Shown one piece after another: positions 1-64,000 of a DNA stretch of 64,000 bases (position 1 is the stretch's first letter; every line of letters begins with the position of its first letter). Where the stretch lies: positions 7,564,001-7,628,000 of the forward strand of contig OZ024744.1 of the NCBI GenBank assembly GCA_964016885.1. The letters run 5' to 3'. The position numbers and the translations under genes were made by a program. The DNA comes from Eledone cirrhosa (taxonomy: Eukaryota). The notes below the pieces were generated by a model that saw only the letters and a list, made by a program, of their open reading frames with translations, was not told where the DNA came from and did not search any database.

Positions 1-2154
<2,154 letters not shown>

Positions 2155-2189
2155 TATATATACATATACATACACACATATATGTATAC

Positions 2190-2790
2190 ATGAATGTTAT
2201 CTTCGTTGGGCACGTGGACGTGATTCAGTGTGAAATCATTGGGTAAGATGGTAGTACATTGACTAAACCAGCAACCCCACCAAGTTTACTTGGTGAGGTG
2301 GGTGATTTTGAACACCCTGCAGGACAAAGGGCGGAAGAACTCATAAGAGTCGACGGCCATCCAAAAGTGTGTAAATATGTATAAACACATGTACATATGT
2401 ATGTATATGTATACATACACATGTACATGTGTATGTATATTTGCTGGGACATAGAAATAGTCGGGCCGGACACCCAATCGCGCAGTTAAACCACTAGGAG
2501 TGAAGGACCCCTAGCCTTTGTCAGGGCATTCTTCTAGGAGAAGGCAACTCAGGAAACTGGGATAACTCCGATATAAAACCTGCAGCTCTGTAGTTACCGA
2601 TGATGTTGATCTTTTCTTCTTTTCGGGTTATAGCTACTGTCGCTCAGAGAGTGGGATTGGCTCAGTGCACAGTCTTTCCTCACTTTAAAAAGTATCTTCA
2701 CGCACAGGCACTGCACGATAGTATTAATTAATAATTATTAATAATGGTATATCGTGCAATGGCCATACTCAATAACGAGGGGGCAGCCAT
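2190..2790 (+). mobile_element. RTE-LINE-related 5' UTR repeat (homologue on minus strand at ~28690-29230)
   Basis: 2264-2363 matches the reverse complement of 29041-29160; ctaggagaaggcaactc...ataaaacc resembles RTE 5' UTR motifs. Confidence 0.45.
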
Positions 2791-2792
2791 TT

Positions 2793-2868
<76 letters not shown>

Positions 2869-2958
2869 AAAGGTAAAGGTAAACAGAAATAACAACACAA
2901 TCGGTGCAGTATATGGAAGGTATACATTAGGTTAACGCTTGATATAACAGGAAGAAGG

Positions 2959-2994
2959 TCTTAACGTTTCGGACGCTAGTCCTTCATCAGAAGA
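2959..2994 (-). ncRNA. Minimal type I hammerhead ribozyme
   Basis: Minus strand TCTT-CTGATGA-A-GGAC-tagc-GTCC-GAAA-CG-TT-AAGA; palindromic AACGTT stem III, typical of dimeric PLE hammerheads. Confidence 0.85.
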
Positions 2995-3220
2995 AAGAAT
3001 GAGAAATAAGATAGATTGAGGGACGGGCGGGATGGAATTGGAAAAAATGTCTTTAGATAAAAATAACAAGTCCATTCATGTTGACATCTCTTGCAAAACT
3101 ATTGGTGCTGGCGTCTTGTGTATGATTTATACTTTAGAAAAGTGGATGATGGCGCGCGTCTACCTGAAATGGAAAAAAAAACGTTTTGTAAAAAGAGCTA
3201 TACTTGGGCACGTGCGTAAG

Positions 3221-3289
<69 letters not shown>

Positions 3290-3312
3290 ATAGGTCCCTA
3301 CAAAGCTAAGAA

Positions 3313-3434
3313 AAAATGTGTTTTATGAATTTTGACATAACCAAGTAAAGATACTTTAACGGTTCAATACAAGGATAATTTCAACCGTTAAGGTATCTTT
3401 TCTTGGTATGTCAAAATTTATAAAACAGAACTTT
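3313..3434. repeat. Short fold-back (~50-bp arms); one arm recurs at 37531-37580
   Basis: gttttatgaattttgacataaccaagtaaagatactttaacggtt pairs with aaccgttaaggtatcttttcttggtatgtcaaaatttataaaac. Confidence 0.7.
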
Positions 3435-4060
3435 TGTATCGTGGCGGCACCCTTAGAGATAGTATTAGTATTCTTTTTCGGGATTCTGAATTATTATTTC
3501 GTATTAGTTTACTTTTTGCACTGGTTGGTTGCTGGCTTTGTGCCTGGGTAGAAACCTTTATTTATTATTTCGTGGTAGTTTCTTTAGTATTTTGGCCCTT
3601 CACTTGTTGACCCGTCACCGTAAGATAAACTCGGTTTATTACTTATACCTCTTAAAGGGGTCTCATTATAATTCCGTCCCACCTAGTAAACCTTTCTTTA
3701 GCCTGGCAGTACCAGTGAGAGACTTAGGTCGTAGTAACCAGAAATTGTTTATTTATTTTTTTTTACATTTAATTGCTTTTTAACACTCGGTATTTTTCTA
3801 TTTATATACCCCATATTGTTTTACTAATTGTTTCGACGTCCTCCCCCTCCTCTTCCCTAGTATCTTCTTTGACCTCATGCCCAGCTGTAGTCGGCACTAT
3901 CAACGCATGACTGGGTCTCCTCCACCCCTTCTCCCTCTTTCTTCTACTGGCAGGTTCAGCTACCCCTTCCCTCCACTAATTGCCATCATAGAATTATTAT
4001 GTCTCAACAACAAACTTTTGACCAATCCTCGTGACAATCACTTTTACCATATATGAAATT

Positions 4061-4156
4061 ACCCCTTGAGAAGCTCGGCTATTCAAATACCAGGATAAAA
4101 ATCTTCATTTAGTCCAGAATTAGCCGTCGAAACGGCTTGAGCTCAGCCGTCGGGGT
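4061..4156 (+). ncRNA. Hammerhead ribozyme variant (family C): U3-A8 core, long stem II
   Basis: ACCCC-TTGAGAA-G(C/A)TCGGCTA...TAGCCGTC-GAAA-CGGCT-tgagctc-AGCCG-TC-GGGGT; GUC triplet; second full copy at 36863-36956 (minus). Confidence 0.75.
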
Positions 4157-4166
4157 CCTACTCATT

Positions 4167-4304
<138 letters not shown>

Positions 4305-5001
4305 CATATATATATATACAAGTGGAAGTTTAGAAAAATCGAAGTTTTAGCTGTGGCCAAGCCAACGATATACAATTATGAATGTGCAGCAAAACACTCG
4401 ATAAGGTTGTAGGCCTTAGAGTCATAACATAGGTTTAGACAGCTTGACAAATTTATATATATATATATATATAGCAATATATGTATATCTGTAAATATGA
4501 ATATAATATAATTAAAATGTCATACACTTAATATATATGCGCAACCTTGGTTGCGAGGATCCAATTACGGCTACCACTGAATAAAGGAGGAGCCGTTTCA
4601 ATACTGGTCTCTCATTGGGTACCAGGACGAGAAAAAAAACTGTTACCCCACTAAATTTCGTTCTAATCCAGTGGACATCCCTTTTCGAGAAGAAGGGAGA
4701 AAATTCCCGAGTTTTGAATTTCTCATGTCTATAAACTTCGAAACATTATTCTTAAGTCTGAAGCCGAGTATCATTCGGTTTCCTAAATAGAATATTAGTC
4801 TATGACTTCATTTATACCATGAACGAAGTTTTGTCTTTGCGTTTATTTGTTCTCTCGCTCCACATAACGACGTAGTTTCTTCGCTTTTTTCCGTTCTTTG
4901 CCAGGGAACGACTTCACGAACCAAAGTATCGTCTTTCTGTTTTCCTTCGGTTGTAACGTTTTTCTAAATATTTACTTCTGCGTTCACAGCTTGATATTTT
5001 T

Positions 5002-5052
5002 AGTTTCAGAAGATCCCGTTAAGGGTGAAAGCAGCGGTTCTTTGTTTAAATT
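5002..5052 (+). ncRNA. Hammerhead-like motif (family G) with CAGAAGA core
   Basis: AGTTT-CAGAAGA-TCCC-gttaa-GGGT-GAAA-GCA...TGC-TT-AAACT (consensus of copies at 5002, 5297 minus and 47285). Confidence 0.55.
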
Positions 5053-5159
5053 TTAATCTGTTGTTTTAATAAATATTTGCTCTAGGGTTCTTATATATTT
5101 GATATATATTTATCTTTATCGAGCTCTCTTTGGATTTTAGTCTTCAAATTTATTATTAT

Positions 5160-5227
<68 letters not shown>

Positions 5228-5240
5228 ATAATAATAAATT

Positions 5241-5275
<35 letters not shown>

Positions 5276-5280
<5 letters not shown>

Positions 5281-5490
5281 TAACCGATTAAAGTTTAAGC
5301 AAAGAATCGCTGCTTTCACCCTTAACGGGATCTTCTGATCCTATTAAGGGTCAAAGCAGCGATTCTTTGCTTAAACTTTAATCTGTTATTTTAATAAGTA
5401 TTTGCTCAAGGGTCCTTATATATTTGATATATATTTATTCTTATCGAGCCCCCTTTGAATTTTAGTCTTCACATTTATTATTATTACTAT
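5276..5490. mobile_element. Family-G pLTR fold-back in (TA)n
   Basis: Inverted arm 5276-5339 and direct arm 5344-5490, both homologous to 5007-5164. Confidence 0.75.
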
Positions 5491-5760
5491 ATGTATATAT
5501 AGTGAAAGAGTGAAGAATAACATGGCCGGCTGTACAAAAAAGTGTTATTTACAATATTAACAATTGTTTCATTGATCAGGTGAGTCTAAAAGTCGCTGAT
5601 CACTCAAAATTGCGTCACTCGACCTTAAGGAAACCTCTTGTTGAGTCAAACTACGCCGTACGTTAAAACTATCCATAGTACAGAGTACTCACAACCTCTA
5701 ACTGGATTATCTAAAACGATAACTTGTTATGCCATACATATATATATATATATATATATG

Positions 5761-6099
<339 letters not shown>

Positions 6100-6267
6100 T
6101 ATGGTTATACCGGGTTCAATCGGGGTTAACCACAGTAAATAAGATACTCAATACATAGCAGAGTATAAATATTTAATGTAGAAATGGCTTCTACAGGACT
6201 AGAACTGTTTCATTTTTCCCAAATGAAACAGTACTAGTCCTCTCACTCTTAGTACGGCTGTTATTTA

Positions 6268-6842
6268 AATATAAGTATGTATACGTACATACATATATGT
6301 ATACAGACGTACAGTAGTATGTATATATACATACATGCACACATATATATATATGTACGTATGGATTTACCGAACATTTATTATAATGTCCGGTTTGTGT
6401 GTAAACAAAAAGCGCGAATTAAGCCGTACAGTGTTCAGCAACCATCGTTGCCCTTTTGTTCAACACTGACAAAGGAACTATGAACTATTTCTAGCTTATT
6501 AGCTGTCATCAGCACCGTATACCTTCCCGTCAGTCGATTGCGCGTTTGAAAGTATATACTTTCCTTTGCTCAATCGACTGACAGGAAGGTATACGGTGCT
6601 GATGACAGCTAATAAGCTAGACACTGGTTCATTGTTCCTTTGTCAGTGTTGAACAAAAGGGCAACGATGGTTGCCGAACACTGTACGGCTTAATTCGGGC
6701 TTTTTGTTTACAAACAAACCGGACATTATAATAAATCTTCGGTAAATCCATACGTACATATATATATATGTGTGCATGTATGTATGTATATACATACTAC
6801 TGTACGTCTGTATACATATATGTGTGTACGTATACATACTTA

Positions 6843-6847
<5 letters not shown>
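6268..6847. mobile_element. ~580-bp palindromic insertion (family-F pLTR arms) with decayed hammerheads at 6477-6518 (-) and 6593-6635 (+)
   Basis: Arms 6268-6540 and 6571-6847 are reverse complements. Consensus ACGGTG-CTGATGA-CAGCT-aata-AGCTA-GAAA-CTAG-TT-CATTGT; homologue at 38461-38650. Confidence 0.8.
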
Positions 6848-6896
<49 letters not shown>

Positions 6897-7339
6897 TTGG
6901 TATTTATTTTTTCGATTTCTGTTTGCGCCAACCGCCAATTCGTGAGATGTAAACGAACAGTACTGCGCGTTAAGAGGTGTAAAGGGAAAACACATACACG
7001 TATTCTGATGCAATGTCAGCTCATTACAAGTTCTGACCCACGTTTAGGTTTTAGCTACTCGATTTGAACTGAGCTCTTCCAACCAGTGCTGGAAACAATA
7101 ACTATTTTTAGTCGACTGTGGTCATGGTAAAACTTGGCAGTCTGGAACAACTGAAGAGGAATTGCATTCCTTTCTGCACCAGAAAAAAACTCTTCTACAT
7201 TGCGCTATGGATCAGGATCCGATAGAAAATGAATGAATACTCCCAAAGCAGCAAGAAGGGTTCTATTTATACACTGAACCTTTTGTTTCACACTGACAAA
7301 CATCATGACGAATATCCAGAGTTCCAACAGGTCCCGACA

Positions 7340-7600
7340 GTAAACTCAGTAGATTTCAAGAAGTCTATTGACAGCATTTATCGGAAATCTCAGTAGAATA
7401 TCGCGAAAGTCTCTGATATTACCGAACATATTTCTATGAACCAGAGACTTTATGAGAAATCTGGCTGCTTGGTCAAAAGAGATTTTGTTGATACTAACGA
7501 ATTTAACAGCTTCATTGGTGTTTGCCAGCACTGCATTGTCATCCATTCTATTCCTATTAGCAGTTGACTTTGAAATGAAGAAGATTACGAATGATGACAC
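7340..7600 (+). pseudogene. RTE-clade LINE RT fragment
   Basis: Decayed VDFKKSIDSI and GV.Q.C.LSSILFLLAVDFEMKK motifs. Confidence 0.6.
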
Positions 7601-7624
7601 TACAGAGTTGCTTAGATTTAGATT

Positions 7625-8090
7625 TAGAAGCTCTCTTGTCTCGAGACACATAAGGCAGTCAAAGGGCTCCAATGATCAAAGTCAATTGCATTTGTTGACG
7701 TCTTTCGGGTATCTTTCGATTGTCTGCCACCAGTTCATCTTGGGACGTCCACTTTCTATGGGGTACCAGTACAGGACCTGATTAGTATGCTTCTCACCTG
7801 GGAGTCGTGAGACGTGTACCAACCAGCCAAATTGACACTTGCAAATGATGTTAGACACACATTGTTGGTGGATTCGTTGATGGACATCTTTGTTGTTGAT
7901 GAGGTCATCTCATTTAGTGTCAGAAATGTTGCGTAGGTATTTTTATATAAAGCATCTAATTAGTTCTCTTGTCTGGTATCACAGTGTCAGCGTTTCGGAC
8001 CCACACTGTAATGTTGAAAGCACATTGCTGTTGTAAAATCTAATCTTGGTACTAGGATTGCAGGATCGGATTAAAATGTAGGAAATTGAA
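7625..8090 (-). pseudogene. RTE-clade LINE 3' fragment
   Basis: TKIRFYNSNVLSTLQCGSETLTL resembles the RTE motif TKIRIFNSNV.SVLLYGSETWTL; downstream GRPKMNW. Confidence 0.7.
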
Positions 8091-8279
8091 AGGCTTTGTG
8101 ACAGGAATTTTGCTGATTCTATGGCACACCTGATAGAAATATGAATTGTTTTGTAAAACCACCACCAATCTAAAAGAATAATCTTAGAATTAGCTTTGGA
8201 AAGACGAAAGCTATGCAAATAAATCCTACAACTCAAATCTTCATCAGATTGTAAAAGAAGAGGATAATTTCTGCCACAT

Positions 8280-8612
8280 ACTGTGATATTCTCTCATCTC
8301 CATCAGCACCTGCTCCACCCGCCCGTCCCGAAAGAGCGTGCGGACATTCCAGGTGCCAACTCTTGTGTTTGATTTAGCGTTGAAGATAGGACTTATCCGC
8401 GGTCGGGCCTCCTTTCGGCTTTGACCCGGCCCCATCATAGGTGCATCCAGGGATGACGTGTCTTCTCTTGTCCGCCGCTGGGTATCAAAATGGTTTTTTC
8501 TCGTCGTTTCTGTAGCGGTGAAAGGTTTTTACGGGGATAGGGCTGCTAACCCCACGCCCCAACCCTCCTCCTTTCTCAACCGGGCTTGTCTTAGTGTTGT
8601 TAAGACTAAGAC
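8280..8612 (-). pseudogene. RTE-clade LINE 5' end (5' UTR and start of APE endonuclease)
   Basis: TRVGTWNVRTLFRDGRVEQVLMEMREY; UTR ggagggttggggcgtgggttagcagccctatccccgtaaaa. Confidence 0.8.
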
Positions 8613-9297
8613 TGTGATCAGTGCCAATGGAAACATTCGAAATTGATGGGAAAAACAGAATTGGTAAGGTCGGAGCCATATTCTAGCGCATGCACCAAAT
8701 CTAGACAACAACACCAAGTATTGGCACTAAAAGTCTATATAGCAATAATGTTATGGCAGTGAAATATGGAAATTGAAGCCAATGTAGCTATTGATGGTCA
8801 TCTTGAAAGACAAAGTCAGAAACGAAGTGAGTCTTTTGTGAAGCATGCCCCAGCCACTGCAAGATACCGTATTACTGAACATTCCACGTGGCTCTCAGAT
8901 ACGCATTAATTAGTTGAACAGGTGCGGAGAGAATCGCCACAGATCGACCATGATGGCCGAAACCTGCTGCTTTAAGCACCGGAAGTTACGGACAGGGCTT
9001 AGACTTAAGAGCTAAGAAGTATGAGCTAAATGGTAAGAACTAAGAGGTAAGGATTAAGAGATAGGAACTAAGTGTTGGAAGGTAAGAAGAGCTAAGATGT
9101 TGATTTAGAAGTTAGTCCTCACCGGAGTATTTTCTGTCCTTTCATCATACAGTCTAGCTCTCGCTCTATATATATCCATATCTGTTTGATCATGTCTCTC
9201 TTTTTAACTATCATTCTATCTCTCACTCAATCTCCCTCCCTCTCGTTCTTTCTCTTGCCTTCTCTCTCTCTCTCTCTCTCTCTCTCGCTCGCTCTCG

Positions 9298-9360
<63 letters not shown>

Positions 9361-9472
9361 GTGTATATATATAATGTGTATATATATAAGTTTATCCCGG
9401 GTTCAATCGGGGGTAAGGACAGTATGTAAGGTACTCAATACAAAGCAGAGTATACATATTAAATATAGAAAG

Positions 9473-9527
9473 GCTTCTACAGGACTAAAACTGTTTCATT
9501 CGGGTTCGGGAGAAATCATCAGGAAGC
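9473..9527 (-). ncRNA. Type I hammerhead ribozyme (family D)
   Basis: GCTTC-CTGATGA-TTTC...GAAT-GAAA-CAG...CTG-TA-GAAGC; stem I covaries (AGATTC/GAATCT) in the copy at 12040-12090. Confidence 0.8.
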
Positions 9528-9755
9528 TGACTGTCCAAGTAATGTTGTGGTATTTATATCTTTTCTGGTGGTAGGAGAGGGTGGTGGTTGTGATAGGTGG
9601 ATGTCATTGGTTGATGGGTTTACAGAAAAGGGAATTCTTTAAAAACTATATTTAGAGAAACAAAGGCAGAAAGAATTCTATAGACAAGTTCACACCGGGG
9701 TGCCATTTCTATATTAAATATATATATATTTGGATTTAATGCTCTGAAATAGCGA

Positions 9756-10282
9756 TATATATGTGAAGACAAACATAGAATATTCGAAAATATTCTGTAT
9801 GTTTATAATAAACATTTTGAAGACCCAATCGCTATAGAATAGAATACGTCACGTATTACAATTTGAGATTCTCGATAAAAGCAAGGGAAGTAATCTACGC
9901 CTTTCATTCGTGTTAGAAATCATCAGGATTACATATCCAATGCTTTTATCGAGAACGACACAGCTAGAGACTTATAGAATACTTAGCTGTGTACAAATTC
10001 TAATTTCTGCCGGACCGGCTACCGCTCTTTCAAACCAGTTCCTGTACACAGCTAAGTATTCTATAAGTCTCTAGCTGTGTCGTTCTCGATAAAAGCATTG
10101 GATATGTAATCCTGATGATTTCTAACAAGAATGAAACGCGTAGATTACTTCCCTTGCTTTTATCGAGAATCTCAAATTGTAATACGTGACGTATTCTATT
10201 CTATAGCGATTGGGTCTTCAAAATGTTTATTATAAACATACAGAATATTTTCGAATATTCTATGTTTGTCTTCATATATATA
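9756..10282. mobile_element. ~525-bp palindromic insertion (family-E pLTR arms)
   Basis: Arms 9756-9995 and 10043-10282 are almost perfect reverse complements around a ~47-nt spacer. Confidence 0.9.
10083..10169 (+). ncRNA. Type I hammerhead ribozyme with extended stem I (family E)
   Basis: TTCTCGATAAAAGCA..GTAATC-CTGATGA-TTTC...GAAT-GAAA-CGCG-TA-GATTAC..TGCTTTTATCGAGAA; stem III ACGCGT; GUA triplet. The mirror copy 9869-9955 has a stem III mutation. Confidence 0.9.
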
Positions 10283-10329
10283 TTTATTTATTTACTAATA
10301 AATATATAAGTGTATGTTTGTGTGTGTGT

Positions 10330-10390
<61 letters not shown>

Positions 10391-11357
10391 TGTGTGTGTG
10401 TGTGTGTGTGCGTGTGTGTGTGTGTTTGTGTGCGTATTTGTGTATGTATACATATGTGCGTGTGTACACGGCGGGTTCAGGGACAGCTTCCGACTACTAA
10501 ATTTCACTCACAAAAGACAACAAGGATTAACTGTGACATAGTAGAATACATTTACTGAATGTGTCACAAATTTCGGGAAAAAATATCGTGCAAATTTCGA
10601 AACCATTTGATGGTTGTAAATCGAACTTCTAAAGCAACAGGTCAATGTATTAAAAAGAACTAAAAGAGCATCCAGTAAAAAACAAGCAATATAAAATATC
10701 TGACGGAAAACAGAAAAAACAAAGTAGAGAAACTAAATTCTTGTTAATAATGACATCCACTCACATAAGTTGATGTTAAAAGAACATTTACATTTATTCA
10801 TTAAAGTAAGAATGTTGAGAAGAAATTGATCTGAATAGATACACGCTATAGTAAGTGTAACTAACTAAAATAAAGGTATAACTATGTTTTAACATTAACA
10901 GTCGGTTTCATGTATTGCAATCAGTTTCCACTCTGCTTAGAAAATCTTCCAGTCATGATAAATGACAAAGCTAATGGGTCGAAATACGACATTAATACAC
11001 CGTCTAACAATGAGTCAGTCAAAAGAAATTATCTTTATACATGAAAGGAAAAAGGTTTATAAATAGATATAGCGATGTGGTGATATGAACAAATGTTTCA
11101 ACCAACTTGACGGTCTCATTTATTCCAATTCAAAAGAGATAAACGGTAAAACACGATAGTCAAGACGTCATTGGCTAGATGGACGTGACATGACAACACA
11201 CAGACACGTCAAGAAGCACATACACACAGAGAAACACAGACACACGCACACACAGGCGCATGGACTTGCACACATATACACAAACACGCATTCACATATA
11301 CATGCACATAGAAGCACACACACACTACACACAAAAACACACGCACACACACATATA

Positions 11358-11965
11358 TACTAGCCGAATTACCCGCGCCTTGCTGCGTTTCACACATTTC
11401 TTTTTGTAAGAAAATGATGATTGATTTTAAATCAGTGATATGATTTATGGAGAAAAACCCTGAATTTCAATGTAAAATGTAATGCATCAAAAATTGGCAA
11501 ACATAATTTTTTGTAATATCTTATTCTTATGTTGTTTCTTGTAAATAACTTTTTTCAAAATATAAATTCAAAACTTGATCATTTCATTTTTTGTTGATTT
11601 ACATTTAATAGAAAAACCCCGAGATAATAGAGGTTCCAATACTCAAGTTACGGGCTTCCAAAATTTTCACTATAGGGGGTTTAAGCCCCATTAGGGTGTC
11701 AATATTATTGAAATTTACTGAAATTTTGTGAATAGGCATCATATGTTGTCATTTACCTATGGTTTACATTTCATATAAATCGAAAGGAAAACATTATCAG
11801 CGGGGGTTTGTGCCCCCCGGGGAACCCTTTGATTAAAATGAAACATACTTATCCAAGTACCCTGGTGAATGTAGTTTCAGAATATATAAGGTTATGCGGG
11901 TCTATCTCCAAAACCATAGGAGGAGTTCGTGAACAAACAAATAAACAAACAGCAACTACAACTTT
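11358..11965 (-). mobile_element. Probable non-autonomous Helitron-type element
   Basis: Minus strand ends cgcagcaaggcgcgggtaattcggCTAGt (GC-rich hairpin then CTAG); 5' boundary uncertain. Confidence 0.45.
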
Positions 11966-11972
11966 CTATCTA

Positions 11973-12024
<52 letters not shown>

Positions 12025-12039
12025 GTTTTAATATAGATG

Positions 12040-12090
12040 AGATTCTACAGGACTAGAACTGTTTCATTCTTTAGAAATCATCAGGAATCT
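12040..12090 (-). ncRNA. Type I hammerhead ribozyme (family D)
   Basis: AGATTC-CTGATGA-TTTC-taaa-GAAT-GAAA-CAG-ttctagtc-CTG-TA-GAATCT. Confidence 0.8.
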
Positions 12091-12544
12091 GGCTGTCCAA
12101 AATAAATGTTGTGGTATTTATATCTTTTCAGGTGGTAGGAGAGGTGGGGAGTGGGATGGGTGGAGGTCATTGGTTGAAAGAAAAGGGAATTCATTAAAAG
12201 CTAATTCTTTAAGGCTATAATTTATATTTAGAGTGACAAAGGCAGAAAGAATTCTATAAACAAGTTCAAATTGGGGTGCCACTCCTTATTTTTAAGTTTC
12301 TCTTAAGCTAACAATGCCTATATTTCAGGTGCCTATAAGATGGTTGGGGGTGGGTCATGGTTGATGGATTTAAGGAAAAGGGAAATTCTTTAAAAGCTAA
12401 TTCTTTAAAGCTCTACTTAGAGTGACAAAGGCCAAGAGAATTCTATAAACCAGTTCAAATATTTGGTGCCTTTCATTATTGTCATGTTTCTCTTAAGCTA
12501 TATTTCAGGTGTCAACAGACACATTCACATACACACACCCCTCA

Positions 12545-12660
12545 TACAACATAGGTACTACACCATCTTTAATAAGAACACAATAAGACTCTCCTACTCC
12601 ACTACACCTAATCTAGCTAGGAATATAGCCAATCACAATTCTAAAAAATTAAATAAGCCT
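12545..12660 (+). pseudogene. Nematis-like PLE ORF fragment
   Basis: HRYYTIFNKNTIRLSYSTTPNLARNIANHNSK aligns with [32 protein letters not shown] of the intact ORF. Confidence 0.75.
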
Positions 12661-13325
12661 GATCATTGTTTTGGGGCGTCCGTATAGCTTTGGTCCATCC
12701 AATGCAACTTCCCATGGGAGTCTTTTTAGCCATTGAAGTTATGGTGGGGGGGGTCTACCTCTTATGGGTCTACTGGAGCAGAAACGTCTAAGTTCATGGC
12801 TGTCTAGGTAGTCACTGTCGTAGGTAAGTCTAAGTAGGAGGCCCAGTTCGTCTGTGTCGACGTCGCAGAACTCCACCTCACTGTCAATGATCATCTCCAC
12901 ACATTTTTCCACAGCAAAATCAATGTTAATGGATGGGTACTGTGATACCACATCCATGCTGCCTATTATGCAGTTGGATAGGTTCCTGTTTTTGTTGCAC
13001 TCAATGATTCTGCTGAGGAAGTCCTCTGTACTGTCACATACATCTGGGGGTCATCTTGATTATTGGGCGTATAACCATTGAGAGGAAGTAGGAGATCCTG
13101 TAGTTGCTAGCTATATTTGCTCCGCATACGGGTCTTGTTGGTGGTCCTGTTGTCGGGTCGTCGACTGTCTTGTGGTCTTTGCGGAGCCCATACAAGGGTG
13201 GTATGCCATTGTTAGACGCCTGGAAGTTGTTGGCAATGCGTCTGCTTGGCTTTAGGATGTCGGTCCACATCATCATGTGAGTGTTGAGGATGTTCTCTCT
13301 CCCATCATGTAGTTGCTGTGCAATT
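12661..13325 (-). pseudogene. RT fragment of a third, divergent PLE lineage
   Basis: PPLYGLRKDHK...GPPTRPVCGA, STEDFL and IGSMDVVSQYPSI (PLE RT motifs 1-A), with frameshifts. Confidence 0.75.
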
Positions 13326-13537
13326 TCGTTATATATATATATATATATATATATAATACAATAACAGAGATAGTTTAAAGCTAATCTCTGACTGGTAACC
13401 ATCTCACTCAACAAACATTAGGTTATATTTTAATATAAACCCAATTTAAGTGTTTGGGGTGCTAACAATATGTATTATGTGGAAAAGCCAGTTGTATTAT
13501 TTTATGAGATATAATTAAAGTTAAAATATATCTCTCT

Positions 13538-13662
13538 TTCCAAACAATTGTTTCATTATAAGTTTTCTACAAATTCGGAGAATATTTCCAGTTTATGTAG
13601 AAGCCTAATATACATTCATGTAAGAATATATTTAGGTGAGCGCTTATAAATCATCAGTGGAA
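13538..13662 (-). ncRNA. Type I hammerhead with an 80-nt branched insertion in stem II
   Basis: TTCCA-CTGATGA-TTTATAAG-[80 nt]-CTTATAAT-GAAA-CAATTG-TT-TGGAA. Confidence 0.75.
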
Positions 13663-13781
13663 GCCCAATAAACTTTGATATAAGAAAAACATTTCTTACC
13701 ACAGTTAAAAATCATGTCCGTTAAGTTGCTCCTTCCCGCATACACATATATATACATATATATATATATATACACATATAT

Positions 13782-13812
<31 letters not shown>

Positions 13813-13813
13813 A

Positions 13814-13846
<33 letters not shown>

Positions 13847-13871
13847 ACTATATATATATACATATATATAC

Positions 13872-14048
<177 letters not shown>

Positions 14049-14093
14049 GGAGGTGAGTTTTATTGTAGTACAATAAAGCAATGCAGATCATAT

Positions 14094-16508
14094 ATGGATT
14101 ATTACATGAATTATTACAACATAACCAATTCAACTAAAGACATTCCTATACCTGGTAAATCTGAATTCACCAAACTTCTTATTGAAAAAACTGACTCCTT
14201 CGTAAGAAGACTTAGATGGACAGCCTATTTCTATGACCAGCGCCTAAAAGGGAACTTTCATACCAAAGAACACAACTTCCTCGATCATCTTTTTAATTCT
14301 AGACGAAATCCTCCTTCCAACAAAAATCTAGCACAATTCGAGGAAGAATTAACTAAAATTATAAAAAATCTTAAATTCAAGAGACACCCTTACAAAGGAC
14401 AAGAGCACCTTGTAAATCCCAAGAACACAATCTCTAACCTAAATTCCTCAAAAAATGTTTTAGTCCACTCTGACAAGACCAATAACCTATATGGTATTTC
14501 CAAGGATAATTATAACAACCTTATCCTAAAGGAACTTAGGAAAAAGTATCGTAAAACCAACCATGAAAATTTAGAATGCATAAACCTTGAAGCCTATGAG
14601 ATTATGTCAAAACTTGGCATTGAAAAAAAGACCGAACCATTCCTCCCAAGAACTCCGAGGATAAATCTCAAGGATCACAAAAACAATTTTCGCACTGAAC
14701 TACCTGTTAGATTAATCGCCCCCTCTAAATCCGATCTGGGGGTTGTTAGTAAAGCCATCTTGGATAGGATTATCCCACAGGTTAGTTCTAATTGCTCTTC
14801 TTTAAACCTAAATTTATGGTTTGGTACTTCTGAAGTGATTGGCTGGTTCAACAAATTGGATAATAAAAACAAACTAAAATTTATTCAATTCGATATTGCC
14901 AGCTACTATTCCTCCATTTCGCCTTCACTTCTCAATAATGCTCTATCTTTCGCACTTAAATATTCTGACATCACCACAGATGAACTTCACATCATCCTCA
15001 CCGCACGTAAAACCATCCTAGAGTTCAACAACGAATATTGGACCAGAGCCGATACCTCTAACAACTTCGACATCACAATGGGAGCATCCGATTCATCCCA
15101 ATTGACTGATTTAATTGGTATCTTCATTTTGAACTCTTTGAGTCGGAAAATTCCTCAACTTCGCGGTGGAATTTATCGTGACGATGGACTCTTTACTATC
15201 CTAAATTGCAATATAGTTAAACTTAATATTATTAAGAACAATATACGTAATCTCTTTAACCAACATAACCTCAAAATTGAATTTGATAATAGTATCAAAC
15301 TAGCTAATTTCTTGGATGTATCTCTTAATCTTGACACTGGCCTATATTACCCTTACCATAAAAACAATGAGAATCTTAATTATGTTAACTTTAAATCTAA
15401 CCATCCTACCAATATCAAGAATGCTATAGTTAATAATATTGGAAATAGAATATCTAACATATCTTCTAATAAAAACATCTTTGATGCTAACGCCAATTAC
15501 TATAATAACGCACTTTCTAAAGCCGGCTATCCAGATAAAATCAAATATAATAAAGAAACAAATTCTAGGAAAACTTACAGTAGAATATTTAATCATAACC
15601 ATTCCAATAATTTTAATAAAAGACCTAGATACAAAAACATAATCTGGTATAATGCTCCTTTCTCCATCTCTATTAATAACAATATTCCTAAATTATTTTT
15701 TAGTGCCTTAAATAAATGCTTCCCTCCCTCACATATCTATAGTAAAATATTTAACAAACACACCATCAAATTTTCGTATTCTACATCCTCCAATATTTCC
15801 AACATCATCTCTAAACACAACAACAAAATATTAAATACTAAATCTCTTCCTTCCAATATTGAATTTCATAATAACAGTAATAGTACTCCCGACGTCATTG
15901 TAAACCCTAGGCTAACTTCTGTAAACCCAAATGCAACGTCAAACACAACTTCGCTAAATGTTCATAATCCAACTCTAAATCAAGAAACTATTATTCCTAT
16001 TATTCCTATCGCAAACAACTTCTCCAATCCAATTCCTTCTATAGATAACACTAGATCACTCATTAATAATCTCTCTAATTGCAACTGCCGCATTAAAAAT
16101 AAATGTCCTCTCAACAACCATTGCCTCGATAAAAACTTAATTTATGAATGTAAAATTATAACTAGCACCAATTCCTTCACCTATTTTGGCTCCACTTCCA
16201 CCTCTTTTAAAGCTCGTCTCTATAATCATCATTCATCTTTCAAATACAAACTTAAAATAACTAACACTGCTCTCTTAGAACTCATATGGTCCTTAAAAGA
16301 CAAAAACATTAAATATAACATCTTTTGGAAAAAGATTTCTTCTGCATCCTCATACTTGAACAGCTCTCTATCTAAAATCTGTAATCTCTGCCTAAATGAA
16401 AAATTTACCATTATCTCTAACCTAGAATCCATAATAAATAGACGCTCAGATTTGTTTTCTATCTGCCTGCATAAATTCCATAGAACTTTTCACAAAGTAT
16501 ACAGTTAA
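14094..16508 (+). CDS. Penelope-like element polyprotein (reverse transcriptase + C-terminal GIY-YIG endonuclease), Nematis-like, ~804 aa, uninterrupted
   Basis: RT motifs [44 protein letters not shown]; linker CNCR...CPL...C; [27 protein letters not shown]; C-terminal CNLCLNEK. First plausible ATG at 14094 (alternative 14106); the ORF-track extension to 13902 is microsatellite. Confidence 0.93.
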
Positions 16509-16563
16509 TATTCAATTCTTTATCAATTTAGAATCTTTTCTCAAAGGCACATATACATACACC

Positions 16564-17620
16564 TCTTTAAAATATACCCATCTACCTTACTTTAAAGGGC
16601 ATTATACACTCTATAATACTCGTTTACTCATTACCCTCATTCTATCTTCTCGTAAAACAATAACATTTGTTTTTGACATTTTGAATATTCATCCGCAATC
16701 ATTATTATTTTTTCTCTCTATCATAAATCTTTTTAATCTCAATTTCATCCTTAATTTATTATTATTTTTTTTTTAATATATACCCATATATTCTTTAAAA
16801 AATATACCCATCTACCTTTCTTTAAAGGGCATTATACACTCTATAATACTCGTTTACTCATTACCCTCATTCTAACTTCTCGTAAAACAATAACATTTGT
16901 TTTTGACATTTTGAATATTCATCCGCAATCATTATTATTTTTTTCTCTCTATCATAAATCTTTTTAATCTCAATTTCATCCTTAATTTATTATTATTTTT
17001 TTCTCCCCATCAACGAATTCATTATTAATACATATGAATTCAATATACAAACTTTAACTTCACATTATTTTTCTCAAATCCTTCTACACATAAACCTTAA
17101 CATTTTTCTCTTTGCTATTTTTGAAATTGCCACTATACATACATTTCTTCTTTTGACGTTAGAATATTCACCCACAATTATTATTTTTTCTCTCTATCTT
17201 CATACATAATTTCCCTTCGTTAATTTTCAAATTCCTTTAATTTATACATTATCTTCCAACGGTTCCCAACCTCTCTATATTAAAACATTATATCTTTTTC
17301 TCAGTTATAAAAACTATCTCTTTCTCTCTATCACCCATCTCTCCCTTTCCACCTTCACTCTCATCTCCTCTCCCTTTTTTTCATCCTTTCAACCCCCCCC
17401 CCTCCCTAAATAAAATATTTTTTCCTCGCACATATCCTCCCTTCGTTAATTTTCAAAATTTTTAATTTATACAGTATCTTCCAACGGTTTTCAACCCCTC
17501 TATATAAAATATATCTCCTCTCAGTTATAAAACCTATCTCTTTCTCTCTATCACCCATCTCTCCCTCTCATCTCCTTCCCTTTTCATCCTCCCCCCCTCT
17601 CTAAATAAAATATTTTTCCC
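16564..17620 (+). repeat. Two tandem duplications in the PLE 3' UTR (~230 bp: 16564-16770/16792-17001; ~200 bp: 17197-17420/17424-17620)
   Basis: Near-identical direct repeats read directly, e.g. aatatacccatctacc...tttaaagggcattatacac occurs twice. Confidence 0.85.
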
Positions 17621-17712
17621 AATATCACACATCAATCTAAAACCACTTTTCATATGTTGATTTAAAACTGCACTATCAACAAGTGTTTTTTAGCCTTCAT
17701 ATCATGTTCTCC

Positions 17713-17783
17713 TGTTTTATCTGATGAAAACACAAATATTATTGTTTGATGATGTTTGTTTTTGAAATGCGCATAATAAAATA
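17713..17783 (+). ncRNA. Type I hammerhead ribozyme (family B) in the pLTR of the intact PLE
   Basis: Stem I TGTTTTAT/ATAAAATA; core CTGATGA; stem II AAACACAAATATTA/TGATGTTTGTTTTT; GAAA; palindromic stem III ATGCGCAT; AUA cleavage triplet. Confidence 0.85.
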
Positions 17784-17813
17784 TATGGAACTCCTTTAAC
17801 CATCTTTTGATCT

Positions 17814-17933
<120 letters not shown>

Positions 17934-17938
17934 GTATG

Positions 17939-18040
<102 letters not shown>

Positions 18041-18088
18041 TATATATATATGTATATATATTTATGTATATATATATATAAATATATA

Positions 18089-18231
18089 TGTGAGAAAAAC
18101 CACAGACCCTCCATCTCAACTCACCTTTTGAAAAGCAGAAGAGCTGCGAAACCGGTAAAAGAACCAAATAAATATATATATATATATATATTTAAAAAAT
18201 AAGACTCCAGTTGCATTTTCGATTTCATCTC

Positions 18232-18237
<6 letters not shown>
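18089..18237 (+). mobile_element. Solo family-J pLTR tip in (TA)n with U3-A8 hammerhead at 18124-18161
   Basis: Homologous to 46028-46172 and to the reverse complement of 20936-21080. Confidence 0.8.
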
Positions 18238-18284
<47 letters not shown>

Positions 18285-18826
18285 GAGGTAAATATCTCAT
18301 TGAGCACTAAGTACACACTGAGATATATAGGGTGTCTACAATATAATTGTTGTTCTATGGTACTAATTAGAGATACCAGAACTATAAAAATTGATGAGCA
18401 GAACAAAAAAAATTAAACAATCCTTTAAATAAATGAAAAAATAATTTAAATATCTACCTGTTCATAATGCTATTACAGGCGGTTTCCATCCACAAAGGAT
18501 TGGAAATTCGGGGAATTTCCAACGGAAAGTAGATTTCTTCAGATAGCTATTTCCATTCTATAGGACATTTGTCCCACGGTCAGCAAATATATTGCTAACT
18601 ACCAGTACGTATGGGCTATAGCCATTAAAGTGACCCGTACGTGATCTGGCCACTAGAGCAAGCGGGAATATTATAGACTTGTTGATGGCTTGGCTGCTAA
18701 AAAAATAGCAGTAAGCAACAACGAATTTTTTCTCTACATAGATTGGAGAATATATAAAAATGAGGTAAATATCTCATTGAGCACTAAGTACACACTGAGA
18801 TATATAGAGTGTCTACAATATAATTG

Positions 18827-18965
<139 letters not shown>

Positions 18966-19030
18966 ATATATATATACAACAATATGACCCTCCCTAAGTA
19001 TAACAATATATATATATATATGTATATATA

Positions 19031-19174
<144 letters not shown>

Positions 19175-19280
19175 GATATATATACATATATATATATATA
19201 TATATTGTTATACTTAGGGAGGGTCATATTGTTGTAATAATATTGCCAGAAATATTAACAAAATAAAAACCTCACAAAAC

Positions 19281-19359
<79 letters not shown>

Positions 19360-19552
19360 TGAATATGTCAATTTCAGAGTGTTGTAGCTTGCTTGAAGCA
19401 TTGCTTAAACTTGAAAATATTTGGGATCGTTAAATTTGCTAAGGTAAGATTCTTTTGTCATCTTGGCAATTTAACATTCTTCATACGCATTGTGTTGGTC
19501 TTCAAAAGCAAAATAAATATATAAAAATAAATTAAAAAAAATATATATATAT

Positions 19553-20151
19553 ATGCAAAAGTTTTATTTAAAATTGTTGTGTTACAACAAGTAAATATTT
19601 TATAACCGATATAAAGCACTCGACAAGTTTTTGGAGTAGATATACGATAGTAAAAAATGGAAACTATATTTATAAAACCATAATTATTTTTTTTTCTTTC
19701 TCTCCGTCTCTTCTCTAACTGTGCATAACACTATAACTAAATAATTACCGTACTCCCTCGCTCTTAAATCTCTCTATTTGTATGGTGAATTATTATTATT
19801 CATCTGTTGACTTCGGTTGCCTCTCTTTTTTCACCTCCTCCTTCTATCTCTCTCCCCTATTTCTCTCTATTTCTCCCTGTTTTTCTTTACATACATTTCT
19901 TCTTTCTCTCCGTCTTTCTTTATAACTGTGCTTAACACTATAACTAAATAATTATAAACACCTCACTACCAAGCCAGCTTCCTATCTTAATGGTGGCTTA
20001 TATTTATGGTACGTCAAAATTATTTATAAATCAGTTTATATATTGTATTTTATCTGACGAAGGCATGCCATATTTTTAATATGGTATCCCTGAAATATGT
20101 ATAATGAAATAAATATGGTTTTATAAATATAGTTTCTATTTGTTTACTATC
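19553..20151. mobile_element. Family-A fold-back; hammerhead at 20046-20111 (+)
   Basis: Inverted tail 19553-19684; direct arm with CTGACGA-AGGCATGCCA...TGGTATCCCT-GAAA-TATGTA-TA. Confidence 0.8.
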
Positions 20152-20169
20152 ATATATATATATATATAT

Positions 20170-20338
20170 ATTGTTATAATTAGGGAGGGTCATATTGTTG
20201 TAATAATATTTCCAGATATAACAGAACACACTCACTGTTTGGTTGGTTTTCGCTTCTGTATCTTTTATATCTCCATAGTTAATTTATTTGGCAATCAATG
20301 TTTAGCACTGATTGACCAACGGTTATAAATACAGATGT
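20170..20338. repeat. Family-L (TA)n-associated terminal repeat (also 18978-19008, 19204-19260, 27990-28206, 40403-40563, 40720-40748)
   Basis: Recurrent aacaatatgaccctcccta(a)gtataacaata abutting (TA)n in both orientations. Confidence 0.65.
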
Positions 20339-20673
20339 AAATATATATATATAGTCTATCAAAGTTCTTTCATTGCACATCTGCAACAACATCAGTGGTA
20401 CTATTATTATGTATTGTAATGTTTACGCCATTTGTATATATACACTCAATAGAGTGGGCGCCATATTTAATCTATTATAACTTTAGCAATTGATACCTCT
20501 TCAACAGACACTCTATGTAATAACATATAGAAATACTTTTAATGTGTAGATATATAGCATGCCGCAAAATGAATTCCATTTGTAATAAAAAATAAAAAGT
20601 TAAATCTATTTGTAAATAAGCAACATCGCGTTAGTTATATGATCAGTGTCCAGCAGATTACGAATCCTGTTAC

Positions 20674-20764
<91 letters not shown>

Positions 20765-21988
20765 AAATAGGATATATCATGATCATCATCATTTTACGTC
20801 CGCTTTTCCCCGCTTGCAAGGGTGGAACGGGTCCTCGTCTGTACACCATCTCTCCACTTGCCACGGTCCTTCGTCATCTCCACCGTAGAGCTTCAGCAAT
20901 ATGAGGTCTGCTCTCACCATATATATATATATATAAAGAAAAAAATATGAAATTGAAAATGCAACTGGAGTCTTATGTTAAAATATATATATATATTTAT
21001 TTGGTTCCTTTACCGGTTTCGCACTTCTTCTGCTTTTCAAAAGTAGAGTTGAGATGGAGGGTCTGTGGTTTTTCTCCCATCTGGTTGGTCTTTGAATGTT
21101 ACTTGTTTCATATGGAAAAAAGTGACTCGAAACGCCAGGTATTTAGAGAAGTAATTTGATTGGTTGTTCAATAAGTATAATAAATTTCGCGCTAAGTCGT
21201 GTTACAAAGTTCTTCAAACAAGTGTGTGGGGGGGGGGGGGGGCTCAGGTTGTTTTTTCATATATGAGTGAAGTTTGGTTGGTTGGTGCAGTCACGTGAAT
21301 AAGCACATCAGCCTTCGCGCCAGTTTGTTTGAATTTCTTTTTACTTTAAAAAAGGTGGCTCACGAAGGCTTTTTTTTAATAAATGTAATTTGATTGGTTA
21401 TAAATGAAATTATGGCTGTCACGTGAACAAGTTCCTTGGAAATTCGAGCCCGTATTTGGGAATTTATTTTGTAGCCTTTTAGAGAATTTTATGACAAACA
21501 AAAGATAATGGTCAAGAGAAATGAGATGGGAGAATTGTTCTGGTTCAGTGAATATGGTTAGTTCGCTGGGGTATCAGAATTCAGACTTTCTATTGAAATA
21601 AAGAAAGTAGAGATATGTATGTTTATTTGTGTGCTTGTGTGGTGTGTGTGTGTGTAGAGGAAGATGATTCTATTAGTAGAAATGGGGGAGGGAGTTGTGT
21701 GTGAGTATGGGAGTATGTTAAGCTGGAGAGAATATATATATTTTGTGTGAGTGTATGTGTGTAGGAAAGGGATTCTATTAGTAGAAATAGGGGAGGGAAT
21801 TGGGTGTGTGTGTGTGGGAGGGGTTATGCGTGTGTGTGGGGGGTGTTATGTGTATGTGTGTGAGTGTAGGGGAGTATGTGTGTGTGTATAGGTGTTATGT
21901 GTGTGTGGGAGTATGGTTAGCATGTTAGCATGAAGAGAATATATATTTTGTGTGTGTGTGTGTGTGGGTGAGTGTGTGTGTGTGTGTG

Positions 21989-24244
21989 TTAGTAGAAATA
22001 TTTTTGAATGAACATATTTACCTTATTTATTCGTATTTGTTCTGTTGTATTGTCAGCGCAAAGGTAAAATGGGAAGACTTGGAATTTGGGTGTCTTATTA
22101 CTTGCGCATATATCTAGATGTGCGCTTTGTGGTATCTGTCTCGTGGTTGGATCTCGTAATTGTTGTCGATGAACTGTCATTCTGTTTCTGAGTGTGAGTT
22201 TAGTTTGTCCAATATAATCTCCATTGCATCCTTTACATTTAATGGCATGAAGTAGATTTTTTGATGAGCAAGTGAAGTGATTTTTTACAGTAAAATTTTG
22301 TCCTGATTGAAATGTATACGTGTTGCCTTCAATGAGGTGAGTGCAGGTTCCACAATAAGAGCGACCACATTTTTTGACACTTGGTTGTGGGTTGTGGTAG
22401 GTAATTTGGCATTGGTGAGTAATGTTTTCAGTGATTTCGGTTGTCTTTTGCTTTTGATTATTTTGTGTGTTTCAAGGGTTTTTTCTTCTTGGGTTTTGTT
22501 TCAATAGTGGGATGTTCTTGTGAATAGTGCTGTAAGCTTCCGCATTTCTTGGGTTGTGTGTTGAGATATATGATAGAATATTGGACATACCTTAAATTTG
22601 TTTCTGTTTTCGTAATTCAACAATGCCTATTGCTTTAGCCGTTTCTATTCCATTATTCATTAGTAATGGTGGGTACTGTCTTTCGAGTAGAATTTCCTTT
22701 AATTCTTGAAGTCTTTTATTTCGCGTTTCATAATTGGAGACAATTGTGTAAATTCTTCTTGCTAGGTTAAAAGGAATGTTCGTCTTCGTGTGCTTTGGAT
22801 GGTTGGAGGTGAATAGCAGGTACTGTTTATCAGCTTCAATATTTGTGTCTTTTTTTAAGATTAAGATGTCCAGAAATGGGAGTTGATCTTGGCTGTATTC
22901 CATTGTGAATTGAATGTGGTTATTGATGCCGTTAATTAAATTTTTGAAAGCATTCAGTTGGTCGAATGTGGGGGACCAAAGAATGTGACAATCATCCAAG
23001 TAGCGTTTCCAATTCTCTGATAAATATTTGTGGCAGTTCAATCCGTATTTTGATTTGGACTGTTCATATATCTGGACTTCTAAGTATGCCATGACTAAGT
23101 CTTTTTGTTCCCATCGCAGTCCCCGATATTTGCTTGTAAGTACTGCCATCGAAATCAAAAATGTTGTTCTGTAAGATAAATTTTAATCCCTCGGTGATGA
23201 AGCTTTTTTCTATTCTGTCAGGTATCTCATTGGGATAATTCTCTAGTCAGAATCCTATTGCTTCTAGGCCGTATTGGTGTGAGATCGTTGTGTAGAGATT
23301 CACTACATCGAAAGACACAATAATAGTGTTGCTGTTGACATGTGGTGGTTTGGAGGTGGTTTAAGAGGTCCAGATCGTCTCTTACAAGGCTTGGTATGTG
23401 TTTGAGAATTGGTTTTAGTATAATGTCTATAAAGTTGCTCAGTCTGTGTATCTCCCATAGTGGGCTCGCTACAATTGGTCATAATTTAAGGTCTGTGGCG
23501 TATTGTGTGTTCACGCAGGGTGAGGTGGATTGTTTACAGGCATTGTCAATTATTTTACACTTGTGGATCTTCGGAAGTCCGTAAAGGTTGCTGGTTTTGT
23601 ATTCAAAATGTGTTAAATAATCGCGTTCCTTTTTAGTTAAGTCTTCCTGGTATCGACAAATCAGTGTGTTTAATCTGGTCATTGATTTTGATTGCTGGTA
23701 TTTTTTTACTCTTTCATAGTAATTAGTATTTTGTAAGAGAGAGAACATAGAATTTTTATATTTTTCAGCATCCATAATGACAACAGTACTTCCCTTGTCC
23801 GCTTCCTTAATTATAATGTCCGTATTTTTTATTTATTTCATGGATAATCTCCCATTCCCTTCGACTTGTGTTGGATTTGTGTTTAGGTTGCGGTAGTTTA
23901 TGGTATAGAAAAGTTGCTATGTGGTCACAAAATTTGTCCAGAACTCTGTTTCTACCTTTTGTTGGGTTGTAGCTGCTTTTATTCCGTTCAATTGATTGGT
24001 TGTTATTCTCCTTGTCAAAGAATTCCTCTGTGAGACGTAATTTTCTACAGAAGTGTGAGATATCGTCATTTATCTCATTGGGGTTAGAGTATTGTGGTGT
24101 TGGTGTGAATTTGAGTCCTTTAGAGAGAATTTTAACTTGTTGGGCTGAGAGGTTTGTATTTGAAAGGTTGATTATTTTCGGTTTTTCAAAATCGGTTTGT
24201 GCCACCGGGTGTCGTGGGTCCTGTAGCCTTGGTCTAAAAAATGA
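21989..24244 (-). pseudogene. Neptune-like RT + Zn-finger + GIY-YIG ORF broken by frameshifts and stops
   Basis: IINLS..LSKGLKFTPTP, LYGLPKIHK, VSFDVVNLYT, WKRYLDDCHILW, LPFLDI, CGRSYCGTC, IKCKGCNGDYIGQT..LRNRMTVHRQQ. Confidence 0.88.
24201..24241 (-). promoter_or_regulatory. Candidate programmed -1 ribosomal frameshift signal
   Basis: T TTT TTA (24241-24235) in the upstream frame, 7-nt spacer, GCTACAGG/CCGGTGGC hairpin (24227-24201); the -1 frame is the RT frame. Confidence 0.6.
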
Positions 24245-24273
24245 TTTTTCTGGAATGTTTTTTCCATGGTATT

Positions 24274-24348
<75 letters not shown>

Positions 24349-24351
<3 letters not shown>

Positions 24352-24700
24352 AAGTAAGTCCATAGAATCATTTGATAAAATATATACAGTATTTCTTCTC
24401 CCAATCAGCATAAATTAACCACACAAAAAATCAATTAAACGAGGCTATAAGCTTAAAATGTACCTATGAAGAAACAATAGATAAATAAATGATAGCTATT
24501 TTATCCGCGATCAACAGCCATAGAAGATTTACCTAGTATTTCTAATAGCCCGTAGAAATTGATTAGACATATAGCTAACCATACACAATTAGGTACCAAA
24601 TCAAAGTTAGAAGAAAAATGTACATGAACATACCAAAATTATGATTGGGAGAAGAAATACTGTATATATTTTATCAAATGTTTCTATGGACTTACTTTCT
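24349..24700. repeat. Fold-back insertion with ~60-bp inverted arms
   Basis: agaaagtaagtccatagaa...cttctcccaatca pairs with tgattgggagaag...ttctatggacttactttct. Confidence 0.75.
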
Positions 24701-24829
24701 TATATATTGCTCTGATTGTTGATTATTTAATTAATTAATTCGTCATTGAGCCACACCGTGAATGGTTGCCAAAAACACACATATAGAAATCTATGGCTCT
24801 GTCTAGTTTATGTATATGTAAATCTATAT

Positions 24830-24898
<69 letters not shown>

Positions 24899-24956
24899 AT
24901 ATATATATGTATATATAAATTTAGATTATATAAAGTGTGTATCTTTCGATTAATAC

Positions 24957-25001
<45 letters not shown>

Positions 25002-25123
25002 AGTATATGTTGGTTGTATACCAACACCTCAGTATGCAGATTGGAGCACTCGACGAAGTGCACAGGTTGGTTTGGTTATATACCTCAACAACATATGTAC
25101 TCGTCTCTACCACACTAATTCGG

Positions 25124-25178
25124 ACTGCCTGAAGAGGTCACAGCCAAAGATGGCTGTCACCGAAATATATATAGCAGT
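25124..25178 (+). ncRNA. Type I hammerhead ribozyme
   Basis: ACTGC-CTGAAGA-GGTcACAGCCA-aaga-TGGCTGTcACC-GAAA-TATATA-TA-GCAGT. Confidence 0.9.
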
Positions 25179-27925
25179 AATAAACGAAGCCAAATTTTAA
25201 ACATTTGACTTATTTATTTTATTTTATATATATATATATATATATATATGGGAAGGAGACAAATATCGATCGATACATAGATAGGAAAATGAAGTTTGTG
25301 ATATTTACAATTATATGTCTAATCAATTGTAGCAGTTGATAGGGTCATTTTAATAAAATATATATATTCCAATGAATATGAAGGCCCGTGGCTAACTGTT
25401 TGTCGTGCGGTTCGCATGATCATAATGTTTTCAGGTAAATACTCTGATTAAAAGTATTAATTGCGACGGCACTGGTTCCAAGTCCTCTCGGCTATTGCAT
25501 TTCCTATGGACACCATCAATGGTATGGTGAGGGGCGACTTCGTATGCATAGGCGACTCCTGAATTTCCACAAAATATCTTTCCACATTCAAACCCATGAT
25601 CAGTTATGGCTGTAGGAGGTGGGGGCTTCTCCTTTGTCCATCTTGACACAATCTTCATGTATTTGTAGGGAACGCCCAAAATAACAATCCCTCTTTTCTC
25701 AAACAATATTTTATGTTCAATTAAATACTTTTTAAGCTTGAAAGGTTTTTATGATGTTTCATATTATGCAACATAATATATAGTATCTTTGTGGAAACAT
25801 ATTTATCTCCTACAAAATGGACCACTATCAATATAATTAAAACACCAATCCCACCACTGCTCCAAATATCTTCCTTAACTTTAGTATAGAGATATTTTCC
25901 GAGGCAGATCAATTGTGTTTTCGGAATCTTCCCAAATAAGGTTTAAGGTTGTTTTCAGAGTATTTTGGTGTGGAAGGGTTCAGTCAGATATTCACAGATG
26001 TTTCGTTGACGTTTTCTGTCATCGGCCAATATTAGGGTGGAATTCCATTCTTTCTGGCTTACATAGAAATAAAGGCTAATACCTTTTGCATATCTATAAT
26101 GCAGTCAGACTTCTTTTAGAAGTGTCTAGGCTAACAGTATCTAAGTTATTCCAACTTTTTAAAACTATTTTATTTGAGTTAGGTTTAACTGTTCTTTACA
26201 GTAATCTGAGCAATCACGTAGATGACTCTTGTTTTATTCATCTAGGTGCAGTTTATTGCCCAGAGCTGGCTTTATTTTAGAATAGTAGGTATTCGCTTCA
26301 TACCAGAAAAACTGCATTCTAATGAGATAACGTTTGGCGTTACAACGAGAGCGCATCTGTTAAGACGTATTATTTCGTGGTGCAGGAAAGAAACTAAATA
26401 TCTATGCATGTTTTGCTATTCATTAGTTTTTACAAGAAAATTAACACCAGAGGAAATGTGAAAGTAAACAAATTGAAGTAGATAAATTGTTCTAATGTGC
26501 ATGAAATACATATTTCTAGCTGTTTTATTTTAATTTTGATACACACAATTTCATTCTTATCTCATTTAGATTGTAAACTGGGATTTAACGAGAATTTAAT
26601 ATGTATTGCTCAGTGCACTGCCTTCTTGAATAAATGAGATTTTAGAACGTTGTCATTTTCTTTTCAGCAATAATATTTATTATAAACTGGGTTTTTATTT
26701 CTAAACATCCAAAGATAATGTTGACGTAGAGGACAATCAAACGAGAAATAGAAAGATACATTTATTAACATATGAGAAATAAAATGAAATCAAGTGAAAG
26801 GATGATGTGTTTGTCATACTGAATGGCAACCATGGAAAGAATGGGTGAGCAGATTGGGGCAATAAAATGGGAGTGTATTTGAGTATAAGGTTAGATTCAA
26901 ACACGATGAAAACTGGGATGTAATTATACACTGGAAAATAAGAATGGAAAACATGAAAATCCATATGAAAATCGCTGTTACGCTACAAATTGGAAGACAA
27001 AACTTGTATCATAATTTCACGAAAACCTAATAATGTTTTATGAATAAATTTGTAATATTGAAAAGATTTATATAATAAAAGTTTTGAGTAATTTTGTGAT
27101 AACTAAAATTAGGACGTTTATTATAGCTCAGTAGTATCAGTGTGTATTATAAAGTTTGGTCTTGGCCTTTTAAATAAGACAGCTATGGCATACAACAGAA
27201 GTTGGTGTGGTCGTAAGGGGGCTGTAGTGACATACAACCTCGCATAAACCCCTCCCCCCTCCAGGTATGATCATTGCCAGAAAAAAGAGAGGGAGTGAGA
27301 AAATGCAAGAAAGCGACATCGGCAGAATTGACCGATACTGAAATTATATTTTATTTCATCGATCTAGAAAGGATTCAAGGCACAGTTGATCTCGGTGAGA
27401 TTTGAACTCAGAATGCAGAGAACTGTAACGAATACCGCAAAACATTCTACCCCACCTTCTGTTGACACTGGCAATTTACTAGGGGTTTTTAACATCTTAA
27501 AATAAGAGTAAAAGGTCATTGACTGACAATTCAATACAACGGATGTGGTTACCATTCTTTATATCCATTGTTGGCGTTACGGAAACGCTGGCGTAGATCT
27601 ACTTACCGACCAAGGTAATTTTAGAGTGTATATTTGTTTGGAGTTATCTAATTTTAGAAGCATTTGCTAAATTACTAAATCAATTATATATTAGATGTAT
27701 AATAATAAAAGTGGTATAAATAGATCACAATAGAGAACAGAGAAAAAACAGATTCGTTCATAAAGCAAGAAAATCAACATCAAAATACATTGAGAAACTG
27801 AATTGACAGATTGGAGTACAACTGGTGGAGGAAACCGTTCACGACTGTATACATAGATACACATGCATACACACATGCATACACGTACGTATACATGCAC
27901 ACACACACATACACACACACACACA

Positions 27926-27966
<41 letters not shown>

Positions 27967-28263
27967 ACACATGTATGAGTGTGTGTGTATTGCTATACTT
28001 TGGGAGGGTCAGGAGCAACAAGATGGTGTAGGAAAGAACAAAGAATAGAAACAAAATAAAAAAAAGTAGTCACTGCGGAGGCCACAGAATGTCGGAACAA
28101 TTATGATAAATTGTCGGAAATTGAGAAATTGATAATAAATTGAAGTGAAAACCAAGAGGTGTGTGTGTTTTTATTGGCAACATGACCCTCCCAAAGTATA
28201 ACAATATGTATTTCAACACACGTTTTCAGATAAGAAATTTTGCAAAACAAATTCAAAAACGAA

Positions 28264-28316
<53 letters not shown>

Positions 28317-28319
<3 letters not shown>

Positions 28320-28680
28320 AGGAGATGAGTTTTATTGTAGCACAATAAAGCAATGCAAATATCGAATAAGTAGCACTCAACAGTTTATTGGACTGGAGTA
28401 TATATAAGAGGAAATTAAAAGATGGTTAAAAAAGTTCCATGTATTTTATTTTGCGCATTTCAAAAACAAATATCATCCAGGGACGATATTTGCGTTCTCA
28501 TCAGATAATAGGGAGACATGATATGAAGCTTAAAGTGTCTTTTTTAAGCTTCACATCATGTCTCCCTATTATCTGATGAGAACGCAAATATCGTCCCTGG
28601 ATGATATTTGTTTTTGAAATGCGCAAAATACAATACATGGAACTTTTTTAACCATCTTTTAATTTCTTCTTATATATATA
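28317..28680. mobile_element. Family-B pLTR fold-back (non-autonomous relative of the 14044-17818 element)
   Basis: Arms 28401-28534 and 28543-28676 are reverse complements; the left arm extends ~85 nt further. Hammerhead motifs at 28443-28512 (-) and 28565-28635 (+). Confidence 0.85.
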
Positions 28681-29346
28681 TCTATATATATGATAGCTGC
28701 AACTAGATTTCGAGTAATGCCATCGCTTGATACTTAAACATGAACATCACGGAGGGGTTCCTAGTCCTGGTAGGGACTTGCCTATAGCCAGCAATACAAT
28801 GCATCGCAACAAATGTCACATATCAAGTGCTGCCTGTACTTGAAGCCTTTTTGAGTGAGGAAAGGCTTTGCACGGGGCCAATCCCACTCTCCGAACATCA
28901 AATGTATTTACCCATAAAGAACAACTGGTCTACATTATTGGATGTAAACAAAGTTACAGGTTTTATATGAGAGTGACCTCCTAGAGAGATGTCTTAATGA
29001 AGACTAGGAGTGACTCGTTCCACCAAAAAAACAAGCTTTATTGGATGGCCGTTGACCCTCCTGAGTTCCTCTGCCCTTTGACAGATTTAGTTTTTCATCC
29101 CGGAGGGTGTCCATATTACCCTCCTCACCAAGTAAGGTTGATGGAGTTGCCAGTTTAGTCACCGACAACCCGACCATAATCAGGTTGTACTGGGTTACAT
29201 GTTACCAGTAGCGCTGAAGAGTGACCTGATCCCCCCCCCCCCGCACACAGACATATATATATATGTGTGTGTGTGTTAAGTATTTCCATAGAAAAGGTAA
29301 AGGAAATAAGAGTGTTCTATGTATAGTACAGAGCTATTTAATTACA

Positions 29347-29514
29347 TAATAAACAACACAATATAATTATTCCATTACCCAAGTTTTCACGAAGTTAGAC
29401 GATTCTAACAGAAATATATCATCTGATGAACGAACTAGGCATTTCTGTTAGAACCGTCTAACTTCGTGAAACCTTGGGTAATGGAATAATTATATTGTGA
29501 TGTTTATTATATAA
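29347..29514. mobile_element. pLTR fold-back with hammerhead at 29419-29484 (+)
   Basis: TCAT-CTGATGA-ACGAA...TTCGT-GAAA-CC-ttg-GG-TA-ATGG; inverted arm 29347-29415. Confidence 0.75.
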
Positions 29515-29739
29515 TAAAATATATACAAGACGCCCACACAGATATTTATATACACACTCACTCTTACTCATTCATACCCTTTAAACCATATTCCTAAAGT
29601 AGAATTTCTTTTACAATTCTCTACTTTTGATAATCCTATTTACCTCCCTTTATCGTCTCTAGCTTACATCACCCTCCTCGCCACCCCCATCTGAACTCTT
29701 GATCAATCCTTTAACACAATTGAGATACACTCACATATA

Positions 29740-29817
<78 letters not shown>

Positions 29818-29936
29818 CTCTATATAATAGGTTCTATTTTAGACCCAGTCTTCCTCTCAACAAGAAAGATGAACAAATTTTCTTCAATACTTCATTTTTA
29901 ATTTAAAAATTGTAATTCTTTTTAATTGTAATATTC

Positions 29937-29984
29937 AACATTTGATAAGATGGATTACACCGATACATCGAAACCGGTTATATT
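29937..29984 (+). ncRNA. Minimal hammerhead variant with U3-A8 core
   Basis: AACAT-TTGATAA-GATG...CATC-GAAA-CCGG-TT-ATATT; stem III ACCGGT; one mismatch in stem I. Confidence 0.6.
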
Positions 29985-32900
29985 TTATATACATTATAAA
30001 ACTCCTTTTTTTTTAAACATTGTTCCCCTCATTTTTTCCATAAAGAAAAAAAGAAAAACAGATCCTTATATTTATTTTCCGTGCTCTTTCCAATTCCACC
30101 TTTTCTCTATAACCTGTTTCGTATAGAACCTTACTCCCATTTCCAATATATATATATATATAGCAAAATTATTATTTTAGGTCCTTATCACGTTATTCAA
30201 TATTTCAATAAATTCGATCTGTGCGATCTTCTACGTAGTCGCTATAACTTCTAAACATAGCAATCAAATCTCAATGTCTTAGAAAATAATAACGCCTTTT
30301 ATAATGTCGTATCGGATATCTCTCTTATGGACCCTGACCCCTAAAGTTGTCGTGAGGACACCCTAGCCCATGCAATCCTTTCAGAGAAAGAGACACATGA
30401 TGCATGATCGAAATATAGAAGCTGAATCAGCTTCATGTGTTGATTGATATTACATTTATCGACTTCAAAAGGATGAAATTTGACATTGCCGTCTCTTCTG
30501 GGTTTACTATATTTAAGAATACTACTAGATAGTCACGGCTGGAATAGATTTGACCAGCGATGAGCTGGAACTGATCAATAATAGGAGAATCCTCATTATG
30601 AATGTGATTGTTTTCCGATAAACGTGAAACACTTGAGAAATTTCCTTTACAATATAATCGCTGATGTTTCTTTATTCAGTAAAGGTATAATTGAATTAAT
30701 GCTTATTGGCTTTATCTAATTAGCTTATACGTGATTTTTGTTGTTGTTATTTTTTGCCGGATGGGGTGGTGGTGTTAAATTGAGTTGATGAATAGAAAAG
30801 TCAGGACAACGGAGTAAAATAATAATAATAGTGATAGTTACAACAACTACTACAACATCATCATCTACAACAATAACAACAATAGCAACAACAACAATAA
30901 TGATGGATAAATTTACTTTCTAACTCTGAAATCATTGTCAATCGCGTGCTAGCTCGTGTGTTTGTGTGTGTGTGTGTGTGCGAGCGTGTGTGTATGTTTA
31001 CGTGCGTGTACATGTGTAACTATGTGTGTACGTAGGTGTGGGGGTGTATAAGTATTTTACATCTGTTTCTTTACCTTTATCGAAAGGTTGTTGAAGATTG
31101 GAAGCTTTGTATAACAAATACCAATTCGTATTTTGTCTGTCAAATAAGATTATCGATTTTATATTGGCCACCAGGTCCAAAAACAATCGGGACAATAGTA
31201 CGGTATGGTATAGACCCTTAACTCCTGAAGGAGTCGCATGGTCACTATATTGTCATGCGGAGGTCCTTAGAAAACTGTTTAACTTGGCGGTGCCCATCCC
31301 CTTTCTAGGTCTGAAATACAACAGAATGTTTTCAGGAGAAATAAAGAGAAAGGATGGAAGTGAGAAAGAGATATAGAGGAAGAACGACCCCAGTACTAAA
31401 CTGGTACTTTTTTATCGACCTCGAATGGATGAAAGGCAACTGTGACCTCGGCGGGATTTGAACTCAGAGAGCAGACTGGCGGAACGATTATCATAAAGCA
31501 TTCTATCTGATGTTCTAACGACTGCCATTCTATCTGATGTTCTAACGACTGCCATTCTATTTGATGTTCTAACGACTGCCATTCTATCTGATGTTCTAGC
31601 GACTCTGTATAAAACAATACAGAGTGGGACATCGCCATAATGAGAACAGTTTTTTTTTCAATATTAATGGAACACAATGACTAATGGGTGGGGATGGACT
31701 GGCACCCTTTAGTAATTCCATGGAGAACTCTACACTAAACTTCGGGTTACCCTGTTACCGCACGATCATCAAAAATGCCACCCCATGTTTTCTTTCCCCT
31801 TGCTGCTCCTGGTTGTTATCTGGCAAATATCGGATTCGGTTCGCCACAGTAACTGATCACAACTTCCTTTTCAATTTTTATCACCTATTTTCTATATCTC
31901 TATGCATGAGCACATCATTCTTTATATTAATTTTATCACCTCAGTGCTTCGTAAAAGTCCGAGAGATCGGCTACCTATACACGATGTTTATTTACTACGA
32001 TATATGTTGACATCTAAAAGCGGTGATTCAGGTATCTAATTTAAGATGGTATGAGAAGTCACGGGCCTTTGGCTTAATGGTTAAAACGCCTAGTCGGAAC
32101 CTGTGGTTACCACCAGGCTGATGTATGGGAGGTACATCGTCAAGTTATAAAATATGGCATGTGTATACATAGAAATCAATTGAGTGAGTTAAAGAAAAGT
32201 AAACGAAAGTGAAAGTATATTCCATAAAGAAGAGCCTTCCCTGTGAGCCAATTAGAACTCCCTTAAATTCTATATCATTCAAAGGACCAGGTATAGGTAT
32301 CCTACCCTTGCTTTCTTTTCTCGGCTTACATCTTTCAATGAGTACAAATACATTTCTGACAATCAAAAATGTCCTTCGAATTTATTTTAGTTTGCAATTA
32401 ATTAAGAAGAAATTATCAGAAAATTATTTTTTTTAGATTGTAGAATGTAAAGCACTTGGAGGAGCTGGACCGCTGAGAATGAAGTTCTTGTCATTGTAGG
32501 CAGCTCACCGTACCTATGTATCAGGTGATTTCTACGAGGGTGCTTGATTATTCTAGTACATTGGCTTCGCTGTCACCCATGGCAATGCTGTATGTTGTCT
32601 TGCCTAAAACAAACGCCATCATCTCTTGTGGTGACGCGTGAATTCTCCCGCACTGTTTTTTTAATTATTGTTTTCGTTTTTGTTTTAATCACGTACTTAT
32701 AAATAGAAGCAGAGCCAAGGAAATGCTATGTATTTGAAGGGGCAGTGGCAATACATTGTTAATTATAAAATTAAATTACTAAAACCTTTAAGTAACATAT
32801 GAGTGTCGCAACACTGGATATTCACATGTTGGGCCATTCACTTGAGCCAGAGAGCTCTTCCATCCACCTTACAAAAGATTTACCTGTAGGAAGCAACTCT

Positions 32901-34406
32901 CCAACCTCTATTTTCAACATTTTTTTCAAGTGCAACAGAAAAATATTGGTGAGAGATTGGCCAAAGAGAAAAGTGTCTGTCGTCATACTTTTCAGTTGTG
33001 TCCTCTATATAACTTCTTTGGATTTAGAGCTTCTTGAGATGGTCACTATTGTCCACTATCACAGACGCTCCAACACAGTTCAAGTAGTTGAGTAAAATGT
33101 TGTCGGTAATTCGCATATTACTCTCTGAAAACGAATAGCACGTGTTCGTCCTAATCTGTCAAAAATGGTCTGTGACCTTGTTACGTCGCGTATCTGTCAT
33201 CTGTTATCGTAACTACAAGCAAACTCATTATATTTAACAACATAGCTTTCGTCTGAACAAATGTTCGAGGTGCAACCTCGGCGTTATCTCATCTATCGTG
33301 CAATAATATTTAATAAGCACATCGTAAACTCATGCTCGAATATATTTTTTCTATATTGCTACTTGAATGTTAAATTGTGTTGTAATCTCCTTCATCAGAA
33401 TGATCGACAGCCGGTTACTGACTATCATCTCCGTCAACTGTCAGATAAAGATTTATATAAACTTCTAGATGTAGCATTTGTGTCTCAGGATTGATGCATT
33501 TACCTTCCAGTAAACAGTTTCTTACTTATGGATCTTATCTAGGCCAACTTTGAACATCACTCAATCAGACGATAAGTTGAAATAGTTGACACGCTAAATT
33601 ATCTCTATCAGATGAGCAAGCATATATTTAATCAACAAACAAAATGGAGGGACCTATGTATGTACTCTATGTATATCTATTAAGTAACTCAAGTTACCAC
33701 ATATTTGACTTTTACAAGTGTTGTAGTCGTTAAATACCAAATTAAATTTAATGACTTGAGGATGCTGATCGATGGAGCTTGTTCCCAAATCAACTGCAGG
33801 CCAGGTATAGTTATTCAAACGATTCTGAGTAAGAGTATATTTACCGAAGAAAAGCACTGAAAGAGGACACTTGCTTTAAATCTATTTGGTTCTGATTTGG
33901 GGGAAAGCTTCTTATACGTTTCTCACTTTATATTTTTCCTGCGTTACTTCCACCACCTCATCGATTCTCTGCTCATTTTATTTACAACAGTAAACTTAAT
34001 AATCATAACGAGGGTATTCTCTCTTTTTCTTTGTTGTGGGTTTGGCTGTCGAAATTGCTGTTGTTGCGATTTTGTTGTTTCTTTTCGTATTTTTATAGTG
34101 GTTGTTGCTGTGAATATGTCTTCAGGTTGTTGATAACTTAATTGGTGTAGTCGTGACTTTCACTGTCATGTTTCATTGTTTGGTATGTTGATATAGTTAG
34201 TGGCAGCATGTGCATGTTTGATAGGCTGTGTAACGCTTTGTAGAATATTTCAACTTTCAGCGAGGGGCAGCCTTTTCAGATTCTATTTTTCTCAGCTTCA
34301 CGCAGATAAAGAGCTAAGTAATAGAATAGGAAAAGTTAGGGGATGTAGGCGCCTCTTTCGTCCAAGAAGACCACTACAAAAAAGATTCTTTAGTCATAGT
34401 AATAAT

Positions 34407-34593
34407 CCTTTCTACTTTTGGCACAAGGCCAGCAATTACCCAGTGCATTACTGGTACTTTATTTTATCGACCCCGTAAGGATGAAAGGCAAAGTTAACCT
34501 CGGCGGGATTTGAACTCAGACCATAAAGGGCCGTAACTCTTTGCTGCAAAGCATGGCGTATGACCCTCTACCGATACTGCCAATCCACTGCCC
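34407..34593 (-). mobile_element. tRNA-derived SINE with 18-bp TSD (TTTAGTCATAGTAATAAT)
   Basis: A box TGGCAGTATCGG and B box GAGTTCAAATCCC on the minus strand; closely similar to four other copies. Confidence 0.85.
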
Positions 34594-35274
34594 TTTTTAG
34601 TCATAGTAATAATGACAGTTGTTGCTATTAGTGGAGGCTCAGTTGTTGCTGTTGTTGTTACTGCTTCTATTGTTGCTGTGACGGCAGCATCTATTGTAGT
34701 TGTCATTGCTTTTACTGAGATTGTTGTTACTGTAGTTGTGCGGTTGGCAAAAGTGCACGTATTCGTTGTTTTGCCATTAGCTTATTAGCAAAGAGCGTTT
34801 ATGTTATTTGTGGTGCTATGAATATGGCACCAGGGACCTCTCCCTTTAAACTCCCCGAACAGCTAGGTACTGTTTGATTTCTTTACAGGGACTGAATCGT
34901 TGGTGCAAGCACGCTTTTCATATAATTCGCATGACTTAACGTCTACACCCGCAATTGTGTAGCCAAAGAGGCTGTTACTTTCCGATAGTTTCTCATTGCT
35001 AGTGACACAACTTACATTCCCCTCCACGCAATTAGCAAGATTATGTCATGTATTGGTGTTTAATGTTTTCAATTATTCTCTTTCAGAAAAGAATCGGGGC
35101 ATCTTTGACACGCATTATAAATGTGTAAAATACTTTGGGATTTTCCCTTACCGACTGACCAAAACTTACAGCACAGTTAAGCAGACATAACAGTGGTTGA
35201 GAAGGTTAATAAAATGTACCTATTAATTGATTTGATTCAATAATAACAAAGACGTTTAAAAGGAAGAAACGTAT

Positions 35275-35470
35275 ATCCCTTTGAAATACGAATTTGCACG
35301 GATATGGAATATGAATCATGTCGAGATAGTAGCGATAATTGTGGGAGAATTGGTAACAGTGACAAAAGATATCGAAAGATCCCAAAAGAAAATTGGCATT
35401 ATATGTCCAGTTGAAGTGTTTCAGAAAGGATACTTTCTTGGAACAGTCAAGAGAATCAGAAGAGTACTTG
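35275..35470 (+). pseudogene. C-terminal fragment of an R4/Dong-type (RLE) non-LTR retrotransposon
   Basis: KYEFARIWNMNHVEIVAIIVGELVTV...FQKGYFLGTVKRIRRVLD resembles the R4/Dong C-terminus (RLW.M..V.VIPIVIGALG...LQK..LLGTARILRKVL). Confidence 0.7.
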
Positions 35471-35718
35471 ACAGCAGACTAACCTTTATATACTGTAGGC
35501 TGCAGGTAACAAGTCCAGTACTCTTGCTAAAACAAGGGCTTCCATTTAAAGTACTTGACAGCAGACTAACCTTTATATACTGTAGGCTGCAGGTAACAAG
35601 TCCAGTACTCTTGCTAAAACAAGGGCTTCCATTTAAAGTACTTCACAGCAGACTAACATAAGTACAGTGTAGTACGGTAGGCTGCAGGTAACAAGTCTTG
35701 CTTAAACTAGGGTTTCCA
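35463..35718 (+). repeat. 87-bp tandem repeat (two exact copies plus one degenerate) spanning the LINE 3' end
   Basis: agtacttgacagcagactaacc...gggcttccatttaa repeated. Confidence 0.9.
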
Positions 35719-36030
35719 GCTAAGCCTGAAGAAAATAAAAGGGAGTTATAACAATGACCAACAATATCATTTTACTGGAAAAGTCATAACTTGTTGCAAA
35801 TTATATTTTCTGGCAGAACATATAGAATTACATGTGTCAGCTGATCTTTTTTTCATATTTCATTGTTAATTAGGCTGACATATCTAGGACAGAGTCCTCC
35901 CTTACACTCTCTACCCCTTACAGTCACGTTATATCATAAATGATTTATAACAAGCATGAGGTTTCTACATAACACACATAAACACACACACACGCACACA
36001 CACACACACACACAGACACATATATATATA

Positions 36031-36400
36031 TGTAGAAGTTATATTTAATTTGTAGGGATACAACAAGCAAATATTTTTATAACTGATATAAAGCACTCAA
36101 CAAATGTTTGGTTTTTTTTTCCCCTATTCCAACGACTCAATTTAAATGTATGGGATTTAAACCTCTCCGACACTAATTTGCATAATAGACCAATAATAAA
36201 ATTAGTAACCCCACTATCCGGGAGCTTCCAACAGAAATGGTCGCATTCTTTAAGGGTATGTCAATATTTGTTTATAAAACTGATCTATATTATATTTTAT
36301 CTGATGAAAGCGCACCATAATTTGCTTTGGTGTCCTTGAAATATGTATAATGAAATAAATATGGTTTTATTAATATAGTTTCCATTTATTAATATATTGT
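36031..36400. mobile_element. Family-A fold-back; hammerhead at 36293-36357 (+)
   Basis: Inverted tail 36031-36111; CTGATGA-AAGCGCACCA...TGGTGTCCTT-GAAA-TATGTA-TA. Confidence 0.8.
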
Positions 36401-36435
36401 ATATATATATTGTATATATATATATATATATATAT

Positions 36436-36796
36436 TGGTAAACGGTTTAGAAAATGCTGACAAATGGTTCACAGTTGAAAAATGGTTTAATTAGGAATAA
36501 AAGAGTATTAGTAATTGTATGGGTTAGTATTCAGTTGTGGTTTTAAGTTTTTAAGTTTTTACTGATCAGAGCAAACAACACGGACACTCTATCTCAAAAT
36601 TATTTTTGAAAAGCATTTAGAAATGCGCAACCGGTAAAAACTTAAAAACTTAAAACCACAACTGAATACTAACCCATACAATTACTAATACTCTTTTATT
36701 CCTAATTAAACCATTTTTCAACTGTGAACAATTTGTCAGCATTTTCTATTCCGTTTACCAATATATAATAACCTGTGTGTTACACCTCTATTCTTT

Positions 36797-36802
<6 letters not shown>
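36436..36802. mobile_element. Family-K pLTR fold-back; variant hammerhead at 36603-36639 (+)
   Basis: Inverted arm 36436-36562 matches 36634-36762; TTT-TTGAAAA-GCAT..ATGC-GCAA-CCGG-TA-AAA. Confidence 0.82.
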
Positions 36803-36852
<50 letters not shown>

Positions 36853-36862
36853 AACCAGTAAG

Positions 36863-36956
36863 ACCCCGACAGCTGAGCTCAAGCCGTTTCGACGGCTAAT
36901 TCTGGACTAAATGAAAATTTATCCTGGTATTTAAATAGCCGATCTTCTCAAGGGGT
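36863..36956 (-). ncRNA. Family-C hammerhead (U3-A8 core)
   Basis: Minus strand ACCCC-TTGAGAA-GAtCGGCTA...TAGCCGTC-GAAA-CGGCT-tgagctc-AGCTG-TC-GGGGT. Confidence 0.75.
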
Positions 36957-37028
36957 AATTCCATATATGGTCAAAGTGATTGGTCCAAAGCGTTATGGTC
37001 CACCTGGTTCCTTACCACTTTTCCTTCG

Positions 37029-37096
<68 letters not shown>

Positions 37097-37284
37097 CAAA
37101 GGAGGTGTGGTAAGGAACCAGATGGACCATAACGCACCAGAATACTCAATACTTAGGGTAGTAGAGTGGGAAATAGGAAAAAGTATGACCCCAACGGCAG
37201 AGCTCAAGCCGTTTCGACAGCTATTTCTGGTCCAGAAATCGCCGTCGAAACGACTTGAGCTCTGACGTCGGGGTCATACTTTTT

Positions 37285-37380
<96 letters not shown>

Positions 37381-37583
37381 GTGTGTGATTGTATGTATAG
37401 TATATTTGGCAATATACCGTATGTTTAATTAAAAAGATTTAGAAGGCCATACGCTAGCAGTTTTAAAGTAGTGACTATGTCACTTACTTCTTTTCGGCGA
37501 AAGAGTGCGTGGCTCTGCAAAGATAACTTGAACCGTTAAGGTATATTCTTCTTGGTTATGTCAACATTTATAAAACACACTCG

Positions 37584-37644
37584 TATTTTATCTGATGAAA
37601 GCGTACCAAAATGTTGGTACCCTTGAAATATATATAATAGAATA
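37584..37644 (+). ncRNA. Family-A hammerhead
   Basis: TATTTTAT-CTGATGA-AAGCGTACCA-aaatgt-TGGTACCCTT-GAAA-TATATA-TA-ATAGAATA. Confidence 0.85.
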
Positions 37645-37780
37645 AATATGGTTTTATAAATATAGTTTCCATTTATTTAATATCATTGTATATTATTCTC
37701 CAGAAAACTTGTCGAGTGCTCTGAATTAGTTATAAACATCTATATTTGTTGAATTACCAACAAATTGAATATCCCTTCTG

Positions 37781-37814
<34 letters not shown>

Positions 37815-38480
37815 TACATAACATTATTGTCTCTCTCTCTCTGTCTGTCTGTTCCTATGCATTCTCAAACGGCTCGACCAAATGAAAAGAAATTAGACTC
37901 CAGAGTGTCAACATGTAATTTTTATTTTCATTTGGATTAAAACAATATAACACTTTACCTAAAATAATCTTTCTATAGTCAACTATAGTAATGGACATTT
38001 TATAACACGACGACGACGATGACGTTCCATTATGTATATGAATGTGTATGTGTTTCTGTGTATGTATGTGTTTGCGCGTTCGTTATGTACGTTAGGACTC
38101 AGTATGTTGCACAGAGAATTAAACACACACATACACATCTACACATACATATATATATGTGTAGACTGACAAGTATATGAGTGTATGTGTGTGTAAGTAC
38201 ACATACATTTCTGTGACGACTGTTATAACGAACGAACACGCACATATCTAAAGAGAGAGAGAGAGATACAGAGGGAGTGGCAGAGAGAAGGAGAGAGAGA
38301 GAAAGAGGGGGGCCTTTGTATATAGAGAGATACAATTAAAGTGTGCTAAATTCTAATTTTATATTTAATATTCAGCAAGATCAGCCATAACTCACACGGT
38401 ATGCAAATGAGGCTAATTAGCCGATGTACACTTAAGAAAATACTATTATTTTCAACTGTCCAACAGACTGGCAGACGTAT

Positions 38481-38523
38481 ACAGTCCTGATGAAGGGTAA
38501 ATACCCAGAAACATGTTGATTGT
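38481..38523 (+). ncRNA. Family-F hammerhead
   Basis: ACAGTC-CTGATGA-AGGGT-aaat-ACCCA-GAAA-CATG-TT-GATTGT, with outer stem ACTGGCA/TGCCAGT. Confidence 0.8.
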
Positions 38524-38681
38524 TCCTCAATGCCAGTGTTGAAGAAACGGCTGACGGTTTGTCATCGGCACGACACAGCTTTAATCGGGCCGTTTGTTTA
38601 TAAGCGAATCGAACATCATTATTAATGTTCGATATAACCCATACGTACATATGTATATGTATATATGTGTATGTATGTATC

Positions 38682-38734
<53 letters not shown>

Positions 38735-38899
38735 CTGTGTACGTGTGTGTGCGTGTGTGTATGTGTGTACGTATGCATATTTATCAGCTGTGTTAGGACT
38801 AGAAATAAAAATCTAATTTTATTTTTTCTATAAAGTCGTTTTACTATTCGAAATTAATCTACGGTGTATATTAATTTAGCTTTTTGAGGATAGTGTCAT

Positions 38900-39473
38900 G
38901 TTATTATTGACCTAATTCAGAATATGATACGGGAAACAGAAAAGTAAAGATAACAAGAATGACGATCGCAACTTTCTAAAAGTGTACAGAACCTGAGACA
39001 GGAAACAAAGATTAAGGCAAAAAGAAAGACTATCGCAACAAGCAGAGGTTCAATATGAAAATCACCAAGAGGTTGCGATGCAAACTCGACGAACACAAAC
39101 GAATCTTCAAGGCAGAATATACTGACTAAGAGCTGCGTTTTCATATGATCCATTGAATAATCATAGAAACGATCCTAAAGTCACGATTGGTAGCATGGCA
39201 CTTGACATATGTTGCTTAGGAAGAAAGGTTAGACATCCACTGACTGGGGACCCTCTAGCTTTTATCCATATACTACTTACAGTCCGTACTAATGAAGCTA
39301 AACACTTCAGAAGCAATGTTATGCGGTATATTGCTGTGTTTCAGATGACGTCATTTGGAGCTGAATAAGATCATACTGACTATGGTTATTTCACAACATT
39401 TAAAATCGAAGGCCAATGCTACCATTTAATAAGCAGTTTACACCCCCAGCCTAATAAGGAAGTTTTATTATTG

Positions 39474-39560
<87 letters not shown>

Positions 39561-39651
39561 CACACACTCACACACACCGTCATACCAGACAACACATCCA
39601 ATACAGTCGTTTTCTCTGTTACCCCGGGCGACGCCGGGAACCTCAGCTAGT
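38900..39651 (+). mobile_element. Internally deleted Helitron (RepHel N-terminal remnant and 3' terminus)
   Basis: CCLGRKV..AKHFRSNVMRYIAVFQMTSFGA..FTTFKIEGQCYHLISSL; 3' hairpin cccgggcgacgccggg then CTAG at 39647-39650. A similar terminus lies at 48530-48605; 5' boundary uncertain. Confidence 0.75.
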
Positions 39652-40349
39652 ACGTATATATACGTACATAAATACTTCGATTTTACTCACTATTACTAAT
39701 ATTATTTTCTCCTAGCCTTTATAATCAATTAATTAATTAATTATTGTTTGTTTGATAACCTAGTCGAGAGCTTACTTTAGAGGCTGTGAATAAATTCCTT
39801 TGTTCAAACTTTTGAATGTGCCCGCCAAAGCCCGGAAGTGAATGTTCATCTTTTCTTGAGAAGGAACACGTGACCCCGCTGCCAAATTTACTGCTACAGT
39901 ACTTGTCAGTAGATTTACTAAGCCGCGCTGGTGGAAAACGGAACGAAACGCATGTTGAGAAAGGGATATCCTTGTTCCATGCTAGGATACATTACTGGCT
40001 TGCATGTTACGCAACTTGGAGTGTAGCTTTCGGATACCCAGAAACCAATCGGAGATATTTATATAATGTCTATCGATGTGGTCCAGGTTCGTCTTTAACC
40101 TGTTTGTAATTTCATTCTTTCTATCAAATTAAATCTATGTCCTCACTAGACAAATATATTTTTATATATATATCACACATATTTTTTTCCTTTTTAATAC
40201 ATACACACTTGATAATGGGTTTTTAAGCCTGAAAATATTTTGGATTATTAAATTTGCTATGATTAGATTCTATTGTTTTCTTGGCAATTTTTTATTTTCT
40301 AATGTATTGTATGGTTTTCAAAATTATTTAAATTTGTGTTTCATATATT

Positions 40350-40403
<54 letters not shown>

Positions 40404-40588
40404 TATCTGTATTGGTCAATCAATGATAAACATTGATTACCAAATAAATTAACTATGGAGATATAAAAGATACTGAAGCGAAAAACCAATTAAACAGTGA
40501 GTGTGTTCTGTTATATCTGGAAATATTATTACAACAATATGATCCTCCCTAGTTATAACAATACACACACACACTCACAGACACACAC

Positions 40589-40663
<75 letters not shown>

Positions 40664-40776
40664 TGTATATACATATATATGTATATATATATATATACAT
40701 ATATATGTATATATATGTATATTGTTATACTGTAGGGAGGGTCATATTCGTACAGTTATGTATATTTGTAAAAAAG

Positions 40777-40918
40777 GAAAAGAATGGCTTCACTTGAAGT
40801 GTTAAAAAATTTGATTTAATTTTATAATATTATAATATTATCATATTATAATATTATAATATTATAATATTAAATTAAATCAAATTTTTAACACTACAAG
40901 TGAAGTCATTCTTTTCCT
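40777..40918. repeat. Palindrome with ~46-bp arms and a (TATAATAT)n centre
   Basis: ggaaaagaatggcttcacttgaagtgttaaaaa pairs with tttttaacactacaagtgaagtcattcttttcc. Confidence 0.8.
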
Positions 40919-40925
40919 TTTTTTT

Positions 40926-40959
<34 letters not shown>

Positions 40960-40963
<4 letters not shown>

Positions 40964-41524
40964 TCGTTTGGAACCCTCGACAATGCAAATGGGTAAATCT
41001 CCGGGTAACAAGATCCGGTGGTGGAGAGAGAGATGTAAGTGGGTGTACGTTGAGATGCCTGGTGTGTATAAGACGTGTAGAAGAATGAAGGAAAGAGTAT
41101 AAAGGATCAAATAAAAATAAGAACACGAGAGAGAGTTACCTTGGGAGAGATTTAATTGTCCCTATATATTTCGGATTCACATCCATCAACTGGGGTTTTT
41201 TTCCGGGGTGGGGGAAAGGTTGTCTGTCAGCGGAGGATGCGTTTCGCACCTTTCCGACAGACAACCTTTCCCCCACCCCGAAAAAAAACCCCAGTTGATG
41301 GATGTGAATCCGAAATATATAGGGACAATTAAATCTCTCCCAAGGTAACTCTCTCTCGTGTTCTTATTTTAATTTTATCCTTTATACTCTTTCCTTCATT
41401 CTTCTACACGTCTTATACACACCACGCATCTCAACGTACACCCACTTACATCTCTCTCTCCACCACCGGATCTTGTTACCCGGAGATTTACCCATTTGCA
41501 TTGTCGAGGCTTCCAAACGACTTA
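40960..41524. mobile_element. ~565-bp palindromic insertion beside (TA)n, probably pLTR arms
   Basis: Arms 40960-41228 and 41256-41524 are near-perfect reverse complements; hammerhead-like motif at 41289-41324. Confidence 0.85.
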
Positions 41525-43139
41525 AATATATTTACCTATTATTCCACAATGCTTCAAGCAAACTTCAATACTCTCTTATATAGTTCAAGGAAACAACAAG
41601 CTGAGGTACAAAACGTCATATTAGTTTCACACTTTATATGGAAAAGACTAAAGTTATGCACTCGACTCCATTATCGATATACTCCTCAGACTGGCCATTC
41701 AACGTGTATTCAACATATTTAGAGTCTATGTATGACAACATTTGCGTACGTGGCTATTTAGTAATATATTGAGCGTTTGTGAGGAATACACTTTTAATTA
41801 TCCTTAACGAATTGTGTGTAAGTGTATATGTGTGTGCATGTATTCGTGTGTGTATGTACTGTGGATGTGTGTCATTGTGCGTGTATGTATCCGTGTATGT
41901 GTGTAGGTACTCTGGCTGTGTGTATATGTGTATGCATGTATCCGTGTGTTTGTGTAGGTACTGTGGATGTGTGTGGGTGAATTTCAAAAAATAAGAACGT
42001 CATATTTTGCAGGTAATTATATTACTTGATGCAATTTCATTCAACGATAAAACCATTCTACATCTATTAATGAGTTATTAGAATATATTCTAAGTATCCT
42101 AAATTATTATGTAATTTTTGTTGATTGACATTGTTTTACACATTTTAATTAATGCATAATAATGCAGGTTAATTGCAATTCCATATTGTTTACCTTAAAT
42201 ATATAGGAAGGCGAACGGGAGACAAAATAAAAAGGATTTTAAAACACGGGGAGCCATGGAAGTTGTGAAGCAGCTGAATAATTGTTCTTCTGTTGGTTGT
42301 TGAATCCTTTAGTAACTAATATATATATATGTATATATATATATTACTTCACGATGAAACACTGTTTTCTACATTTATTACATCGTCAATAGTGTTATTT
42401 AGGTATACCCTTGAAAATATTTGCAACAAATGATTATAATTTGAACATTTTAATACATAAATGCCCCATACACATACACGACCAAGACACACATACATGT
42501 GTTTTCTCAGATATATTTTCTTTTGATGTTATTTCTGATTATTTTAGAATAGCATATTACACTCTTCTCCACCTTCCTTCTGAAATTATTACTTTACTTT
42601 AATGATAAATGGATGCAACTTGTCTAATGGTTAAGGTGTTGCTCTCACTGGTGAGGAGTGATGATCATAGCTTTGTTTCAGCGAGGCACATACATATCTT
42701 CCCTCACTTCACCAAAAATAATGTTGTCCAAGGGAAAGGCAAAGGCTGATACAATCTGGCACCAGTGACTTTGCAACACATTCTATATATATAAACTCTA
42801 TATTCTATATGTCCACTATCTATCTATCTATCTATATATCTATATAGGGAGGGTAAAATTCCCGAGATCAATGGACGAGTTCTCTCTAGCGGTCTCTGTC
42901 CTTCATCATTGTCGCCATGTCCTGCGTCTCCAAGAGACCCGTGTCTGTCCTTAGGGCATCAACATATGTCAACCTCGGCCTGCTTCTTCTAGTATCTATA
43001 TACCCACTATATATATATACACTATATATGCACTATAAATTCTATATATCCACTATATATGAGGTTGTCCAAGGGAAAAGTAAATGGTGTTACAACCAGG
43101 CAACAGTGTCATAGAACATATTCTATATATATACACTAT

Positions 43140-44087
43140 ACTCTATATTCACATGCGCATCAGAAAATCTAATATATCTATTAACTTGTTCAGGTTGTCG
43201 AGAACAATACATAGGCCAGACCAAAAACACCCTCCGCCAACGCATGACTGTCCATAGATCCCAAATTAAAATACGGGAATACAGGAAAATACCACTGAGT
43301 GAACACATTGATACCTGTGCCGCCCAAAATCATCCCAACATACAAATTTAAAGATAATGCCACCCACACCCAGCGCATCAGCATGGAATCTCACTTTATT
43401 AACAAATACGGACCCCGTCTAAACACTTCTCCCTAAGACGAACCCACAACATACACACGTCAACATACATACCTACATCAGCATACATCCTACATACATT
43501 TCTATCCACATATAAACACAATGACATACGTAAACACACATGTTCTATGGTGCAACACAAATATACACAAATTTGCATATCTTTTGATGTCTATAGATAT
43601 AAACGTGCCGACACACACACATACATATACGCACACATGCATTGCACACTGATGGGCACATACATATTTGTACACAAGTATTCCAATACGGCAGGGCCTA
43701 ATGGATTCCCCTTGCAGTACGTACAATCTGGACACTCACACACACATTGGTATTATGCCAATACTATATATCATTTCACACCTTCTATTATTAATGTGTT
43801 TGGTGTTCTATTGAGAGAATCGTTTTTGCAGAAAATATCGAATAATGTACACCATTTTTACTAGAATCACAAAAATACTAGTCCACCCACACATACACAC
43901 ATACACACACACACACATATACACACACACATACACACGCGTACACTAACATACAAAGAGACATATACACACACACACACTTCGTATAAGACAAGAGCTG
44001 AAATATATATTTCAACATGTTAAAATATCCCCCACACCCGTACAGACACATTCCTACTACCCGATCCCTCTACCACGAATTACTCGG

Positions 44088-44135
<48 letters not shown>

Positions 44136-44552
44136 TTGTCTTAAAAGACTTATTTTTCAGTTACTTCTCAATCAGGCGAAAAAGGACACTCTTTGACAAA
44201 TCTACATTTGGCGCAAGATCAATTTTTAACATTCACGTGACCTCTACCGACCAATCAAAATTGTTTTGACCACAAGAATTTTTGCAACACGAATTGGCGC
44301 GAAATTTATTTTAATACTTCTGGAGCCACTTTTTTCACATAAAACAGGTAGAATTTCCAAAATTAATCAGTTTAGAGCAAACATCACGGACGCTCTATCT
44401 CAAAATTATTTTTGAAAAGCATTAGAAATGCGCAACCGGTAAAACTTAAAACCAAAACTGAATACTAACCAATACTATTACTAATTTATACTCATTCCTA
44501 ATTAAACTATTTTTCACTGGGAACAATTTGTCAGCATTTTCTTTTCCTTTTA

Positions 44553-44557
<5 letters not shown>
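43140..44557 (+). mobile_element. 5'-truncated Neptune-like PLE (family K): GIY-YIG remnant, 3' UTR, pLTR with variant hammerhead at 44409-44444
   Basis: FTCASENLIYLLTCSGCREQYIGQTKNTLRQRMTVHRSQ; second copy at 62073-63627 (minus). Confidence 0.85.
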
Positions 44558-44612
<55 letters not shown>

Positions 44613-44713
44613 CATGCATATATATATAAATATATTCATATATATACATACATATATATATAAATATATTCATATATATACATACATATATATATACATA
44701 CATACATACATAC

Positions 44714-44785
<72 letters not shown>

Positions 44786-44978
44786 CGGAAGAAATGTGGT
44801 AAGGAACCAGGTAGACCATAACGCACCAAAGTACTCAATACTTAGGGTAGTAGAGTGGGTAATAGGAACGAGTAGGACCCCGACGGCTAATTAGCCATCG
44901 AAAATTAGCCGTCGAAACGGTTTGAGCTCAGCCGTCGGGGTCCTACCCGTTCCTATATATAAATATATATATATACAT

Positions 44979-45094
<116 letters not shown>

Positions 45095-45351
45095 ATAAAA
45101 GAAGAATCGGAAATAGAAGTTAGGAATACCCGACATCAGTTGTCTACAGCCATCATAAGTATTTATTCGCATTACAGACAATATACCTCCAGCTAGGGCG
45201 ATGCAATAACTAAAATAAGTTATTGGGATAAAAAGATTTGGGTGGAGAAAGAGAGACAGGTAAACAGACACAGATACACACACACACACATATATATATA
45301 TATTATGGTTTTATAAATATAGTTTCCATTTATTAATATATTGTGTGTGTG

Positions 45352-45392
<41 letters not shown>

Positions 45393-45458
45393 ATAATAAT
45401 AAATTTGAAGACTAAAATCCAAAGAGGGCTCGATAAGGATAATCTGTTATTTTAATAA

Positions 45459-45535
<77 letters not shown>

Positions 45536-45539
45536 TATC

Positions 45540-46168
45540 ACCCCAGCGAACCAACCATATTCACTGAACCAGAAGAATTCTCCCCATCCCATTTTTCTTG
45601 AACATTATCTTTTGTTTGTCATAACATTCTCTAAAAGGCTACAAAATAAATTCCCAAATACGGGCCCGAAATTTAATGAACTTGTTCACGTGACAGGAAT
45701 AATTCCATTTATAACCAATAAAATTACATTTATGTAAAAAAAACCTTCGTGAGCCACCTTTTTTTAAGTAAAAAGAAATTCAAACAAACTGGCGCGAAAG
45801 CTGATGTGCTTATTCACGTGACTGCTGCATCAACCAACCACACTTCACTCATATATGAAAAAAAAACCTGACCCCCCCCCCTCCCATTGTTTGAAGAACT
45901 TTGTAACGCGAACTGGCGCGAAATTTATTATACTTATTCACCAACCAATCAAATTACTTCTCTAAAAACCTGGCATTTCGAGCCACTTTTTTCCATATAA
46001 AACAAGAAACATTCAGAGACCAACCAGATGTGAGAAAAACCACAGACCCTCCATCTCAACTCTACTTTTGAAAAGCAGAAGAACTGCGAAACCGGTAAAG
46101 GAACCAAATAAATATATATATATTTTTTAAAATAAGACTCCAGTTGCATTTTCGATTTCATCTTTTTT

Positions 46169-46172
<4 letters not shown>
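45540..46172 (+). mobile_element. Family-J pLTR (promoter modules and U3-A8 hammerhead at 46065-46100)
   Basis: Reverse-complement homologue of 20936-21572, flanked by (TA)n. Confidence 0.85.
45663..46002 (+). promoter_or_regulatory. Candidate pLTR promoter: three E2F-like/E-box/CCAAT modules (third lacks the full E-box) plus TATA
   Basis: GGC(C/G)CGAAA at 45663, 45791, 45915; TCACGTGAC at 45686, 45814; CCAAT at 45715, 45945; TATAAAA at 45996. Confidence 0.55.
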
Positions 46173-46252
<80 letters not shown>

Positions 46253-46255
<3 letters not shown>

Positions 46256-46380
46256 GTTATTCTGGGTTCAATCCCGGATACCCACAGTAGATAAGGTTCT
46301 ACAGGACTAGGACTGTTTCATTCGTGAGAAATCATCACTGATGATTTCTCACGAATGAAACAGTTCTAGTCCTGCAGAAG

Positions 46381-46385
<5 letters not shown>
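46253..46385. mobile_element. Family-D fold-back with back-to-back hammerhead cores (others 6102-6241, 55905-56069)
   Basis: ttctacaggactaggactgtttcattcgtgagaaatcatca | ctgatgatttctcacgaatgaaacagttctagtcctgcagaa. Confidence 0.8.
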
Positions 46386-46417
<32 letters not shown>

Positions 46418-46913
46418 GAATGATCGAGAATCGGAATATCGGCCCACGAAATCACGATAAACAATATCCGACATGTGTGGCAGAGGGCCCAAAGGTTTGG
46501 ATAAACCAGAGCTATAACTATCGTTAAAATACCAACACACAGAGATCATGCCTAAAATCACCCGTGCAGCCGAAAAAGAACGACCAGGAAGATTCGGGTC
46601 ACTCAAATAAATTATCAATAAATTTATAAATTAAATGAATGTAAAAAACTCACCCGGACCCGCTAGAAAGATGTTAAAATCTAGCTTTATGGGTTTCTGC
46701 AATTCCTTAATCAAATCACTATCAGCCCACATAAAAATATATATATGACTTCTAGTGAGGAGACGAACGAGGAAGAGCTTCTTCAACGAGTTTCCGTTCA
46801 AAAATACAGAGGGATACACAGCCAAAAACGCACATGGTATACAGCAAGGGAGGGAACCCCTATATTAGCGAAAGAATTCGGTGATGTGTAATTTATGTAA
46901 TAATACAAAGTAT

Positions 46914-46976
<63 letters not shown>

Positions 46977-48275
46977 TATAAAGCTGATGGCCGTATGTAA
47001 GTAACAAACTTCCGGCCAAACAGTTGGACCAAACAGCACCATATTTGAACCATAGATGTAATTTTTTACAAGTAAAGAAGTGAGGGTATTTTTGTCTACT
47101 GAATTTTTGTTAAAAGATCAAAGACATTATTTAAATAGTCACTTCTTTAAAATTTCAAATTTCAACACTTCCGGTTATACGACATTCCTAATGTCTTCAC
47201 GAACCAAAGTATCATCTTCCTGTTTTCTTTCTGTTGCAACGTTTTTCGAAATATTTACTTCTGCATTCACGCATTGATATTTTTAGCTTCAGAAGATCCC
47301 GTTAATGGTGAAAGCAGCGATTCTGAGCTTAAACTTTAATCTGTTATTTTAATATATATATATATAATTATATATTCGTGTACAGATATTTTTGCATACA
47401 GAAAAACAAAATATAAACAAACGTATTTATTTCACGAAAGCACAGACGGCTTATCGTCATTGTTACTGCTGATATGCCAACCAATAAGTCCCAGCCTGGC
47501 CGCAAGATCAGATTTTCCAGAAGAAAAAATGTTACTAGAGCAACAGAGAGACTAAGCTTCGCGATTACCATCAACAAAGCTCAGAGTCAAACCCTAAAAT
47601 AGCTGGCCTTCATCTGGGAAAACCATGGTCAGTTGTATGTAGGATGCTCTAGGGTGAGCTAAGGAAGAGGAGAGGAAGGAGAGAAGGAGAAAGGAAACCT
47701 ACAATGACAGAACATCTTAAAGTTTACCCAAGCCAAATGTTGTATTTGTTAACATTTCTATCTGCAGGTTCTTAGCAAGCTTACTGGCGCTTTAGTATGG
47801 TTTTCAATTCTCACATCGTTTTTGATTGATATGATGCATATATCGCAGCTATTCATATGTTTTAAACATTAGATAACGATTGCTGATGTATATTGTACAA
47901 CAGAATTAGCTGAAAAATATTTTGAATGAACAAATAAAAGAGATATAAAAGAGAGATGTTTGTTGGTTGGTTCCTTCGCGTATCACACGAAAAAAAACGA
48001 AAAATGACAATCGGAAAGTATGTACAGGATTGGGATAAGAGTATATCCAGGAAAGTTTATTGATACTAATTTTATAACACCAAAGAAGGAGAAAGACATA
48101 CCACGTATGCTAACCAACCTGACTGCTATTTCTAGCAGGCTGAGAATCAACCATAAGGGATTCTCTCTCGAGTTCGTTGTCAGTGATGATCGTGTTTCGC
48201 GGCCTAGGTCTCCGTTTCCAACGGTGGATTACACACACACACACGCACACGCACATACACGAACATTCACACAAG

Positions 48276-48321
<46 letters not shown>

Positions 48322-48624
48322 TATATATATAAACATACACACACACACATATATATATACACACACACAAACACATACACACGCATGAACACTCACACAC
48401 ATATATATATATATATATATACACAAACACACACAAACACACACACATACACACACATACGCATGCACACACACACACACTCACACACACACACACAATA
48501 CACACACACTGTAAACAAGACAATACATTCAATACAGACGTTTTCTCTGCTGCCAGTCTTCTCTTATTATTTGTTAACCTTGGCGAAGCTGGGTACCTCA
48601 GCTAGTATATATATATATATTTCA

Positions 48625-49930
48625 GTGAACTAGCGTCCGATCTCACTCACCTCTCATATTATCAAGGTATCTAAGAGGGTGGTGAGATCACGAATAACCC
48701 ACTTTCTTGAAAACAACGGCCTGCTGAACTCCAACCAACATGGATTCCGAAATGGAAGGGACTGCCTAACGCATCTCCTGCATCACTTTGACGATGTTTT
48801 GAGAGCCTTGGGGGAGGGCTCCAACACTGATGTCATCTACCTTGATTTCAGCAAGGCCTTCTACTGAAAAAAACTATCCAATATTGGTGTCTCTGGAAAT
48901 GTTTCCAGACAGACAGAATCCAACATGTTGCAGTCGAAGGAGTAAAATCAAGCCCTGCCAAATTCAGCTGTGGCGTCCCACAAGGCACTGTGTTGGGCCC
49001 ACTTCTTCTCATCATCTACATTAATGACATTACTAACATCATCAAACACAGTAACATCAGAATCTTCGCAGATGATTCCAAGCTCCAAAGGGTCATCAAT
49101 GAGGTGGGTGACCGGACATGCCTTCAGTCAGATTTACTGAATCCAATGGGAAGAAAAGAACAATATGATGTTGAATGAGGATAAGTTTGAATTAATCCAC
49201 TTTGGAAAAAAGGATGCCCTGAAACTACCATACTCTGTTCTTTCGGGTGAAACTCTAGTGGCATCCGAAGATATCAGAAACTTGGGAGTAATTGTTGACA
49301 ACAACATAACATGGGCCACTCATATAAAAACCAAAGTCGACATGGCCCACAGAATATGTTCCTGGATTCTCAGACCCTTCCAATCGAGAGATATCCGCAC
49401 TGTTATTCTTCTCTTCTCCACTTTTTCCCGACCCCACCTTGAATACTGTTGTCCACTGTGGTCTCCCGACACGAAACAAAGTAACATGACAGTTGAAGCA
49501 CCCCAAATATCGATTACAAAAAAGATAGATGGCATGACAGGCCTTGACTATTGGGGTCGATTAGAAAAGCTCAACCTTTATTCTCTTCAACGTCGCCGAG
49601 AGCGCTACATTATCTGCATGACGTGGAAAATATTCCACCAGCTTTGCCCAAATGATGTTGGCATCACCTTTAGTGTGCACCCAAGGCTTGGGCCCCGTGC
49701 TATCCGCCCATAACAAAAATCTCACTCACATCACATAACAACAATACGGCACAATTATTTCACCTCAATTGGCCCTGCACTCTTTAACATTACACCAAAA
49801 CACATCAAAACAGAAACAGACCCCATCAAGTTCAAGAAGTCTTTGGACAAATTCCTTCTAGAAATCCCGGATAAGCCTCCTACACCCGGATATGCCTCCG
49901 TAAACAATAACTCTCTGCTCGAGTGGGCCA
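48625..49930 (+). pseudogene. CR1-group LINE RT, 5'-truncated and frameshifted, flanked by (TA)n
   Basis: PISLTSHIIKV, NQHGFRNGRDCLTHLL, VIYLDFSKAF, GVPQGTVLGP, IRIFADDSKL, RPHLEYCCPLWSP, LYSLQRRRERY. Confidence 0.88.
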
Positions 49931-50183
49931 TATATATATATATATATATATATACAGATATGTATATGTATATATATATATATATATGTATATATATACA
50001 TATTTGTATATACATATATATACATATACATATTTGTATATACATATATTTATATGTATATATGTTTATCTATATATATAGATATATATACATCTTTGTT
50101 CTCTATATATTAAAACTATTGATACACTGCTCTCCAAGAGCATCGAGTGCTCACTCGGCAATTAACTTGCACCTTAGCACACA

Positions 50184-50277
<94 letters not shown>

Positions 50278-51049
50278 GTATATATACATGCATATATGCA
50301 TGTGTATTTACATACATATACATGAATATATATGTACACATATATATACATATGTATATGTAAGTACATACACACATATATACATATATTTATATACATA
50401 CATACATCTCTATATATAATTATATATATATATATGTGTGTGTGTTTGTGTGCAGGAACCGCAAATGCCACTAAACAACTACATAAATACAGAATAACAT
50501 GAAATAGGTAAGCAGCAAGCAAATGCACTCAACTTGTGGTGAGTTCCCATGAGGATGACACAAGATTATAAAACAATAACATTGTCATAAAGTAGGAGAA
50601 CAAAAAGCCTGTTAACGTCACTCATCTCCAAGCGATGTTTTCTTTTCCCAACCATAGATAATTAGGAGAGAATTTCTAAGCTCTGTAAACGGCTGATTCT
50701 ATATTTACACTCTCTTTCACATATTCATACGATTCTCACACAAGTCCTCCTCTCACTTGCTTTTCATACTACTCACACATTTAACCAAGAACACCCACAC
50801 CTATACACAGCCCTCATATATATATATCATATATATATATATATATATATTTATATATGATATATATGTGTATGTGTGTATACTACAACTCACACATTTA
50901 AGCAAGAAAAGAGCCACTTACACACAGCCTCCCCTATATATATATAATATATATATATATATTATATATATATATATTATATATATATATATATATATAC
51001 ATATATATGTGTGTGTGTGTATGTGTGTGTGTGTGTGTATACTCCCGTG

Positions 51050-51270
51050 AAGGCGTGTGGCTGAGTGGTTAGAGATTTGGATTCGACATCGTGAGGTTGT
51101 GAGTTCGATTCCTGAACTGGGTGATGTGTTATGTGCTTGAGCAAGACACTTTATTTCACGTTGCTCCTTCTACCTGGAGTTGTGACCAATAGATAGTATT
51201 ACCAACCGTAAAGACCAACAGAGACATTGTTTCCTCGGTCCGATTTGACAACAGTCAATCGTTCCTTGAT
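51050..51270 (+). mobile_element. Second tRNA-derived SINE family (another copy ~60627-60960)
   Basis: A box TGGCTGAGTGG, B box GAGTTCGATTCC, followed by cttgagcaagacactttatttcacgttgct in both copies. Confidence 0.7.
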
Positions 51271-52000
51271 ACGTGTATACATATGTATTTATAGTGATCT
51301 TATACATACTTATGTACATATATATGTATATGTCTGTGTGAGTCTGAATATATATATATATACACATACATATTTTTGTATGTGTGTATATATATGTATA
51401 TATGTGTGTGTGTGTTTGTGTATGTGCATACTGGAATAAGTAATATCACGCATTTCCCTGGGGAAAACACCAAACAATTATACATATATTGGCAACAAGT
51501 GAAAAGAAAGAAATCCGTGGTTACTCGCTATCGAAATGTACGAACACGGAACACCACAAACGGTTCTGCTGGTATATCGGAAACATGTTATCCAAGGGAA
51601 GGGCAAAGTCCGATACAGCCAGGCACCAGTGACATGGAAACATATTCTATATATAAACTCTATACTCTATTTATCCATTATATATATATCCGGGGACACA
51701 GTGTTGGCCAAAATAGTCAAACATTATCCTTGAAATATAACGGTGAAATTTAAACAAATGTTGAGTACAGAGAATTAAATGTACGACATTTATGACGTAT
51801 AACATATGAGAAAAGAGGCAGACATGGAGATAAAGTAGAAATAGACTGAGAGCACATCATGGCGCTCAGAGAAGGAAACTTTCGCCGGATTTAACCGGCG
51901 TGACAAAGCGGTGTGGAAGACACCAAGACAAAATAATGTGTGATAGTATAGGAGATGTGTTGCGATAAAAATAGGCAGCTTAACAATATATCAAATAATT

Positions 52001-52187
52001 GTTTCTACCTTTGGCACAAGGCCAGCAATTATCTCAGTACATTACTGGTACTTTATTTTATCGACCCCGTAAAGGTAAAAGGCAAAGTTAACCTCGGCAG
52101 GATTTGAACGCAGACCGCAAAGGGCCGTCACTCTAAGCTGAAAAATATAGCGTCCGACCCTCTACCGATACTGCCATTTCACCGCCC
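52001..52187 (-). mobile_element. tRNA-derived SINE, TSD TATATCAAATAAT
   Basis: Same family as 34407-34593. Confidence 0.8.
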
Positions 52188-52218
52188 ATTATATCAAATA
52201 ATGGAAGTTAAGACGAGA

Positions 52219-52482
52219 TTAAATCACCATAGTTGTTTATTGTATATATTTCTGCTACATGGTTATGCATGTGACTTCGTCAGATGCTTACGCAATCATT
52301 GTTGCAGTTATGCAATCATAGTGAAGTGGTTCGGTATCACCACTGGATGGACATACATTGCCACCAACATATCACAATGATTATATAATTGCACAAATGA
52401 TTGCGTAAGCATCTGACGAAGTCACATGAATAACCATGTAACAGATATATATATAATGTAATAAACAATTATGGTGATTTAA
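52219..52482. mobile_element. pLTR fold-back with hammerheads at 52243-52289 (-) and 52409-52459 (+)
   Basis: GCAT-CTGACGA-AGTCACATG..CATGTA(A/G)CA-GA(A/T)A-TATATA-TA-ATGT; arms are reverse-complementary. Confidence 0.75.
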
Positions 52483-52629
52483 CTACCAATATTTCATAAA
52501 TAAATACTCTGTCACTCAATATCACCTACCTGGGATAAACTACTGGCGTGGAGTGCTTTGGGTCGGTAGGACCTGTTTATTATCAGGAAGCTACAACGTA
52601 ACAAATAAGGTAAATAACACTCTCATACA

Positions 52630-53160
52630 ACTATATTTTCAAAGCACTTCTGAATATATTTCAGCTCCGGTGGCGCAATTCGAGTGATGTTCTTTTGAGG
52701 CTCACAGCAGGAACCTTTTGGTGACGCCTTCATTTTTGGGAACCCCAAGAAGTCAGAAGGAGCTATGCCTCCAAAGTAAGGTATTTGCCAAGAATCCTTG
52801 GATCAGCTACAACGAATGAGCCAAACAATTGTCATGATGCAGCTATGAGTTTTGTGAAACCAACAGATTCCGTCTCTTGTTTCGAACTACATCATGAAAA
52901 CTTCAGAGAACTCCTGATATGTGTAACTGCTTGTCCTTCTGATACATATTCATGATCCACAACACCTCAATAATCAAAGAAAACAGCCAGCAACATCTTG
53001 ATTTCGCTCCGCACGACATGCTTTCGGGAGCCTTGCCGATTTTGGCTGCTTCCTCTGTAATGTTTCATCTCTAGTTATCACAGTATACAAGATCCTTGTT
53101 GGTAGTGTCGGTCGATATGAAAATGCAACTAGTAGTACGGCAGCTCACGCGCTGGCTGCC
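52630..53160 (-). pseudogene. Decayed mariner transposase
   Basis: MLLAVFFDY*GVVDHEYVSEGQAV, LHHDN and PYFGGIAPSDFLGFPKMK resemble mariner VFFD..GVVH.E, HHDNA and PYSPDLAPSDF motifs. Confidence 0.7.
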
Positions 53161-53204
53161 TAACAACAACTGATGCATCCAGTGGCCTCGCCAAAAAACC
53201 ACGC

Positions 53205-53968
53205 AAAAAGTATGACTCCGACGGCAGAGCTCAAGCCGTTTCGACGGCTATTTCTGGACTCGAAACGGCTTGAGCTCTGCCGTCGGGGTCATTAATTTTC
53301 CTATTACCCACTCTACTACTCTAAGTATTGAGTACTCTGGTGCGTTATGGTCCATCTGGCTCCTTACCATAATTCCTTTGTTATTTAGCTCCTGTCTCTG
53401 TAGTAGAGCACTTTCCGACTCTACCACGCTATATCACGACTTTTCCACCCAGCTCAAGTTTCTTCACCCGCACGATGCGAAAACATAACATCGACTTCTC
53501 CACCAAGAACATCCCAGTTCCACCGAGAAAACTTTACCTTCGGATGCTCACGCAAAAAATCGACCTCTTTGCGAAAAGACTGAGATGGAGAACTTTTTTC
53601 TACGATAGATACCGCGACAATCAGGACTTCGACACCAAGGAGAGATTCGGATTCAATACCTACAAATCTCTCCCTCCAAACCCTATGCACTCACCCTTCG
53701 AGAACGACCTTTTCCATCTGGTCAAGAGCATTAAATTCAAACCCAGACACAACAGATTCCTACAACAACTCCGTAGCAAAATAACAGAGTATGAAAACAC
53801 CAACGACAACATGGTGCACTCGGACAAGCGTCCAGAAATAGCCGTCGAAACGGATTGAGCTCTGCCGTCGGGGTAATACTTGTTCCTATTACCCACTCAA
53901 CTACCCTAAGTATTGAGTATTCTGGTGCGTTATGGTCCACCTGGTTCCTTACCACAATTCCTTCATTA
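53205..53968 (+). mobile_element. Internally deleted Nematis-like PLE (family C): inverted pLTR piece, 5' pLTR, ORF start (53475-53829), 3' pLTR, (TA)n
   Basis: FSTKNIPVP..KRLRWRTFFYD..FENDL..VHSDK is homologous to the N-terminus of 14094-16508 and is flanked by family-C repeats. Confidence 0.85.
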
Positions 53969-54129
53969 TATATATATATAAGTTAATATCATGATTTGAC
54001 CAGCTTTTAACTAGTAAGACCATTATTCAGCAGCGTACTCGATATTTGGGATAGTAGAGTGTGACTATATTAGAAAGAGTCGTGGCCCAACGGCCAAGCT
54101 CTTGTTGTTTCGACAGCTAATTCCAGGTT

Positions 54130-54186
<57 letters not shown>

Positions 54187-54706
54187 ATATATAGTGAGAG
54201 AGAGGAAGGGGAGTAGATAGAAGCCTGATTATTTATGTCAACGTAAGCAATGCTTGCTAACAACGATATCCATGAAAGATGGACATTAGTTTCACGACTT
54301 CTGAAGATGACAAAAGGAAACCCTTAGCAACAGCTGGGAACTTAGGAATTCTCTCCCTTGTTTACTTTTCTGGATTATAACATATCCAATATTGAAATCT
54401 CACATCATTGAATTTGTATTTAGAATCCGAGACAACTTAATATAACATTAAGCAGAGAGCTCCCCTCAAGTAATTTCCGCTTACTTTTTGTTGACACAGA
54501 AACTCTCTATTTCTCCCCTTCACATACAGCTACACACCACCACCACAACCACCACAACCACCACAGACACAACCACCACCACCACCACCACCACCACAAC
54601 CACGACCACAACAACCACAAGCACCACAACTATACACACAACCACACAACCACCACAACCACACACACATCACTCTATCTATCTAATATGTATATATATA
54701 TATATT

Positions 54707-54785
<79 letters not shown>

Positions 54786-55082
54786 GTGAGGGGTGGTGTT
54801 GGTCCTGTGCATTTCATATGTTTTATATTGCTTGTCTATCACTACACTGCTTTATCGATCTATCAATGATTGATCTGAAATCAATTTCTGACCTATTTTC
54901 TTTCCTTCCTCCATTACTTCCTTTTCACCCCCTCCTCCCCCTCCTCATCCTTCCCTTCCTCTTACTCACCTCTCTCTTTTCATTTTCTCTTTCCTTCTAA
55001 ATCATTATGAATTTTCTTCTTTTCTTCCTATTTCTCCTCGTCAGCCTCCTATCCCCTCACACCACCACCACCACCACTACTT

Positions 55083-55115
<33 letters not shown>

Positions 55116-55205
55116 GAGGCTCCTTATAACTGACCCTTGAAAAACATTCTCTATTTTCAGGCTACAATATGCAGTAACTATGGGAGCACATTATTAAACA
55201 AAAGA

Positions 55206-55392
55206 GGGCGATAGATTGGCAGTATCGATAGAGGGTCGGACGCCATGCTTTGCAGCAAAGAGTTACGGCCCTTTACGGTCTGAGTTCAAATCCCGCCGAG
55301 GTTAACTTTGCCTTTCATCCTTACGGGGTCGATAAAATAAAGTACCAGTAATGTACTGGGTAATTGCTGGCCTTGTGCCAAAAGTACAAACA
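55206..55392 (+). mobile_element. tRNA-derived SINE, TSD ATTATTAAACAAAAGA
   Basis: Same family as 34407-34593; further copies 59644-59818 (+) and 61042-61219 (-, TSD AACCACTATAATAAT). Confidence 0.85.
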
Positions 55393-55636
55393 ATTATTAA
55401 ACAAAAGACTGAATGACTGATGTCTTTGAAGTAATACATATATTTATTAAACAATAACAACAAAAAAGAATAGGAAACATAAGAAAAAATAGTAAATAAG
55501 AGAAAAAAGAGATTTTCTTTTACAATGACTCGGTTGGAAAGTCTCAGAAGAAGGCAAACTGTAAATTAATGGTCACTGTTGGAGTTGAAACTATATTTCT
55601 ACTTTTAAATATGATTTAGTAGTGGGCTTGCAACTG

Positions 55637-55881
55637 GAAGATAGTAACAACAAATAGAAAGACCAGTGGAAATAGTCTTCCCTAGGTCCCAACTGAAGAC
55701 TCCCAGTTCACTCGGTAAGCGAATGAGGTCAGGGAACATATATATATATACAAATATATATATATTAAACCATCGACAAGTTCCCTGACCTCATTCGCTT
55801 ACCGAGTGAACTGGGAGTCTTCAGTTGGGACCTAGGGAAGACTATTTCCACTGGTCTTTCTATTTGCTGTTATTATCTTCC
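55637..55881. repeat. Fold-back with ~100-bp arms and a (TA)-rich spacer
   Basis: 55637-55737 is the reverse complement of 55780-55881. Confidence 0.85.
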
Positions 55882-56066
55882 ATATATATAACAACATTTA
55901 ATATTTATTATAGAAATAGAAATTGCTTCTACAGGACTAGAACTGTTTCATTCGCTGGAAATCATCAGTTCTAGTTGTGTAGAACCCATTTCTGTAATAA
56001 AATATGTTGTATCCACTCTACTAATGTATTGAGTACCTGACTGTGGCTAGCCTCGATTGAACCCGG

Positions 56067-56194
<128 letters not shown>

Positions 56195-56384
56195 GATTGT
56201 GTCAACAGTTGGAAAAACCATATGTTGAGTTACACCTCGCTCAGCAAGCGGACTGGGATCTTGTTATGCCGGGAGAAATGGTCCGTGTCTGTGGCAGGTC
56301 TGTCTCTACCTGCTGAGATTATAGGAATAAGATAGCTGAGCAAAAACTACATTTACTACATCATAAAACCCCACAGTGTTGCCT

Positions 56385-57064
56385 GGCTCCATGCTCTGCC
56401 CTCCTTCTCCACTGGCATTCAGCTAGACAACCATAGCCTGCGAATCGACGTTTCCCTGAGGCTCGGCCTCCGGATCTGCCAGCCACACCAATGTCGCTGC
56501 GGTTCCACCGTGGACTCTTTCGGCCTCCTCCCACTTTCCTGTCGCCACAGTGCCTGCCGCATTCCACGCCATACTGCCCTCAACGAGGTCATTAAGCATG
56601 GCTTGGACGCTGCAGGCTTCCCTTCCCAGCTCGAGCCTGTGGGGCTGGATCGAGGGGACAGCAAAAGGCCAGATGGCATGACCATCTTCCCGTTCCGCGG
56701 TAGCAAACCTCTCGTCTGGGATGCTACTTGCACCGGCACTTTCTGCAGCCGCAACCTGGTGCAGTCTGCGACTGACCCAGGTTCTGCTGCACGTCGGGCT
56801 GAGGGGGCCAAACTCCTCAAATACAGGTCGCTCTCCGACAGGTTTGCGGTCGTTCCCCTGGCAGTGGAGACTTCTGGTGTCCTCGGCCCCAGGATAACCT
56901 CCTTACTCACCACCATAGGCGCTGAGCTGGCCAGCCGCAGGTGTGAGCCCCGCGAGTTGGAGTGGCTTTTCCAGCGTGTCTCCCTTGCCGTCCTCCGGGG
57001 AAACGCCTTCTCCATTCTGTCCGCCGGGGCTGTGGGTGGGCCCCATCGCGTACCAATACATTAG
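56385..57064 (+). pseudogene. CRE-clade non-LTR retrotransposon 3' part (Zn knuckle and restriction-like endonuclease)
   Basis: LRLGLRICQPHQCRCG...RH..LNEVI..EPVGLDRGDSKRPDGMTIFPF..LVWDATC..AE.AKLLKY..VPLAVETSGVLG..QRVSLAVLRGNA. Confidence 0.85.
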
Positions 57065-59044
57065 TTAAATACCATTCTTTCATCTGATACAACACAATAA
57101 AGACTAAAGCAATGGACAATATGTTTCGTTTTTCTCGAATAAAGGTGAAGATTTGACGAAACCGCGACGAAACTTGTCGAAATCATGACGTAGGTGACTT
57201 CGTCATAGATTGTTTTTTTCTAATCAACCACCTCTTAATATTTCGATCTGATCCACTCTGCCAGTCGCAACTCCAGGCAAAACAAGGCGGTATTTGGACT
57301 CAGAATACAGAGACTCCGAATAGATGTATCAAAACATACTGGTATAAACTTTTAATAATTCTGCAACAGCCTCACCTGATTTTTTTTTCTCGAAGCCGAA
57401 AAATGATGAACTGTGAAGTTGTCGTCGGCGAGATTCGAACACTGGGCACAGTGATCCGGAACAAATACTAAAGCTTAAGCAAAACCCAAATTAAATATTA
57501 AAACAATAAAATATATGGCTCCAACACTTTAACACCCTGTGAAGTATTCAGCTTTTACTGTTAACTCGGCATTTAGATTTATATTGTTGCAGTTAGTATT
57601 ATTATTATTATTCACTTTCATAATGTCATGCGCAGACTTTGGTACTGAGTGTTTGTTTGCCAAGAAACATCATCTCGAGAAGATGCCAAGCTGTGTTGTT
57701 GGCACGTGAAATCTTGGGTTCTATTCATACACCGGGCATTACTTTGTATTCTTGAATAATACGCCTCATTTCACGCTAATTTTGTTGTTAGGACAGAGGA
57801 CCTTGTCATTAACCGTTTTGTTACCAAACCGGCCACAACCAGCTCTGTTTCTATAGAATAAAGTCAACCATTTTAAAGGTTTCCAATTCCAAATTAAAAT
57901 CTCCCAATACAATTTTATATAAGAAAATAACATTAAGTTACTATCTTAGTAATGAAATAATTAATAATTTTATTAAATCTCTCAAAATTCTTCATTAATT
58001 AATCGAAACATTGTAATTCATTGGAAATGCAGTCATGAAAGTTTTAAGTGATAGTTAAAACCATCAATGAGTTACAATGTCATAAAACGGGAATAGGTGT
58101 GAGCTTTTCATTTCATTTATCTTTTAGTAGCACCCGGTTCAGATTTGACCGTTTTGAATATCTACACATATTTTACAGTAGGATAAAGAGCTTATAATAT
58201 GAAGTGGTTGTTGAAAGTATCGTAGCAGGTATTTGGAATTGTTTTATATTGTGTTAATCATCGAGAGACAAGATTGAATATATAATGTTGCAACCAGTTT
58301 AGGAAGTAATTCTGGATAGCGAGAATGTAGAGGGGGGGGGGAGTATGAAGAGATGCTTATGAGGAGGAGGAAGAGAGGCGTGACATGGAGGCACATGAGG
58401 AGAGTAAACGTGTGGTGGATGATGTGTGAGAGGATGAAGATGATGGATGGGAAGGAAAATGGAAGAGAAAAAACGAGATATCCCTTTGGTTTTCTACAAA
58501 CCGAAGACATGAAAATACAATTTACCGCATAAATTAACCATCGAAAATGTGACCTGTAATTTCTGTACTGGATTAACACTTTAAAGTTTCAGACGTCTTA
58601 GGGACGGCGCTAATATTAAATATTAAAGGATTACCTTGTTCAAAACGTCCTCCATGTTTTAAGACAGTGGGGTATGTTTTGAGAGGCGTTCGGCTGCTAT
58701 TTCTGTAAATGATTTCCATTTCAAGTTTTCGACATATCAAGTAAGGTGCCAACATTAAATATTAAAAGATTACATTGTTCAAAATGTCCTTCATCTTTTA
58801 AAGACAATCGGCTGGGGGAGAGGAGGGGGGGGGGCGTAACATTGAGATTAAACTGCTATTTCTAGCAAGAGGAATGATCACGTAAATCTAATCTTGTAAT
58901 TACTTGTTACTTTTGTTTATTTTATTTTTTTGTTTATGCTGTTTATTTATTGGTGAAGTTAAATTGCGTGTTTTGTCTGTTTGCTGCTGTTTATCACAAG
59001 TTGCTTGTAATTGTGATTATATATTAGATAAAACCTTGACTACC

Positions 59045-59434
59045 CACCATCATTTACTGCTGCTACTGCTGCTGCTTCTGCTACTACTACTGCTGATACT
59101 GCTGCTACTGCTACTACTACTGATGCTGCTGTAGCTGCTGCTACTACTACCACCACCACCACCACCACTACTACTACTACCACCACCACCACCACCACTA
59201 ATACTACTACTACTACTACTGATGCTGCTACTACTACCACCACCACTACCACCACCACCACCACCATCACCACCACCTCCATCAGCACCACCACTACTAC
59301 CACCATCACTACTACCACCACCACCACCACCACCACCACCACTACTACTACTACTACCACCATCACCACCACCACTACCACCACCATCACCACCACCACT
59401 ACTACCACCACCACTACTACCACCACTACTACTT

Positions 59435-59484
<50 letters not shown>

Positions 59485-59515
59485 GTTGTTGCTACTACTG
59501 TTGCTATTACTACTT
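59045..59515. repeat. Compound (CTG/CTA/CCA)n trinucleotide tract
   Basis: Direct inspection. Confidence 0.95.
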
Positions 59516-59939
59516 TGCTAAAGCTTCATAATTTGACGTGTTCGCGAGCAACGATTGAATGTCAACTAACTTCCTACAAACATGATATTCCTCTAAAAGT
59601 AATTTTCATTCTATGTAAAACTGTATCATGTAAATACAATTTTTGGCAGTATCGGTAGAGAGTCGGACGCCATACTTTCCAGCATAGTTACATCCCTTTA
59701 CGGTCTGAGTTCAAATCCCGCCAAGGTTGACTTTGCCTTTCATCCTTACGGGGTCGATAAAATGAAGTACCAGTAATGCACTGGGTAATTTGCTGGCCTT
59801 GTGCCTAAAGTAGAAAAAACAATTTTACAGTAAGGAAAAAAAAGAAAATTTAGATTGAGAAGAATGGAATTTAAAATAAGAAAAGTAAGGGAGTGTCATA
59901 GGCGAATGGAGAGGGTGAGTGTGATTGGGCTTTGGGCCT

Positions 59940-60230
59940 AAGGTATAGGGGAAGAAGGGCTGCGTCCCGCGGGCAAGACCACAAAAGCATTCTCGCGGAC
60001 AATGGCCAGCGACATATACGGCAACAGCCACCCCACCTCGGGCCGCTGACGTTCTGATCTTGCAGAGGAGCTCGACAGTCCAAGAACGCCTGAAGTCTCG
60101 ACGGAGACCGGTGTGAAGAGGAAATGACCGGACAATCACCGGTATTTGTTTATCTTCCTTTACTCTGCGTGGCGGGTCATAGCAGCAGGGTTTGCGGCCG
60201 AATCGACTAAGGTTACGAAACTCTCACACA
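59940..60230 (-). pseudogene. Second, decayed CRE-like RLE fragment
   Basis: FLFTPVSVETSGVLG..WLLPYMSLAIVRENA is similar to the region 56840-57010. Confidence 0.65.
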
Positions 60231-61960
60231 TGTAACAGAACAGTAAACATATTTATATGCAAATATGTTTTTAACTTATTTTCCAAAATTCATCGAACTT
60301 TGCTTGACCTATTTCTCTCGGTCACGTGTCAATAATAATAACAATGGCGTCTGAATTATGCACAATGTCAGCAATTTGGGCGGAATGGGAAAGTCAATTA
60401 AATTGGCCTTAGTACATGACTAGTACTTTATTTTAGGATGAGACTAGTATTTTAGGATGAGATGAAAAATAAAGGTAACTTCAATGGGAATTGAACTCAG
60501 AAATACCACAAAGCATTTGTTCGATGCTCTAAGGATTCTACCAATAATAATAATGATGGTTTCTCATTTAAGAATAGGGCCAGTAATCTTGATTTTATTT
60601 GTGGGGAGAGATTTTATTTGAAGTGAAAGCGTTTGATTTAGTGGTTAGAGAATTGTATTCACAATCGTGAGATTGCGAGATCGATTCTCGGACCGGGTGA
60701 TGCATTATATCCTTGAGCAAGACACTTTATTTCACGTTGCTTCTTCTGCCAGCAGTTGTGACTGGTAGATAGTATTAGCAATGGAAAGACATTGTTTCCT
60801 TGGTCCGATTTGATGAGTGCCATTCCAGTCGGTAACGGAATGAGGTCTAAAGTATTGTTGATCAAGTCTCTGTTGTGGAGGTGAGTCCGATAGAATCGAC
60901 GCCAGTACATGACTGGTATTTATTTTATTGATATTGAAAGATGTGAACAGCAACGGAATTTGACCACAGAACGTAAAATATCACAAAACATTGTCCGTCG
61001 CTCCCACGATTCTGCCAATTCACCACAACCACTATAATAATTGTATCTACTTTTGCCACAAGGCCAGCAATTAACAGTGTATTACTGGTACTTTATTTTA
61101 TCGACCCCGTAAGGATGAAAGGCAAAGTTAACCTCGGCGGGATTTGAACTCAGAATGGCATGGGCTGTAACTCAATGTGTCAAAGCATGGCACCCGACCC
61201 TCTACCGATACTGCCAATCAACCACTATAATAATGTTTTCTGATATAGTACTACTTTTGGGAGGTAGGGAAAATCGATTAAATAGACCCCAGTGCGTTAA
61301 TGGCTCTTTATTTTATCCACCATGAAAAGCAGCTAATCAGGGCGGGGTTGGGATTTGAACTCAGAACGTAAAGGGTCGTAGCTATATGCCGCAAAGTATG
61401 TTGTCCGACGCTCTACCGATACTACCAACCACCGACCTCGCCACTACTGTGATGATAATATTTTTAGATGATATAGGATGGAATATTGGTAAACTCATCA
61501 GAGAATCGAACGCATATATTGTAGCAATTTTTAAATTTTTATGTCAACTATATTTTACAATCAAAAGTTATAAAATGATGGAAAATATTTAAAAAATAGA
61601 TTTAAAAAAACTAATGAAAAAAAGGGAGGAAGGAATGAAGAAGGGCAAATCTGGCTGTATAGGAAAATAAAGGAAAGGACTATAAATGCCATGAATGAGA
61701 GGAAAAGGAGGGAAAGGACAAGGACTTTTAGCCACGGTTATTTACGTGAGGTCAACTTTGCATATTATACTTATTGGTTCCATAGAATAAAGTACCTGTC
61801 ACTTTCTGGCTTGGATTTAATCGATTGATTCCCACCCCCAGCCAAAATAATTGCTGACGTTTTTAAATTAGAAACCATTGTTGCATTATATGGTTTAAAT
61901 GTGTGTTGTTTGTATTATATACATATATATGTGTGTGTATATATATATATATATACATGC

Positions 61961-62053
<93 letters not shown>

Positions 62054-62072
62054 TATATATATATATATATAT

Positions 62073-63626
<1,554 letters not shown>

Positions 63627-63627
<1 letters not shown>

Positions 63628-64000
63628 ACAAACTCCAAAACCTTTGCGATACTATCCAAACTATGTTCTCTACTACCAACCCAGGAAAAACCAACGAAGA
63701 ACCATGTGAGATTGATTCATACAAAATGAGAATTCGAACAATTCCAAAATGGAACAAATCCCTCAGAGACAGAAAGTTCTCATTCTGGAAGATGATACAA
63801 AATCACAACAAAGCAGAGATATATGAAAAATGGCTTAACTCAACCCCTCTAACTCTCCCACGTAAACTACAAATAAAGTCCATTCCAAATGAACCCGAAC
63901 CTCAAGGACACCTTAGGGAAAGAATGGCATTGGAAAAATGAAGACAGAAATTGAACTTCTTAAACTGAGGGCCCAGACAAATGAGGAAAAAATCAAAACC
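63627..64000 (+). pseudogene. Helical/coiled-coil-like ORF fragment of unknown function with one frameshift, running off the window
   Basis: Open from the junction: DKLQNLCDTIQTMFSTT...WNKSLRDRKFSFWK..AEIYEKWL..LPRKLQ..RERMALE; a frameshift in an A-run continues as MKTEIELLKLRAQTNEEKIKT. Confidence 0.55.

Follow-up and report, generated by a model that had tools for sequence, protein, structure and literature searches.

A two-ORF organisation with a conserved slippery heptamer in Neptune-type Penelope-like elements of Eledone cirrhosa

According to the accessible text of Craig et al. (2021; PMC8557442), canonical endonuclease-bearing (EN+) Penelope-like elements (PLEs) contain one open reading frame (ORF). 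The searchable portions of three further papers (PMC3846280, PMC6515669, PMC13159263) either describe EN+ PLEs as single-ORF or are silent on programmed frameshifts, and a text search of the available part of PMC7643828 gave no match. Some Neptune-like elements carry esterases, according to the available text of PMC5408684, so extra coding parts have precedent. A PLE ORF1 can also be split off by a frameshift with a pseudoknot, as stated in a figure legend (Craig et al., 2021, Fig. 1; PMC8557442). Frameshift-linked ORF1 in Neptune-type PLEs was not found in the searchable literature, outside which lie Arkhipova (2006), Arkhipova et al. (2017, MBE) and Repbase. There is some chance, a minor one in our view, that such a frameshifted ORF1 has already been published for Neptune. 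The frameshift and pseudoknot of the legend reportedly belong to Athena/Terminon elements. Two viral systems are close in mechanism. HIV-1 gag-pol frameshifting, for which the accessible text of PMC12086091 gives an efficiency of 5-10%, combines a heptamer with a downstream structure; the retrievable part of PMC13712778 also served this comparison. For SARS-CoV-2, the accessible text of PMC8168617 reports that where the 0-frame stop lies affects frameshifting and ties this to trailing ribosomes.

The window analysed here is a 64,000-nt stretch of the Eledone cirrhosa genome (contig OZ024744.1, positions 7,564,001 to 7,628,000). Its minus strand contains an element that, judged by its sequence, is a decayed, 5'-truncated copy of a Neptune-type Penelope-like retrotransposon, here called family A (Table 1). 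The copy matches an intact family A member at 93% over 24279 to 21998, is cut at its 5' end at about 24279, at the (TA)n run, and is broken by stops and indels (in the reverse transcriptase-endonuclease, or RT-EN, ORF near 23831, 23345-23349, 23102, 22829, 22485, 22478 and 22393), in agreement with the truncation and decay recorded in the initial annotation. That annotation had also read CAT TTT TTA on the minus strand as an HIV-like heptamer, followed by an upstream-frame stop and with TAA TAA in an AUG-less RT frame. The heptamer and both sets of stops are present where it placed them, and the RT frame is Met-free over 154 open codons. Its upstream frame, containing 'MEKTF', is indeed the ORF1 frame, but the ATG of that stretch is nearly private, and the real ORF1 start, 1137 nt upstream of TTA, was lost from the window copy by 5' truncation. 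The caveat that the stops lie near the (TA)n junction falls away on comparison of 30 copies, which places the RT-frame stops in the element itself; most family A copies have an even nearer RT-frame TGA, 8 codons before the site.

Table 1. Features of the family A copy and its flank, in window coordinates.
Feature	Position	Strand	Remarks
T TTT TTA, slippery heptamer read in the ORF1 frame, next base G	24235..24241	-	Read from sequence; shared, in identical phase, by families B, C and L183
3' remnant of ORF1	24172..24279	-	Residues 367-400 of a 400-aa protein
ORF1 stop TAA	24174-24172	-	20 codons past TTA
TAA TAA closing the RT frame on the upstream side	24272..24277	-	Part of the element
ATG of 'MEKTF'	24265..24267	-	Variant in 2/30 copies; not the ORF1 start
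7-nt spacer between heptamer and hairpin	24234-24228	-	
Weak hairpin	24201..24227	-	No better than shuffles; absent from families B, C and L183
In-frame GTG of the RT frame	24203..24205	-	Family B has ATG there; C and L183 lack any such codon
RT and GIY-YIG ORF in the -1 frame, decayed	21998..24241	-	Intact copies have 775 codons
Linker (CX4CXXC) plus GIY-YIG endonuclease, CCHH residues present	21989..22471	-	Neptune-type long linker
3' untranslated and terminal-repeat region	20932..22066	-	72-86% like intact copy
(TA)n microsatellite adjoining the truncated 5' end	24276..24347	.	

The window holds further PLE pieces. These include a GIY-YIG fragment of another copy at 43130-43348 (plus strand; 53% identical to the family A endonuclease) and family A 3' or terminal-repeat fragments at 45555-46175 and 18088-18243 (plus strand). 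A family C ORF1 fragment, 97% like locus L119 and ending before the junction, occupies 63699-64000 and also L220:326-1263, with terminal-repeat pieces on either side.

A search of the 3.0-Gb own genome yielded 1278 family A candidates at first look. The 30 ORF1-spanning copies analysed were the top scorers for a query that contained the junction; all carry the T6 run and all end ORF1 at one position, so that the check proposed in the initial annotation, for a long ORF1 ending 20 codons past a conserved TTTTTTA, came out as predicted. ORF1 is intact in 24/30 (400-401 aa, with an ATG in frame with TTT TTA), while over the length of ORF1 the -1 frame meets 25-28 stops, and in 29 of the 30 it is shut 8 codons ahead of the site. 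Twelve full-length copies, retrieved with a junction-containing query and picked for long open RT frames, have an RT-EN frame of 771-775 codons in ten cases, and in all twelve the first Met of this frame is codon 163, beyond the first conserved RT motifs. Genome-wide counts of the exact pattern at the family A junction were 293 for T6, 10 for T7 and 8 for T5, and the five T7 copies examined are no nearer to one another than to T6 copies. The -1 offset is the normal state of family A. A private indel in the T-run, considered as a source of the offset, is out, since T6 is found in 293 copies and in the other families alike. About 100-200 bases upstream of the ORF1 ATG, in both L011 and L021, a GTAAAG resembling a donor and a pyrimidine stretch that closes with TAG are separated by about 95 bases; this pair, seen by eye, is possibly a 5'-UTR intron as in Penelope.

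Two more families from the same genome, B (L100) and C (L119), encode ORF1 proteins 35-45% identical to that of family A and to each other, and RTs 56-58% identical to that of A. Both have T TTT TTA G in ORF1 phase and the RT in the -1 frame. A sample of 30 family B copies, obtained with a query lacking the junction, has T6 in all 30 and the standard -1 spacing in 24; the six others differ in the downstream C-run (five) or in an A-run (one), and 2/30 have +1 spacing. Among family B loci chosen for long frames (L082, L097, L108-L112), a longer C-run fuses the ORF1 and RT frames, leaving 739-1181 codons open. Family C junctions, recovered with a query that contained the junction, are identical in 20/20. 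Scans with the RT for relatives' DNA returned 1, 2 and 0 loci, of which only L183 spans the junction; this metagenome contig of another organism has an ORF1 25-28% identical to the others and the same heptamer, phase and -1 offset. No relatives were found in metagenome contigs scanned with ORF1, and two protein searches of the own genome gave no families beyond A-C among the loci examined. All four families with DNA thus share TTTTTTAG, its codon phase and the -1 offset, and all four have two overlapping ORFs rather than the single ORF of described EN+ PLEs. Given x-Phe-Leu, codon usage would produce T TTT TTA with a probability of 0.006-0.016 per family; it is present in 4/4, and the heptamer is beyond chance. 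A related RT at L182:188-3205, on a contig of a bacterial genome bin that is probably host DNA, is encoded by one ORF of 1006 codons and has another N-terminal extension, and therefore the two-ORF layout is not used by all relatives.

At the protein level, a profile built from seven ORF1 sequences retrieved 761 clusters with E no worse than 0.001; none of the best 150 exceeds 496 aa. We examined 153 proteins (148 from the profile search and five from another search); 80 are at least 330 aa long, and exclusion of the chimera P0261 left 79. Heptamers and neighbouring RTs of these homologues are deduced from protein, codons being known only in the four DNA families. Phe-Leu occurs in the last 45 residues of 67/79 long homologues, versus 2/79 in the preceding control window, in tails that do not align; FF, FQ, FS and LF (4, 7, 2 and 4 occurrences) are not enriched. 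The residue before Phe-Leu is K, E, Q, M or W in 0/67, with a background of 18% (P 1e-6 if the rows were independent, which kinship breaks), and therefore only residues with a U- or C-ending codon fit at that place. This bias points to a constraint that would act on nucleotides. The codon after Phe-Leu is that of a G-initial residue in 46/67 (background 21%) and non-G in 21/67. In P0020, labelled Mytilus by its source, and in P0167, the ORF1 tail runs through FF or FFF into the RT start, and this ORF1 family is therefore tied to these RTs in other animals; a weak search of 5239 candidates revealed no fused longer ORF1 homologues.

Several side observations concern these tails and their RTs. 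Twelve of the 79 long homologues lack Phe-Leu near the end, and P0146, P0155, P0164, P0247, P0272, P0187 and P0196, also without it, end in x-F-R or H-F-F, which could be other slippery heptamers or a +1 signal. The ORF1 tails of A, B, P0001, P0003-P0006, P0127 and P0202 have a D-T-[RGQ]-W motif 7 residues past Phe-Leu. The motif is kept despite third-position changes between A and B, which suggests that the unshifted tail may have a function of its own in this branch. Related RT-EN proteins P0024, P0053, P0068, P0092 and P0124 are labelled as bacterial symbionts of molluscs; they are probably host retroelements in metagenome bins.

The junctions of the four families establish, at the level of sequence, a two-ORF organisation with a conserved slippery heptamer. 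An X XXY YYZ heptamer stands in the upstream frame, and the -1 ORF is open from the site and closed upstream, the arrangement of a -1 frameshift. We consider it likely that on transcripts of intact copies ribosomes slip back one base at the conserved U UUU UUA, adding the RT-endonuclease to the end of ORF1. Most ribosomes would make ORF1 alone and a minority an ORF1-RT-EN fusion of about 1,145 aa, a division that would fix the balance between structural protein and enzyme.

The T-run and the AG that follows could instead be a 3' splice acceptor, with an intron that takes out most of ORF1, so that spliced mRNA would give RT and unspliced mRNA ORF1. We judge this improbable. The AG directly after the T-run in 4/4 DNA families and the excess of G-initial codons past Phe-Leu would both fit an acceptor, for which an AG a few bases later is possible in several of the non-G cases; the rule against K, E, Q, M and W fits a pyrimidine equally well, and introns are known in PLEs, according to the available text of PMC8557442. 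However, the tract keeps a single ORF1 phase, that of Phe-Leu, whereas the FF, FQ, FS and LF of a free-phase acceptor are not in excess, and AG is missing at that place in 21/67 homologues. A and B have only weak donors in phase (4 of 7 consensus matches), C has none, and no AUG follows the AG in three of the four families. Genomic copies with other sequence spliced on number 0 versus 293 unspliced, a weak argument because PLEs keep introns. Contigs from four runs have a DNA-like depth that rises towards the 3' end and are hence uninformative on splicing; they list neither an AG joint nor a T-run indel.

It is similarly unlikely that RT-EN is translated as a separate protein, through reinitiation past the ORF1 stop or through internal initiation, at an AUG or near-cognate codon of its own, with the heptamer in a secondary role. 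Family B has an ATG and family A a GTG 12 codons into the RT frame, about 8 codons ahead of the ORF1 stop, and 47/120 RT homologues are called from 18-36 residues before LxKGLKF, the closest beginning with ME or MA there. Yet family C and L183 have only ATA or ATT at that place and no ATG, GTG, CTG or TTG from the site to the first RT motif; 37/120 homologues are called from inside or past the first conserved motif, and the conserved Phe-Leu would be left unexplained. An ATG, GTG or TTG within 19 codons has a chance probability of 0.37, and the NTG of the RT frame is explained by ORF1 coding because the D-T-R-W codons of ORF1 are alike in A and B except at third positions. The GTG of the window copy may be read as a by-product of the Arg-Trp codons in ORF1, or else it could be a secondary start. 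It is, in our view, very improbable that the frame change arises because the polymerase slips on the T-run as it transcribes, or in rare T7 master copies with a fused ORF. Ten T7 copies do exist, family B has in-frame fusions by way of its C-run, and P0020 and P0167 are fused proteins, but T7 and T5 are equally rare beside T6 and the T7 copies examined form no group. Neither a fixed codon phase nor UUA would be needed, and a long fused homologue is missing from the best 150 of 761 clusters and from the weak search of 5239 candidates. A -1 ribosomal frameshift at the heptamer is the reading that we prefer.

What would stimulate such a frameshift is a separate matter. The initial annotation had assigned the role to a hairpin behind a 7-nt spacer. 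The spacer is there, and the arms (24227-24220 and 24208-24201) form a stem that contains one mismatch and one G-U, but the fold, at -7.8 kcal/mol (z -0.34) over 39 nt and -8.7 kcal/mol (z 0.12) over 69 nt, is at chance level and is not conserved. Downstream structure does not exceed shuffles in family B, C or L183, with family C unstructured, and no folding window of the four families has a z-score under -1.8 for local folds computed without pseudoknots or long-range pairs. The suggested check for covariation found 0 compensatory changes among 65 family A contexts, a weak result since the copies are young, and in family B the sole short stem is broken by a G-to-A change in 6/30 copies. The local hairpin, with a fold at chance level, unshared and free of covariation, was rejected and is probably not the stimulator.

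The distance to the ORF1 stop behaves differently. The stop lies at least 10 codons past Phe-Leu in 67/67 homologues and exactly 10 in 21/67; at 0.07 stops per codon, about half of the stops would be expected under 10 codons. The signal is inflated because the homologues are kin, 19 of the 21 exact-10 stops falling in one branch of 26 rows (support 97 in a quick tree), although its rows sit on long branches, and two elsewhere. In DNA the heptamer-to-stop distance is 20 (A), 19 (B), 10 (C) and 10 (L183) codons, and the RT-frame words that supply the stops of C and L183 differ, as does their distance from the first RT motif. Three tails without Phe-Leu carry a different x-Phe pair precisely 10 codons before their end and two related ones have it at 12, which we take as no more than a lead. 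In eukaryotes, queued ribosomes are spaced by about 10 codons, so that a ribosome at the stop would keep the one behind it in place just as UUA enters its P site. The roadblock for a structure-free -1 frameshift might thus be a ribosome that terminates at the ORF1 stop, either one ribosome length (10 codons) or two (19-20 codons) past the heptamer; this is the stimulator we prefer, though as a tentative proposal that we regard as possible but doubtful. If it were true, enzyme output would go up as ribosome load increases, opposite to the viral signals known. A plainer reading is that the stop distance reflects a linker of conserved length, the stops being supplied by RT codons; otherwise, the heptamer may act alone, aided by slow UUA decoding. 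A terminating ribosome as frameshift stimulator was not described in the titles or abstract openings of the literature searched.

The initial annotation had called the lineage gag-pol-like. The two-ORF layout with a -1 overlap stands, whereas homology to Gag is not supported: ORF1 is all-helical, has no clear capsid or Pfam match and is gag-like by position only. Residues 1-260 have a predicted fold at pLDDT 90 with five or six long helices only, and the tail is disordered and Q/N/R-rich. Searches gave ORF1 no Pfam family, solved relative or clear fold match, and no Pfam family occurs in more than 1/85 ORF1 members. Fold and profile matches are to generic coiled-coils or helical bundles only; gag-like matches in the Atlas score 0.83, below the Atlas threshold, and the three ORF1 sequences inspected have no CCHC zinc knuckle. 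ORF1 is likely to be a helical, oligomeric protein, for which we infer a role in RNA packaging. The 775-aa frame matches Pfam RVT_1 (E 1e-6, just under the cut-off) and GIY-YIG (E 2e-6). An alignment of three families has CCHH residues around GIY-YIG, and all three have the CX4CXXC linker with spacing that, compared by eye, is Neptune-like and unlike that of Nematis. Rfam found no hammerhead inside the elements. In DNA flanking an element, L150:207-277 matches hammerhead HH9 at 31.8 bits, below the gathering threshold of 52.

The two-ORF organisation alters the standard single-ORF picture of endonuclease-bearing PLEs and brings in an unannotated ORF1 protein family of at least 761 clusters at 50% identity. 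Entry by frameshift would explain why RT genes are often annotated with no good start. It would also give the enzyme an N-terminal extension, as a fusion protein, of relevance to the biochemistry of these telomerase relatives.

The elements resemble the Neptune clade in their RT, CX2-5CXXC linker, GIY-YIG domain with CCHH, (TA)n flanks and 5' truncation, and in a long linker like that of the Neptune rows in the accessible part of Fig. S2 of Craig et al. (PMC8557442). Unlike Neptune elements, which the available text describes as single-ORF, they have a separate 400-aa ORF1 that overlaps the RT in another frame. With the frameshifted PLE ORF1 of Craig et al. (2021) they share a coiled-coil-type ORF1 upstream of the RT and, probably, a frameshift link, but here the element has its own C-terminal endonuclease and there is no conserved pseudoknot or hairpin, the clades being compared from the legend. 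The UUUUUUA heptamer and -1 geometry are those of HIV-1 gag-pol, as far as the accessible text of the HIV papers goes; in contrast, these elements have no conserved stem-loop, ORF1 gives no clear match to a capsid-fold Gag, and the 0-frame stop lies at least 10 codons away, often exactly 10. As in SARS-CoV-2, placement of the 0-frame stop relative to the slippery site appears to matter. There, in the available part of the source, a close stop (5 codons) lets the pseudoknot refold, whereas here stops under 10 codons are absent, no pseudoknot is evident, and the terminating ribosome is the candidate roadblock.

Follow-up and report, generated by a model that had tools for sequence, protein, structure and literature searches.

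The window analysed here is a 64,000-nucleotide stretch of Eledone cirrhosa contig OZ024744.1, from a 3.0 Gb, microsatellite-rich genome, and it contains copies of two repeat families, K and J, that carry hammerhead-like motifs. Hertel numbering of hammerhead positions is used throughout. The original prediction placed a core with a U3–A8 pair and GCAA instead of GAAA in three K copies, at the site occupied in J by a ribozyme with GAAA; the motif is present at 36603, 44409 and 62194 (minus strand) as described, and the J copies bear out the shared location and the GAAA box. The features of the window are as follows.

36429–36562, minus strand: inverted partial K1 tail without a hammerhead, a fold-back inversion typical of Penelope-like insertions
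36561–36803, plus strand: 5'-truncated K1 3' end with pLTR remnant, hammerhead and 'tail', ending in (TA)n; by-eye comparison with full-length L032
36594–36609, plus strand: predicted upstream hairpin, 6 bp, that would cover U3–A6 and some of the stem I 5' strand; a predicted off-state
36603–36639, plus strand: K1 hammerhead, minimal type-I, GCAA core, U3–A8 variant
36603–36605, plus strand: K1 stem I 5' strand
36606–36612, plus strand: K1 core U3–A9 (UUGAAAA, U3–A8 variant)
36613–36626, plus strand: K1 stem-loop II, predicted pair probabilities 0.96–0.99
36627 and 36628, plus strand: K1 G12 and C13, followed by A14–A15.1
36631–36634, plus strand: K1 palindromic CCGG, followed by U16.1–A17
3' of 36636, plus strand: K1 predicted cut
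36637–36639, plus strand: K1 stem I 3' strand
44130–44562, plus strand: K2 pLTR and tail, 5' limit approximate, by eye against the K2 row
44409–44444, plus strand: hammerhead of the older subfamily K2, GCAA core, loop II one T shorter
62066–62570, minus strand: K1 pLTR and tail, 5' limit approximate
62194–62230, minus strand: K1 hammerhead, GCAA core
18125–18160, plus strand: family J hammerhead, GAAA
21008–21043, minus strand: family J hammerhead, GAAA, one private stem II mismatch
46065–46100, plus strand: family J hammerhead, U3–A8, canonical GAAA

A relaxed hammerhead descriptor, run over both strands of the window, gave six matches: the three K motifs, one J motif, a motif at 29420 and one doubtful match. 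The motif at 29420 is a canonical C3–G8/GAAA type-I hammerhead of a different family, in which stem II is long and stem III has 3 bp. Another (TA)n-associated repeat, in inverted arrangement, adjoins K and J copies at 36850–37200 and 44780–44950. The K core matches YUGANRA with a Watson-Crick 3–8 pair (UUGAAAA, U3–A8) and has A15.1–U16.1 and an H17 cleavage site (A..UA); its G12 A13 A14 A15.1 box reads GCAA rather than GAAA. An Rfam scan of the window gave no hammerhead among 150 of 175 matches listed at E ≤ 1, a result that is uninformative for minimal variants, and the assignment is therefore based on the match to the descriptor, on where the motif lies in the element and on covariation. As judged by sequence, the K motif derives from a hammerhead but falls outside the strict consensus.

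Family K is a young, (TA)n-targeting EN+ Penelope-like retrotransposon with the hammerhead in its terminal repeat (pLTR). The full-length copy L032 comprises a repeat with a hammerhead, a 455-codon ORF1, an overlapping ORF2, a second hammerhead repeat 4.8 kb on and a (TA)n end. Intact ORF2 has 784 codons and encodes a reverse transcriptase followed by a C-terminal GIY-YIG endonuclease (L037:864-3215; RVT_1 E 4e-7, GIY-YIG E 2e-6, DKG motif visible), together with a C-X4-C-X2-C linker and a Cys/His motif, and copies end in (TA)n. Inverted pairs occur in L031 and L033–L040, and the pseudo-LTR, partial-tandem, 5'-inversion and tail features of Penelope-like elements are all present. A TA-targeting DNA transposon with terminal inverted repeats was ruled out by the reverse transcriptase, the endonuclease and the direct pLTRs. 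K resembles the EN+ clades Neptune and Nematis, as described by Craig et al. 2021 (PMC8557442), in its C-terminal GIY-YIG domain, CX2-5CxxC linker, CCHH motif, (TA)n targets and tandem and inverted insertions, a resemblance judged from these features, and differs from their description in its separate 455-codon ORF1, which overlaps ORF2 out of frame. There were no named reference proteins among the K homologues.

The reverse transcriptase segment of K has 99–100% matches at many loci, and copies lie at 1.0%, 3.0% and 3.4% from their own consensus in K1, K2 and K3, respectively (n = 48, 34 and 6). K3 shares loop II and more of the upstream repeat with J and is therefore probably the oldest K subfamily. 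J is an autonomous sister family whose ORF2 protein is 53–57% identical to that of K.

Three further observations concern the element itself. The out-of-frame ORF1/ORF2 overlap is alike in several K copies and J (L032:3907-3973, minus strand; L033:2252-2318, plus strand; L288 near 5700, minus strand), and a T-rich stretch just 5' of the ORF1 stop is a possible site of programmed frameshifting in an EN+ element. Fold-back inversion junctions cluster at a short TTTTTAAAAA palindrome in the K1 tail, a pile-up which suggests that 5' inversions form by snap-back priming. Close relatives of the K retroelement also occur in contigs listed as bacterial MAGs from invertebrate symbionts (L290–L375; P0027, P0061, P0064, P0071, P0082), likely as host contamination.

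Counting exact matches to patterns that leave position 13 open gave 6,085 K1, 3,865 K2 and 344 K3 copies, a total of ~10,300 in three subfamilies, and the reversed-pattern controls gave 0 matches for each K pattern, so the K motif is not due to chance. C13 is found in 98, 99 and 96 of the first 100 copies listed for the K1, K2 and K3 patterns, and A13 in only 9 of the 6,085 K1 copies. In a sample chosen without reference to the motif (the first 100 of 14,423 copies that match a tail pattern further downstream), 88 of the 91 copies covering the site have C13, as do all 55 readable 5' pLTRs among 90 near-full-length copies. Non-C alleles on the K-type stem number 160 genome-wide, with T the commonest among those listed, which is the pattern expected of private mutation; an ancestral K subfamily with GAAA was not found. 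Only J and K appeared among the first 100 of 26,011 matches listed for a broader pattern aimed at other CCGG-type families. In four contig runs aligned to L032:4700-5760, the rows listed have a loop II indel as the only change within the motif, and no substitution there reaches 5%; the runs coded organisms B and C contain near-identical sequence at trace depth and are not a cross-species test. Family J has 11,593 exact copies, with A13 in 100 of the 100 listed. C13 is fixed genome-wide in K, as the original prediction had held for the A13 replacement, and the K consensus is GCAA, not the GAAA that it had named as grounds for its own rejection.

A descriptor with position 13 free, applied to 86 related loci of other organisms, gave 25 matches (21 distinct) in 22 loci, all of them GAAA, and 0 matches in three shuffles. 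Since these 21 distinct hammerheads and J all keep GAAA, A13C is, on this sequence comparison, normally purged. Five of the related loci carry U3–A8 (L306, L325, L361, L366, L374) and all five keep A13; in a Penelope-like hammerhead at L342:117 the core pair is swapped to G3–C8. Lunse et al. 2017 reportedly also deals with metazoan Penelope-like hammerheads of the minimal type I. In the part of the literature covered by the search there was no natural fixed A13 change, and a natural fixed A13C is apparently unreported.

The original prediction treated U3–A8 and A13C as a double variant and counted A13 among the most conserved core nucleotides. U3–A8 is a known natural covariation (PMC3088659, PMC4209133) and only A13C is new; A13 is indeed invariant in nature, but biochemically it is among the milder core positions, as mutations of A6, A9 and A13 are given as inhibiting 10–100-fold in PMC4075628 (citing earlier work) and those of C3, G5, G8, G12, A14 and A15.1 as inhibiting >100-fold. 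All positions reported as >100-fold sensitive (the 3–8 pair, G5, G12, A14 and A15.1) are intact in K. The metazoan Penelope-like minimal type-I hammerheads described by Cervera and de la Pena 2014 (PMC4209133) have low in vitro activity and share with K the pLTR location, the G10.1–C11.1 closing pair, a tiny palindromic stem III implying a dimer and, putatively in K, a short stem I, and U3–A8 is described there in Schistosoma mansoni. K differs from them in having GCAA for GAAA, fixed in ~10,000 copies, and no extra unpaired base after A9; in the text of supplementary Fig. S3 of that paper all GAAA-box entries are GAAA (one AGAAA), from a descriptor that required GAAA. The natural core variants of Perreault et al. 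2011 (PMC3088659), namely A6C, U15.1–A16.1, a GAAA-box insertion and U3–A8, are rare, with reduced but detectable activity; they are single loci, with no A13 substitution among those named in the sections we draw on, whereas K is a high-copy family with a sister control.

One explanation of C13 is a fully active new core, in which A8 would alter the ground-state 8–13 contact, C13 would be neutral or compensatory and K would cleave about as J does. The copy number of K is like that of J (~10,300 versus 11,593 exact), and we would consider 8–13 epistasis plausible given the G8:A13 pairing named in PMC6257768. However, J and the five U3–A8 loci listed above keep A13, so A8 does not generally free position 13, and we regard a new core of this kind as very improbable.

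We analyzed the predicted folding of the motif. Stem II is predicted to be stable and is closed by G10.1–C11.1, with 4–5 bp and one double change between J and K (four sequences, three of them close kin). The putative stem I has 3 bp, with one double change relative to J; in K these are three U–A pairs with a predicted pairing probability near 0 in the monomer. The self-complementary ACCGGU would give a palindromic stem III, with a predicted homodimer energy of −10.3 kcal/mol. The predicted anti-core hairpin upstream has 6 bp in K and 4 bp in J, and the predicted ground state is two hairpins plus the dimer, not the active fold. An upstream sequence that could pair with the core UGA by at least 4 bp is present in K and J, and in 7 of the 21 other Penelope-like hammerheads versus ~2.4 expected from shuffles (a post hoc count); by eye, a number of rows in Cervera Fig. 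S3 have something similar. Such a UGA-pairing sequence may be a common off-switch.

J and K3, the K subfamily nearest to J, agree at all but 5 of 36 motif positions, the differences being a stem I pair (C–G versus U–A), a stem II pair (G–C versus U–A) and A13C. Four of the five differences thus form two compensatory base pairs, for which the chance of two complete pairs from five random changes is ~0.005; a column-shuffle control for covariation gave 28/500, and is weak with four sequences. Fourfold-degenerate ORF2 sites differ by 63–67% between J and K and the pooled flanks are 57% identical, so the 31/36 identity of the motif is a conservation peak (p 2e-4 against the pooled flanks; p 0.04 against the best flank block). 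The stem II change in K also gives rise to an upstream ORF of four codons, AUG to UAA, which crosses the core at 36623–36637 (J has CUG). Within it, A13C is synonymous and the predicted cut falls inside the stop codon; this ORF is probably a coincidence.

Constraint within K since C13 was evaluated from lineage-shared substitutions in 100 tail-selected copies. Core and stems have 0 of 33 sites with a lineage substitution versus 33 of 228 in the flanks (Fisher p 0.009; p 0.010–0.043 at other cut-offs), and the quiet stretch has p 0.064 in a scan-corrected test. Private mutations occur at equal rates (1.0% versus 1.1%), which rules out a mutational cold spot, and the flank rate is near neutral because many K2 and K3 copies differ from K1 at ~7–16% of fourfold-degenerate ORF2 sites (a few at ~2%). 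Inside the motif, lineage changes are confined to loop II, where they lengthen stem II in the order K3, K2, K1. T at C15.2 in 4 of 92 copies lies just under the cut-off. The comparison of stems across K subfamilies that the original prediction had called for thus gives unchanged core and stems and a longer stem II, with moderate statistical support, where it had named neutral decay of the stems after GCAA as the refuting outcome. The quiet zone also covers 16 nt upstream (−19 to −4), N7 and the loop AGAA, and, because these non-catalytic sites are conserved too, the conservation need not reflect catalysis. These comparisons provide moderate evidence for continued constraint on the K motif, and leave the selected feature unspecified.

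The motif could also be a dead hitchhiking ribozyme, in which A13C arose just before the oldest visible K subfamily and an irrelevant motif has had too little time to decay. The visible history of K is short (the ~7–16% at neutral sites), the conservation signal is moderate, with p up to 0.043 and a scan-corrected 0.064, and A13C cannot be dated because no K subfamily with GAAA was found, so that the compensatory changes may be older than A13C. Clades without hammerheads amplify well, and the hammerhead may be no more than a parasite of these elements (PMC8557442). We nevertheless consider hitchhiking unlikely, since zero changes in 33 sites at a neutral 0.10–0.145 per site has a probability of ~0.006–0.03, and the only lineage changes inside the motif extend stem II.

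Insertions end 130–170 nt 3' of the predicted cut. The cut site is spanned by 92 of 100 copies, and 31 of 90 near-full-length copies also extend across the entire 5' repeat, from which we conclude that uncut RNA is the usual template. Among truncated near-full-length K1 copies, 4 of 59 start at −2 to −1 of the predicted cut (hand counts, 90 of 100 copies). We evaluated repeat junctions as a cleavage footprint and rejected them: among the first 100 of 123 matches listed, K junctions number 23/16/9/9/9 at 0/−1/−2/−3/−4, plus 34 repeat triplications, with 40 in the K control window, whereas J is flat at the same positions (24/21/19/12/24, first 100 of 272 matches listed). An identical-context repeat 8 nt downstream has 87 junctions, mostly fold-backs, versus ~37 at the K cut with the same filter. 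The small excess at the K site is gone against this same-context control and absent in J, and is not evidence either way.

A close comparison is PAc, the Poseidon element of Anolis carolinensis (Frangieh et al. 2024, PMC11167929), in which, as in K, the hammerhead lies 5' of a 'tail' with alternative 3' ends and inserted copies span the uncut site. Unlike K, which has U3–A8/C13, two overlapping ORFs starting ~200 nt downstream and a Zn-finger linker, PAc has C3–G8 and a single ORF overlapping the ribozyme. According to that report, PAc initiates reverse transcription at an internal site in the tail, its hammerhead needs the protein in order to cleave, and hammerhead mutants still insert in vitro; some Penelope-like clades are described as having no hammerheads altogether (PMC8557442). 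The argument of the original prediction that repeated transposition implies an active core or a retained role for the fold is not sufficient by itself, given these mutants and clades.

The original prediction offered two outcomes, a new active core or a non-catalytic role, and both have been considered here; it omitted a third, a weakened yet useful ribozyme. Based on the observations above, we tentatively favor this third reading: the K hammerhead may be a slowed putative ribozyme, fixed for A13C, still under selection and probably cleaving only as a protein-assisted dimer. Two K motifs would pair through the self-complementary ACCGGU to build stem III, and the element's own protein would have to melt the upstream hairpin that hides the core. 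A13C would cost K 10–100-fold in cleavage, which a ribozyme that is off by default could afford, so that the change would be tolerated. Slow cutting would be tolerated, perhaps even favored, because reverse transcription starts 130–170 nt 3' of the 3' hammerhead and has to copy across that hammerhead in its uncut form. This reading is consistent with: (i) the intact >100-fold positions, the only changed core base belonging to the milder class (PMC4075628); (ii) the low substitution in the motif, the compensatory stems, the lengthening of stem II and the predicted dimer; and (iii) copies that span the cut site, together with the protein dependence of the PAc hammerhead and its dispensability for insertion in vitro (PMC11167929). 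Against it stand the GAAA of J and all related loci, the weak stem I of K and a core hairpin longer than that of J. U3–A8 may itself lower activity, as in the eLife scan (PMC9901934) the 3–8 pair is rescued only by a G–C swap, and the conservation covers non-catalytic sites, with a scan-corrected p of 0.064 and T at C15.2 in 4 of 92 copies.

Several of the same observations are compatible with a loss of catalysis, the sequence being kept for RNA dimerization via the palindrome, for protein binding or positioning, or as an overlapping DNA promoter element of the pLTR. The constraint extends beyond the core, with no lineage substitution from −19 to −4 and with N7 and the loop AGAA also present in J; the predicted ground state is not the active fold; hammerhead-dead PAc still inserts in vitro (PMC11167929); and Cervera and de la Pena (PMC4209133) allow functions other than cleavage. 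Yet all three subfamilies keep every single-stranded catalytic base other than 13, something not obviously needed for a role in structure alone, and we consider this explanation possible but rather unlikely. The wider proposition that K holds a hammerhead working or repurposed without A13, either an active U3–A8/C13 core with the upstream hairpin as off-switch and protein activation, or a catalytically retired hammerhead kept as a dimerization and packaging signal, is a serious if doubtful possibility.

The favored slowed ribozyme and its alternatives bear on why Penelope-like elements carry hammerheads, a question acknowledged as open (PMC8557442, PMC11167929). The K motif is a real core variant, fixed genome-wide, within a known ribozyme class and a known kind of retrotransposon, in which only A13C is new. 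Descriptor searches that require GAAA miss whole high-copy families of this kind. The two sister families form a natural experiment at similar copy numbers, J with a canonical core and K fixed for a substitution seen in 0 of 21 other related hammerheads, and J is a ready unmutated control for what Penelope-like hammerheads do. Comparison of K with J could separate 'slow cutting suffices' from a non-catalytic job of the fold and, if the hammerhead does work or has been repurposed without A13, either outcome would define what these ribozymes are for.
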